This document shows, in pieces, positions 1 through 64,000 of a DNA stretch of 64,000 nucleotides. The DNA comes from Lama guanicoe. Its lineage: Eukaryota. Position numbers and translations under genes: made by a program. The notes beneath the pieces are model-generated. The model was not told the origin of the DNA. It saw only the letters and a program-made list of their open reading frames with translations, and searched no databases. Every line of letters begins with the position of its first letter. The first letter of the stretch is position 1. The stretch covers positions 1 to 64,000 of the forward strand of contig MU053559.1 in NCBI GenBank assembly GCA_013239625.1, in the 5' to 3' direction.

Positions 1-642
1 CCAGCCAAAGGTGGGGAGGAGACAAAGACTGTAGAGTCAATGCAGAGGCAATGAGAGCTGCAAGGAAAGGCTGAGAGAAGGAGAGAGAGATGTGGGGAGG
101 ACCGTGACAGCTTTTGGCTCTTAGCGCCTCAAATAGTTGACAAGTAGTTCTGCAAAATGTTTCCAAAAAGGTAAAAACGCCTAACATTGTTGCCGAGAGT
201 TCCCCTGGTCCTCTCCCAACGTGCCACCTCACGCTCCTGGGTGTACATGGCAGAGCCCAAAGGCCACTGAAAACCAGGAAGCAGCCCGTTGTCTTGTAAG
301 GAGAGAGGAAGGAGCTGAAGGCTGCTGGGGCCTTTCCCACGTGGGCCTGTGTTCTGTAGAAGCAACTTCCCAGCAGCAGTGTGGCACGATTCTACATGAG
401 GGTCTCACCTTTTGTCACCCAGGCTTCAACGTACTCTATTCTCCATTCAAAAGCTGTCAATGTCTCGTTTAGTGTTGCTAGTCTTGAACAGCAAGGCATA
501 TCAAACGAGTTGAGAGAGTCTGCGAGTTTCTTGATGCTGCTGCTGGTGATGACCTCAATGTACTCCCGGTTCACCCAGTCCTGGTGGATCTCCTGCTGCA
601 CCGGGTCCCCTTGTCCCGCCATGGCTGCTGCCTAAGGAAGAG
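1..642 (-). pseudogene. BRK1: BRK1 (BRICK1/HSPC300, WAVE complex subunit) processed retrocopy; ORF 392..622 still open, 3'UTR runs off the window start
   Basis: Intronless [79 protein letters not shown] aligns end to end with BRK1 ([23 protein letters not shown]...VTKGETLT). It has a BRK1-like 5'UTR (CTCTTCCTTAGGCAGCAGCC-ATG) and a BRK1-like 3'UTR, with many CpG-decay-type substitutions. Confidence 0.93.
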
Positions 643-659
643 GCAGAGCTATAGCTTTT

Positions 660-1208
660 TAAACATACATAGTTATCAAAGGAATAAAGCCAACCACAAA
701 AGAATTAATTCAAAAAGATACATACACCCTAATATTAACAGCAGCACTTTTTATAATTGCCAAGATATGGTGGAATCCTAAGTGCACATGAATATTTGAA
801 TAGATAATGAAGATGCAGCATATCTATGTATATATGTAATGGAATACGACTGAAACATTAAAAAGAAGGCTATTTTTCCATTTGCAGCCCTTCATTCACT
901 TATTTTTTCAATTCAAAAAGCAGAATTTTATAACTGGCTTTGACATTTCCATTACACCAAAAACTAGAAAATACCTAGAAAAAAACTTACCTATACTCCA
1001 AAAACTGAAATGACACAAAGAAATGGAAAGGTTTCTTGTGCTCTTGGATTGGAAGAATCCCCACTATGAAAATGCCCACACTACCGAAGGCAATCCGCAG
1101 ATCCATCGCAACCCCCATCAAAATACTCGCGGCATTCCTCGAAGAACTAGAACAAACCATTCCTAAGTTTATAAGGAACCACAAAAGACCCCAGACAGCC
1201 AAAGCAAT
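660..1208 (+). mobile_element. L1 (LINE-1) ORF2/3' fragments
   Basis: Typical L1 motifs (AAAAGATACATACACCC..ACAGCAGCAC..; TGGAATAC..; SWIGRI..KM..LPKAI.R..A.PIKI in ORF 1036..1320); boundaries approximate. Confidence 0.8.
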
Positions 1209-1209
1209 C

Positions 1210-3225
1210 TTTTGTAGTTTTCTTTTTCTCCTCTTTCTTCTGTTTGTTGTCTTTCCTTATGGTTTGATGAATAGAGAAGGTCTTTTAACATTTGTTGTAA
1301 AGCTGGTTTGGTGGTGCTGAAATGTTTTAGCTTTCGTTTATCTGTGAAGCTTTTGATTTCTCCATCCAGTCTGAATGAGAGCCTTGCTGGACAATGTATT
1401 CATGGTTGTAACTTTCCCCCTTGCATCACTTTAAATATATCATGCCTCTCCCTTCTGGCTTGTAGAGTTTCTGCTGAAAAATCAGCTGATAACCTTATGG
1501 GAGTTCCCTTCCATGTTATTCGTTGCTTTTCTCTTGCTAATTTTATTATTTCTCCTTATCCCTAATTGTTGTCAATTTGATGAGTATGTGTGTTCCTCTT
1601 TGGGTTGATTCTGTGTGGTACTCTCTGTGCTTCCTGGACTTGGGTGACTCTTTCCTTTCACAAGTTGGTGAAGTTTTCTGTTATTATCTCTCCAAAATTT
1701 TTTCAGTTGTTTTCTCACTCTCTTATCTTTCTGAGACCCCTATAATGTGAATATTACAGTGCTTCATGTTGTCCCAGAGTCCTCTTATACTATCCTCATT
1801 TCTTTTCATTCTTTGTTCTGTTTTCTGTTCTACAGTAGTGATTTCCACTAATCTGTCTTCTAGCTGACTGATCCTTTCTTCTGCTTCATTTAGTCTTTTC
1901 TTGGTTCCTTGGAGTGTATTGTTCATTTCAGTGATTTTGTTCTTCAACTCTGTTTGGGTATTCGTTATATTTTCCAACTCTGCTAAAAACTTCACTCTGT
2001 GCATCTATACTCCTCTTGAGTTTTCTAAACATCTTTGCCATCGTTACTTTAAACTGTTTCTCAGATAAATTGTTTGTCTCCTCATCACTTATTTCTTCTT
2101 CTGGGATTTTATCTTGTGCCTTGGCCTGGGAGATATTCCTCTGCCGCCTCATGTTGTCTGCCTTTCTATTTGTATTTTTAGGTGAGTTAGTTACATTTCT
2201 CGATGTTGGAGAAGTGGCCCTGTGTTGGAGATGTCCTATACGTCCCACCAGTACACTCTTCTCTTGGAACCCACGGGCCAGTGTCCTGCCAGTCTGAGTG
2301 TAGAGTTTGGCCTGTGTTTGTGGCTTCCTTCCACAGGCTTTGGGATTGTTGTTTCCTTATTTCTGGTATCTGCCCCTGGTGGATGAGCCTAGAGCACAGA
2401 CTTATGCAGGATTCCTGGCAGGAGGAGCCTGCCCACTGTTGTGGGAAGCTTGGTCCTAGACCTTTGGTGCTTAGGACCCTGTCTAGAAAATTTTATGGTT
2501 TAAGAAGTGGGCTGATGGGTGGAGCTGTGTTCCCACCGTGTATGTTGTTTGGCCTGAGGCTTCCCTACAGGCTGTTGGGTGGGGCTAGGTCTTGGTGCTG
2601 ATGATGCAATCACGATGTCAGCCTCCAGGACAGCTCATGTAGATGAACACTCCCAGAATGTCCGTCACCAGCTTTTATGTCTCCTGGGTGAGCCACAGCC
2701 ATTCCTATGTCCCCAGGAGACTTTTCCAAACCAGCCGGCAGGCCTGGCCCATGTTCTTATGAAATCAGTGCCTCTGCCTTTGGACCTAGCACACGCCAGA
2801 TTCTGTGTTCACTTCCCAAGAGAGTGATGTCTCTGTTTACCCCAGTCCCAGGGGCTCCTGGATGTATGCCCCACTGGTCTTCAAAACAGGTTGTCCTAGG
2901 GTCTCCTTCTCCCAATGCCAGAACCCTGGGCTGTGGAGCCTGACATGGTGCTTAGAACTCTCACTCCTGTGGGAGTGCCTCTGTGACTTAATTATCCCTC
3001 AGCTTGTGGGTTGCCAAGCTGGCGGATATGGGGCCCAATTATATCAAGAGCATGCCCCTCCTACCATCCTGCTGTGGTTCTCTTTATGTTTCCAGTTGAA
3101 GGCGATCTTATTTTCTAGGTTCCAGTCTTTTTTTTCCAATAGTTGTCTAATAGTCATTTGCACTTTCTTTGTAGTTGCGAGGAGAGGCACGCTCATGCTC
3201 CTGCCACTCCATCATCTTGACCAGA
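1210..3225 (-). mobile_element. L1 5' portion (5'UTR + degraded ORF1)
   Basis: ORF 1723..2004 translates as the L1 ORF1p coiled-coil/RRM start (AEERISQLEDRL..EDSIRGLWDNMKHCNIHIIGV); L1-like CAAGATG start near 3220 on the - strand. Confidence 0.85.
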
Positions 3226-3489
3226 ATACATATCTATTGTTTTTAACTTCATCTCTGTATATTTTTAAAAGTGATTCATCTAGGAATTGAAATATATACA
3301 CTTAACTCTACGTAGACTACTGAGAATCGACATCTCACCAGTTCGCATGAAGTAGAAATCGTACCACCATATAGGTCCCTTTATTCTCCCACTCTTTATG
3401 TTATAGCTGTCTTATATATTTCAACGATATACATTGGAATCCCATCAGACAATGTTTAAATTTTTCCTTTCAATCCTCAAATATATTTT

Positions 3490-3510
3490 ATTTATTTATT
3501 TAGTTAGTTT

Positions 3511-3544
<34 letters not shown>

Positions 3545-3688
3545 TGGTTTTGTTTGTTTGTTTGTTTTTTGAGGGGAAAGTAATTAGGTTTACTTATTTC
3601 TGTGTTTTTTGGAGGAGGTACTGTGGATTAAACCCAGGATCTCATGCTTGCTAAGCATGCAGTCCATCACTTGAGTTTACCCTCCCCT
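3490..3688 (-). mobile_element. tRNA-derived SINE (camelid Vic-1-like) with (CA)n/A-rich tail
   Basis: Reverse complement of GGGGAGGGT..AGCTCA..GCATGCTTAGCA..CCTGGGTT; TSD CCTCAAATATATTTT at ~3475 and ~3686; (TG)n at ~3510-3543. Confidence 0.85.
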
Positions 3689-3982
3689 CAAATATATTTT
3701 TAATTACTTCAAAAAGAGAAGGCTAGTCTATTATATGTGGCCACATACTTACCAATTTCATTGCAGCGCTTGCTTCCTTCATAATGTTCCAAGTTTCCTT
3801 CTGGTATCATTTCCCTTCTGGCTGAAGAATTCTGATTGCAATTCTTTCAGGTCTGCTAACCACATATTCTTCTTTTTCTTCATCTGCAAATTTTTTTTAA
3901 ACATGTGCTTTCCTGAAAAATATTTTGCTAGATAAAGAATTTGGGGTTGACATTTCTTTACTTTCCGTATTTAAAAAATGTT

Positions 3983-6900
3983 GAGAGAGGAGGGCAAGAT
4001 GGTGGAGTAGAAGGACGCTCATAGCTCACCCTCTCCCACAAATACACCAAAAGTCACATCCACAGAACCACCCAGCCAATCAGAGCACCTGCTGCACTCC
4101 GACAGAACATTGCCCTCTTGAAAAGACAAAGATGCCACGAATCTGGTAGGAGAAAAAGAAAGAAGAAAAAGCAAAACAGTGCAGGATCAGTCCCGCGAGG
4201 AGAGAGTGGCAAAGGATGAATAGCGCTCATTCACTGTGTCTCACCCCTCTCCATCAGAGGTCAGCGGGACAGAGGGGGAACCTCTGAGGCTAAGATCTGT
4301 ATAGAGCACCCCTTGACCAATAGAACTAAGTTAAACAGGCACAGAGGGTCTCTGCAACTTCCAGCCCTATAGGCAAAGTGGCAGGTGGGGAACGGGACAG
4401 GGTGTCTGAGCCGGGAAGCAGACTGCGGCTGCCTGCACAGAGCCAACCGCAGCGGAATGCAAGGTGCTGTGTGCCTTGGATGAGTGGGTACACATGGCAA
4501 AACAAACTGAGCCCTCCCTAAAATATGAAAAAAAAAAAGGTGACGTGCCCTGAGGGGAAAAGGGGCCATGCCGCCATCTCTGAAAACCCACGGAAGGTTT
4601 TCTGGAGAAGAGAGGCAGAACTCAGCCACTGCCGCCATATCCTCTGGGGTTTATCACCCAGGCGGGAGCGTGGTCAAAACCTGAATCTGTACCTAAAAGT
4701 TTAGCAGCCTCAAAGGCGAGAATGAGACTTGTTTAAAGCCCGAGGAATATAGGATCTTTTTGCCCTGGTACCTCAGAGAACTTGTTCTGCCAAGACAAAC
4801 AAGGAGCTGAGTTTTGGCTTGGAGCAGGGGTGAGGCTGTTCCTCCGTCTTCCCCAAGCCCGTGTACAGAGGGCTGACCCAAGGTGGAGCAGGCAGCTGCC
4901 CATAGCAGGGGAGCGACTAGGCACTGGGAGAGGCCTGGTGGCCACCCGCCTTCCTGGCAGGAGTGCAGAACTTGATTGTGGTGCTGGAAGGGGGTGCAAT
5001 TTGTCTGCCTCAGCACAGCATCTGACTGCGTCATCAGGAGGGGGAGTGACCTGCCTGCCCACCATGTAAGAGCACACCACCTGACCACAACATTGGGAGG
5101 GGGTATGATCTTCTTGCCGACAGGCAGTGGGAGCATCACAGATGATGAGCGCCAACGAGGGCCTCTGGAAGCAGCAAGCTGAGTTCGCAAAACAGGGCAA
5201 AGACAGAAAGACCTCATGATAAAATCATTAAGAGTGCAGGGTCTCCATGAGAACACATCCCCCCCTTTTTTAAGACGTCTCAACTCAAGTGCTAGTCTGA
5301 TTCAACTTGCTCTTCTGTTATTGATTATACACTGTTTTCAAACCTTTCTTTCTCACTTCTTTTAAAATTCTCTCTTTTTAAAAAAGTTTTATTCCTGAAT
5401 ATGCTTTAGATAGATAAATAAAGTCCTTGAGGACCACAATAGATAAGTGATACTCCACAATACACAGTGCCAGAGAGAGATGAGCAAGATGAAGAAGCAG
5501 AGGAACCACTCCCAATTAGAAGAGCCAGAGAAATCCCCTGAAAGAACTATCAATGAAATAGACATTGATGGCCTACTAGATCAAGATTTCAAAAAAGGAG
5601 TGATCAAATTACTGAAGGAACTGTAAGAGATAGGGTTTAGAGATATAAAATATGTCAAAATGAAATTGAAGCTATAAAGAAGAACCAAGTAGAATTGGTA
5701 AACTCATTTGCTGAGATGAGAACTGATCTAAAGGCTGTACAAAACAGGCTAGATAAGGTAGAGGAATGAATAAGTGACCTAGAAGACAGGTTAACAGAAA
5801 GCACCCAATCAGAACAGCTAAGAGAAAAATAAAAACCAATGAAAACAATATAAGAGACCTATGGGATAATATAAAGCATGCCAGTCTACACATAATAGGG
5901 GTTCCAGATGGGGAAGAGGCAGCAAAGGGGATTGAGAAGGTATTTGAAGAAATCATGACTGAAAACTTCCCAAACTTAAAGAAGGAATCAGATATCCAAG
6001 TACAGGAAGCTCAGAGGGTCCCAAACAGGAAGAACCCAAACAGACCCACAGCAAGATATATCATAAGCAAGATATATCATAATAAAGATGGCCAGAGTCA
6101 AGGATAACAAAATGATGCTAAAGGCAGCAAGAGAAAAACAAAGAGTGAGTTACAAGGTAACCCCCATAAGGCTCTCAGCTGATTTCTCTACACAAACACT
6201 GCAGGCCAGAAGGGAGTGGCAAGATATATTCAAAGTCCTGAATGAAAAAAAGCTGCAGCCTAGGATACTCTATCCAGCAACGCTATCCTTTAGGATAGAG
6301 GAGAGGTAAAGAATTTCACAGACAAGCAAAAACTACAAGAGTTTAGCAACACTAAGCTCCAAAGAGTATTATTTCTCTGAAAAGAAAAAGAAAAATCTTC
6401 CCTAGTATCTAACATCTATATAATAATGATGAAAGAAGGATAACTGAATTTTTCTTGTCCTTAAACTCTTGTTTGGAGCAACCTGCTATTTTAAACCTCA
6501 TCTCCAGAGCTCCCCGATACTACTATCAGTACTATGATGATAGCTGATTACTAGCTGCCTAATTCAAGATAAGGCTCCCCTAAATCTTGTAAGTAGTTTT
6601 CCACATAGTTCAAAGTCAAAGAATATTCCAAAGAGCTATTCTCTTTGGGTTTCAGAAGCATTTTTACATTAAAGAAAAAAATTACAGGATGGATCTTTAC
6701 TTTTTTTCTGAGATTTTGCAAGGTGAATCAAGTTCAAGTGTAATTCTCCAATTCTGTTTTTAAACATTACTTGGGAAATAACATATTCTATGTTGAATAA
6801 CTGACAGTTGTCACAAAGGTTATTATTCTACCCTTACTCTGATCTTTTTAGACTCTTGCTCTAGTGAAAAGTTAAACCATGCTTGAAATAAAACAAACAA

Positions 6901-7340
6901 GGAAAGAGATGAATGAAAGAAAGAGAGAGAAAAAACAAAACTAAACTAAACCAAAATTCCCAGGGTTAATATAAATTGAAGAAAAGATAAAAAAACTAAG
7001 ACTGATGTGCTAAAAGAAGAAAAGTGAACTTGAATATAGAACAGAAACAGACTCACAGATATAGAATATAAACTTGTGGTTGCCAGGGGGCAGGGGGTGG
7101 GAAGGGACAGACTGTGAGTTCGAGATTTGTAGATACTGACATTTACATATAGAATAGATAAACCAGTTTCTACTGTATAGCACAGGGAAATATATTCAAG
7201 ATCTTGTAGTAGCTCATGGTGAAAAAGAAAATGAAAATGAATATATGTACATTCATGTATGATTAAAAAAGTGTGCTATACACCAGAAATTGACACAATA
7301 TTGTAAACTGACTATAATTCAATAAAAAAAGCTCAAAAAA
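3983..7340 (+). mobile_element. L1 with 5'UTR, disrupted ORF1 (~5480-6355) and 3'UTR (~7020-7340) but no ORF2
   Basis: Starts GAGAGGAGGGCAAGATGG; ORF1 pieces (ORF 6088..6309: LKAAREKQRVSYK.TPIRLSADFS..TLQARREWQDIFKVL.EK.LQPRILYPA.LSF); L1 3'UTR (AGAAACAGACTCACAGA..ACACCAGAAATTGACACA..AATAAAAAAA). Confidence 0.88.
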
Positions 7341-7352
7341 AATTTTAAATGG

Positions 7353-8022
7353 TAAAGCTCTAAATATTCTTAGAAACAATGAACAGTATATATATGTAAA
7401 TTTTAAAAATATGTGCAGTATATTGTGTATACGTATTTACTTGCAATACATTGTATATGTGCAAACTGTAACAATTCTACCTAATAAAACTGAAAACTGA
7501 AAAAAATGCTATTATATCAATATAGGAAAAAATTGATTTTGGAGTTTAGTTCTGGCCCATAGATGTGACAGGCTTTGTGATTTCCAGTTGAGATAAATCT
7601 TTTTAATAGTTCCAGTATTGTCCATGTAAAGTTGGCATTAATATCAATGAACTCTGTCATTTATTTACTATCAAGCATACATTTTTATAAACACAATTTA
7701 TTTATTTTCTTTTAAAGACTTTCTTAGTGCTTTTGATGATTTTTAAGGCTTTATTACACTAAATTTTGTTTCCTGCCTTCTTTAACTTATAACTCTAATT
7801 TCACTTAAAATATCTTGTAAAATTAAAACAGATAAAAATAAATTTAATAACTTTTTTCAAAAAAAAGCTAAAGCTCTAAATATTCTTAGAAACAATGAAC
7901 AGTACATATAGGTAAATTTTTTAAATATGTGCAATATATTATGTATATGTATTTACATGCAATATATTATATATGTGCAAATTTTAACAATTCTACCTCA
8001 TAAAACTGAAAACTGAAAAAAA
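7353..8022. repeat. ~155 bp direct duplication (copies ~7353-7506 and ~7869-8022)
   Basis: Both copies read TAAAGCTCTAAATATTCTTAGAAACAATGAACAGTA...ACAATTCTACCT.ATAAAACTGAAAACTGAAAAAAA. Confidence 0.9.
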
Positions 8023-8603
8023 ATAATAGATACATTTTAAAGGAATACTAAAAGATGTTCAAAAAACCCAAAAGAAAGCAAGAAAGAAGAGACACAAAAA
8101 ATAATAATAATAAACCAAGGGAGAAAACAGGAAACAAACGGTAAAATGGTACACATAAACCCAAACATACTAGTAATTACATTAAATGTAAATGTTCTAG
8201 ACCAACTCTAGTGAGTCAGAAGCTTCTTCATCAGGCTGAGTGGTGAGGAGGGGAGACTTGTGTGGCTTTTCAGGGACATGTTTGTCAGTTCAAGAATGTT
8301 TCTGGGGAGAAATCCCAACACAAATTCAGAGAATAGGGAGATGCCTTCAGTTGGGACGTGAATACACTAAATACTAAATATCAGGCCCTTCCAAGAGAAT
8401 GAGTTTGGGATCCACTTTCTGAGTTGTATTGGAACCAGAACCCGAGGTAAAAAGCAAAAATGCTCTCCAGTTCATGCATGCTCTTATTAAGTTTTAATGG
8501 CTAATTTTTCCAACAACACTGAAGTAGCTGAAAAATATTGAAAACCTGACAAGTAAATGTAAAATTTACATTATTTTAAACTTAAATATTTCACCTATAC
8601 TCA

Positions 8604-8706
8604 GGGGGAAGGGTATAGCTTAGTGGTAGAGTACATGCTTAGCATGCACAAGGTCCTGGGTTCAATCCACAGTACCTCCATCAAAAGTAAATAAGTAAAC
8701 CTAATT
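8604..8706 (+). mobile_element. tRNA-derived SINE (Vic-1-like)
   Basis: GGGGGAAGGGTATAGCTTAGTGGTAGAG..GGTCCTGGGTTCAATCC (A/B boxes); TSD TAAATATTTCAC(C/T)TATACTCA on both sides. Confidence 0.9.
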
Positions 8707-9552
8707 AAATATTTCACTTATACTCAAAGCAAAATTTATTATAATTTTATGTTTCTGTCTTTAATTAAAAGCAAGCTCATCAATCATGTTTTTAAAATAT
8801 ACTTGTTAGTTTATCTCCATTTCAGTTGAGAGACTTGCCATTTTTCATAATTTCTCATGATCTGTGACAACCTAAAATAACTTTTAATGATGTGTCAGCT
8901 TACTAAAACCTCATTCGCAGGACCCCATTGTGACTATTATTGTTAAAGGAATTATCAAGACCACTTCTAAATTTGGATAAGATTGCACTAAGCAAAATTT
9001 GTGAATCAATTTTAAAAGAAAAAGCATGATGGTTGTTTTTAATATATTAAAATTAATGCTCGCATCTAAAACAATGTAAATGGTCTAACCACACCAATTG
9101 GAAGTCAAAGATTCTAAGGATGAGTTAAAAAAAAAAAAGGAAACATGACCCAGCTATATGCTATCAACAGTAAACTGACTTCAAATATAATTTTATATAT
9201 ATATATATATATATAAAAGTTTGCAAAAAGATATACCAAATAAATACTAATAAAAAGAATGCTCACGGTGATCATTGTATAATGTATGTAAATATCAAGT
9301 CACCATATTATGCACTAGGAACTAACATAGGGTTTAGGTTAATTATACTTCAAACACAAACAAACGCATAGAAAAAGAGATCAGACTTGTGGTTACCAGA
9401 GGTGGGGGGAGGGGGAATTGGATGAAGTAGTCAAAGGTACAAACTTCCAGTTATAATATAAGTAAGTACTAAGGATGCAATGTACAACATGAGAAACATA
9501 ATTAACACTGCTGTATGTTATGTATGAATGTTGTTAAAAGAGTAAATTCTGA

Positions 9553-11330
9553 TTGGAGCGGCCAAGATAGCGGAATAGAAGGATGCTTACAGCTCACCCT
9601 CTCCCATAAATACACCAAAAGGGACATCCGCATACCCAACCAGCCACTCAGAGCACCTGCTGAATTTTGACAGAACATCGCCTTCTTCAAAAGACAAATT
9701 AGCCACAAATCTGGTAGGAGAAAAGGAAAAAAGAAAGAAGAAAAAGGGAAATAGTGCGGGACCAGTCCTGCGAGGAGGGAGTGGCAAAGGAGGACTAGCA
9801 CTCGTTCGTTGGGTCTCCCCATCTCCAACAGAGAGGTCAGCGGGACAGAGGGGGAACCTCTGAGGCTCAGATTTGTACCGAACAGCCCTTGACAGACAGA
9901 ACTAAGTTAAACGGGCACAAAAGGTCCCTGCGACCCCCAGCTCTAGACGCAAACCAGCAGGGGTGGGATGGAACAGGCTACCCGAATTGGGCAGAGAACT
10001 CGGGCCAACTGTACAGAGGCAACCTCAGGGGACTGCAGTGTGCTGTGTGCCGTTGCTGGGAGGGTACACAGAGAAGAACAACCTGGGTCCTCCATAATAT
10101 ACAGGGAAAAAAAAGCAAAGCAACACTACTGGTGTGCCCTGTGGGGGGACGGGCACCGTAGCCGTTGTCCCCGCAGACCTGCAGCACCAGTACTGGCATG
10201 TCCTTGGGAGAAGAGAGGCGGGGCTCAGCCACAGCCACCATATTCTCTGATGTGTGGCTCCCAGGCAGAGCGGAGGTCAAAACCTGATACTGTACCTGGG
10301 GGCTCTGCAACCTCATAGGCGGGACTGAGATTTGTTTACAGCCCCATTCCAGAAATATATAAATAGCTCATACAACTTCATAAGAGGAAAACAAACAGCC
10401 CAATCCCAAAACGGGCAGACCTAGGAAAACAGTTCTCCAATGAGAACTACTTATCAGAGAGGTGCAAGTCAAAACTATGGTGAGGTGTCACCTCACACCA
10501 GTCGGCGTGGCCATCACTGAAAGGTCCACAGACGATAAATGCTGAAGAGGTTGTGGAGGAAGAGGAACCCTCCTACACTGTTGGTGGGAATGAGGGTTGG
10601 TGCAGCCATTGTGGAAAACAGTATGGAGACACCTCAGACGACTAAAAATAGACTTACTATATGATCCAGCAATCCCACTCCTGAGCACATATCCAGAAGG
10701 AACCTTAATTCGGGGGGACACCTGAACCCCAGTGCTCACAGCAGCACTATTTACAGTAGCCAGGACATGGAAGCAGCCTAAATGTCCATCAACAGATGAC
10801 TGGATAAAGAAGTTGTGGCATATTTATACAATGGAATTCTACTCAGCCATAAAAAAATAAAATCATGCCATTTGCAGCAACATGGATGGAACTGAAGACT
10901 GTCATTCTAAGTGAAGTAAGCCAGAAAGAGAAAGAAAAATATCATATGATATCACTTATATGTGGAATGTGGAATGAAAAAGACAAATGAACTTATTTAC
11001 AAAACAGAAACAGACTCAACAGACATAGAAAACAAACTTATGGTTACCAGCAGGGGAAGAGGGGTAGGAAGGGATAAATTGGGAGTTCAAGATTTGCAGA
11101 TACTAACTACTATATATAAAATAGATAAACAACAAGTTTATACTATATAACACAGGGAACTATATTCAATATCTTGTAGTAACTTATGGTGAAAAGAATA
11201 TGGAACAAATATATGTATATTCCTATATGACTGAAGCACTGTGCTATACACCAGAAATTAACACAACATTGTAAGCTGACTATACTTCAAAAAATATATA
11301 AAAAATACAAAATAAAGATCAAGACAAAAA
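9553..11330 (+). mobile_element. Internally deleted L1: 5'UTR joined directly to ORF2 C-terminus and 3'UTR
   Basis: 9553-10342 is homologous to the 5'UTR at 3983-4740. From ~10343 the sequence is L1 ORF2 end/3'UTR (CACCTCACACCAGTC, GATCCAGCAATCCCACTCCTG, GCAGCAACATGGATGG), ending in an A-rich tail at ~11290-11330. Confidence 0.85.
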
Positions 11331-11590
11331 AAGACGTTATCAAACTGTAAAAAAAAGAAAAAGAAATAAAAGAAGACCTAAGTAAGTGAATATAGTGTTC
11401 ATGGGTTGCCAGATTCAATATAGTTAAGATGTCAATTGTCCCCGAACTGATCTATAGATTTAATGCACTTCCAATCAAAATCCCAGTAGGATTTTTTCTG
11501 TAAATACAGAATAATTAATTTTAAAATGTATGTGGAAAAACAAAGGAATTTCAAGTGTCAAAATCACTTTGAAAAGCAGCAACAAAATTG

Positions 11591-11749
11591 AGGGGGGGAG
11601 GGTATAGCTCAGTGGTAGAGCACATGCTTAGCATACACGAAGTCCTGGGTTCAATCCTTGGTACTTCCATTTAAAAAATAAGTAAATAAATAAATAAACC
11701 TTACTACCTCCCCCTTTCAAAAAATAAATAAAATAAATAAAAAATTTTA
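11591..11749 (+). mobile_element. tRNA-derived SINE (Vic-1-like) inserted in an old L1M fragment
   Basis: GGGGGGAGGGTATAGCTCAGTGGTAGAGC..GGGTTCAATCC; TSD AAAAG(C/G)AG(C/T)AACAAAATTG. Confidence 0.9.
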
Positions 11750-14394
11750 AAAAGGAGTAACAAAATTGGAAGATTAACGAGGATTTTAAGAATTGCTATA
11801 AAGCTACAATAATCAAGACAGCATAGTATATTCGCAAGGGGAGAGACATCCCTCTGTAAACTATCAATTGGCCATATTTGTGTGTGAAGGTGTGACTATG
11901 AAGGGGCAGCACAAGGGAGTCCTGTAGGGTGATGGAACAGTCATGTACCCTGAATGTGGTGGTGGTTACATGAAGCCACACGTGGTTTAAAACTCGCAGA
12001 ACCCCCAAGGTCAATTTTACTGTATGAGCATTTTTTAAATCAATGTTTAAAATTTTGTCAATCATGTGAGTGAGAATCCTTGCCTTCTGTAAAACTGTTT
12101 TAACACAGGTGTATGTGTGCCTAACCAGTCATTTTGTTTGCTTTTGAGCTGTATATAAAGGGAATTCTATGGCATGTCCTCTCTTGTATCTGACTTCTTT
12201 CACTTAACATTTTGTCTGTGTGTAGTTTAGTTCATTCCATCTCAAAGCTGTGTAGTATTCCATGGTGTCCATATAACACAGTTTGTTTATGCATTTCCTA
12301 CTGATGTATAACTGGGTTGTTTCCAGTTTTTTGCTATTACAAATATTGTTACAAACTTTCCTGTATTTCTTCCAGGGTTACATATATGCACAAGAATGCT
12401 CACCACAGCTAGTTTAAGATGGCAAACAAGTAGATCACATGCTACCTAACCATCCAATAGAGAATGACTGAACATACTCTGGCTGTAATAAATGACAACA
12501 CATCATCAGAATCACTTCAAAGCCTGTGAGCTCTGTTTGGAAGTTACACGAGTGCTCACCGGGGGCTGTTGTGATGACGACTCGTGACCCTAATGACTGC
12601 TGATGGGTCTCAGTGACCTTTGGGGCAGGGAGCTCACTGAGCTCATCTCGGGGCTCCCCAAGGGCAAAGATGGGGACAAACAGGAAGGAGCCTGTGACAC
12701 AGGTGGCTGGCCACCCCAGAGCACTCCAGAGAGGACCTCAAGGGGGCCTGGCCCAGGGTTCTGATCTCAGAGCTTCCCCAGCTTCCTGACTGCCCTGAGC
12801 ACTTCCAGGAAGGCAGCCCCCGGTCAGGCATGAGGTGGCCCACGTCAGACGTTCCCCACCAGCTCCGACCCACTCCTCCTTGCCTTGGGCAAATCTGTCT
12901 CATCTCTTCAGATCCCCCTCCTTTCATGAGCACCCCCTGCATGCTGGGAGCATAGTTGTGTCCCCTGTGCAGGTGAGGGGACAGGGCAGAGAGGGCAGGG
13001 GCTGGGCCTGCAGCCCCACAGCAGGTCAGGTCAGCAGGCAGGTTGTGGGTCATGGTCCTCATCCAGCCTGCAGCAGTGCATCCCCTCAAGTCACACAGAA
13101 CTTCTTGCTGCCTTCTCCTCCAGGCCTGTGTCTCCCCAGACCAGCAGCCATGGTGTGTCTACTTGCCCCAGCAGGGGTTCTAGACCCTGGGAGGGGACTG
13201 GGTGGAGGCAGAGCTGGCAGCAGGCCAGGATCTGCATGGGGTTCTGCTGGGGCTGCCCCCAGTGCCATCAGGACCCAGGGCTGTGCCCTCAGGCTGTAGC
13301 CAGACTGGCCCTGGGGTCCAGGCCGCAGAGCCAGTCCATCTTGTGGAAAAAGGCATATAATGATATCTTTCAATGAGATAAGATGCAAAATATGACAACT
13401 TCCCTTTAACTAAAGAAGTGAGCTTCTGGTAAGAGGAAGAAGAGCAGGAGGGGGAGGAAGGCCATCTGTATAAGACCATGAACAGCACTAAACCAGGGTC
13501 CTCCAGGAGGAAGAGGCAGAGCTGGCCCTAAGCTGCCCCCAGCTGTCCACACACAGAGAAGGAGGCTCCGAGGGACACCCAGGTCTAGGGCACACACACC
13601 CAGAGGCCTGTGACCCTCTCAGGTGTGAATGCTTAAGCCTCTGTCCCTCCTCTGTCTTCTTTGAAGCCTTCCCAGTCTCCGGGGTGGGGCGCCCCCTGCT
13701 GGTAACACTGGGCATTGCTGTTACATGGACCATGCCTGGCTGAACTGTGCGGTGACACCAAGAACTCACCTTGGGACCAAGGCAGTCAGGCTTCCATGAA
13801 TGAAAGGAAGAGGTCACTTTAACTTAGCAGGAAGCTCAGGTTTGGACATGGACTCACCCTACACCAAAAGCACCCAAAATGGGAAGTGGACAGATTGTAG
13901 GATGTGGTCAGGTAACAGCCAGGCTGAGGGCTGAGAGCTCAGGACAGAGAGCAGAGAACCACAAGATCAAGATACTGGGCCTACTAATTAGGAGAAGGAG
14001 GGTGAGGAAGACCAGGAAGGTCTCTGCAAATCACTGTGCTCAGGGCTGATGAGAACATGGAAAGCATTCAGGGCCTCAGTATGCCCATCTGTATACTGGT
14101 GATAAAAGCTGAATTTACATCATGCAGTTGGTATGAGAAAAGCATGATTCCCGTAAAGGGATCAGCTAGTGTCTGGCACAGAGTAACTGTGAGGTAAATG
14201 TTGATGGTGTTGTTATTATTATTACAAGAATCACTCAATCTGAATTAACTTGCTGCTTAATGAACTGTTGACATGCTGTTCTCTCCCATGGGGAGGGCAC
14301 CTTGCTCCCTTTGAGGGTAAGACCCATCTTTCTACCTCCATGGCTCCATTGTGGGGACACTGGCTGTCATCACAAAAGCCTGGTGAAGGGGGGA

Positions 14395-14970
14395 GTTTGA
14401 CAGGCAGAAAAATGCCCCCCAAAAGATGTCCATGTCCTAAACTATAGAACCTGGAATATATCACCTTACCTGGTGACAGGGACTTTGCAGATGTGATTAA
14501 ATTTACACATTTTGAGATGGGGAGGTGATTCTGGATTATCTGGGTTGGCCCCATGTAATGACAAGGGTTCTTATAAGTGAGAGAAGTCAGGAAAGAGAGG
14601 AAGTGATTTGATGTGAGAAGGACTCAACTGGCTATGTTGCCTTTGAAAATGGAAGAAGGGGCCATGAGTCAAGGATGGCACACTGCCTCTAGAAGCTGAA
14701 AAAGGCAAGAAAATTAATTTCTCCCCTAGAGCCTCCAGAAGGCCCAGAAGGAAAGCAGCCCTGAGGATACCTTGTGAGACTTCTGACCCCCAGAACTGTA
14801 AGATAGTACATTTGTATTCAGGTTCTTTTGTTGTTTTCCTTTTTTTTATTGAACTATAGTCAGATTACAATGTTGTGTCAGTTTCTGGTGTATAGCATAA
14901 TGTTTCAGTCCATTTGTGTTGTTTGAAGCCACTCTGTCATAAATTTGTTACATCATTAATAGGAAGCTGC
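14395..14970 (+). mobile_element. MaLR LTR (MLT1-like) carrying a short antisense L1 tail at ~14820-14910
   Basis: GGCAGAAAAATGCCCCCCAAAAGATGTCCATGTCCTAA..GACTTTGCAGATGTGATTAA..CTCTAGAAGCTG..CCAGAACTGTAAGA; subfamily not certain. Confidence 0.8.
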
Positions 14971-15783
14971 TAGATGGAGAAACACACGTCCTCCCTGCTC
15001 CCTTCCTTCCTCCTTCTCAGGCCCCCACTTCTGTCAGAAATGCCCAATCCTGTGGCCTCTGCAAGATGGTGCCCCAGGATACGTTGGTGGCCTGGTGCCC
15101 TTAGTCAACCTCAGAGACAGAGAGAGACTGAGGAGGGTGCAGTTCCCTTGCGGAGGGTATGTTGGGACCCAGTGCTTCTCAAGGGGGCAGGCGTGGAAGA
15201 GGCCCAGGGTACAAGGAGGCCCCCACCCTGCACATTCTCCACCACTATAATCATACATGCACTTGAGAGTGGGGATGATGTGTTGGGGATGACATTGATG
15301 GTAAGAGGGGGCTGATAACTGCTGATGTTTACTTGCTCAGCCAGGCACTGCCCCAGGTGAATATGTTATCTCATTTAACCTCCACCATGACCCTGTGAGG
15401 AGGGAAAGTTATTATCCCTGATGACAGAGGAGCAAAGGGAGGTACCAAGAGCTTGAGTAACTTGCCTATCATGTGACATGGCAGAAATTTAGTCCTGGAC
15501 TGTGTCATTCCAGAGACCTTCCTCTTGCTCACCCGACCACATTGCCTGGATTCCTAGATTAATCAAATGTGGTCGTGAGTGAGGGACATAACATGTTTTC
15601 TCCAAAGCCCAGTGGGCATTGGTCCCCTTTTATGAATGAGGAACTAAGGCTAGGAGAGGACAGATGACTTTAATCTGCTAGTGAGGCAAATTAGGTTGAT
15701 TGAGTTCAAATGTTAAACCACATCACAGCTTTTGAATAAATCCAATATGATCATACTTTTATAATATACTGGACTTCGGCAGT

Positions 15784-16135
15784 GCTATAGATTGAAGTTT
15801 TGTGTCCCCTCAAAATTCATATGTTGAAACTGAATCCCCAGTGTGACGGTATTAGGAGGTAGGGCCTTTCGGATTAGGTCATGAGAGTGGCGCTCTCACG
15901 AATGAGATTAGTGCCCTTATAAAAGAGACCCCAGACAGCAATCTTGCCCCTTCACTATGTGAGGACACCGTGGGGAGACAACCGTCTATGAACCAGTAAG
16001 TTGGCCCTTACCAGACGCCAAATCTGCCAGCACCTTGATCTTGGACTTTCCAGCCCCCATAACTAAGAAATAAATGCTTGCTGTTTATTAGCCACTCAGT
16101 CTACACTATTTTGTTATAGTAGCCTGAACTATAGA
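15784..16135 (+). mobile_element. MaLR LTR (MLT1A/MST-like)
   Basis: TGCTATAGATTGAA..TGTCCCCTCAAAATTCATATGTTGAAA..ATTAGTGCCCTTATAAAAGAGACCCCAGA..CACCTTGATCTTGGACTT..TATTTTGTTATAGTAGCC. Confidence 0.82.
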
Positions 16136-16679
16136 CAGGCAGTTAGCATTTAGCTTAAAATATTTACACCTATTTTCTTGAGATTGTTTTCTGATAATTC
16201 TTTTTTCACTCATCAGGTTTTAGTCAAGGTTATATCAGCCCCATAAGATGAATTAGGAATGCTCTTTTTCTACACTCTGCAACTGCTTTTGTAAAATTGG
16301 ATTTATTTGTTCCTGGAGTGTTACACCAGTGAGGCCATCTGGTTCCATAGTTTCTGTCTGGGAACCGTTGGCTTGCAAGTTCTGTTGCTTTAATGGTTAT
16401 AGGACTACTCAAGTTTTTCTCTTCTTTGGAGACAGTTTTAACAATTTATATGCCTGTAGTGATTTGCCCATTTTATCTAATTTTCAACCCAATTGGCATA
16501 AAGTTGCTTTTTTTGGGGGGGGGGGAGTTGACACTTAGCAAATGATCACATCAGTGAAGGGCCACAGACACACGCCTAGACTTTGACATTTGACAAAGTC
16601 AGAGTATCCTCATTGAAAGGTGAAATATGGGTGTGTTGAATTTGTTTTCACTAGCTGTTCTCCACGTCCAGACCTCTGC

Positions 16680-17420
16680 AACGCTATTCCTTTTGATCAG
16701 ACTGCTTGCCCTCTCTTCCACTTCATTGCCTGGTGGATTCCTACTTGTTTTTTAAAAGGCAGTTCAGGCACCATATCCTCCAAGAAGGCTTCCAGAGTCC
16801 CCGCACTGGACTGAGCATCTGTCCTGGGCTCCTTCCCCCACCCCCAGCTCACTGGAACCATCACTACTAATGCACTAACCACACTGCACTGAAACTCTTT
16901 CTCTATCTCCCCTGCTGAACCATGAGCTCCTTCCTCTGTGTCCTCAGAGCAGAGCAGATGTCAATGCTTGTGGAACTGACCCAAGCTGTAACTACTGAAC
17001 GACCGATTAAGTCCTCTAGCCATGTCTCTATATTTCCCCACATCCGTTTGTCTACTTATTTCATTCAATAGGTATCTACTGAGCACCTACTATGTGCCAG
17101 GTACTGTTCCAGAAGAGTGGCAAGTGAGGCAGTGAGAAAAGAGGAAAACTAGGAGGGTGTGGTATTCTGGAAACCAAGAAAGGATTTCAAGGTTGAGGAG
17201 ATGGTCAACTGTGTCAAATGCGACAAATAGGTCAATTAAGATGAGGTCTGAGAGTTGATCGCTGACAGAACAATGTAAATATCATCAGTGACTCTGGCAC
17301 TTAAGCTCAAGTGGTTGGGCAAAAAATCTGATCAGGACTGTTTCAGAAAAGTACTGGATCCCTGGAGAAGAACTGAAAAAAACTAGTAGAAAGTTTTGCT
17401 GTAAAGGGAAGTAAACAAAT
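16680..17420. mobile_element. L2 fragments
   Basis: L2 3' motifs (CATTCAATAGGTATCTACTGAGCACCTACTATGTGCCAGG; TCAACTGTGTCAAATGC..AGGTCAATTAAGATGAGG). Confidence 0.6.
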
Positions 17421-18481
17421 ATGGGGTGTTTTATTTTGCTATGCTGAGTTTTTTTATTTGCATGCAGTATATCTATCTATCCTTTCTTTCAGAGCTTCTG
17501 GGTTTCTTGTTTTGAGTTAGAATGCAATGTCTGTGGACAGCAACTCTGATATGAATTTTTCACAGCACATTAAGTCTTCTGTCCTGAGGCTTCCCAGTTT
17601 TGAGGGCAGAGGGCTCTCCCTGCTGGTGTCCAAGGCTGGTTCCCCCGACCCCAGTAGCCTCAAAGGCATGTGGCTGATTCACAACCAATATCCCCTCATC
17701 CACAGCTGACCACATCCACCACTGCAACCCAGTGTGTGACACCAAACATTCATGTGGCCACTACTCTTCCTCCCTCCCTGACAGAATGTGGTAAAGACCA
17801 AAGGACCTGCCCCACATAGACCACATAGATTAGTGCCACAAGATGAGGTGACCCAGATCTTCAGGGCCATACTGAAGCAGCAGCAGCAGCAGCGGGGATG
17901 ACCACATTCCATCCCACCCGCTACTCCCCACCGTGATCCTCCCACAGAACGTAACCACCCTGCACCTTCAGGCCCAAACACTGCACAGCAAGACACATCG
18001 TTTCTCATAGAGCTCTATTGTGGCATATAATAATAGGTACTCTATATAAATTAAATTAAAAATAAAGCTCCAGCAGGTTGCACAGGTTGGCTGTTAATAA
18101 ATATATCTCTGGGTAATTGTGCCCCAAGACCAGCTCATGACCACTCTCCCTCATCCAGAGAATTATACAAAAATAAATACAGGCTTGGGGTGGGGCGGGG
18201 GAAGGGAAGACATGCCCGGTTCCATTCTGCAAGTTTTCACTCACACCATCTACCCGTGCCGTTTCTCTCCACTGGTATCATCACAGGGAGTGCCATGCTG
18301 ACTGGAGAACCCAGGGACAGGAAGGCCTCTCTCCCATTGAGCTTTCTCAGAAGCAAAGAACCCCTCATTGTGCAGGCCACACATCCCATCGGAACTCTCT
18401 GGGAGGGGGCAGTGCAGGGGCTGCCCCTCCCCAGACCCCAGAGAGGGGGAAGCCTGTTATTGCTGATCTCACGAGCGGCTC

Positions 18482-19777
18482 TTATGAGAACCAGGCCAGA
18501 GAGAGGCACAGTGCAAGCACCAGGAGGGACATACCACTGTTCAGAGCCACAGGGACCACCACCAGCCCAGCCAGGACCCCCAGAGTCTGGGTCAAGGGTC
18601 CCCGGAGCTGGGGAGGCAATATACACACACACTCTGCAGGGGCTGCTCGGGTAGGAGACCTCTTTGGGGGCTCAAGGCTTGGGCCTGAACCCTCTTCATC
18701 CTGGGAGCTCACATGGGGCCTGGCCAGGCTGGAAGGATAGACTTCAGCCCCCAAGGGACCAAGGAGGGGGAGATTTTGCCCCCGCAGGACTGGAGCAGTT
18801 AGCTCCTTGCTGGATATAGGAACCAAGCTGTCTGCTGTCCCAGTGGTAAACTCCATCCGGGCTTCTGTCCCCTCCGGGGACCCAGTCACCCCAGCTATCA
18901 TCCTATTCATATGCAGAGAGTCAGTGTCCCTGCCCATCCCCTTCTCTGGAGCCCCAGGGAATTGACCCTCTATACCCAGAACCGCAGGGCTGTCACATCC
19001 CGAGCCCCCTGCCCATGGGAGCCACACATCTCCTACAGTGGCTACCACAGAACGGACCCCAGAAAGGATTTCTGGAGGCGATTCCTTGGGGGTGTCCCCT
19101 TCTGGGCTGGAGGGTATAATGGAGAGCCCCTCTTCCCCCTCCCCGTCCTCATCTGGGTCCTCAGTGTCCTTGATAAGCTCCACACCACGCCCCAGCCGGG
19201 CATAGTGCAGTGTGATCTCCTCAGCCAGGGCACTGTTCAGGGCCCGCTCAGGGCCAGGCCACTTTAAGATCAGGTCGCGGTCCGTGAGTATGCCCAGAGG
19301 GTGGCTGGGGGACACTCCCCCATCTGTGGGGCCCTCCCCCCCACCTCCTGCCCCACCAGCAGCCACAGCAGCTCGCAGGCGGCTCAGGTGGGACAGGTAG
19401 AGCTGCTCCAGCTCCTGGTCAATGGTGTCCTCGCCAAGCAGCTCCTCCAACCCACTCATGGCCTCCAGACCCCTGGAGGGCTCATCCTTAACAGCCCCCA
19501 CCACGGAGTCCTTTCGGCCCCTTCCATTCTCGCTGGACACTTCCCACGCGGCTTCCACCTGTCGCTGGCTGGGTTCCAGGAGAGGCCCGGCTGCCCCCTC
19601 ACTCGCATCGGGCCCTGAGGCCTGGTCCCTGGGAGAGCCACCCAGGCCACAGAGAGAGGAAGAGAGGGGAATCCTGATGGCTGGTGCCCGGGGAACTTCT
19701 GTGAAAGCCACTGGCAGACTGCTTCTGGGGACATCACCTTCCTCTGGGGGTTTGCCGGTTGCTGTAACTTCAGAAAC
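18482..19777 (-). CDS. PPP1R3F: PPP1R3F exon 4 (last coding exon), protein phosphatase 1 regulatory subunit 3F, with C-terminal transmembrane segment
   Basis: CAG acceptor at 19780-19778, then [20 protein letters not shown]...[33 protein letters not shown]; 1296 nt; matches the human PPP1R3F C-terminus. Confidence 0.97.
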
Positions 19778-20650
19778 CTGGAGCCAGTGGGGGTGGGGTG
19801 GAGAGAAAGGGAAGGTAGGAAGTAGAGGAGGGGATGGGACAAGCAGAGTCAATGAGAACTGGTGACAGCCCACATTCAGCCCCACAGGTGTTCCCACATG
19901 AAAACTCCTTAAAGAGCACTCTGTAATTCTCTTAACCCCCAAGACTATGTCTACATTAAAATAACAAAATTAGATGGAATAAAAGGGGGCTTCTTGCTGA
20001 TCATAAAAGCTGAGGAATTCAGTGGGCACCAACATTTGGTGAGTGACTATCAGTAAACACTGTTGGTTGACCGCCAAAACATATCCAGAATATCCATATG
20101 AATTCATGTATTTTCTCTTTGAAAACAATCTATTTCTTAGCTCTATCCTTTGACAAGGCCGAGAAACCATGACCAATCTAACAGCAACAAGCACTCTCAG
20201 CCCCCAGATCTTGGTTTCTTAATACCATTCACCACTAAAAGGATCAGGGCTCCTAAAATAAATGACTGTTTCCAGGTTTGGGGCAGGGAAAATAAAAGAT
20301 GAGCCTGGGACATATTGACATGGCAAAATGTGAGGAAGTGCTCAAAGAATGATGGGGGTGTGTCAAAAAAAACTCTGAAGCCAATCTAAATAAGCTCCCA
20401 CTGGCCAGAGAGTTCAATTTAAGCATCAAAATAAATAAATGCAGTAGGTTGAAACTCATCAAATATGTTTAAAGTTCATGAATTAATAATGATACTCCAA
20501 AACCAAAATCCTTTCATTGGTCACCTTTGGAGATGTTCATTTCTTCTGAAAGCTGGTAAATAAAAGGGAAAAATTTGAAGTATTCATCCAGCTTTTTCTA
20601 CACAATCTGTATACTCTCAAGGTATATATGTTCAAGGTAGTCAGATAGTT

Positions 20651-20755
20651 TTTTTCTTTTTTTTAACTTTTTTTTATTGAGTTATAGTCATTTTACAATG
20701 TTGTGTCGAATTCCAGTGTAGAGCACAATTTTTCAGTTATACATGAACATACATA
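20651..20755 (-). mobile_element. 5'-truncated L1 tail (~105 bp) with TSD
   Basis: Poly-T plus L1 3' end reverse complement; TSD TCAAG(G/A)TAGTCA(G/A)ATAGTT at 20632-20650 and 20756-20774. Confidence 0.85.
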
Positions 20756-21379
20756 TCAAGATAGTCAAATAGTTGATGTGAGAAAGCTTTTCTTTAGAGA
20801 ATTCCAGCTAATAAAGTAGAAATGGAATTAAATAGGATCAATTCTATTTAAATTAATAATAGATTATATTTAATAAATTAACTTAATAAAATTATTTAAT
20901 AAATTAAATTTAATACTAGATCTAATTAATTAAATAGAATTAATTAATTAAAATAGAGTAAGAAATGTGTTTCCATGTGGATGCAATTAGCCAAATCCAG
21001 ACTGTGGGAAACTCTACAGGACAAACAAGATTTCTTCAATAAATTGCAGGAAAAGAGAGAGAGATTTAAAAATCTAAGAAGATTCATTAACAAAATGCAA
21101 TTTTTGACCTTGTTTGGACCCTAAAACATTTATGAGGCAAGGAAACTTTAACACTGACCAAATATTTGATGATACTAAGGAATTACTGTTAATTTTCTGA
21201 AGGGTGATGATGGCTCTGTGTGTGTGTGTGTGTGTGTGTGTATAAAAGTGCTTAATTTTCTGAAATACAAACTGAAGTTGTGCTATGTGGGTTCATAATA
21301 CTGGTTTCTTTACTTTTATATGTTTGAAAATCTTTGGAATAAAAAGTTAAAACACACACAAATTCTAAAATACATCTCT

Positions 21380-22090
21380 AGAATCTATCTCCCTGCCAGC
21401 ACTGGCATTGCTTGCCGGGACCACTGCAGTAGCCTCCTCCTCAAGGTCTCCCAGCTTCTGCCCTCAACCCTGCGGTCTATTTGCCTCCTGGCAGCCAGAG
21501 GGAACTGGTTAAATCCTAAGTCTGATCACAGCCCGCCTCTGCTCCTGACTCTCCAGCAGCTCCCCTGTCACTCAGAGTAAAAGCCAGAGTCCTCTCCATG
21601 GCCCACAGGGCCCTACACAGTCTGTCCCCCACCACCTCTCCAACCTCACCTCCTGCCGCTCCCCCTCACTTACTGCTCGCTGTTCCTCACACACATTAGC
21701 CACGGCCCCACCTCAGGGACTTTGCACTTGGCTGGGATGTTCTTCCCCTGGTTATCCACGTGCCTCACTCTCTCACCTTCTTCAGATCTTTGCTCAAATC
21801 TCACTGACCACTAAGGCCTTCCCTGGCCACCCAATCTGAACTTGCAAACATCCCCCTTCACCACCTCCCCACACTTTCTCTTTCCCTATCCCTTTATTTT
21901 TTTTCTTAGCATGCACCATCATCTAAAATATCATATATTTTAACTACTACTTTGTTTTATGACATCTCACTCCACTAAAATGTTGCTTACTTAGCCTCAT
22001 GAAGACAGTGTTTTTGGTCATTACTGTATTACCAGCGTCCGTAACAGTGCTTGGCCCAGAACAAGCACCCAATAAACGTATGCTAAATTA
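21380..22090 (+). mobile_element. L2 element
   Basis: CTGCAGTAGCCTCCT..GCAGCCAGAG..CTCAGAGTAAAAGCCA..CCTCAGGGACTTTGCACTTG..AACAGTGCTTGGC..CAATAAA, typical L2 3' region. Confidence 0.75.
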
Positions 22091-22255
22091 ACAAATGACA
22101 GTCTTATAAGCCCGGTATCTGCATTCTACCCCTCCGTTACCAGGTTCTGATTTGGGGGACCTCTGTCTAAACTAAGGTAGACCCAGAGCAAGTCAGCCCC
22201 CACCATCTGGCTTCCCATCAGGTCGTCCATCCAGAGGCTGCCAGGGTCTGCTTAC

Positions 22256-22338
22256 CTGAAGTGTCATCTGGGGCCATGGACGGAGAGGGGTGGGGGCCAC
22301 CAGGGGACCCACTGACTCCCGGACCTTGGGACGCTCTG
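22256..22338 (-). CDS. PPP1R3F: PPP1R3F exon 3
   Basis: TTCCAG|CAGAGCGT..CTTCAG|GTAAG; 83 nt; (A)[27 protein letters not shown], matching human [28 protein letters not shown]. Confidence 0.95.
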
Positions 22339-22554
22339 CTGGAAAGAAGAGGACAGCACTGGGGCAAGGCAGGCATATAAGCAGGCCTGGTTTGGTTAAG
22401 AAAATCTGCTCTTGGAGCCAATCGGCAGAACTGCCTCTGAAGCTTGATGTGACAGTCTAAGGCAGAGGGTGCCTCTTAATTGGTAGAGAAAGAAAAGGAA
22501 GGGGTAGAAATGGTGAATACAAGATAAAACTCCCGCTCCCGGCCAGATGCTTAC

Positions 22555-22610
22555 CCACAGCAGGGCTACTTTCTTCTGCCCTCTTCATCTTCAGTTCTTC
22601 CTCGTTAGGC
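22555..22610 (-). CDS. PPP1R3F: PPP1R3F exon 2
   Basis: CCACAG|GCCTAAC..GCTGTGG|GTAAG; 56 nt; (R)PNEEELKMKRAEESSPAV; phases fit exons 1 and 3. Confidence 0.93.
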
Positions 22611-25600
22611 CTGTGGGGCGGAGGAGAAAAGGCGTGGATCTGATGCCCTGAAAGGCTGGTTCTGACCCCCCGCCAGTCCCTTCTGAGCCTCTGTGCTGGC
22701 CCACCCTCACCAGCCAGCTGCTGTTTTCTCTTCTGCTGCCTCTTGCTATCCTCTAATCATATTAAGTCCTACACACTCGCAGAAAACGTACAAAATATAG
22801 GAAAGCACCAGGAAGCAGGGAAAAAGTCACATCTCAGCCCGAGGCAACCACCATTACCATCTCGGAAAATTTCATTCCACACATTCTACGAAATCTGCGG
22901 GCATAATTTCACAGTAAGAAGCATCCGCTTAACAGTAAGAAGCATCATTATATACTTTTGTAAACACCTGAAATGGCTGCTACAGAGCCATTCCCTTCCT
23001 ACTGGGCAGCTAGGTTGTCTCCTTCATTTTGTTCCCACAAAGCTGACTTCAGCAGACATCATCCGGCACAGCTTAAGGAACAGTTTGGATCATTTCCCTA
23101 GGGTGTATTTCTGGCTGTGGAGGAAACCATCTTTTCCAAGAAAGGGCGAGTGAGGACCGTGGGGCACAGGAAGCAGCAAAGGGAAGGAAGCAACTGGAGA
23201 ACGGGAAGGAGGTCAGCAGAAAAGGCAGTAACCCAGAGTCACAGAGGCCTAGGTCCCTCCGCCAACCCTCCACCCACCACCATATCAGCCTGGCAGGTCA
23301 CTGAACCTCCCTGAGCCTCACCCTCCTCACCTGAAAATGGAGCACAGGGGGAGCCAGGATGTGTACGCCCTGCACAGGACAGTCAAGAGAAATGACACAT
23401 CAAGCCAGACAAACCCAGGGCCTGACACGGAGCACGGGCTGAATCAACCGTAGGTATTTGCTGGTCTCTCTCCTCCTTCACCAGGCAAGCCAGACCCCAA
23501 GGTCGGAGTGGCAGAAACCAAGCATATTTCAGCCAGTCCTGGCCAGGGGTGGGGTCATGAGGATCAAGGAGAAATCGCTGTTCTCCTTCTCACAAATGAG
23601 TATCAGCTGTTTACAGATTAAGGCAAATGAGGGAATCATTAACTAAAACACGTGCGGAGACCTGAGAAGGGCTGAGGCCACAGCTCAGACTTTTTTCTTC
23701 CCTAGAAGGAACAAGATGCTGTTGACATTTCTGGAAGCGGCTGCAACTGTTTGAAAACACATAATTGACCACCTTCATAATTACCTACAGAAACAGTATC
23801 ACTAGCTGACCTGAATATAGTGCTTCCTATGCTACTTCACGGTACAGCTTCACATTTATTCATCTAACCCTCACGGCAACCCTCTGAGATAGGTACTCTT
23901 CTGAAGCAGGCAGTATTATTATCCTCTTACAGATGGCGAAACAGAAGCCGAGTAAATCGCTCAAGGTCAAACGGCTTTGCAGTGAAGATGGAAACCTAGG
24001 CTTTCGGCTCCTAAGTCTGCTCGAAACCAGCAAACTGCTGCTTCTTGGATGAGGGAGGCTGGGATCTTATCACAGCCCATCTTTAGTCCTCTCCAGAGTA
24101 GATAGAGGGAGACAGCAATGATGGACAAGCTCCCTGCCTCCAGCTTCATTCAAGCTTTGCTTTGGGCCTGCCTTTTGCCCACCTATTTATTTCCAGTTTC
24201 CCTGCCTTCATGGGACATGTGGCTAGAAGACCACCAGACACAGAAGTGGCTGCAAGAAGTGCTTTTACTAGCACCCTCTCAGAGGAGGCTTGAACCAGGT
24301 ACCTGGATCTAGACGTTTGGAAGCTCCCGAAGGGACCATCTGTCTTTCACCACAGACTAGGGCTCACGCATCCCACCAAAGGTACTTGAATCAGAATACT
24401 ATACGGCACAGCGTGGGTGATTCCAGGAGCCCAGCCATCAACTCCTGCTTCTCACGGCTGAGAAAAGAGGATTTGGGGCCAATTGGTTTAGTCCTGCACC
24501 AGTCCCCTGAGTGGGTCAAAAATCCAGGTTTTACAAAAATTTGGATTTGTGGCCCAATACAATTTCTACTGATTTCTTTTGCTGGTGAGGTCCTTCATTA
24601 AAGAAAATTTCTTCTTCCTAGGATCTTCTAAAGCAAGCATTCTCCAGAAGACCCACAAACAGCAAGGCAACCCTCCTCCTGGGAAGATACGAAAACAAAT
24701 TCTTCAGTCCCCAGAACATCTATTCCAAAGCCGGGGAGGGTGAGAAGCAGGAGAGGGCATCCAAAAATCAGATCAAGCTGTTCAGCCAATCCCAAGATCC
24801 ACAAAGTCAGCAGAAGTACACGGGTCACTCTCCCCACCTCCAAAGTCCGAGAGATGAAAGCAGGAGACAAGCATCTATTGTTCACCTCCTGCAACGTGGG
24901 CCCTTTTCATTGATACACCAAGTCATTTGAAAACCTTTGCATTTATCCTTCAAAGCAACACCCTTTTTACCAATGCAGAAACCGAGGCTCAAGGAATCGT
25001 GTCTCTGCCCCCTCTAACTGCTAACTACATACCATGCTGATAACATCCAAAGAGGGTTCCATTTTGAAGACAGTCTTTGAAACTGTGTACAAAAAAAAAA
25101 CCTAAATATCCTTGAACTGTCTTTCACAGTAAATATTCAGGGGCAGCTCTGACCTTAATCAAAAGGAGGATGGTGAAAGAAATGGAGTACAAATGTTTAC
25201 TGACTCACGAATCAGTAACAGAGAAGAGGGGTTCTTAGAAATATGGCGAGGAAGGAGATTAAGAACAAAACTGTACCTCTAATGTGCTTGCTAATTTTCG
25301 AGAAGGAAACCTGCCCTTTTGGCATCAACCCCACAAACGCCACGTGGCCTCGCCTCCAGGGCAGTGGGCAGTAGTGGGCTGGAGCACACAGACCAGGGAA
25401 ACTCTTGAGCATGCATCCTTTGGGTGCTCTTGAGAACAAGTCAAGACAGGTGGCGGAAAAGGGGCCCTGTCAGGCCTGCATGCCTGTCTCCTGGGCGTGA
25501 AAATTCTTCCTACCATCAGGAAACTCTGTGAACTCTGACCTCAGACAGCACCTAGGGACACCAGGGGGTGAGATTTCAGAAAGTGCTGTGGGCCCCAGCC

Positions 25601-26104
25601 TAGGCCAGCCGAGACAGTACCCAAAAGTGAATCGCCACAGAGAGTGAGCAAGCGAGGGCGGACGAGCCCCACGGAGAAAAGCAAAGCCGACTTTCAGAGC
25701 AGTCACATCACTGCCACCGCCACCGCCGCCACCCGCCCGCCCGAGTCCTCTGAGAGCACCCCCAACACTCCGGTTTTCAAAGAACCTGGCTAGCCCAAAG
25801 TGGGTCACACACTGAAACCCAAAGGGAAACTCAGCAGACCCCAGCTCCCGGGCAGTCAGCCTGAAGATACTGCTGACTCCAAGGGGACTGGTGGCGTCAG
25901 AAACCTGCCTGAGATACTTGGAACCCCAGTTACCCTGAGCCATCTGCTTTCTGAAGAAAACAGGGTTTGAAGGAGGCTGTGAAAGCCACCAAGTTATGTG
26001 GGGCACTGCTCTGCCTTCCCTAGTGACAGTCTGTGTTGGTGTCAGCTCTGGGACTTACAGTCCGTAGGGGAGGGAGCTGAGTGGTTTATGGTGCTATGAG
26101 CTTG

Positions 26105-26370
26105 TTTCAGCAATGACTTCATTCATTTGGCCGTGACCCACAGTAAGAAATACATTTTACATCATAACCCAGCACATGCCCAGACATGTGTAAATACATA
26201 CACGTATATATATATAACTGAAAACCTCAAAACCGGTTGTTCTTTGAATGAAACAACACTTACCTTTACTGCATGTTGTGATGTGCTCTGAATATTTCCT
26301 ATGCTATTTTTTAAATGTTTGTTGGAATCCAGTAAATTGATTTCACGTCTCAATAAAGGCCATTCTGAAT
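26105..26370. mobile_element. hAT-Charlie-like DNA transposon remnant
   Basis: GTGACCCACAGTAAGAAATACATTTTACATCATAACCCAG..AAATTGATTTCACG resembles MER/Charlie elements; subfamily not resolved. Confidence 0.55.
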
Positions 26371-26374
26371 AACC

Positions 26375-26720
26375 CTGGCTCTGCCATCTGCCAGCTGTGT
26401 GACCTGGAGCACGTTACTTAACCTCTCTATGCCTCGGTTTCCTCATCTGTGAAAATGGTGTCATAGTAATACCTCCCTCAGGGAGCTGTTGGGCAAATTG
26501 AGGAAATATTTTTAAATCGCCTGTAAAGTGCTTAACGAACAGTGATCCCCTCCAAGTTCCCACTGAAAGAAACTGAGGCCCTGAAAAGGAAAGCAACTTG
26601 CCCCGCACTGCGCAGCTGGGAAGACACATCACCCAGCCTGGCACGGCAGCTGAGAACTGGGGTACCAGAGCAGGACCGCCCGGCTCAGATCCCGGCTCAG
26701 CCACTTTCATAACACGTGGC
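26375..26720. mobile_element. MIR SINE fragments
   Basis: CCTGGCTCTGCCA..GCTGTGTGACCT..TTAACCTCTCTATGCCTCGGTTTCCTCATCTGTGAAAATGG core; second GAAACTGAGGC core nearby. Confidence 0.8.
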
Positions 26721-29149
26721 CTCAGGCCTACGTCCTTAGTCATGATGCCCTACCAGTTTTCTGTGGACTAAAAAAGGACCACTTTCACACTAAAACCCTC
26801 ACTCTCCAGACAACTAAGATGAGCCCTGGCCCGTCCAGTGTCGACTTCGATTGTTCTGATTTCCCCTAAGGCTGCCAACTTGGAGAGCAAGTTGGGTCCC
26901 CATCCATTCACCTACAAGTACGGCTAAAAATCGCTGAGGCCTTACTGTGCATCAGCCCAGTGATGGACCCTGGAGACGCCGGGGTGAGCGAACATGACTA
27001 GGAAGCTTACAATTTTGTGTGGAAGACATCAAAAAAAGATACTCACACTCATTCTTTCAGCAAACATTTATTGAGCACCTGTTAAGTGCCAGGCACCATG
27101 GCAGGCCCTGTGGGAATACAGCAATGAACAAAAGGAGACCATGTCCCTACCCCTCACGGAGCTTACAGTCTAGAAGGGCAGAGGTCATCCAGTAATCCCC
27201 TAGTGAAGGTCTAACTGCAAACTGAGGTCAGGGCCTTCAGAAGAGGAAAGAATGCACTAGAACAAGGGGCCATGGCCCAAACTACAGGGTCAGGGAGGGT
27301 TTAGGATGCTTAGAAGGAAAATGAGCAAGGGAAGGGTCGGAGAGTGAGAAGCTGCTCAGGACTCCGGGGGCGGAGGAGGTGATGGGATTCAATCTTGAAC
27401 AAGGGGAGTCTGAGGCATCTGTGGGACATCAGCCAAGCGGAGACACTGAGTTTGTATATATGAGGCTGAAAGAAACAGCAACAAGAAAAAGAAGGGCCAG
27501 ACAGTTCAGGGAAAAGCAGCAGAGGGTGGTTCCAAGGCAAGGGAAGAGAGTGTAGTAAGCAGGAGTGCCCAACCACTTCAAGAAGAACACCAAAATAAAA
27601 AACAAGCTATGGAATCTGGTAAGTGCAGGGGACGGAAGCCAGTGGAGAAGACAAGTGTAGGCAACTCTTAAGAGGGGGGTTGGCAATGAAAGGTAGGAGG
27701 GTGATTGGGTGCTGGCCAGGAGCAGTAGGGACAGAGGTGGAGTCAAAGGACAGATTTTTAAGACAGCAGAGACGCTGGCAGGTGTAAAGGCCAATAGAGA
27801 GGCTCAGGCAAGGACAGTGAAAAGCTGTCAGGAGAGAATGGGGTAACTGCTTGTCAGGTTCTGGAGCGAGTGACAGAACAACGGATCCCAGGGAACCCAG
27901 GGCAAGAGTCGAGACTCCAGCCTGAGGGAGAAAAAGGGCCCCCTCCTCCCCTGTAACACAAGGGAGGGGCATTGGTTTGTAGGTTTGGGGGCTACAAGTC
28001 GTAGGGAGTCCATTCTTATGCTTTCTACTTTTTTTTTTAAGCAGAAAGTCTGAAGGTAAAGAACATTCAAAAGAGTCACCTCAGGGAGGAGACAAGAGTG
28101 GATGGGAATAATACAGTAGGACAGCCAGGCAGGGGGGGAAGTGACCCTGGATTTGTGGCAATGCTCATCTGCTCTGCTATAGGACTTTCTCTAACAGGGC
28201 TTGCCTGCTTGGCTGATCAGTGCTCTAAACTTTTTTTTTTCCAAATGGGGCCTGAGGAGGCTGGGATGGGCAGGCTTCCAGGAGGAAGCACTCTTGTATC
28301 CTTCATCTGAAGGATGAAAATGAGGAGACTGCAAGAGGCACAGGGCCAACATTCCTGGTGAGGAAAATAGCATGGGCAAAGGCCCTGGGGCAGGAAGGGG
28401 GGCAAAGCACCTTGGAAAGACCACGGTGACAGAAGCTCAGAAGGCAGAGGATGGCGTGAGGTAAGACTAGCAGCCATGGGGGCCAGACTGGGGGAGAGGG
28501 CAGGGGGTGCCTGAGGTTTTCTTGGTCTTTATTTTTAAGAGGAATAGGACACCTCCCAAGGGTGTTAAGCCAAAGCAGACCTGGAGGGCTCCTCCCTACA
28601 CCAGCCCTAGGACTTTGAAATCTGGGAGCCTCAGTTTGCTCATCCAGAAAAGAGGGATCAAAACAGTCTATCTCACAGGGAATGGTGAAAGGATTAGATG
28701 AGACTGGACATGCAAATACTCAGCAGGGTCTCCACCAGGGCTCTTACAACAAGCCCTCCAGACCTGCCCCTCCCACCTGTTCCACCAGAGGCCCTTTGAC
28801 ATCTTAGCGCCCGTCTGCAGCTTTGGCCCTGTTTGAACCTAGCACTGTGCCCAGCACGTAGCAGGCCCTCAATAAATGCTTGTTGATGGATCATCTCTAT
28901 GCCTAAGGGTTATCAAAGGCCTGGTCCAGCAAAGCCAGGAATGCAGCCATTTCGGTTTCTGAGCTGTCTCCCGATGGACTAGCAGACTCCTTCCATGCCC
29001 TCACCTGACATGGCTGCACTCGGTACACTGTGGGCCAGCAGCCGATACTCCCTGAACAGGAAGCCCTCTGCATCAGGGCTCCCACAGGCTGAGGCTATCC
29101 CCTGAGATCCTCCACCATCTCCCAAGAGGGCTGGGTCACAGGGAGCAGC

Positions 29150-29520
29150 TGTTCTTCAACAGCGCTCCATGTCACCGGCAGCACACAAGTTTTGAAACAA
29201 TAATAAGTTGAAATGTACTCGTTAAGAAAGCCACCGACCTACAAAGAAAATCTTATCGCTGATCTTGCAATGAGCACCAACCGCCCCTTTGCAAGAGCTG
29301 AGATCAAGATAAAGAAGCTATCAAAAAGCCATCTGCCCACTTAAAATAATATCACAAGTCATGTTAGGAACCACAGACCTGGGGCCAGATACCAAAACAA
29401 TTGTCTGAACGGGCTGCTTCAATTTCTCCTTAAAACCACCCATGTATTTTAAAAGAAAAACACCCTCTCCACCCACCTTGGCCCTGCAAGCTTTTGATTT
29501 CTCTGTTCCCTTCCTTTCAC
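29150..29520. promoter_or_regulatory. Candidate FOXP3 distal enhancer (CNS0-equivalent position) in PPP1R3F intron 1
   Basis: Non-repetitive block ~8.3-8.6 kb upstream of the FOXP3 TSS with GATA (AGATAA, TTATC) and RUNX (AACCACA) motifs. The call is positional inference from mouse CNS0 (~8 kb upstream). Confidence 0.4.
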
Positions 29521-31793
29521 ACTCTAAAATGACCAAACTCTGTTACCCAAACTGTCACGTCTCACAGACAGGGCTCCCACGACAGCCGGCTGGGATGATG
29601 ACTTGGGAAAAGTGACAGAAATGAAGGCAATGCTGGAGCACTTGGAACAGCTCGATATCTTGATCTGGGTGACAGTTTCACAAGGGCATACATAATGTAA
29701 AAATCTATTGAGCTTTACACTTATGATCAATAAGGAAAAAAAGATAAAAGTAAAGCAAGACATGCTGGGAACATGTGAACACCAGGAATGAAATGCAGAA
29801 TTTGCCCTGCATCCTGTTTGGTCTTCAAAAGGAACAGCAGTTTTTTGAAACCTCGTCCCTGATCCTGTCACTCACAAACTGGCTCACTTCTCTGAGCTAC
29901 CTCAGTTTCCCCCTCTGTTAAATGGACAAAATCATAGCACCTACACCACACAGCACGCACAGGACTCAGGAAAGAACAAACTTGCAGCTCTCAACACAGA
30001 GATCAGCAAACGTGGGCCATTGTTCATCTTTCAAAGCTACCACCGTGCTTTAGTTACCTCGCCCATGCTTGCCGCGTCCAATCCAAGCACACGAAGTGAC
30101 TGCATTCCCCTTGAGCAGATGAGAAAACTGAGGCTTCCAGATGAAGAGCCTGAGGCAAGGCTACACAGCTGGTAACAGGCACATCAGACTTTGGGAAGGG
30201 GATCCAAGGAACCACCTGTGATTCCCTAAATATTGACACTTAACACCGAATAGTGCTACTAAGAGCCAGGCTAGGTTCTGAGCGCTTTCACGTGTCTCCT
30301 GTGAAGCAGGTGCAACAATTATCTTTGTTTTACAGATGAGGGTACTGAGGCACAGTGCGGTTAAACGAGTCGGCCAAGGTCACAAGACCAAGAAATGACA
30401 AGACTGGAATTTGAACCCAGGCACTCTGATGTCAGAGTTCACACTCTCACCACTGTAAGGAAAGCCACGCTGCCTGCCCTGCTCAGACTAAGTCTTAGGT
30501 TACTGCGAGGCTCACCAGTTCGTAAGTGGGTACCTGTCTGCCTGTTCACTTACCCAGGCACATCTGCCCACAAGCCTCAAGCTAGACCTTTCTGAACCAC
30601 TCACAGCCTAAGGCTTTGCTAAGATCACAAATACCTTGCTGCGGCCAGAGGCTTGTAATCAAGCACAAACAAGGTCCAAAAAGCATTCTCCCATTCCCGT
30701 TTCCAGTCCTCCCAGGAGCAGGGAAATGGATACATTTCTCACACGTGCATGGAGAATCTACTTATGCCAGGCTAGACTTATGTAATTCCCCCCAAAATCA
30801 GGCCTAGCTGCTACCTTGAAGAACTCGTGGCTTGACAGAGAAAACCTAGGAGAATTTTGTATCAGGGCCTCCTGGGGTTAACTGGTTCCTTTTCCCAGGC
30901 CCTGAATGCTCACAGGTGGTATAGCAAAAACAAAGGTCAAGAGCTTCCAGTCCAGGCCCACCTGGTTCTGCCTCTGCCAGAGCTACTGCTTCCCTGTGAG
31001 AGCAGAGGCTCAGCCACTCAACTCCACAGGAGGTATCAGACTAGAATCAGAGCAAAACAGTCAAGAGAGTGCACAGGCCTCAAGGTCAGACATGGCTGAA
31101 TGGAAAAAGCCCAGGCGCCATCACTTCCTCAACCAGTTTCTCCCTCTGGAACCCTGGTTTCCTGCTGTCAAATGGGGATCAGATTCCCTGCCACCCACTG
31201 ATCCACACTACCATGTCACTGCAGTTCTCTCCACTTCCAGCACACTACCCTTCATTCACACCAGGCTCCTTCCCTGGACCACCTCAGGACCTTTGCGCTT
31301 ACTATTCTCTCTCCCTAGAACACGCTTGCTCCTGAATGTGTACATAACTGCTCCTCTTTATCATTCAGGACCCAGTTTAAGCGACCCTCCCCAAATCCCC
31401 TGCCTAAAGCATCTACTGCCTCCCAAGCTATCCCCTTACTCTTATTTTACTTTCCTCTCTGCAGCTAACCTTTTACCTATATATCTTATCTGCTTGCTGG
31501 TTGTTTTTTCAAACTGTCTCTCCTAAGAGCCTGTTATGAACTTTGAGGGCAGGGAAGATGTCTGTCTTGCACAGGGCTTTACAATGGAACTCAATAAATG
31601 AATGAATGAAACCCCAATAATTAAAACAGAGACTAGCACATGTTTAATCTCCATTGGCTCTTTGACTAACTGACTGAATACGCCCTCCTCCCTGTCCTGG
31701 AGAGCAGGCCTGAGGGGGTTCCTGGGTCAGAATGCTTGTCCTCCATCCTAGACACAGCCCTGCGTTGGCGGAGGTGGCGCTGGCAGACATTAC

Positions 31794-32766
31794 CTGCGCC
31801 TCACCGGCTTCATGCAGCTCTTCAGCTGCCTGGCCTCAGCCTCCACAGGACCCTGGCACTCGGGCTGTGGCTCCAGCTGCTGCTGCTGCTGGGGCAGCCC
31901 TTCGACATCAGTGGGTGTGGGAGCGGGTGCGATCCGGAGCAGGACTGTGTAGTTGCGGCCGTGGTTGTTGGCCCAGAAAGTGCCCTCGGGGGTCTCATAG
32001 CGCACCACGAAGTCCAGGCGCGCCCCATCGCCCGCGCCCTCAGCAAAGGGCAGCTGGAAGGCAAAGCGGTCGGTGCGGCCGCCGTCATCGGGCGAGGAGG
32101 CGGACGCCTGGCTGGGGCCCAGGTCAAGGCCCAGATCCAGGATGGGATCTCCTGCTCCTGGTACTCCCGCTCCTGCCCCCGGCGGGCTGCGCGGGACGTA
32201 GCGCGCTGGGTGGTCGCAGAAGGAAGCCCAGCCGTCGTGTGAGGCCCGCACGTGCACCGCCTTCTCGAAGGAACGGTTCAGCACGCGGACCAACCCGCGC
32301 ACCACCGGCGGGCGTCCCCCAGGCACCCACACCCCGGCACCCCCAGGGACCGCTCCGGGAGGCGGCAGCAGCGCCTCCAGCTCCACCATGACGCGCCCCA
32401 AGCGCTCCAAACGGCCCAGCGCGGGCGGCAGCGAAAATGTGGGCACCAGGTAAAACCCCCCGCCAGCGGGGACGGGGCACAGCGGCGAGGGCTCAGGGCA
32501 AGTCTCCTCTTCCTCCTCTCCTTCATCCCCATCCTCGCCATCGTCGTCCTCGTCAGCCCCGCCGCGGCCGCCATCTTGCCCGCCCCAGGCCCGCCCCACG
32601 GCCGGTAGCGGCGCAGCTGCGCCAGCGGCAGCCCCAGGGCCTCGTCGGCGAACAGCACCCTCCGCGGGGCCACCGCTGCCTCGACTGAGGTGCGGGGCTC
32701 ACCCGCGGCCGGCGAGGGGGGCGCAGGATGCCGCAGCGGGGGCTCCACAGGGGCCGTGCGCGCCAT
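31794..32766 (-). CDS. PPP1R3F: PPP1R3F exon 1 (RVxF PP1-binding motif RVLF, CBM21 glycogen-binding domain); as written it contains a frameshift near 32555-32580
   Basis: ATG 32766 [53 protein letters not shown] in one frame; [44 protein letters not shown] in another frame; donor CAG|GTAATG at 31794/31793. Confidence 0.95.
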
Positions 32767-33720
32767 ATCGGCGGCGGCGGCGGCGGCACCGACGGCACCG
32801 GCGGCGGGACCGGCGGGGGCAGGGCCTGAAGGGGCTTGCAGCCAATAGGAAGGCCAGCGCCGGGTGGGTACGACTCACGGGGGGCGTAGGCGGCGAGACG
32901 AAGACAGGTATAGTGGAGAGCCAATGAGGAGCCGCGCACGCGTGACGTAGGTGGTGAAGCAAGTGCAGGGGAAGCACGCAGCCAATAGGGATGCCCGAGA
33001 GTGGGCGGTGTAGGAGGCGGGATGATCGGGGAATCAATGGGGGGGGCCTGAAGTGGGGGTGGTGCGGGGTCCGGGATGAAGAGAGCAGGCGCAGGATAGC
33101 TAATTGGGGAAGCGGGATAAGGAGTGACGTGTGGGCGGCGGGGAAAATGGAATGGCTACAGGCGATAGGGGCAGCAGGTAGCGAACGGAGAGGCCAGAAA
33201 AGTCGGAAATCCGTAGGTTGCTTAGGTAGTGGGATGGAAGATAGAGATAGCGAACAGCCAATGGGAAGCCGCGCACCGGTGGCGTAGGGATGACAATAAT
33301 GGCTGTAGCAAACCAACGAGGAGTCTTTTCAGTGTGCACTGCACCTTCAAGGGGCGGGCCGTGGTGGGGCTAACCAATACGGAAACTAGAAGATGACCCA
33401 GAGGTGGTGTGTGCGAGGCTTTGGAGGCGGGACTGGAGGGGAAGAGCCAATGGGGTGGGCGATGTAGGCGGGAGCGAGGAAGAGAGACGGTGGATAGCCA
33501 ATGGGCGAGCCAGAGTGAAGGCAGTTGAGCCTTCAAAGGGCAGTGCTAGAACGGGATGAACCAATGCCGAAGCCACAAAGTGTAGCGGGACGGAAGTACA
33601 TGGAGGCGGGACGGCGAAGAGCAGAGCCAACCGGGGTGTTGTAGGTGGTGTGAAAGAGGGGATGAGCAGCCAATAAGTAGGCCAGAGAAGAGGGTGCGTA
33701 GGCCTTCTGGGCTGCAGGTT
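31860..33720. promoter_or_regulatory. CpG island / PPP1R3F promoter with CCAAT, GC-box, CRE-like and ETS motifs
   Basis: Very high GC and CpG density; nine CCAAT boxes (32842-33674), GGCGGG boxes, TGACGT at ~32943 and ~33125, CGGAAGT at 33591. Confidence 0.9.
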
Positions 33721-34669
33721 GGTAGGGCCGCAGAACCGTAGAATGCAGGCAGCCCTTAGGAAGAGTATTCCTCTCGTGGATTGATTTACCTTCTCCTTAA
33801 CACTCCGTGACTCCCCATTACCCCAGGGCTGTGAATGCCAGGGCCCCTGAAGACCTAGACTGCATCCTAGTTTCAGATCTAAGAAAGCAGAACGGACTGT
33901 TCTGTCACAGTACTGCCCACTTCGGAGCCTTTGCTTGAGTGGTACTAGTGCCAAGAATGCCCCTGATTTTCATCCTCAGAGTTCTTCAAGACTTGGCACC
34001 ATTGTTGAATGAATGGCCAAATGAGAAATGGAGCTTTTTTGGAAGATTAGCTTTTTCTAACTCGAGCTCAGCAAAACACGGAGCACGACTGTATGCAGCA
34101 GGTTGGGCATGTTGGCGGACATTGACTAACGTAAACCCAAATCAAAGCCCTATTTTTCTTGTGTGACTCAAACTCTACACCCGACAGTGGCCTCACCTCC
34201 CTTCTTTCTGTCCCCAGCCTCTGCTCTTACTACTCCCTCTCCCAAGAGTGCTGCTTCTGCTTCCTCATCTAGTGAACTCCTTTTACTCCTTTTCCATTCT
34301 CACTTTGAGATCCTGCCTCCTGTGGGAATGGAATTGTAGCTTGTGTCCGCTTAACATGGCCATTCATTCATTCCCCCCTCCATCCTGGGAGGATTTTCAG
34401 AACACCTACTGTATGCAAGGTTCTAACTCACAGCATCCGTAGGAGGGAGGCAGTTTCTCCAGCAGGCTCCCCTCCTTAGGTCTCAGTGTCCAGGATGGGG
34501 TCGTGGGTCAGGAACCAATACATTTAGTTGCAAGTAACAGGGGAAAAAGCCCACAAAATAATGTGGGCTTAAACAAGATAGAACTTTATTTGTTCTCACC
34601 TACAAGTTCAAGCTGTTAAGTAGTACAGGGACTCCTTCCTGCCCGCAGATCCTGTCCTGGTCTGGCCCC

Positions 34670-35210
34670 AAGACTCTCATCCTTCAACAAATCCTGTCAG
34701 CTCTCCATTTATTTCCCAAATATACCATCTCCTGGCCCCATCCACTGCCAGCACCTTCATCAGTCACCTGGACTATTGCTGTAGCCTCCCTTTCAGTGGT
34801 CCCCTGCTTCCATCCTCACTCCAGCAATCAGAGGGATCCTGTGAAATCCTGAAACGGTTCATGTCTCTCCCTTGCTCACAACCCTCCCGTGACCTCCTAC
34901 TCACTCAGAGTAAATCCAAAGTCCTTACCATGAGCTACAAGGTCCCACATGGTTTTTAACACCTCCCAGCCTCCTCTCTGACCTCAGTTCCTACCCCTCT
35001 TCCTTTTGCTCACACCATTCTAAGCACACCAACCTCCTTCATAGACCTTGAGCAAATTAGGCTCACTCCTACCTCAGGACCTTTGCACTGCCTGTTTCCT
35101 CAGAATTACTCAGAAGAATTATGCTTCCCTCCCTCACCTCCTTCAAGTCTTTATCAAAGGCTCCCTTCTCTGGGGACTTTCACCAACCTCTCTGTTTAAT
35201 CCTGCCCACT
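34670..35210 (+). mobile_element. L2 element
   Basis: CACCTGGACTATTGCTGTAGCCTCC..CACTCAGAGTAAATCCAAAGTCCTTACCATG..CCTCAGGACCTTTGCACTG. Confidence 0.75.
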
Positions 35211-35999
35211 TTCCCCCAGAAGCCTCCCACATGAGAGGATATAGTCCAGTGCAGAGAGAAGGTGGTGACCTCTGGTCCCTCTCTGCCCACCCGATGCCTC
35301 AGCCCTCACTTTGCAAAGGTCCTGGCTCTAAGCATCATCAGCATCACTTCTCTCACACCCCAGACCCCTCTCTAATGGCCTTCTGGGACTCTGTGGGCTA
35401 CCACCCTCGTTCAGCTTTCCTCCTCTTCTCTGGCCAGTCCTCTCATGGAGCGAGTGACAGTAAGGGAGAGATGGTTTGGGGAGATGTAGCCCACACCTCT
35501 GACCCCGAAAGAGAAAACCAGCCCCTGCTCTCAGGAGGGAGCAGGTCCTGGAGTAGGGAATGGGGCCTCGGCTTCTAGAACTGGCCTGGTTTATAGTCAC
35601 AGGAGATGGGTAGGGAACATTCAGATGCAAGTCCACAGGGAGCAAGGGGTCATTAATCAACCTCAGGGATATCCCTAAAGTCCGCTCCCCAGGACTCCTT
35701 CCTGACAAGCATGCTCCTCATGCCCTCTCTGGCTCCCAATGACAGGCCACATCTGTTAAGCCCCTGCTATACGCAGGGTCCCTGCAGGCCTCCAGTGTGA
35801 GATCTCACCCACCTTGGTGCCTCCCTGGATGCCCAGCACACACAGGTCATCTTTTGGTCTCAGACATGTCCCACCAACTCTGAAGCCTCAAGCAGTGAAA
35901 GTTTTGTTTTGAACTAATGGTAGGGAGGGTTGGTTTTTTTTTTTTTATTGTTGTTGTTGGCTGATTTTTTTTTAGGTCTTTTTTTTTTCTATTCACCTT

Positions 36000-36420
36000 T
36001 TTTTTTTTCTTGTCTTCACAAAGCCAGGCCACCAGGCCCCCTCTGGGCTTTTCCAGAAAGGTGAGTCTGAGTTGAGCAAAGAAGTTCTCTTTCTTTCAAG
36101 GATTTGGGAGGTTGGCTGGGAGGAAAAGAGGCAAAGGGGCAAAGGGGCAAAGGGGTGGGTCTCGACCACTAGGTTTATACCATGTGAGCCAAAAGCTGTT
36201 TCCAATTTCTCTTTCCCAGGCCTGAAGCCAGTCTTGCAGAGGGGTTGGAGTGGACGTTGGATGACGGAACCCTGGGCCACGCGGGGTCCTGGAGAGCCAA
36301 GAGCTGGAAGTATCAGCCATGGCCTACCAGGAGAAGCCCCTGGGGGCTGGTCTCCCGTGTTGGTTGGTTGCAGGGGGTGCCCGCTGAGGTGCGGAAACGC
36401 AGCCTCCAGTTCTTGAACAA
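36000..36420 (+). ncRNA. FLICR: FLICR-like lncRNA 5' exons (intron 36061..36219); transcript ends not determinable
   Basis: ~1.8 kb upstream of the FOXP3 TSS, same strand; donor GGGCTTTTCCAGAAAG|GTGAGT and acceptor TTTCTCTTTCCCAG|GCCTGAAGCC; the spliced junction resembles recalled human FLICR sequence. Confidence 0.6.
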
Positions 36421-37429
36421 CCTTAAAGCTTCAAGTCCCCAGAAGACTCTCCAAATCACAGAAGCTCCTACTGCATCTGAGAATTTAAAACCTGAGACCA
36501 TTGAGCTCAAGGAAACCCAAGGGTTTCAAAGCCCAGCACCTGTGGAATGCAAGACCCTATCCGCCAGCTCTGTGATCTTGGGCAAGTTGCCCGACTACTT
36601 CGCGCCTCCGTTTTCCTCATCTGTATGACGGCCATGATGACGAGATGGACCTCCAAGGGATGTGATGAGGACCGAACACAATCGACTGTGAGCAGTGTTC
36701 AGCGCTGTGTCTAGCACATGGAAAATTCGAGATAAATGTCAGCTCCAGGGACTATGGCGGACACTTGGACTCCTAAATCCTTCGGAACTGGGATTTTTTT
36801 GAAGCAGAAAATCACAGAGGCTGGGGCCTCAGGAAGCATCAGGCCGAGCTGTCCCTTACCATGAGAGGGTTGTGATCCAAATGGGCCTCTGGGCTTTGTG
36901 AAGATGGAGGCATTAATACTGGGGCCTTGTTGGGACCTTCCCTATAGATGAGCATCTAGGTCAGAGATCTCAGTCCCTAAGATGTGATGAGGCAAGACTT
37001 TTCTCTCTTTCCTCACTCAGGGATGCACAGTGGGTTCTGGGAGCCAGTGATTCTCAGACTCTTGGATTCTGTGAATTGTGGAGGGTAGGGAGGGACTCTC
37101 TGCTTTTTTCTTCATGAAGTAACTTCCATGCCCCTTCCTTGGGAAGATGAGTTGCAAGAGTTTTCCAGAGCTCCTGATCCCTGGGCAGTGAGAGCATGAC
37201 AACCATACTGATTCCACCTGAGGGGAAACTGAGGTCCAGAGCAGAGCAAGGCCTCTGGAAACCCAGCCCTATACCGTTTCTTTTCCTGGCATTTCCCATC
37301 CACACATAGCATCTCAGTTCCTCTCTTCCTTTCCCTAGGGACCCTCAAATATCCTCTCACTCACAGACTGGTATTTCTGCCTGCCTGGGTTGCCCCTGTG
37401 ATTTATTTGATTATTTGAGTTCTTTTTCT

Positions 37430-37798
37430 CTTTTTTTTTCTAACTCTACACACTTTTGTTTAAAAAACTGTGGTTTCTCACGAGCCCTGTTATCTCATTG
37501 ATACCTCTCACCTCTGTAGTGAGGGGAAGAAATCATATTTTCAGATGACTCGTAAAGGGCAAAGAAAAAACCCAAAATTTCAAAATTTCCGTTTAAGTCT
37601 CATAATCAAGAAGAGGAGAAACAGAGCGAGAGAGAGAGAGCGAGAGAGCAAAAACGATGAGAACCCCCCCCACCCCGTGATTATCAGCATACACACTCAT
37701 CGAAAAAAAAATTGGATTATTAGAAGAGAGAGGTCTGTGGCTTCCACACCGTGGTTTTTCTTCTCAGTATAAAAGCAAAGTTGTTTTTGATATGTGAC
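37430..37798 (+). promoter_or_regulatory. FOXP3: FOXP3 core promoter
   Basis: TATAAAA at 37768-37774; RUNX TGTGGT at 37469; NFAT/AP-1-like AAATTTCC and TGACTC; GA repeat; closely matches the conserved human/mouse promoter. Confidence 0.92.
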
Positions 37799-37848
37799 AG
37801 TTTCCCACAAGCCGGGCTGATCCTTTTCTGTCAGTCCACTTCGCCGAG
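37799..37848 (+). other. FOXP3: FOXP3 non-coding first exon (5'UTR)
   Basis: AGTTTCCCACAAGCCGGGCTGATCCTTTTCTGTCAGTCCACTTCGCCGAG|GTGAGT matches the human first exon; TSS approximate. Confidence 0.9.
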
Positions 37849-38194
37849 GTGAGTGTCCCCGCTCTCCCCTACCAGATAATGGGTCCAGCAGAAGAGACGA
37901 CAGTGAGGTAGGCACTGGGGGGTCAGGGGCCCTCCGGGACAGTCAAGAGATGCACACAGCGACCGCGGTCCTGGTCAGGTAAGGTATTTTTTACAATACT
38001 AATAGTAATAGCAAAGGCCAGAGGACGGATGGGTAAAGTACTTCATTAACGCTTGGGCAGAGGCAAAGATAAGCAAATGGATCCATGTGTGGATGGGTAG
38101 GATTTTTAAAATATATCAACTGCCAGTCTTTGTGAATCGCAGAGCTTTGAACGACTTGAAACACTGTACAGGTGTAAGTGGAAATTTCAGCTAT

Positions 38195-38460
38195 GTCTCT
38201 CACATCTCTTGGGCTGTGGTCTCTCTCGAGACCTCCCATCCCTCTCTGTCTCACTCTTTTCATGTTTCTCTGCCCCTCTCTTTCTCTGTTTCCCTGGCAC
38301 ACAGATTCTCCATCTCTCTATCTTTCTCTGGCTCTGACTGTCTTCCCTGCCGCTGTCTCCTCCATCTTGACCGCACTCCATCTGTCTCCTTTCCTCCGTC
38401 TCTCCCACTGCCTCTCCTGCTCACTCGTCTTACCTTCCCTCTGCCTGCCTTCCCCCAACC
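38195..38460. repeat. CT-rich low-complexity tract
   Basis: Strongly pyrimidine-biased degenerate (CT/TCTG)n. Confidence 0.8.
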
Positions 38461-39579
38461 CACCCCCCAGCATCCAGCACAGAGCTTTGTACAGTTGGCG
38501 CTTAATAATAGTGTGTTGAGTAATGACGAGGAGGACACTTACATCTTACAAGAATGAACATCAGTTCTGTTTACCCCCATCAAAGGAGGATTGTGGGCTG
38601 TCTAGTCAGGCTGAACCCTTAACTGAACTTGTGCTTGTACCACATGAGAGGAGACCCTCCTGAGGGGACACCTCACGCCATTGTCAACCATGGTTAGTTA
38701 AGCTGTGGGTCCTCCCCTCAGGACCTTGGTGGGGTGGGGGCGGCCAGGATCCATGTCCAGGAACAGAGCAGACCATTCAGGGCTGAGGTAACCCCATCTC
38801 TGCAGGCTTAGAAAGTGCTCACTGAGTTTTAACTGTTAGTCTTTTTTAACCAAATTAGAATCATGCTATCTAGCGATCTGTTGGTTTTGTTTCTGCTGTA
38901 TTCAGTGAATAGGAGCAGTTTTGTAGATCACTGAAAAATGTTTCAACATATGATCTTCCATAACTGTCCAGACCGTCCTCACATTGATACGAACCATGAC
39001 TGGTTTGACCAAGTGCTGATTTTTGGACATTCAGGTTGTTTCTAGTTTTTCCCCATAATCATCCCTGATTAGTTCCCCAGATTCCTGCAAAACCAGTGGC
39101 TAGGGCACAGAATTTGTGCATTTTTAAGGTTTCTGACCCTCTCTGCAAATTGTTCTTCCAAAAGGTTGTCCTGTTTTATGCTCCCTCTACTCAAGCTAAC
39201 TGTGGGTGGGTATTAACATTTTTTAATCCTTTCTCAACATAGCAGGTAAGAAAAAATATTACCATGTTGTTGAAATTTGCATCCTTTGATTACCTACACT
39301 GTTTATTGACCATTTGTGCTTTTTTTTATTATTTTAGTTGTCTGGTCATGTCTTTAGTCCTAATCAGGTGTTCATCTTTTTTTATTGATTGATTTGTCAC
39401 AACACTTTATATAAAAGGATATTAGCCTTCCATCAGCCATACATAGATAGCAAATATTTTCTCTCAAGTCATCATTTGCTGAAGTTGTTTTTCTCTTTGT
39501 TTATGCTGTTTTGCGATGCTTATGGTGTTTTTATATTGTCAAAGAGGTTAATCTTTTCTTCTGTGGTTACTGTCTCTGG

Positions 39580-39745
39580 TTTTGTGCTTAGAAAGTCCTT
39601 TCCCACTTGAAAATGAGATAAATGTTCACCTCTGTTGGCTTCTTTTGTCTTTTATGGCTTCATTTTTTCCATTACTGTAGAGGTTAAGAGTGTGGGTACT
39701 GGAGCCAGACTGTCTGGGACAAACCCAGCCTCACCCCAAGCAATC
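39580..39745. promoter_or_regulatory. FOXP3 CNS1 (TGF-beta/Smad3-NFAT enhancer)
   Basis: NFAT TTTTTTCCA at 39663-39671; Smad site AGACTGTCT at 39707-39715; ~1.9 kb into the first intron. Confidence 0.9.
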
Positions 39746-39925
39746 TGTGTGATTTTTAGCCAGGCATTTAACCTCTCTGTACCTCCATTTCCTCATATGT
39801 ACTGTGATGGTTATAATAGTACCAACTTCAAAGGGTGGTTGTGAGAATTAAATCTATCAGCCTTGTTAAATGCTTAGCATAGGGCCTGGCATACAATAAA
39901 CCCAAGATCAATATTAGATATTATT
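39676..39925 (+). mobile_element. MIR SINE overlapping CNS1
   Basis: TGTAGAGGTTAAGAGTGTGGGTACTGGAGCCAGACTG..TTAACCTCTCTGTACCTCCATTTCCTCAT..GTGAGAATTAAA..GGGCCTGGCATACAATAA. Confidence 0.88.
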
Positions 39926-40324
39926 ATTTATCTCTTTAATGGATCTCGAATTTATTTTAGGGCAGGTGATGATGGTGAAACTGGGCAGGGAGGGGGTTGG
40001 GGAAATGGACTATATTAGTCATGAACTTAATTTTCCTCTTAATTATCCCAGAAACATTTGTTAAACAAGCTCTCCTCCAGCATCTACCAGTTTGCAATGC
40101 CACGCTCATCACAAATTCGATTCCCTCTGGATGTTGGTCTGTATCTGAGTTTTTCTATTCCGTTCTGTTCCTCGGTGTCTGTTCTGGTACTGGGGCCATA
40201 GTGCCTTGCTGATTGTCACTTTTCAATACTATGCAGGACACAGCCAGGGGTCCTGGCGTCTTGCCCTCAGTTAGTCTTCACTATTTCAGGCAGCATCAGC
40301 TCCTCCAACAACTGTTCTTATTTG

Positions 40325-40650
40325 GAGCATCTTTCTCTCCATCTCTCTCTCTTTCTGTCCCACTCCACCTCCCCGTCTCTCTATCTCTCTCCCCATATCC
40401 CTGTATTGTTTCTATCTCTCTTGTTTTTTGTTTCTCTCACTTCTGTCTCCCTCTTTGTGTGTCCTTCTAGGACTTTCTGTTCCTATGGGCCCCTCCCCAC
40501 TCCTCGCTGTCTCTCCTCTCCACATCTCTGTGTCTGTCGTTCTCTTTGTCTCTCTCTGTCCCACCTCGTGTCCCTCCCATCTCTCTCTGTATCTCTTGTT
40601 CTCTGTGTCTCTCTGTTTCCCAATGTCTGTCTAGCTCTACTTCTGTCTCT
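40325..40650. repeat. CT-rich low-complexity tract
   Basis: Degenerate (TCTC/TGTC)n, almost purely pyrimidine on the + strand. Confidence 0.8.
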
Positions 40651-41929
40651 CAGCCAGTCCTCTGGGTAGAGAGGCAGTGGTCAAATCAGAGCCCTGCTGA
40701 CACCTAACACCTCACCTGGACACATGACAGAAGGTCCTTGGCCTTCACCTGCTCCATATCTCTCCCCTTCCCAGCGTACAGAGGAGCAAATTGAGGCCAG
40801 GAGATGGGCGGGAGGCCCTCTCCGAAAGCCTCACAGAGATGCAGTGGCAGATTTGAGACCCACGCTCAGATCTCAGGACTCTCTGTGGGGCCCTGGCTCT
40901 GGCTCTCTTCTCTGCTGTGGGTCTCAGTTTACCCCTTGGCACCTATGAGGCGGGCAGGGGGCCCTGGGCTTCGCCCCCTCTACTGCTGCTGTTCCCCCTT
41001 CTGCCTTCTTCCAGGTTGGACCCTCATGGTCACAGTGTGGGTCCAGTCTCACAAGAGCGAGGCTGGGTGGGATCCCAGGGCCCCATGGGTTAGGAGGCCT
41101 CGTGGCCAGAGGGTGGTGATATTGGAGGGACAGAAGTCAGTCTTTCTGTGAGTCTGGCTGTGGACAGAGATCAGCCATGTCCCCAGAGTTGGCACTGGTC
41201 CCTGGGAACCTCTATCTGGGGGCCCCTCCAGAGAGCCTGGTGGTGGGCTCTGTACTGGCAAAAGTCAGGGCTCTGCCTGCTCCCGCCATGAGGCATGAGT
41301 CAAAGGTCCATCGGCCTCAGTGTCCCCTTCCTTCCCTTTTCATCTCTGGCAGAGTGACTGGAGTCTGGGAGCGCTGTCCCCAAATGAACAGGGAGACTGA
41401 GGTCCAGCAGGGGTCCATCTACCAATCACGGACAATTTGTTAAGCATTTCATGTACATGATCTTGGGGAGATGGGTACTATTTTTGTCCCAGTTTACATA
41501 TGAGCCTGAGGAGAGTTATAGCGAGTTAGTGTCAGCAGCTGGCCCCGGGCTAGGGGAACAGAGGGGCTGATTCTAGAAGACACTCCTGGCGCCACAGAAC
41601 TTAAGAGGGAAGCTGAGGGGAGGCTTCCTGCAATTCCAGGCCTGGTGAGCGGGAGGCACTCTGAAGTCGTGAGCTTCCTCTCCTTTGGGAAGTTTTGGCA
41701 AGTTTGGACACCAGGGACATTGGCCTTCCCATACTGAGAAGTCAGACCTGTGGATCCCACAGAGTCTGTGGGTTTGAGATTCTGAGGTCCTTTGAATCAA
41801 AAAATGATGTTCAACGATTCTCAGGTTCTCGGCATAGTATCGTTTGGAGACTCTGAGGGGCCCAATCTCTGTGAGGTCTGCATGGCGCTCCCCAAACATC
41901 AAACCTTGAGCCTCTCCATGGCCCCAGAA

Positions 41930-42480
41930 GGGCCAAGTTAGACCCAGGGCCCAGGGCTTGTCATGGCGGCCAGATGGACGTCATTCACCACATCCGCCAG
42001 CACCCACATCACCCCACCTGGGCCAAGCTGGCTGCAGGATGGGACGGCCAATTCTCGGAACGAAACCCGTGGGGTAGGGTATCTGCCCCCTTCTCTTCCT
42101 CCTTGGTACCGATGAAGCCCAGCGCATCCGGCCGCCATGACGTCAATGGCGGAAATATCTGGGGAAGTCGGGGGCTGTGACAACAGGGCCCAGATGCAGA
42201 CCCCGATATGAAAACACAATCTGTGTCCCAGAAACATCCTCCATGTAGCTTCTGAGAAACAGTCAGAAAGGGACGCCCCAACAGACAGTGCAGGAAGCCG
42301 GCTGCCCAGCCTGGCCCTCCAGGTCGCCCACCACCAGACAGACCATATCCACGGCCCCTTTCTGAGAATGTATCTATGCTGCCCTGAATCAGGCTGCTCC
42401 AGATGTGTCTGGGGAGGTGATTTCTTATAAGCTCTGGCCAAGGGTCCAGGCAGCTTGAGAAGTGACCACAGACCAGCCGT
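41930..42480. promoter_or_regulatory. FOXP3 CNS2 / TSDR
   Basis: Local CpG cluster; CRE TGACGTCA 42138-42145; ETS GGCGGAAAT; STAT5 GAS TTCTCGGAA 42052-42060 and TTCTGAGAA 42250-42258 and 42360-42368; RUNX ACCACA 41987. Confidence 0.93.
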
Positions 42481-42524
42481 GTGGGCCAGGCCAGAGTGGT
42501 GGCAGCCACTCATCCACTAAAATT

Positions 42525-42765
42525 GGTATTAGTTTGCTCAGGTCTTCCGTAACAAAGTCCCACAAACTGTGGGGGCTTAAACAACAGTAAGGTATTGTCT
42601 CATAGTTCGGGAGGCCAGAAGGCCAAGATCAAGGTGTTGGCAGAGTTGGTTCTGTGTAGGGCTACAGTGGGGGAATCTGTTCGGGCCTCTCTCCTAGCTT
42701 CGGGTGGTTTGCTGGCAATCTTTGGCATTCCTTGGCTTGTACAAGCACCACCCTGATCTCTGCCT
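42525..42765 (-). mobile_element. MaLR LTR (MLT1C-like) fragment
   Basis: TATTAGTTTGCT..GTAACAAAG..GGCTTAAACAACAG..GGAGGCCAGAAG.CCAAGATCAAGGTGTTGGCAG..TTTGGCATTCCTTGGCTTGT. Confidence 0.8.
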
Positions 42766-44448
42766 GCCTTCATCCACTCACTTGCTCACCTCTTTGTGGT
42801 CACCAACATTCTCTCCTGCCCGTGTTCTGAGCCTCCCTAGACCCAGGCTCCTGATTCTCACACAGTAATGTCCTAGACCCTACCCTACCCTGTAACCCTA
42901 GAGACTAAGGGTTTAATACCTGGATTCTCACCCACACCTCCCTCAGCACCAGAGCTCTGACAGCCCCCATGAGCCGACAGCAAAGAAAAGAAGGAACAAC
43001 TGCTCCCTCAGAACCCCTCCTTGTACCACTCCCAGGCTGCTGTCGGCAGCTGTGTGCCCAACTCAGTGTTGTGGGGTGCAGTAAGGAGACACACACACAC
43101 ACACTTTCTGGAGAAAGAAGTAGAGCTTTCAAGTCACCATGGGACTGGAGAATGCTGCACCTGGGTGTCCCTTCAGTAGAATGGAGGTTGGACTAGACAG
43201 TCCCTTCCAGCTCTGGCTTCCTCTCAGACTGGGAATCACAGGATTCCCAGAAACCAAGGCCCTGCCGATCGGGGAGTGTAAGGTTCTGGAACCATTTTAG
43301 AGGGCTTTCTGGATAGGGCTGGGGGAGGAGAAGAGGAGAAGGAGCAGGCATTCCAGGCAGGTGGAACAGCAAAGTAGACTTGGAGACAGGCTTGGAGAGC
43401 AGAGATTGGGGTACACCCTGGTGAGGGTTGAGTTGAGGAGCTCCCTTGGGCCCTGGCTCAAGAGAGCCCATCTCTTCTCCTCTCTGGCACCTGCCCTGCC
43501 AGCTCTGTGCAACGAAGGAGCCCAGACGTGATCAGACCTGGCCCATCTGAGCTCGACTCCTCTACTCGGCTTCTGCCCAGCATTGCCACTTGCATGTCTA
43601 ATACCAGACCTCATGTCCATCCACACCATCACCCCAACCCTACCCCCATCTCCTCCATCTCAGTTAATGTCAGCTCTGTCCTCCAAGCTGCCCAGGCGAA
43701 TACCCAGAAGACACCTTGACCCTCCTTCTCCCACTCCCCACATCCAAGCAGCCAGCAAATTCTCCTGACTCCACCCTCAAAACATTATTCAGAATCCAAC
43801 CACTTCTCACCCTCACCACTGCCACCATCCTGGTCTAGACTGTCACTAGCCTGGACTATTGCAGTAGCCTCCTCACTAGTCCCCCTGCTTCTGCCCTCAC
43901 CTTCCTAGAGTCTGCCCCTCTCACAGCAGCCAGAGCGAACTTTTGAGCCCATGCCCACCATCCACTCCCAGATATGCCCAAGTCACTGGAGTAAAATAAT
44001 TCTCCCAGCAAAAAATCAGACCAGACCCAGTGGGATCAGTGAAGATTGTGTGGACTGTTCTGGGTTCAGGGAGGACAGGAGGGCTGAGGCTCGAAGACGA
44101 CCACTCAAGTGCTGACACCTACACTGGTGGAGGTCCAGAAAACCACCCTGAATCCCCCATCACCCTTGAGGAGGACACATTCTCACCAGGGCTGTGCCAG
44201 CATGCTCTGGGGCCATGCAGATCTGCACACCTGTGTTCCTGACACCAATGTGTGTGTGCATGTGCACCATGAGCTGGGGTGTGACCAGAGCTGGGGTCCC
44301 TTGGGGACATGCACAAATGCCTGCTCTGACCAGAGTGGGCATCCATGTGGTTCCAGTGGTTGAGTATTTCACATACCCCACCCCTCCCCAGCGCATGTCT
44401 AATTCCTTCCCTCTGTGTCCCCACAGCCTGCCCTTGGACAAGGACCCA

Positions 44449-44658
44449 ATGCCCAACCCCAGGCCAGCCAAGCCCTTGGCCCCTTCCTTGGTGCTCGGCC
44501 CATCACCAGGAGCCTCACCCAGCTGGAGGGCTGCACCCAAGGCCCCAGACCAGCTGGGAGCCAAGGGCCCGGGGACAACCTTCCAGGGCCGGGACCTCAG
44601 AGGGGGGGCCCACGCCTCCTCTTCCTCCTTGAACCCCATGCCACCATCGCAGCTGCAG
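44449..44658 (+). CDS. FOXP3: FOXP3 coding exon 1 (exon begins 44427)
   Basis: CCACAG|CCTG..ATG 44449 [45 protein letters not shown]; 210 nt. Confidence 0.98.
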
Positions 44659-44669
44659 GTGAGGCCTAG

Positions 44670-44900
44670 GGCCCAAGATGGGGCAGGCAGGGTGGGGTAC
44701 CTGGGTGTACAGGTGCCGACCTTTACTGTGGCACTGGGCGGGGGGCCCAGCTGGAGCACAGGAAGTGGTTTTCTGGGTCCCAGGCAAGTCTGTGACTTAT
44801 GCAGATGTCGTGGGGCCAAGAAAGTCCCCACTTAACAGGTCTCAGAGATTCAAGGCTCTCCCCGATCTCCCGATCCCTGTCTCAGGAGAGGAGACCCTAT
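44670..44900. promoter_or_regulatory. FOXP3 CNS3 (c-Rel pioneer element)
   Basis: Immediately after coding exon 1; ETS CAGGAAGT and NF-kB-like AGAAAGTCCCC at ~44819-44829. Confidence 0.75.
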
Positions 44901-45171
44901 CATGGTCCCATGGGCAGATCCATGTGTGTCTCCATCCCCATGTGACAGAGGCAAGGGAGGTGAGGTGACAGGGTGGAGGCCAGCTTTGCCACTTATTGGC
45001 TGTCTGACCTTGAAAAAGTCACCTGATCTCCCTAAGCCTCAGTTTCCACATATGTAAAATGGGGATGGTCACAGCATTTAGCAGCAGGGTTGTGGTGAGG
45101 AGTCTATGAGTTAGATGTGTAGAACAGTGAGGGTGAGAATGACATGTCACCTGCCTGCCTTCTCTCCCCAG

Positions 45172-45276
45172 CTGCCCACAGTCCCCCTTGTCATGGTGGC
45201 ACCCTCCGGAACACGGCTGGGTCCCTCTCCCCACCTGCAGGCACTCCTCCAGGACAGGCCACACTTTGTGCATCAG
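45172..45276 (+). CDS. FOXP3: FOXP3 coding exon 2
   Basis: AG/GT flanked, 105 nt, [35 protein letters not shown] (LxxLL motif). Confidence 0.98.
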
Positions 45277-45360
45277 GTACCAACCTGGAATGGGCTGGGA
45301 GGAGGGAGCAGGTGGGAGAACTGGAGAGGGACCAGGCTGAACCAGGTCCCCTCCCCTTAG

Positions 45361-45499
45361 CTCTCAACAGTGGATGCCCATGCCCGGACCCCCGTGCTGC
45401 AGGTGCGCCCACTGGACAGCCCAGCTATGATCAGCCTCCCGCCACCCACTGCTGCTACTGGGGTCTTCTCCCTCAAGGCCCGGCCTGGCCTGCCACCTG
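45361..45499 (+). CDS. FOXP3: FOXP3 coding exon 3
   Basis: AG/GT flanked, 139 nt, [34 protein letters not shown](G). Confidence 0.98.
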
Positions 45500-45906
45500 G
45501 TAACACTGTACCCCGCAGCTCCACAGAACCCCCGAGCCCCCACTCCTTGAATGTGAGCAGTGTGGGCTGCTGAATCGCGGCCCCCAGGGAAGTCAGAGGT
45601 GTCAGGTCTTATCATCTTGGAAATTCCAACCTCTAAAAAAAGTGTCAGGCTCAGAACCTTGAAGATGCAGAATGTCAAAATCACGGAACCACAGATCTTT
45701 GCAAAGTTAGTCGAAATGTCAGCACTTGTGAGAGGCAGTCTTTGAGCTGCTCCACCAGAAACCTTGGATGTTAGGGACCACAGACCCCCCTGGGAGTCTG
45801 GACCTGCAATACTCAGGAAGAGGAGAAGCTCCAAATGGGAGGCCTTGTGGGCCAAGCTCCAGAGCTTGGCCCCCAGTCTCCAGAGGTGCCCTGTCCCCAC
45901 CTGCAG

Positions 45907-45994
45907 GGATCAACGTGACCAGCCTGGAGTGGGTGTCCAGGGAGCCAGCACTGCTCTGTGCCTTCCCAAGCCCCAGTGTGCCCAGGAAGGACAG
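45907..45994 (+). CDS. FOXP3: FOXP3 coding exon 4
   Basis: AG/GT flanked, 88 nt, [28 protein letters not shown]. Confidence 0.97.
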
Positions 45995-46063
45995 GTCAGT
46001 GTGCAGGGCTGGGAAGGCCCCTTGCCCTGCCGTCCCCTGCCCTGACATCCTTTGTCCCCCCAG

Positions 46064-46168
46064 CACCCTTTCGACTGTGCCCCAGGGCGCCTACTCACTG
46101 CTGGCAAATGGTGTCTGCAAGTGGCCCGGATGCGAGAAGGTCTTCGAGGAGCCAGAGGACTTCCTCAA
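46064..46168 (+). CDS. FOXP3: FOXP3 coding exon 5 (C2H2 zinc finger start)
   Basis: AG/GT flanked, 105 nt, [35 protein letters not shown]. Confidence 0.98.
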
Positions 46169-46587
46169 GTGAGTGGGCCAGGCCCGTTCCAGTCTGGGGG
46201 TGGGGGGGCCGGTTTGGGGGAGGAGGTCTGGGTTGCAGGTGTTAGTTCAGGGGGTTCAGATCCTGGCTCTCTCACTCACTGGCTCTGTGACCTTGGGCAA
46301 GTGACTTAGCTTCTCTGAGCCTTGGTTTCCTCATCTGTCTAACAGGGCATCATAATAGAGATGTGTGCTGTTATTTACCTCCATTTTACAGACAAAGAAA
46401 CTGAGGCCAAAGAGGTTAAGTGTCTTGATTCCAGATCATCCAGTTCCTGAGTGACAGCCAGGCTCCGGAATCCACACTCCCTACCTGCTTTGCCCTTCTA
46501 CCCAGCATGCCAACACACCAGCCTGACTTTATTGATTCCTCCAACTCCCAGCCCCTCTCAATGGCTGTTGCTACCTCCCCTCAGCCG

Positions 46588-46590
<3 letters not shown>

Positions 46591-46660
<70 letters not shown>
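46591..46660. repeat. Compound microsatellite (CT)25(CA)10 in FOXP3 intron 5
   Basis: Directly visible. Confidence 0.97.
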
Positions 46661-46661
<1 letters not shown>

Positions 46662-46946
46662 TTTCTCCAACCTTACCCAACTATCAGTGGCAATTCAATA
46701 CATCCTGTCCTCTTCACAACCAGGCCTTCGCACAGGCTGTCCCCTCCACCTGGAATGCCTTTCCTGCTCTCACTGACCTGGCCTGCTCTCAGCTCACCAC
46801 CCTTCCAACATCATCGCCAGCACCCTGGCCATGCAGTAGATGCCAAGTAGCATATGTTGAAGAAAGGACAGGTGTGAGAGGGAGACTGAGGGAGAAAGAG
46901 GCAAGCGAGGCTTAGCCTCCAAGGGTCCACCTCTCAGAGGGTCTGA

Positions 46947-47156
<210 letters not shown>

Positions 47157-47303
47157 TGAACCTTATGTCCATCCCGTGCATGGAGCTGGGGCTGGCATGA
47201 AAGAAGGAAGGGGGCAGGGCACTCCCAGGGAAGACCACAGTCTGGGCAAAGATGTGGCGGAGAAAGACCAGGTTGAGGCCTCACTCTGTGCCTGTCCTCA
47301 CAG

Positions 47304-47384
47304 CTGGTGCTGGAGAAGGAGAAGCTAGGTGCTATGCAGGCCCACCTGGCTGGGAAGATGGCCACAACCAAGGCTCCATCTGCG
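47304..47384 (+). CDS. FOXP3: FOXP3 coding exon 7 (leucine zipper)
   Basis: AG/GT flanked, 81 nt, [27 protein letters not shown]. Confidence 0.98.
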
Positions 47385-47646
47385 GTGAGCTACCCCAGAC
47401 CCATAGGTGGCACAGGCTGCTGGGGGGGGGGAGGGGGCCCTGCAGGCTGCATGGGGAACCTATCCTTGCACCCAGGCCCTGGGATCTCTGGGCCCCCATC
47501 CCCAGCTCTAAACAGGCCCAGACCTTGGAATCCATCCCTTTCCATTTACAAACCCTCTGATCTTAAGATCCCAAAACAGCGTGATCTTGAGTTTGCAAAG
47601 CAACAGCAAATCACCCAACACTGAATGCAGACCGTGTGCCGCTGGC

Positions 47647-47787
47647 AGGACTGGCTTTATAACTCACAGGGCCCAGGGCAAAATGAAAATATGGGGCTTA
47701 AATTTCAAAATGATGACTGCAGAGCATTAAATGAAGCATGGAGCCCTGAATGCCTGCACAGATCACATGCCCAGAAACCAGCCCTGG
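47647..47787 (+). mobile_element. hAT-Tip100 DNA transposon (MER45-like)
   Basis: Terminal inverted repeats CAGGACTGG..CCAGCCCTG and internal GGGCCCAGGGCAAAATGAAAAT. Confidence 0.65.
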
Positions 47788-48167
47788 ATGTCAGGCACTG
47801 TTTCTGAGCACTTTGGCGATGCTAACTTATTTAATCCTCATGACTGCCACTGTGAGGTAGGTGTTACTATCATCCCCAATTCACAGGTGAGGAAAATTGA
47901 GGCCAGGGAGGCTTAAGGTGACTTCCCCAAGGTCACAGTGGGTAGGAGAGGAGCCCGATTCAACCCCAGCTGGTGGCCTCGGCGTTGATGCGCTACACAC
48001 ACTCGTGTTCACACCCGCACTCTAGTAGATACGGCCTGTGCTTTTTTATGGGATTCTATATCAGAGTGGAATTGAGCAGAAGGTGCCCTTGCTTTGTGAA
48101 ACACTTATTTAAACCTAAAGTTGAAAGTTTAAGCCTCTGAGTCACCAGCCTCCCCCTCCTCCCCCAG

Positions 48168-48318
48168 GCATCATCTGAGAAGGGCTCCTGCTGTATCGTA
48201 GCCGCTGGCACCCAGGGCACTGCTGGCCCAGCCTGGCCCGGCCCCCAGGAGGCCCCTGACGGCCTGTTTGCTGTGCGGAGGCACCTCTGGGGCAGCCATG
48301 GAAACAGCACATTCCCAG
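48168..48318 (+). CDS. FOXP3: FOXP3 coding exon 8
   Basis: AG/GT flanked, 151 nt, [32 protein letters not shown]. Confidence 0.98.
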
Positions 48319-48988
48319 GTAAAGATGGCCCGTGCCCCACCTGGTGCCCCCGAGCCCCAGTCTCCCGGACTGGATGAAAGACTGCTTTTCCCCACCACTG
48401 CCTCCCAGCCTTTAGGAAATCACATATGCTTGTGAAAGCTTTCTCTCCGGATCCCCATGGCCTGCAAGCCCCCACTGTGGTTTCAGATGTCTAGCGCCAG
48501 CCCTGTCTCCCCTAGGATTGGGGCTTACTCACTCTGGGCTTTAACTGCTCCTGGTCATCATGAGGAAGGGAGCTAGCTTAGTAATTCCCAGGGACTCCCC
48601 CTCCCCCCACCAAGGAAAAGCAGGGTGACTTGCCTTAGTTCACCAATCCCCTATTACCCGCAAGGTCCAGGCTGTGGGCTTAACAGGGATCAGGGCCCTT
48701 GAGTGCCATCCTGGCTCTGCCACTTAGCCAGTTACATCCCTTTGATGTGGAAGTTGCTTCACTTCTTTTAAACCTTGGGGAGAATAAGCCCCGTTTTGAT
48801 GGAAGTGGTGCAAAAGGGAAATGATATCATTTATGTCAAGGGCTTAGCAAACAGCAGCTGCGATCATGGAAACCAGTGTCAACGGTGGGATTTCAGGCAT
48901 GCAGACTCGACAGACATTCTAGAGCAGAGGGTGGGAGAAGGGGCAAGGAGTTCTCGGATGGGGCCTGATCCTTCCCCACTTCTGACAG

Positions 48989-49065
48989 AGTTCTTCCACA
49001 ACATGGACTACTTCAAGTTCCACAACATGCGGCCCCCTTTCACCTATGCCACCCTCATCCGTTGG
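48989..49065 (+). CDS. FOXP3: FOXP3 coding exon 9 (forkhead start)
   Basis: AG/GT flanked, 77 nt, (E)[25 protein letters not shown]. Confidence 0.98.
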
Positions 49066-49149
49066 GTAAGCAGCGTGCCAGGCTGAGGGGAAGGAAGAGA
49101 GAGCCGGGGTGGAGGGCCTGCCTCCCTCTAAGCACCCCGAGGCCGGCTC

Positions 49150-50543
<1,394 letters not shown>

Positions 50544-50559
50544 TGACCTCAGAGGATGA

Positions 50560-50763
<204 letters not shown>

Positions 50764-51606
50764 ACTCAAAGCCAAGGAAAGAAGGAAGGACAGGGGCCAA
50801 AATGGGTGGGTGGAAGCGGCCGGGGACAGAAGTGACCAGCCTTGGACGTGCCTGCCGGGACCAAGAAGCAAGGTGTGCACTGTCTTGCCTGCCAGGGACC
50901 CTGCTCCCCAGCTGACTGCCCTCCTGGATCATATGCTCGGCACCAAGCCTGCTCAGAGGGGTCCCAGCCGCCCCCACCTCCCACCCCAGCCCCCTGTAAT
51001 GGGCTCTCCAGCCAAACTGAGCCTTCACAACCAACCACACACACCGCCTGCCTTAGTCACTCAGTCACTCTCACAGATGACCTTGGGGCTGGGAAGGACA
51101 CAAAGCATCACAATCCTGTCCCTTGGACTCGAGGCAAACCCTCAAACATTCAGTATACTCAGACCACCTCAAATCTGTAGTCACACCAACAGTCACACCC
51201 AAGCATGGTCCCGTCAACCCACATGCCCCAAAGCACACACCCACAGGCAGCCTCCAGGCCCACAGACGCAGCGTCACCCGGGGCACGCCCAGACATCTGC
51301 ACAGCAACAGCCTCGGGACTTTCAAGATCTCAGGTCCCAGACCTGGTCGTACATGGTATCGTGCAGCTCCCGACACAGACGCTCGGTCACACAGTTACTC
51401 TTTGAACTCACCTGCACATCTCCTGCATGCATGCACGCCCGCATGACACCCCTGGGGGTCTCCTGAGTCCCATGCAGACACCCACGGCCACACACACCAA
51501 CTCACCAGGTGTACCCAGTGTCTCAACTGCCACTCGCCCCCCTCCCCCACCAGGAGCCCTGTGCCCCCATCCAGGCCTCAGCTTAGACTGCAGACAGAAC
51601 CCCTCA

Positions 51607-51635
51607 TTTATTTGAGATAGCACACCTCATTTATT
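51607..51635 (-). terminator. CCDC22: CCDC22 poly(A) signals (two AATAAA on the - strand)
   Basis: TTTATT at 51607-51612 and 51630-51635, ~210-240 nt past the CCDC22 stop. Confidence 0.85.
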
Positions 51636-51670
51636 TGAGATACAAGGCCCCAACCCCCAGTGCCCTCCGC

Positions 51671-51676
51671 AATAAA
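51671..51676 (+). terminator. FOXP3: FOXP3 poly(A) signal
   Basis: AATAAA ~0.9 kb after the stop, in the context CAATAAACTGCAGCC as in human. Confidence 0.88.
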
Positions 51677-51844
51677 CTGCAGCCGAGCTCCCACACTCTG
51701 GATGATCACCCCAGATAAGGGCTGGGCCCAAGGCTGCAGCAGGAGGAACTGGCCCGCAGGCAGAGGACACAGCCAGGGCCAGTGCTTGGCCGGTGCCCCC
51801 AATGCCCTGGCTAAAGCTGGGGCAAGACTTCTGCTGGGGGCTGC

Positions 51845-51958
51845 TCAGGCCTCACGGACCCGGCCCAGGAGGCCAGCGTTCTCCTGGCGAAGGGCTCGGT
51901 AGTCCTCTCGGATCTTCTCCAGGTTGCTGAGGGTCTTCTTGCCCATCTCCGTCTCGAT
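51845..51958 (-). CDS. CCDC22: CCDC22 exon 17 (last)
   Basis: 114 nt IETEMGKKTLSNLEKIREDYRALRQENAGLLGRVREA*. Confidence 0.97.
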   Translation of the reverse strand: METEMGKKTLSNLEKIREDYRALRQENAGLLGRVREA

Positions 51959-52392
51959 CTAAGGCAACATGAACCGCATCCCTTCAGTGTGCAGGGCCCC
52001 TTTCCCAGCTCCTGCTCACCACCCCCTCCCCATTACGGCCTCTTCAGGGCCCCTCCTGTGCTCCTCCCACTCCCTCCAATAACAGCCTGCTCTGTCCCAC
52101 TGCCAGGCCTTTGCCTGTGTCATCCATCCACCTAAAGCATCCTCTGCTCAATGGCAGGATTGTCCACCACACACTTCAGCTGAAGCCTCTGCCAAGAGCC
52201 CTGCACAAGGCCCCTCAGGGTGGAAGGATGGGCTCAGAGTAGGCCACTGGCCTGTCCCAGGTCACATACACAGCTACTAGGGCAGAGATGCCAGCTGTCG
52301 GCTGTGTCTGGTTCAACAGCCTCTCTCAGCATCCACTGAGGAGCTGTTCCCCCTGGCCGGCCTTAGTTAACCCTCCCAGCCCCAGGCTTTAC

Positions 52393-52467
52393 CTGCTCTT
52401 CAAGGTCTCGAACCTCCCGCATGATTGTGCCTGTGTCCTCGATGGTCTGGATGAGCTGGCTGCAGTT
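52393..52467 (-). CDS. CCDC22: CCDC22 exon 16
   Basis: 75 nt NCSQLIQTIEDTGTIMREVRDLEEQ, AG/GT flanked. Confidence 0.97.
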
Positions 52468-52547
52468 CTGGGGACAGCAAGGGCCGAAGGCTTGCACCGA
52501 AACCCGTCCCCTCCCCAACCAGCCCCCGGGCACCCTTCGCCCCTCAC

Positions 52548-52607
52548 CTCATGCAAGGCAGCTAGATACTTGTAGGCCTTCCGAACAGCATCATCCTTTT
52601 TGGCATC
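52548..52607 (-). CDS. CCDC22: CCDC22 exon 15
   Basis: 60 nt DAKKDDAVRKAYKYLAALHE, AG/GT flanked. Confidence 0.97.
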
Positions 52608-52821
52608 CTGACCAGACAGAGGGAACCTTGAAGGTGTTAGTGGGCTGCTCCAGCCCCACCACCCCTCACTACCTCCAGGCCCCCCCAAGGCTACCCTCTC
52701 CCACTCCTCTGACTTCATCCTCCATGGGGCAAAGCCAGGCCCCAGGACCAGTGTACCTGCAAGGCTCACACAGGGCCCAGGCCCATCCTGCCCCTGCACG
52801 CAGCCTGGCCCCCCCCCATAC

Positions 52822-52917
52822 CTTGAACACGAGCTCATCAGTCACTGCAAACGTCCGGTCCAGCTTCCCAGAAAGGGAGTTGATTTCCTTCTGAAGCTCC
52901 TTCGTATCAGACAAGAT
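52822..52917 (-). CDS. CCDC22: CCDC22 exon 14
   Basis: 96 nt ILSDTKELQKEINSLSGKLDRTFAVTDELVFK. Confidence 0.97.
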
Positions 52918-53170
52918 CTGGCAGAGACCAGGGTAGCCATGAGCCTGTGTCTGGGGCGGGGTGACCAGCCAGCTGAGGGCATTCGAGTTCATGCTGTCAC
53001 ATCCAGACCAGGTCAGGGTGGCTGGAGTGTAGGGCTGTTCTGTGTTGGGGTATGGCCAGATAGCTCTGCCTTTCAGAGGATGTGAGGTCCCTGTGTGGCC
53101 CTGTGACACACATCCTCCCCTTGGATGTGTCTGCCCCTGTGACCCGCCCTCCATGGCCACAACGGCGCAC

Positions 53171-53278
53171 CTTAGTGATCTCTTCCTTCTGCTTCCGGAT
53201 GTTGCCCACAATCTCTAGGATGCGCTGGGTGTAGGCCAGCCGGGACACATCTCTGGGCAGGGTCTCGAGCTCTGACAT
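53171..53278 (-). CDS. CCDC22: CCDC22 exon 13
   Basis: 108 nt MSELETLPRDVSRLAYTQRILEIVGNIRKQKEEITK. Confidence 0.97.
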
Positions 53279-53363
53279 CTAGGCAGAGACACAGCAGCCA
53301 CTTCCCTAGGGCCCACACCTGCCCCACTCCAAGCCACCCAGGGAGGCCCCACACGGGCCTTAC

Positions 53364-53465
53364 CAGCTGCTTATAGACCTCCTCCTTCCGGCGGGCCTCT
53401 TCAGCAGCTGCCCGAACGCTCTGGTGTAGCTCTTGGATCTCTGCCAGCCGTCGAGAAGATTCCAT
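53364..53465 (-). CDS. CCDC22: CCDC22 exon 12
   Basis: 102 nt MESSRRLAEIQELHQSVRAAAEEARRKEEVYKQL. Confidence 0.96.
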
Positions 53466-53568
53466 CTGCCAGGGCCCCATGGGTAGAGGGCAGTGAGCAG
53501 AGCACAGGGCTGGCCCCCTAAGGAGGGACCAGCTGCCCTACCCATGGCCCAGGACCCCCACCACCTAC

Positions 53569-53685
53569 CTCTCTGCAATCCTGGAGTTTTCGGAGGTGGC
53601 GATACTCAGCAAGGAGTGGGACCCGGTGCTTTTCCCACTGACCCGCCAAGTGGATGACTCGCTGGGCACTACTCTCTACCACGAG
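53569..53685 (-). CDS. CCDC22: CCDC22 exon 11
   Basis: 117 nt LVVESSAQRVIHLAGQWEKHRVPLLAEYRHLRKLQDCRE. Confidence 0.97.
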
Positions 53686-53779
53686 CTGGAGGTGGTGGTA
53701 GGGGACTACATGTCACACAGGCTGGGCCCATCCAATTCCGACCAACCCCGCCCCAGCCCAGGCTCAGCGCCAGCCCTAC

Positions 53780-53899
53780 CTGCAGCTTGGCGAGGTTGGC
53801 AGCCCCGTCGGGCAGCAGCTCCACCGCCCGGCTCTTCAGACGTAGGGCCTGCTCGCGCTCCGCTGTGCTGAGCTCACTCTGCCGGCACTCGGTCTCCAC
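53780..53899 (-). CDS. CCDC22: CCDC22 exon 10
   Basis: 120 nt VETECRQSELSTAEREQALRLKSRAVELLPDGAANLAKLQ. Confidence 0.97.
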
Positions 53900-54445
53900 C
53901 TGGCACCCCAGGACCTCCGCTCCCAGTCAGTAGGGGAGCCCAGCCACACACCACAGTCCCACAGCCCCCACTGAGCCTGGAAAACCCTGGCCTAGCCCAA
54001 GCCCCCACAGATGACAACACATCCTCTAGCCCCTATCAGCCCCTCAACCCCCTCCCGATAGTGACAAGGACCTATAATCAGTGACAGGCACCACAGGCCC
54101 CAATGGCCCCTCCACCTCCACACTGACCCCCAGGAGCCCCGATGAGCCCCACAAGCCCCTGCCCATACAGACCCATCACGCCCCTACAGATGCCTGCAGA
54201 GGCCCACAGGCACCTCTAACCCCTACAAGTCCAATCCCCAACCCGTCCACAATCCTACACCCTCCTCTCACTCCCACTGATTCTCCTAAACCCTAAAGAG
54301 CCCCACGGTCCCCAGTGTCTCCCACAAACCTTTCTGTCATCTGCAGACCTCTGCAGAGGACCCCTCGGCCCCCTCAAGTCCCTCTAAGCCCTCTAGGCCC
54401 AAATCGTAAGCCAGCCCTGGTGGCCAGCCCCTCCCCTAGGCCCAC

Positions 54446-54565
54446 CTGCACGAGGCTGATTCCCAGCGTTTTCATGTTGGCTTCCACCTCTTCAATGTTG
54501 CGATTCACTCCCTCCAGCTGCTCCCGGAGAGATTCCAGCTCCTGCTCCTGAGCTGCCAATGTGTC
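54446..54565 (-). CDS. CCDC22: CCDC22 exon 9
   Basis: 120 nt DTLAAQEQELESLREQLEGVNRNIEEVEANMKTLGISLVQ. Confidence 0.96.
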
Positions 54566-54660
54566 CTGGAAGGCACAGGCCAGTCCGGGTGGGGGTGTCA
54601 GGCCCAGTAGACAGTTAAGGGCCCAGGACACCCCCCACCCCTTGCCACTGTTCTGCTCAC

Positions 54661-54723
54661 CTGTTCAGGCCTCCGGGAGGTGGCCAGCACATCTGACACC
54701 TGGGCTGCCTGGGCCTCAGGCTC
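54661..54723 (-). CDS. CCDC22: CCDC22 exon 8
   Basis: 63 nt EPEAQAAQVSDVLATSRRPEQ. Confidence 0.95.
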
Positions 54724-55264
54724 CTGGGGAGTGAGAAGGGAGCATCCCGGCTGTCGGGGAAGCCTCCGCCCCTCCCAGCCCAGCCTCAACACCCACCGCA
54801 AGCACCCTCCCAGCACTGTACCCGGGCCCACTCAACCAGTGACAGCCACCGGAATATAGGTGTGATTGTGTGAGGATCAAAGTGCTCTCCGTGACCTCAG
54901 ACTGCTCATAAAGAAACCTCCCCAACCCTGACACAGCTCCTGCCCACCTGGCCATGAGAAGGATGAGGCCCCCTCTCAGTGACCATCCAAGGACAGAAGG
55001 TATGTCTGAAGAAAACTGCCTGGGGAAAGCTGGGGTTCACACAAAGAGCACCCCTACACCCTTCCATGGTTCCCACTCCTCTACACTTTCTCCATGGAAG
55101 TTCTCGAGAAGCCAGGGGACCCCTCTGGGTACCTGCCCCCTGTGGAGAGCGGGCATGCTCGGTGGGAACACAAGACCCTGTGTGGATAAAGTGTGGTGTC
55201 TGTACGTAAAGCAACCCTGCCTTGGCCCCATCAGCACACCCCAGGCCCACTCAGGCCCACCCAC

Positions 55265-55459
55265 CAGATGGAAGGTGAACTTCTCTGAATGTGTGAAGCG
55301 GGAGCCCTTGGGAGCACCAGTCCTGGCCCCGGCACCCCAGGCCTGCAGCAGCTCTCCCAGGTCTCGGGCTTGTGGTGGGGGCCCTAGCTGGCCCCAGGTC
55401 TGGCGCAGATGCTCGGCCAGATGCTTCTGCAGCCGATGCCGCTGAGCCCGAGTATCCTC
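55265..55459 (-). CDS. CCDC22: CCDC22 exon 7
   Basis: 195 nt EDTRAQRHRLQKHL..PKGSRFTHSEKFTFHL. Confidence 0.97.
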
Positions 55460-55830
55460 CTGGAAGCAGAGGGCAGGGCAGATGGAAGGGTGTGAAGGCC
55501 TGCTGGGTACCCGAGGCCCTGCTTCCACCAGGAAGCCGCCTGACAAGGTGCTCCTGACAAGTCCCACCCACCCTCCAGCCTCTCCCATGATGGGGCCCAG
55601 GCCCACTCTCCTGGCCCACGGGTCTGGGAGCTCCCTGAGGACGGGGCTGCCTCCTCCTTAGCTCCGCTTCTCTCCAGCCACTAGCTCCCTGCACTGAAGG
55701 ATGCTGTGGAAAGGAGAGAAGTGAGCCTGCAGCGCCCAAATTAGAGACCGACATTGAAAGGGTATGTAGGGACAGAGAGGAGACAGTGTCAGAGGTGCTG
55801 GGCAAAGGGGTGGAGCAGAGTGGAGTTGAA

Positions 55831-55940
55831 GGGGGGAGGGTATAGCTCAGTGGTAGAGCATGTGCTTCGCATGCTCTGGGTTCAGTCCCCACTACCTCCT
55901 CTAAAAATAAATAAATAAATCTAATTACCTCCCCACCCAA
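55831..55940 (+). mobile_element. tRNA-derived SINE (Vic-1-like)
   Basis: GGGGGGAGGGTATAGCTCAGTGGTAGAGC..GGGTTCAGTCCCC..AAATAAATAAATCTAATTACCTCCCC. Confidence 0.88.
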
Positions 55941-56002
55941 AAGAGAGAAAGAGAGGAATAGAGACGAGGACAGAGGCAGTTTTGAGACAACTGGAGAAAT
56001 GT

Positions 56003-56272
56003 GGACATAGAAAACAAACTTACTGTTACCAAAGGGGAAAGCAACAGGGGGCGGATAAATTAGGAGTTGGGGATTAGCAGATACCAACTATTATCTATAA
56101 AAAAGATAAACAAGGTCCTACTGTACAGCACAGGGAACCAGATTCAATAGCTTGTAATAACCTATGATGGAAAAGAATATTTAAAATAATATGTATATAT
56201 GTATGAATGAATCACTATGCTGTACACCAGAAACTAACACAACATTGTAAATCGACCATACTTCAATTTAAA
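56003..56272 (+). mobile_element. L1 3' end fragment
   Basis: GACATAGAAAACAAACTTA..GTTACCAAAGGGGAAA..ACACCAGAAACTAACACAACATTGTAAATCGAC.ATACTTCAAT. Confidence 0.85.
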
Positions 56273-56480
56273 AATTTCAAACTTTAAGGAAATATTTAAC
56301 ATAGAAAGTGGAAATGCTATCACTCTGAGATAACTATCATTAAATCTGGAGTATATTCTCCCCCTTCCCCCAAAAAAGAAATCTGATTATGAACTCAGTG
56401 TTGGGTGGTATTAAGAGGTCACTGTTAATTTTGTTAGGTGTAAAAATGGCCAGCTGTTACATTCAAAAGTGAAGCCCTGT

Positions 56481-56600
56481 GGGAGGGTATAGGTCAGTGG
56501 CAGAGCGCATGCTTAGCATGCAAGAGGTCCTGGGTTCAATACCTGGTACCTCCATTAAAAAAATTAATAAATAAACCTAATTACCTCCCCTACCCGGCAG
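56481..56600 (+). mobile_element. tRNA-derived SINE (Vic-1-like)
   Basis: GGGAGGGTATAGGTCAGTGGCAGAGCGCATGCTTAGCATG..; TSD AAAGTGAA(T)GCCCT. Confidence 0.88.
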
Positions 56601-57415
56601 AAAAAGAAAGTGAATGCCCTTAGGAGTTGAGATGTATGCTCTAGTATTTAGAGTTTAAAATGACATGATGTCTGGGATTTGCTCTAAAATAATACAGGAG
56701 AAAAAAGTTGGGGGGAGAAGAGATGAAGAAAGATAGGCAAAATCTTTATTGTTGAAGAGGGATGGCAGGGACACAGGGTTCGTGAGAACATTTTCTCTAC
56801 TTCTGTGTTCAAAATTCCTGTAAGTTTTTAAAAGAGGGGAAAAGATAAAGACAGAACAAATGGCAGGGGGAAGGCGGAAGGAGACAGTTACAGAGGTGGA
56901 CAGAGTGGGGATGGGGACAGATATAGAGGTAGACAGAGGAGGAGACAGTACAGAAATGAGGAGACAGGGTTTGGCAGGGGAGCAGAAAAACCACAGAACA
57001 GAAGACAGTGACTAGAAGAGACGGGGCAGAGCTCTAGAGACTGAGCAGTGGTGATGACAGCAGAGGCCAAGAATCAGGGGCAGGAAGAAGGGAGTAGAAA
57101 CAGGGAGGACAGGAGCAGATCCTGACAGCTCTGATGGCCTGCACTCATCCTTCGGTGGACCACCACCCCGAGAATAGAGCACTGTCACCACCTGTGTCTC
57201 AGAACAGGAAGCCAAGGCTCCTAGGGACGATGCTGACCTGTGTGAGGGCCACAGTCTTTCCAACTCCCATGTTCTTTCAGGTGGGGAGCTGGGTAGTTGC
57301 ATAAAGAGAGGAGGCAATGGAAGAGAGGGACAAGGTGGGGGAAGGAGAGGGGCAGAGGGCTAATGGGAGATGAAATGGGGGCTGCAGTGAGTAGGGGCCG
57401 ATCACTGGGTGGTAC

Positions 57416-57594
57416 CTGGGTGGGGAGGCGGGATGCCCGGTGGACCCAGTCCTCATCCCCGGGGTGGTCCCGGCCTGTGTGCTGGCAGAGTTGGATGGCG
57501 TGGCATTCGAGGAGCGAGGCTGCCCTGGAGGCAGGCTGGGGCACCTGGGTGGGGGCTGGTAGCAGCAGGGGACTCGCCTGGAACTCCCGGGGCT
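57416..57594 (-). CDS. CCDC22: CCDC22 exon 6
   Basis: 179 nt (E)PREFQASPLLLPAPTQVPQP..WVHRASRLPTQ. Confidence 0.97.
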
Positions 57595-57694
57595 CTGAAG
57601 GCAGCAACAGAGTCAGCCTGCCCCCCTGCCTCTTCATGCAGTCAGATCCACCTCTACCCTTCTCCACAGCCCCTTTCCGCAGCCTCACACTCAC

Positions 57695-57761
57695 CTCCTC
57701 TGGAACTCAACTCAGGCATGACCAGCCTGCTGGCGTGGAAAGGCTGCTGGGGGGCCGAGCC
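57695..57761 (-). CDS. CCDC22: CCDC22 exon 5
   Basis: 67 nt GSAPQQPFHASRLVMPELSSRG, AG/GT flanked. Confidence 0.95.
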
Positions 57762-57901
57762 CTGGTGGGAGAGCAGAATCAGAGCCTCTAGGATGAATTA
57801 TTATGGGGGGCGCCGGTGGGAGGGGGCCAAAAACCTGGGCACCCAAATGGGAACAAGACAGGCAAGGCAATAGTGACATGAGTTGGGGAAGTGCGTCCCA
57901 C

Positions 57902-58008
57902 CTGGAGGTGCTGCAGCTTAGGAGTGCGAAGGAGGGGTGGGACCCAGGGCAGGGCCAGCTGGTCCCGGATTTGGCTCCCAATGGCCCGGAGGAGGATAGC
58001 TGAGTCAC
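57902..58008 (-). CDS. CCDC22: CCDC22 exon 4
   Basis: 107 nt (G)DSAILLRAIGSQIRDQLALPWVPPLLRTPKLQHLQ. Confidence 0.97.
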
Positions 58009-58362
58009 CTAGGAAGGTGGGGAGGAAGTGTCAATCAGATGACAGTGCCACAGTTCCAAAAATGCACACCCTGGGAAAGCAGCCTGACCCCAGTTTCCAG
58101 AGATGCAGATCTAGGGAGCTCTCATTCTCACACTAGGTCATTCCACAAACACTTACTGAGCACCTCCTCTGTACCAGCCACCATTCCAGACCCTCGGATA
58201 CCTCAGTGAACAAACTGATAAATAGCCTCCTGCCCTCCTGGGGCCAGCAGATGGCAGAGGAGAACACGGCTGAAGTCATAAGTACGATACAGAAAACTCT
58301 CAGGGGGTAATCAGGAAAGGAGGATAAAGGACCACTGAGAATATGCAATTTTAAACAGGCAA

Positions 58363-58465
58363 GGGGGGGTACAGCTCAGTGGCAGAGTGCATACCCAGCA
58401 TGTGTGAGATCCTGGGTTCAATCTCCAGTACCTCTGTTACAATCAATCAATCAATCAATCAAAAA
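58363..58465 (+). mobile_element. tRNA-derived SINE (Vic-1-like) inside an L2 fragment
   Basis: GGGGGGGTACAGCTCAGTGGCAGAG..CCTGGGTTCAATCTCCAGTACCTC, (AATC)n tail, TSD AAACA(A)GGCA. Confidence 0.85.
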
Positions 58466-58811
58466 ACAAGGCAGTCTGAGGAAGGCCTCTGTGAACAGGA
58501 AATTCCAAGAGGTAAGGGAGTGAACCATGAGGGTATCTGGCGGAAGAATAAGTCAGCAGATACAAAGGCCCTGGGGCTGGAGAGTCCTGAGGAGCATTCA
58601 GTAGGTCAGTGTGGTTAGAGAAGAGTGGGTGAGGGGAGGGGCGTGAGCCAGGAGGTGAAGCAGAGCATCAACTCCCCTTCCAGGTCAGCCGAAGCCCCAG
58701 CCCCCTTCCCCTCTGCCCTGCATCCCCTCTCCCAGCCTCAATCCTCCCACTCAGCTCTTCCGAAGACACATACCCCACCTCACCCCCCACTATGCCCCAG
58801 GTACCCCATAC

Positions 58812-58944
58812 CTGCAGGCTGGTCTGCATCCTCAGAGGCATCAGTGGGCAGACGCTCAGCCAAGAAGAGAAGCAGGTCCCGGAGGTCAGGCTCACTGGGG
58901 TAGAGGAAGTTCTGATAGCCAAGCTCCAAGGGATAGCCCAGGTC
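58812..58944 (-). CDS. CCDC22: CCDC22 exon 3
   Basis: 133 nt DLGYPLELGYQNFLYPSEPDLRDLLLFLAERLPTDASEDADQPA(G). Confidence 0.97.
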
Positions 58945-59084
58945 CTGGGGGTTGGGGAGGGCGGTCCCTATCAGTCAGGCAGGCAGGATCCTCCTGTCCT
59001 GGGAGCCCACAGATACTCCCACTCTCACCAACCACCACCCTCTGAACTTCCCTTTGGCTCCCCGAGGCCTCCCAGAGACCTCCA

Positions 59085-60900
59085 GAGCTTTATGATGAAA
59101 GCTCTGGCCTTTCTAACTATGACTCAAAATCCAGAAGACATAGAAGAGAAGATGGGTATTTCTAAACACATGAAAAAAATTTTAAAGAAAAAATATATAA
59201 TGAGCAAAGTCAAAAGAGTAATGATAAGCTGGGAAAAATATTTGGAACTCATAGCATAGAAAAAGAACTAACCTACCTAGTATATAAACAGTGCCTCAAA
59301 CTACACCAGCAAAAAGACCAGCAGCGCAACAGAGAAAGAGGCAAAAGATAGGAACAGACAGTTCCCAGGAAAAGAAAGAAAAATGGTCCTTAAACATATG
59401 CAAATGTGTCTAACTTTGCTTCCAAGAGAGACTCGAATTGAAAGTACACTGAGAGGCCCCCACACAGGCATCGCTGATCGGATCCAGGACAACCTGATGT
59501 TATGTTCTCCTGAGGTGCACTTGGGGAGGAAGATACTATCACTGGCGCAGAGTTCCTGCCCCAAACCTGAATTTAGCCATGAGAAAACAATCAGACCAGT
59601 TCAGACTGTGGGGCATTCCAATGAATAACCAGCCTGCACTCTATAAAAACCCAAGTCATCATGAAAAGAAACAAAGAAGCAAAAATGAAGGAGGACTACT
59701 GGATACAGAAGATTACAGATGTTAACAGTGAAATAAAATGCATGACCCTTGATTGGACTCTGCAGTTAAAAAAAAACAGCTATAAAGGATATTTTTGTGA
59801 CAACTGGGGAAATCTGACCATGTCCAAGGTATTAGATAGTATTATTCTATCAATATTAAGTTGCATGGGTGTGATCATGGCATTGTGATTACACTGGCAA
59901 ATGCCCTTTTTCTTAGGAGAGACACACTGAAAGTTTGAGGTATGAAGAGTCAGGATGTCTGCCACTTTCAAATGGTTCAGCAAAAAAATAAGTGTGTGTG
60001 TGTGTACCTATATAGACAGAAAACAATGAAACAAAATGTTAACAATATAGAAAACTAACAAATATATGTATGTATACATATGACTGGGAAATTGTGCTTT
60101 ACACCAGAAATTGACATGCTATAACTGACTATACTTCAATTTTTAAAAAAAGAAAAAATTTAAAAACTAGGAGAAGGGTATACAGGTGTTATTGTTCTAC
60201 TTTTAATTTCCCTTAAATGTGAAAGTTTGTCAAAGTACAACGCTAGGAGGAAAACTATACGGAGATACCATTCCTCACCTATTAAATGGGCAAAAGTCTG
60301 ACAATACACTCAGTAGGTGAGGCTCTGGAGAAATACCACTCTCTCATACACTGCTGCTGGGAATGCAAAAATTAAACAATCTTAGTCAAGGCAATTTGGC
60401 TAAATCAAACAAAATGACATGCGTTTACCCTTCCATCTAATGATCCTACTTCTAGGAGTTTACCATGAAGATAAAATTCCAACAATTCAAGAATATATAT
60501 GCACAAGATTATTCATTATAGCATGATTTGCAAAATATTGGAAACTCTTGAAATGTCTGAGCATAAGAGAGCAGTTGAGTCAACTGTGGTGCATACATAC
60601 AATGAACTACTCTGTAGCTGCAAAAAGGAAAAAATCATTAAGATCTCTATTCTCTGATATGAAGTGATTTCCAGGATATGTTTTAAGGGTGAAAAAAAGG
60701 CAAGAAACCAGGTGTATGCTCTCTTTTGTGTAAGAAAAGGGAGAAATAAGGATATATATTTATATTTGCTTATATCTTCATTAAAAAAAACTGGGAAGAT
60801 ATATAAGAAACTAACCAACATAACTCCCTGACAGCAGAGTAACTCCCTGAAGCAGACAGGTAAGGGTAAGGAGGGGTTTAGAGTGCAAGTGAGACTTCTC
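59085..60900 (+). mobile_element. Old L1M fragments with a younger L1 tail (~60040-60160)
   Basis: A-rich L1 ORF2/3' motifs (GAACAGACAGTTC.CAGGAAAAG; ATACACTGCTGCTGGGAATGCAAA; ACACCAGAAATTGACA..ACTGACTATACTTCAAT). Confidence 0.7.
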
Positions 60901-61094
60901 AAGGTTTCTCGCTACTTCTGTCACACCCTGGGGATCTCTTTAACCCTTTCAGTAGTTAACCACCTTTTACCAAGTTAACAATTCCTTATATTAAAATTTC
61001 CCCTTCGAATTACTGCTGGGGTTTCTATATCTGGACTAGACCCTGACTGATGAAGATAGCCTACAAAAAGTAGTAAATAATGTTTTTAAAAGAG

Positions 61095-61490
61095 ACTATG
61101 TGCTTTGGAGTCCAAAAGATCGGGGTTGAAATCCAGCCTGTGCTACTTACTGACTATAAGGCCTTGGACTGGTTACTGAACCACCCAGAAGCTCAGTTTC
61201 CTAGCTATAAAATGGGGCTGACAATCCTTTCCCTATGTGGCTGCTTTAAGGGATAAAAGGGTCCATCAGGGTTCTGGTCTGGCACTGCATGGACTCAGAA
61301 AGCAGACTTCCTGGATTCAAATCCAAACTTTGCTTCTTACCAACTGTGTGACTTCAGGCAAATCACTTAACCTCTCTGTGCTTCACCTTCCTCAACTGAA
61401 AAAAGGGATACCAACTATGCCTACCTCAGAAAGTTGTCATGAGAATTCACTGAGTTCACACCATGTTACCACAATGCCCAGCATACAGTA
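61095..61490 (+). mobile_element. MIR SINE fragments (two)
   Basis: CTTTGGAGTCCAAA..CTCAGTTTCCTAGCTATAAAATGGGG; CTGGATTCAAATCC..CTGTGTGACTTCAGGCAAATCACTTAACCTCTCTGTGC. Confidence 0.8.
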
Positions 61491-63319
61491 CACTCAGAAA
61501 ACATCTCTATTATACGCACATATGTGTATTTACTTGGTGACAATGTAATATATATTTATCAGAAGGTCACAGTCAAAAAAGTGTGAAAACCACTGGCTTT
61601 TAAGCTATTTTACTTTGGCTTTTTTTTTCCGATGCCTGCAATCAAAGAGTTATGACTGATACAGAAATTCATTCCAGGAGTGGGGTGTGTGAAATGACAG
61701 ACACCAAAATACGGAGGTGGCTGAGTCGCAGAAAGCAGTGTCAGGAGTAGGGCACATGGAGAGGCAGACACCAGAAGGCGGCAGTGCTGAGCTGAGGTGG
61801 GCCGCAAGGGCAGCACCCAACTGGATTAAGAGAGACCTCTTCTACTTGCTCAGGGCAAACCGAGGCTCTGGGGCCAGACAGTCAAATGAACCTCTTGATC
61901 ACTGAAAAAGCCATCACACTAAAGTCAGTGTGAGCAATAGTGGGTCAACACCAAATCCAGCAGGAAACGGCACTGAGAGAAGGGAGGAACAGAGAACTGG
62001 GGGAAGCCAAGCCCTTCCTCAACACCTCCCACTGGGCACCATCCTTGCCAAACCGAGGACTTAAGTTCCCCTCTATAAAGTGCCATCCTCGAGAAAATAG
62101 CCCTGGGCCAGGGGACAGACTGCCTGCCTTGAAGGCCACCAAGAGCCTCCAACAGAATCTGAGAACTCCTGAGAGCTAGGTCAACCTGAGAGCCAAGAGA
62201 TGGGCAGAGCTCTGAGGTCTATTTCTAAGAGACAGAAACCGCACAAGCAAGGTACAAATTCAAAGAACCTGACCTTTTTAGTCCCCTAGGGCTAAATGGA
62301 AGTTTTCACTGTGGTTACTCTATTGTCCCCCTACCACCACATACTGGGTACCCTGGGTGTGCCGACAGTCATTACATAGCCACAGGTTGCTGGAATGCAA
62401 GTAGGCAGATCAGGGCTACCAATAATAGTAATACCACTTACACAAAGCTTATTATATCCAGCTTCTCATGCATGAACTCATTTTTAATCCTCATAGCAAC
62501 CATATGTGGTAGGTACAAGTCTTACGTGGGAGGAAACTTGGGCCCAAAGAGGTTACGAGACGAGACCAAAATCGGAGAGCTAGTGAGCCAGGAGAAATGA
62601 CACTTACCCGTAGCCCTTGGATATACTAACTGGACACAAGTCTGTACTAGGGAGGCATGAGTGTTTCACCAGAAGGCACTTTATTTACGACAGAGACAGT
62701 ACAGGAATTATTCTCAGGAGGGGCAGGCTGTGTGTGGCTGCTGCAGGGCAGAGTGAAGGGCAGAGACACTCCTTTAGTTCACCAGCATATCTTCCTTTGG
62801 GTAACCCTCCCTCCCCCAACTCTCACCTGATCCTGAAGGAACAGCCAATCACAGTGCCCTATAGAGATGACCATGTGATCCAGGCTGAGCCAATCAGAGC
62901 ACATGGTGGTTAATTTCAGCATGAACAAGTTAACTAAGCAGGGCCTTTTCAGGAACTAGTAAATGGATACTATCAGGAGGAAAAGTTCTTGGTGCTAAGC
63001 TTAAAATATGGGAGTCAGAGGCAGCCCAGGTGCAAACTGGAGCAACTCATTTAATGCTCATAACAACCCTACTTTTATCATCTCAATTTCACAGACAAGG
63101 AAACTGAGGTCCCACAAGGGTTAGGGTCACAAAGTTAGCAACTGCTGTAGCCAGGATCTGAACTACTCAGGCAATCTGACCACAGACCTTAACTACTAAT
63201 GAACGCTAAGCCACAAGGGGGGGTGGTGGCAGAGAGGAAAGGCCAGAGTTTCAAAGGAGCTTGGTGACTTTGTGAAGGAGGAAGGAAGAGGCTGTGTGTA
63301 TTGGGAGGAAAGCACTCAC

Positions 63320-63497
63320 CATGCAGGCCTGAGCCAGGCTCATGGCCAGACGGAACCGGGCAGACATGGCCAGAGGCAGCAGAGGGCTGAGGCCCGAGCC
63401 CACAGCAGGGTTGATCACACGCAGGCAGCGGACCACAGCTTCTACAACCAGCTCAGTGGTGAAGGCTCGCAGGGTCTGCACATCTGGAGGAACTGCC
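63320..63497 (-). CDS. CCDC22: CCDC22 exon 2 (exon 1 lies beyond the window end); coiled-coil domain-containing 22, CCC/Commander complex subunit
   Basis: 178 nt AVPPDVQTLRAFTTELVVEAVVRCLRVINPAVGSGLSPLLPLAMSARFRLAMSLAQACM; exons 2-17 total 1834 nt, consistent with a 627-aa protein if exon 1 supplies 50 nt. Confidence 0.97.
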
Positions 63498-64000
63498 CTG
63501 AAGAAGAAGGGAGAAGGCTCAATGAGGTGGGGAGGGGAGCAGTCAGGAAACAGGCATGAGGCTGGACTGTGCTGCCTTCTGGAGGCCCTAGTACTGGGAT
63601 GGGGTGGAGGAGAATGGCCACAGTTCTGACAGATCCTGGGTGTTGCTGACTGACTTCCATTTGGAAAACTAAGAACTGGGAGAGTCCTCAGGTCCTAAGA
63701 CCTTGGAGTAGAATGGTGGATGGAAGGAATCTGAGTTCAAAAAAAATCTCAAATTTCCCTATGCCTAAAAGCCCCAAATTTCTGGGGTCTGGGAAGGGCA
63801 AGGGGCCTACATAGAATAGTCTCTGGGTCCCCAGATATCATGTTCCCTGCGTGTCAGGGGCCCCTAGATATTAAGCTGCTAGGGTTTTGAGGCTAGATGT
63901 TGGGAAGCTGAGGTTTTCAGGAGTTCCAAGTGTCAGAGTCCCTGGATATCAAGACCACCCAGGCTCAAGCAATCCAGAAATCAAGCTCCCTTGATGGGTT

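What the first reader, a model, noticed from the sequence alone, without database searches (positions are those of the whole stretch)
32540..32600. PPP1R3F exon 1 is frameshifted by collapse of a direct repeat read in two frames
Seen: ATG-to-donor is 973 nt (mod 3 = 1), but the phase-2 junction with exon 2 needs mod 3 = 2. The start frame gives ..[17 protein letters not shown].. and stops at 32278 (162 aa), while the conserved sequence ([12 protein letters not shown]21) continues in another frame. Known: human/mouse read GKMAAAxG-QDGGGGG-ADE, using GCAAGATGGCGGC twice in different frames; here it occurs once. Inference: a ~22 or 25 nt deletion between the repeat copies. If real, this X-linked gene gives an NMD-prone 162-aa peptide carrying only the RVLF PP1-docking motif. 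It might also give an N-truncated form from the strong-context ATG at 32389 (MVELEALL..) that keeps CBM21 and the TM segment but lacks RVxF. The rest of the CDS is intact and conserved, which favours a recent allele or a GC-rich assembly error over old pseudogenisation.
Basis: partly seen in the sequence, partly recalled or inferred. Interest (0 to 1): 0.75.

Follow-up and report, generated by a model that had tools for sequence, protein, structure and literature searches.

The report
Camelid PPP1R3F 22-base repeat deletion
In this South American camelid sequence the X-linked brain glycogen gene PPP1R3F lacks 22 bases and is knocked out of frame; this is more likely an assembly error than a real allele, but it falls in the same place as a 22-base deletion reported in a human patient, so it should be checked in raw reads.

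Summary
The frameshift is in the sequence: exon 1 has 973 coding bases, needs 995, and the start frame stops after 162 residues. Against the intact alpaca protein record, exactly 22 bases are missing, one unit of an imperfect tandem repeat, with a 10-base shared stretch at 32556-32565. The rest matches alpaca at 799 of 800 residues, and neighbouring FOXP3 is intact, so this is not an old pseudogene.

The site therefore does delete in vivo.

Against a real allele: local GC is 82%, two other alpaca records break differently at this same spot, and 14 of 72 placental records lack this N-terminus.

Assembly or consensus error about 0.62; real rare allele about 0.32; lineage-wide loss or rescue about 0.06. 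The proposed N-truncated product from 32389 is unlikely.

The parts
31794..32766 (-). PPP1R3F exon 1, coding part (973 nt; 995 nt needed for the alpaca protein)
32650..32661 (-). RVLF PP1-docking (RVxF) motif, residues 36-39, upstream of the break
   Evidence: translation; role of the motif from PMC13759716
32556..32581 (-). Single retained unit of the imperfect 22-nt tandem repeat that codes G-K-M-A-A-A-A-G in one frame and G-Q-D-G-x-G-G in the other
32556..32565 (-). 10-nt stretch shared by both repeat units; the 22-nt deletion junction lies within it (placements c.202_223 to c.212_233, including c.207_228)
32387..32389 (-). Internal ATG (Met134 of alpaca P0001) in the downstream frame; unlikely to be used
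32278..32280 (-). Premature TGA of the shifted frame (codon 163), orthologous to the stop implied by human fs*95 (codon 164)
31943..32305 (-). CBM21 glycogen-binding domain, now out of frame with the start codon
   Evidence: Pfam PF03370 E 3.8e-22; PDB relatives PPP1R3A/B/C for P0001
22555..22610 (-). PPP1R3F exon 2, intact
22256..22335 (-). PPP1R3F exon 3, intact
18482..19777 (-). PPP1R3F exon 4 coding part with the C-terminal hydrophobic tail and stop; one difference from alpaca P0001 (W709R)
44449..50763 (+). FOXP3, 11 coding exons, intact 431 aa; head-to-head neighbour that marks the orthologous locus and serves as assembly-quality control

Best explanation
The animal has a normal PPP1R3F gene and the deposited sequence has lost one unit of an imperfect 22-nt tandem repeat during library amplification, gap joining or consensus polishing. 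Shown: the gap is exactly one repeat unit with a 10-nt shared stretch in an 82% GC, GGC-rich first exon, and the gene is otherwise the alpaca-type gene. Inferred: that the loss arose in sequencing or assembly rather than in the germline.
For: An intact alpaca record exists (P0001, 808 aa) and the window matches it at 799 of 800 compared residues. All 58 of 58 placental records with the RVxF motif keep both repeat-coded halves. The camelid protein shows no relaxed constraint: 10 differences from consensus in residues 1-332 against a median of 12 among 58. The spot is error-prone in databases: alpaca P0002 and P0003 start MATAAGL, the second repeat copy read in the +1 frame, then shift frame again, and 14 of 72 placental records lack the RVxF N-terminus. 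GC at 32556-32655 is 82%, in the top 0.1% of 100-nt windows, with 8 GGC in 56 nt. False indels are enriched in GC-rich 5' exons (PMC9516821, section 8) and GGC triggers Illumina errors (PMC3141275 abstract). Loss of function causes disease in hemizygous boys (PMC13759716), so real carriers should be rare (inference).
Against: The same 22-nt register is deleted in a reported human patient, so the event occurs in vivo. The surrounding sequence is clean: no N in 64 kb, no other frameshift in about 3.7 kb of coding sequence, and residues 1-70, at 82-84% GC, are correct. The junction carries no stray bases. A 10-nt shared stretch is too short to collapse in a k-mer graph by itself (own knowledge). 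The folding energy at the junction is ordinary (z -0.23 and -0.80). The broken database records are gene models; I did not see the DNA behind them.
Confidence: 0.62

Rival explanations
1. A real, young loss-of-function allele in the sequenced animal (most simply a heterozygous female whose mutant X was assembled), made by replication slippage or microhomology-mediated repair between the two repeat units. It would be the camelid counterpart of human c.207_228del: p.Gln71Leufs*93, stop 484 nt before the first junction, mRNA decay, and at most a 162-aa peptide with RVLF but no CBM21 or membrane anchor.
For: Human c.207_228del p.(Gly70Alafs*95) is listed for 1 of 15 patients. c.207_228 is among the 11 allowed placements of the window's gap. 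Human numbering runs one ahead after residue 70 (all 10 listed residues from 82 onward fit at offset -1), which makes the human stop (164) the window's stop (163). The assembly is clean elsewhere in the window. A carrier mother is described for another variant.
Against: No read support was obtained. No database protein carries the shifted tail: 1 hit among 747 candidates, matching only the normal N-terminus. No match in metagenome contigs (camelid DNA is not expected there, so this is weak). Other alpaca records break differently at this spot.
Confidence: 0.32
2. The deletion is fixed or common in this species or population, so PPP1R3F was lost after the split from the alpaca lineage behind P0001.
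For: Only the frameshift itself; the window differs from alpaca P0001 at one other residue.
Against: No second lesion in 800 codons, no relaxed constraint, intact in 58 of 58 full-length placental records including alpaca.
Confidence: 0.04
3. The deletion is real but a shorter protein starting at Met134 (32389) or a cryptic splice keeps CBM21 and the membrane anchor without RVxF, acting as a PP1-less glycogen anchor.
For: The ATG has a strong context and would give 675 aa; 3 of 72 placental models start there.
Against: Five upstream ATGs in good context, and the premature stop lies downstream of this ATG. The only upstream donor-like site, at 32702, would also remove RVxF. The three models are more simply incomplete annotations (inference).
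Confidence: 0.02

Closest known systems
Human PPP1R3F c.207_228del p.(Gly70Alafs*95), listed in Table 2 of PMC13759716 from Liu et al. 2023 (original not seen)
   Same: 22 nt, same repeat, same register, same shifted frame and orthologous stop codon.
   Different: Reported as a germline variant in an affected boy; here it is one unverified assembly sequence. The human linker is one codon longer, so the first changed residue is 70 rather than 71 and the stop 164 rather than 163.
Alpaca PPP1R3F (R3F), record P0001, 808 aa: ER tail-anchored glycogen-targeting subunit of PP1
   Same: 799 of 800 compared residues, four coding exons, RVxF, CBM21, hydrophobic tail.
   Different: The window lacks 22 nt in exon 1 and has R for W at 709.
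False indels and false gene losses in GC-rich first exons (PMC9516821)
   Same: GC-rich first coding exon in a CpG island (CpG observed/expected 0.90); a single frameshift in an otherwise conserved gene.
   Different: That study's frameshift class counted indels under 10 bp; this one is 22 nt with a shared stretch, a form that real mutations also take.

Membership tests
PPP1R3F orthologue | RVxF PP1-docking motif near the N-terminus | tested here: met
   RVLF at residues 36-39
PPP1R3F orthologue | CBM21 domain | tested here: met
   Pfam PF03370 E 3.8e-22 in the second frame
PPP1R3F orthologue | C-terminal hydrophobic tail anchor and four coding exons | tested here: met
   residues 710-808 identical to alpaca P0001; exons joined in frame
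PPP1R3F orthologue | Synteny with FOXP3 and CCDC22 | tested here: met
   FOXP3 and CCDC22 pieces in the window; the X location itself rests on PMC13759716 and recalled gene order
PPP1R3F orthologue | One continuous reading frame | tested here: not met
   22-nt gap, stop at 32280-32278
Unitary pseudogene (old gene loss) | Several lesions and relaxed constraint | tested here: not met
   one lesion; 799 of 800 residues identical to alpaca; distance to consensus below the median
Real germline repeat-mediated deletion | Direct repeat or microhomology at the junction | tested here: met
   10-nt shared stretch, deletion of one 22-nt unit
Real germline repeat-mediated deletion | Junction present in raw reads or transcripts | not tested
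   no reads were laid; word shares cannot resolve it (about 2 of 410 words are junction-specific)
Assembly artefact | Source reads contradict the assembled sequence | not tested
   no reads were laid
Assembly artefact | GC-rich, error-prone context; relatives intact | tested here: met
   82% GC; intact alpaca record and two alpaca records broken differently at the same spot

The most novel reading that the evidence does not exclude
A living camelid carries the same 22-nt exon-1 deletion that is reported in a human patient with PPP1R3F deficiency. The placental-wide repeat read in two frames would then be a recurrent mutational weak point in a neurodevelopmental gene, and carrier herds would offer a natural large-animal model and a testable X-linked defect for breeders.
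Probability: 0.32. Interest if true: 0.5.

Novelty: not a real feature. Interest (0 to 1): 0.24.

Why it matters
If it is an error, it is a caution: this assembly would be scored as having lost PPP1R3F, and camelid models already break here. If it is real, it is an independent recurrence of a human disease allele at an orthologous repeat, which would show that the repeat itself drives the mutation and would give a natural animal carrier. Either way the gene, its function and the mutation type are already known, so the ceiling is moderate.

Tried and rejected
The members of the alpaca protein cluster could not be listed, so other camelid species were not seen one by one. No whole genome is held for this window, so a second intact copy elsewhere was not excluded.

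Word shares: 14 DNA runs of four coded organisms in five studies hold 0.89-0.98 of 410 words, none 1.00. Only about 2 words are junction-specific, so this says nothing about the junction. The small-share rows were not used.

A search with the 162-aa product found 1 hit among 747 candidates, matching only the normal N-terminus. A junction pattern allowing 0-30 extra bases found 0 matches in metagenome contigs. A hairpin cause was not supported (z -0.23, -0.80); one short G4-like run lies at 32597-32579, untested. Tandem Repeats Finder and the repeat finder show no surviving 22-nt pair, as expected after collapse.

Rejected: a 25-nt gap; old pseudogene; general indel noise; programmed frameshifting, because 22 coding bases are absent rather than a slip site present.

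Literature: PPP1R3F alone gave 101 papers, 30 listed, none on camelids by title. The camelid search listed 15 of 6,118, none holding PPP1R3F, a weak search. The human variant string is in 1 paper. A knockout search gave 2 papers, listings only. Liu et al. 2023 is not held; its text and supplements may state how that patient's deletion was confirmed and inherited.

Full report
Observation. On the minus strand the ATG is at 32766 and the exon 1 donor at 31793, giving 973 coding bases (mod 3 = 1). The start frame reads to G-K-M-A-A-A-A-G, continues L-T-R-T-T and stops at 32280-32278 after 162 residues, while the acidic stretch and the rest of exon 1 run in another frame. That second frame holds CBM21 (Pfam E 3.8e-22).

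What the gene is. The best hits of the second frame are alpaca PPP1R3F records. P0001 (808 aa) is intact and reads [18 protein letters not shown]. The window equals P0001 at residues 1-70 and at 79-808 apart from W709R, so 799 of 800 compared residues match; R occurs at that column in 8 of 58 records. Exons 2-4 have GT-AG ends and join in frame. FOXP3 and CCDC22 flank the gene. This is the orthologous locus of a South American camelid; the species was not determined.

Anatomy of the lesion. P0001 needs 995 coding bases in exon 1; the window has 973. A 22-base gap reconciles them with no mismatch at 11 adjacent placements, c.202_223 to c.212_233, which defines a 10-base stretch (32556-32565) shared by the two repeat units. 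Two other alpaca records, P0002 and P0003, begin M-A-T-A-A-G-L. This is the second unit read in the +1 frame: only 2 DNA solutions code both peptides, and they differ from the window's retained unit at 2 of the first 23 bases. The intact camelid gene therefore has an imperfect 22-base tandem pair, and the window has lost exactly one unit. All 58 of 58 placental records with RVxF keep both halves; 0 of 6 marsupial records have them.

The human parallel. Table 2 of PMC13759716 (whole text read) lists c.207_228del p.(Gly70Alafs*95) for 1 of 15 patients with X-linked PPP1R3F deficiency, citing Liu et al. 2023, which is not held. c.207_228 is one of the window's allowed placements. The 13 human residues listed in that table fit P0001 at offset 0 up to residue 70 and at offset -1 from residue 82 on, so human has one more codon in the linker and its fs*95 stop (codon 164) is the window's stop (codon 163). 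I did not see the human DNA sequence; the equivalence rests on numbering. It shows that this repeat can delete in a germline, and it raises the odds of a real allele.

Consequence if real. The product would be p.Gln71Leufs*93, with the stop 484 bases before the first exon junction, a standard NMD target by the recalled 50-55 base rule. It keeps RVLF and loses CBM21 and the ER tail anchor, whose roles are taken from PMC13759716.

Artefact or allele. For artefact: GC is 82% at 32556-32655, in the top 0.1% of the window's 100-base stretches, with 8 GGC in 56 bases. P0002 and P0003 carry a different frame break within a few bases of the same junction, and have W at 709, so they come from another haplotype. 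Of 72 placental records, 14 lack the RVxF N-terminus; these are gene models, not DNA I inspected. False indels concentrate in GC-rich 5' exons (PMC9516821: passages; section 8), and GGC triggers Illumina miscalls (PMC3141275: abstract). A damaging X-linked allele should be rare (inference).

For a real allele: the human precedent; no N in the window; no other frameshift in PPP1R3F or in FOXP3, which gives 431 aa from 11 exons with 2 substitutions against dromedary in 396 compared residues; correct sequence through the 82-84% GC stretch just upstream; a clean junction; and no unusual folding. A 10-base overlap is shorter than usual assembly words, so an error would need amplification slippage, overlap joining or polishing (own knowledge).

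Old loss is excluded in practice: one lesion only, and the camelid protein lies closer to the placental consensus than the median (10 versus 12 differences in residues 1-332; 55 versus 66 in 333-808; n = 58).

What stayed untested. Public runs covering the locus exist: 14 DNA runs of four coded organisms hold 0.89-0.98 of the sampled words, three of them possibly the source. A search with the shifted product and a junction pattern scan found no second carrier; both are weak tests. Earlier notes on this genome are unchecked leads: they also call it camelid and place MAOA 3.7 Mb away on the same piece.

Verdict. The frameshift is present in the assembly and is a one-unit repeat collapse. I put assembly or consensus error at 0.62, a real rare allele at 0.32, lineage-wide loss at 0.04 and functional rescue at 0.02. 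These odds are judgement from base rates and context, not a measurement. Interest 0.24; about 0.5 if reads confirm the allele.

Noticed in passing
P0002, P0003 (alpaca records), matching window 32575-32550: Both models start at the ATG inside the second repeat unit and then change frame, a different break at the same spot. In the intact gene that ATG opens an out-of-frame ORF ending at the same TGA as the frameshift product.
   Followed up: partly
window 18782-18784 (-): CGG (Arg) where alpaca P0001 has Trp709; the column is variable (Q 38, R 8, P 5, W 3, L 2, S 1, E 1 of 58), so probably neutral.
   Followed up: yes
window 32874-32767 (-): The start frame is open for 36 codons upstream of the ATG, and the naked mole-rat record P0041 has a similar N-terminal extension; the window has no ATG there.
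   Followed up: no
window 32838-33700: The PPP1R3F upstream region holds many CCAAT-box-like motifs on both strands, including a near-identical 18-nt pair at 32838 and 32978.
   Followed up: no
window 44449-50763 (+): FOXP3 is intact; two substitutions against dromedary P0087, which itself lacks the second coding exon.
   Followed up: yes
window 58633-59256 (+): A 208-codon stop-free frame with a Lys/Met-rich tail and no Pfam match; unexplained, possibly a decayed retrocopy or repeat.
   Followed up: partly
window 32702 (-): A donor-like site 64 nt after the ATG; a guinea-pig model (P0064) diverges at about this point, probably a prediction artefact.
   Followed up: no
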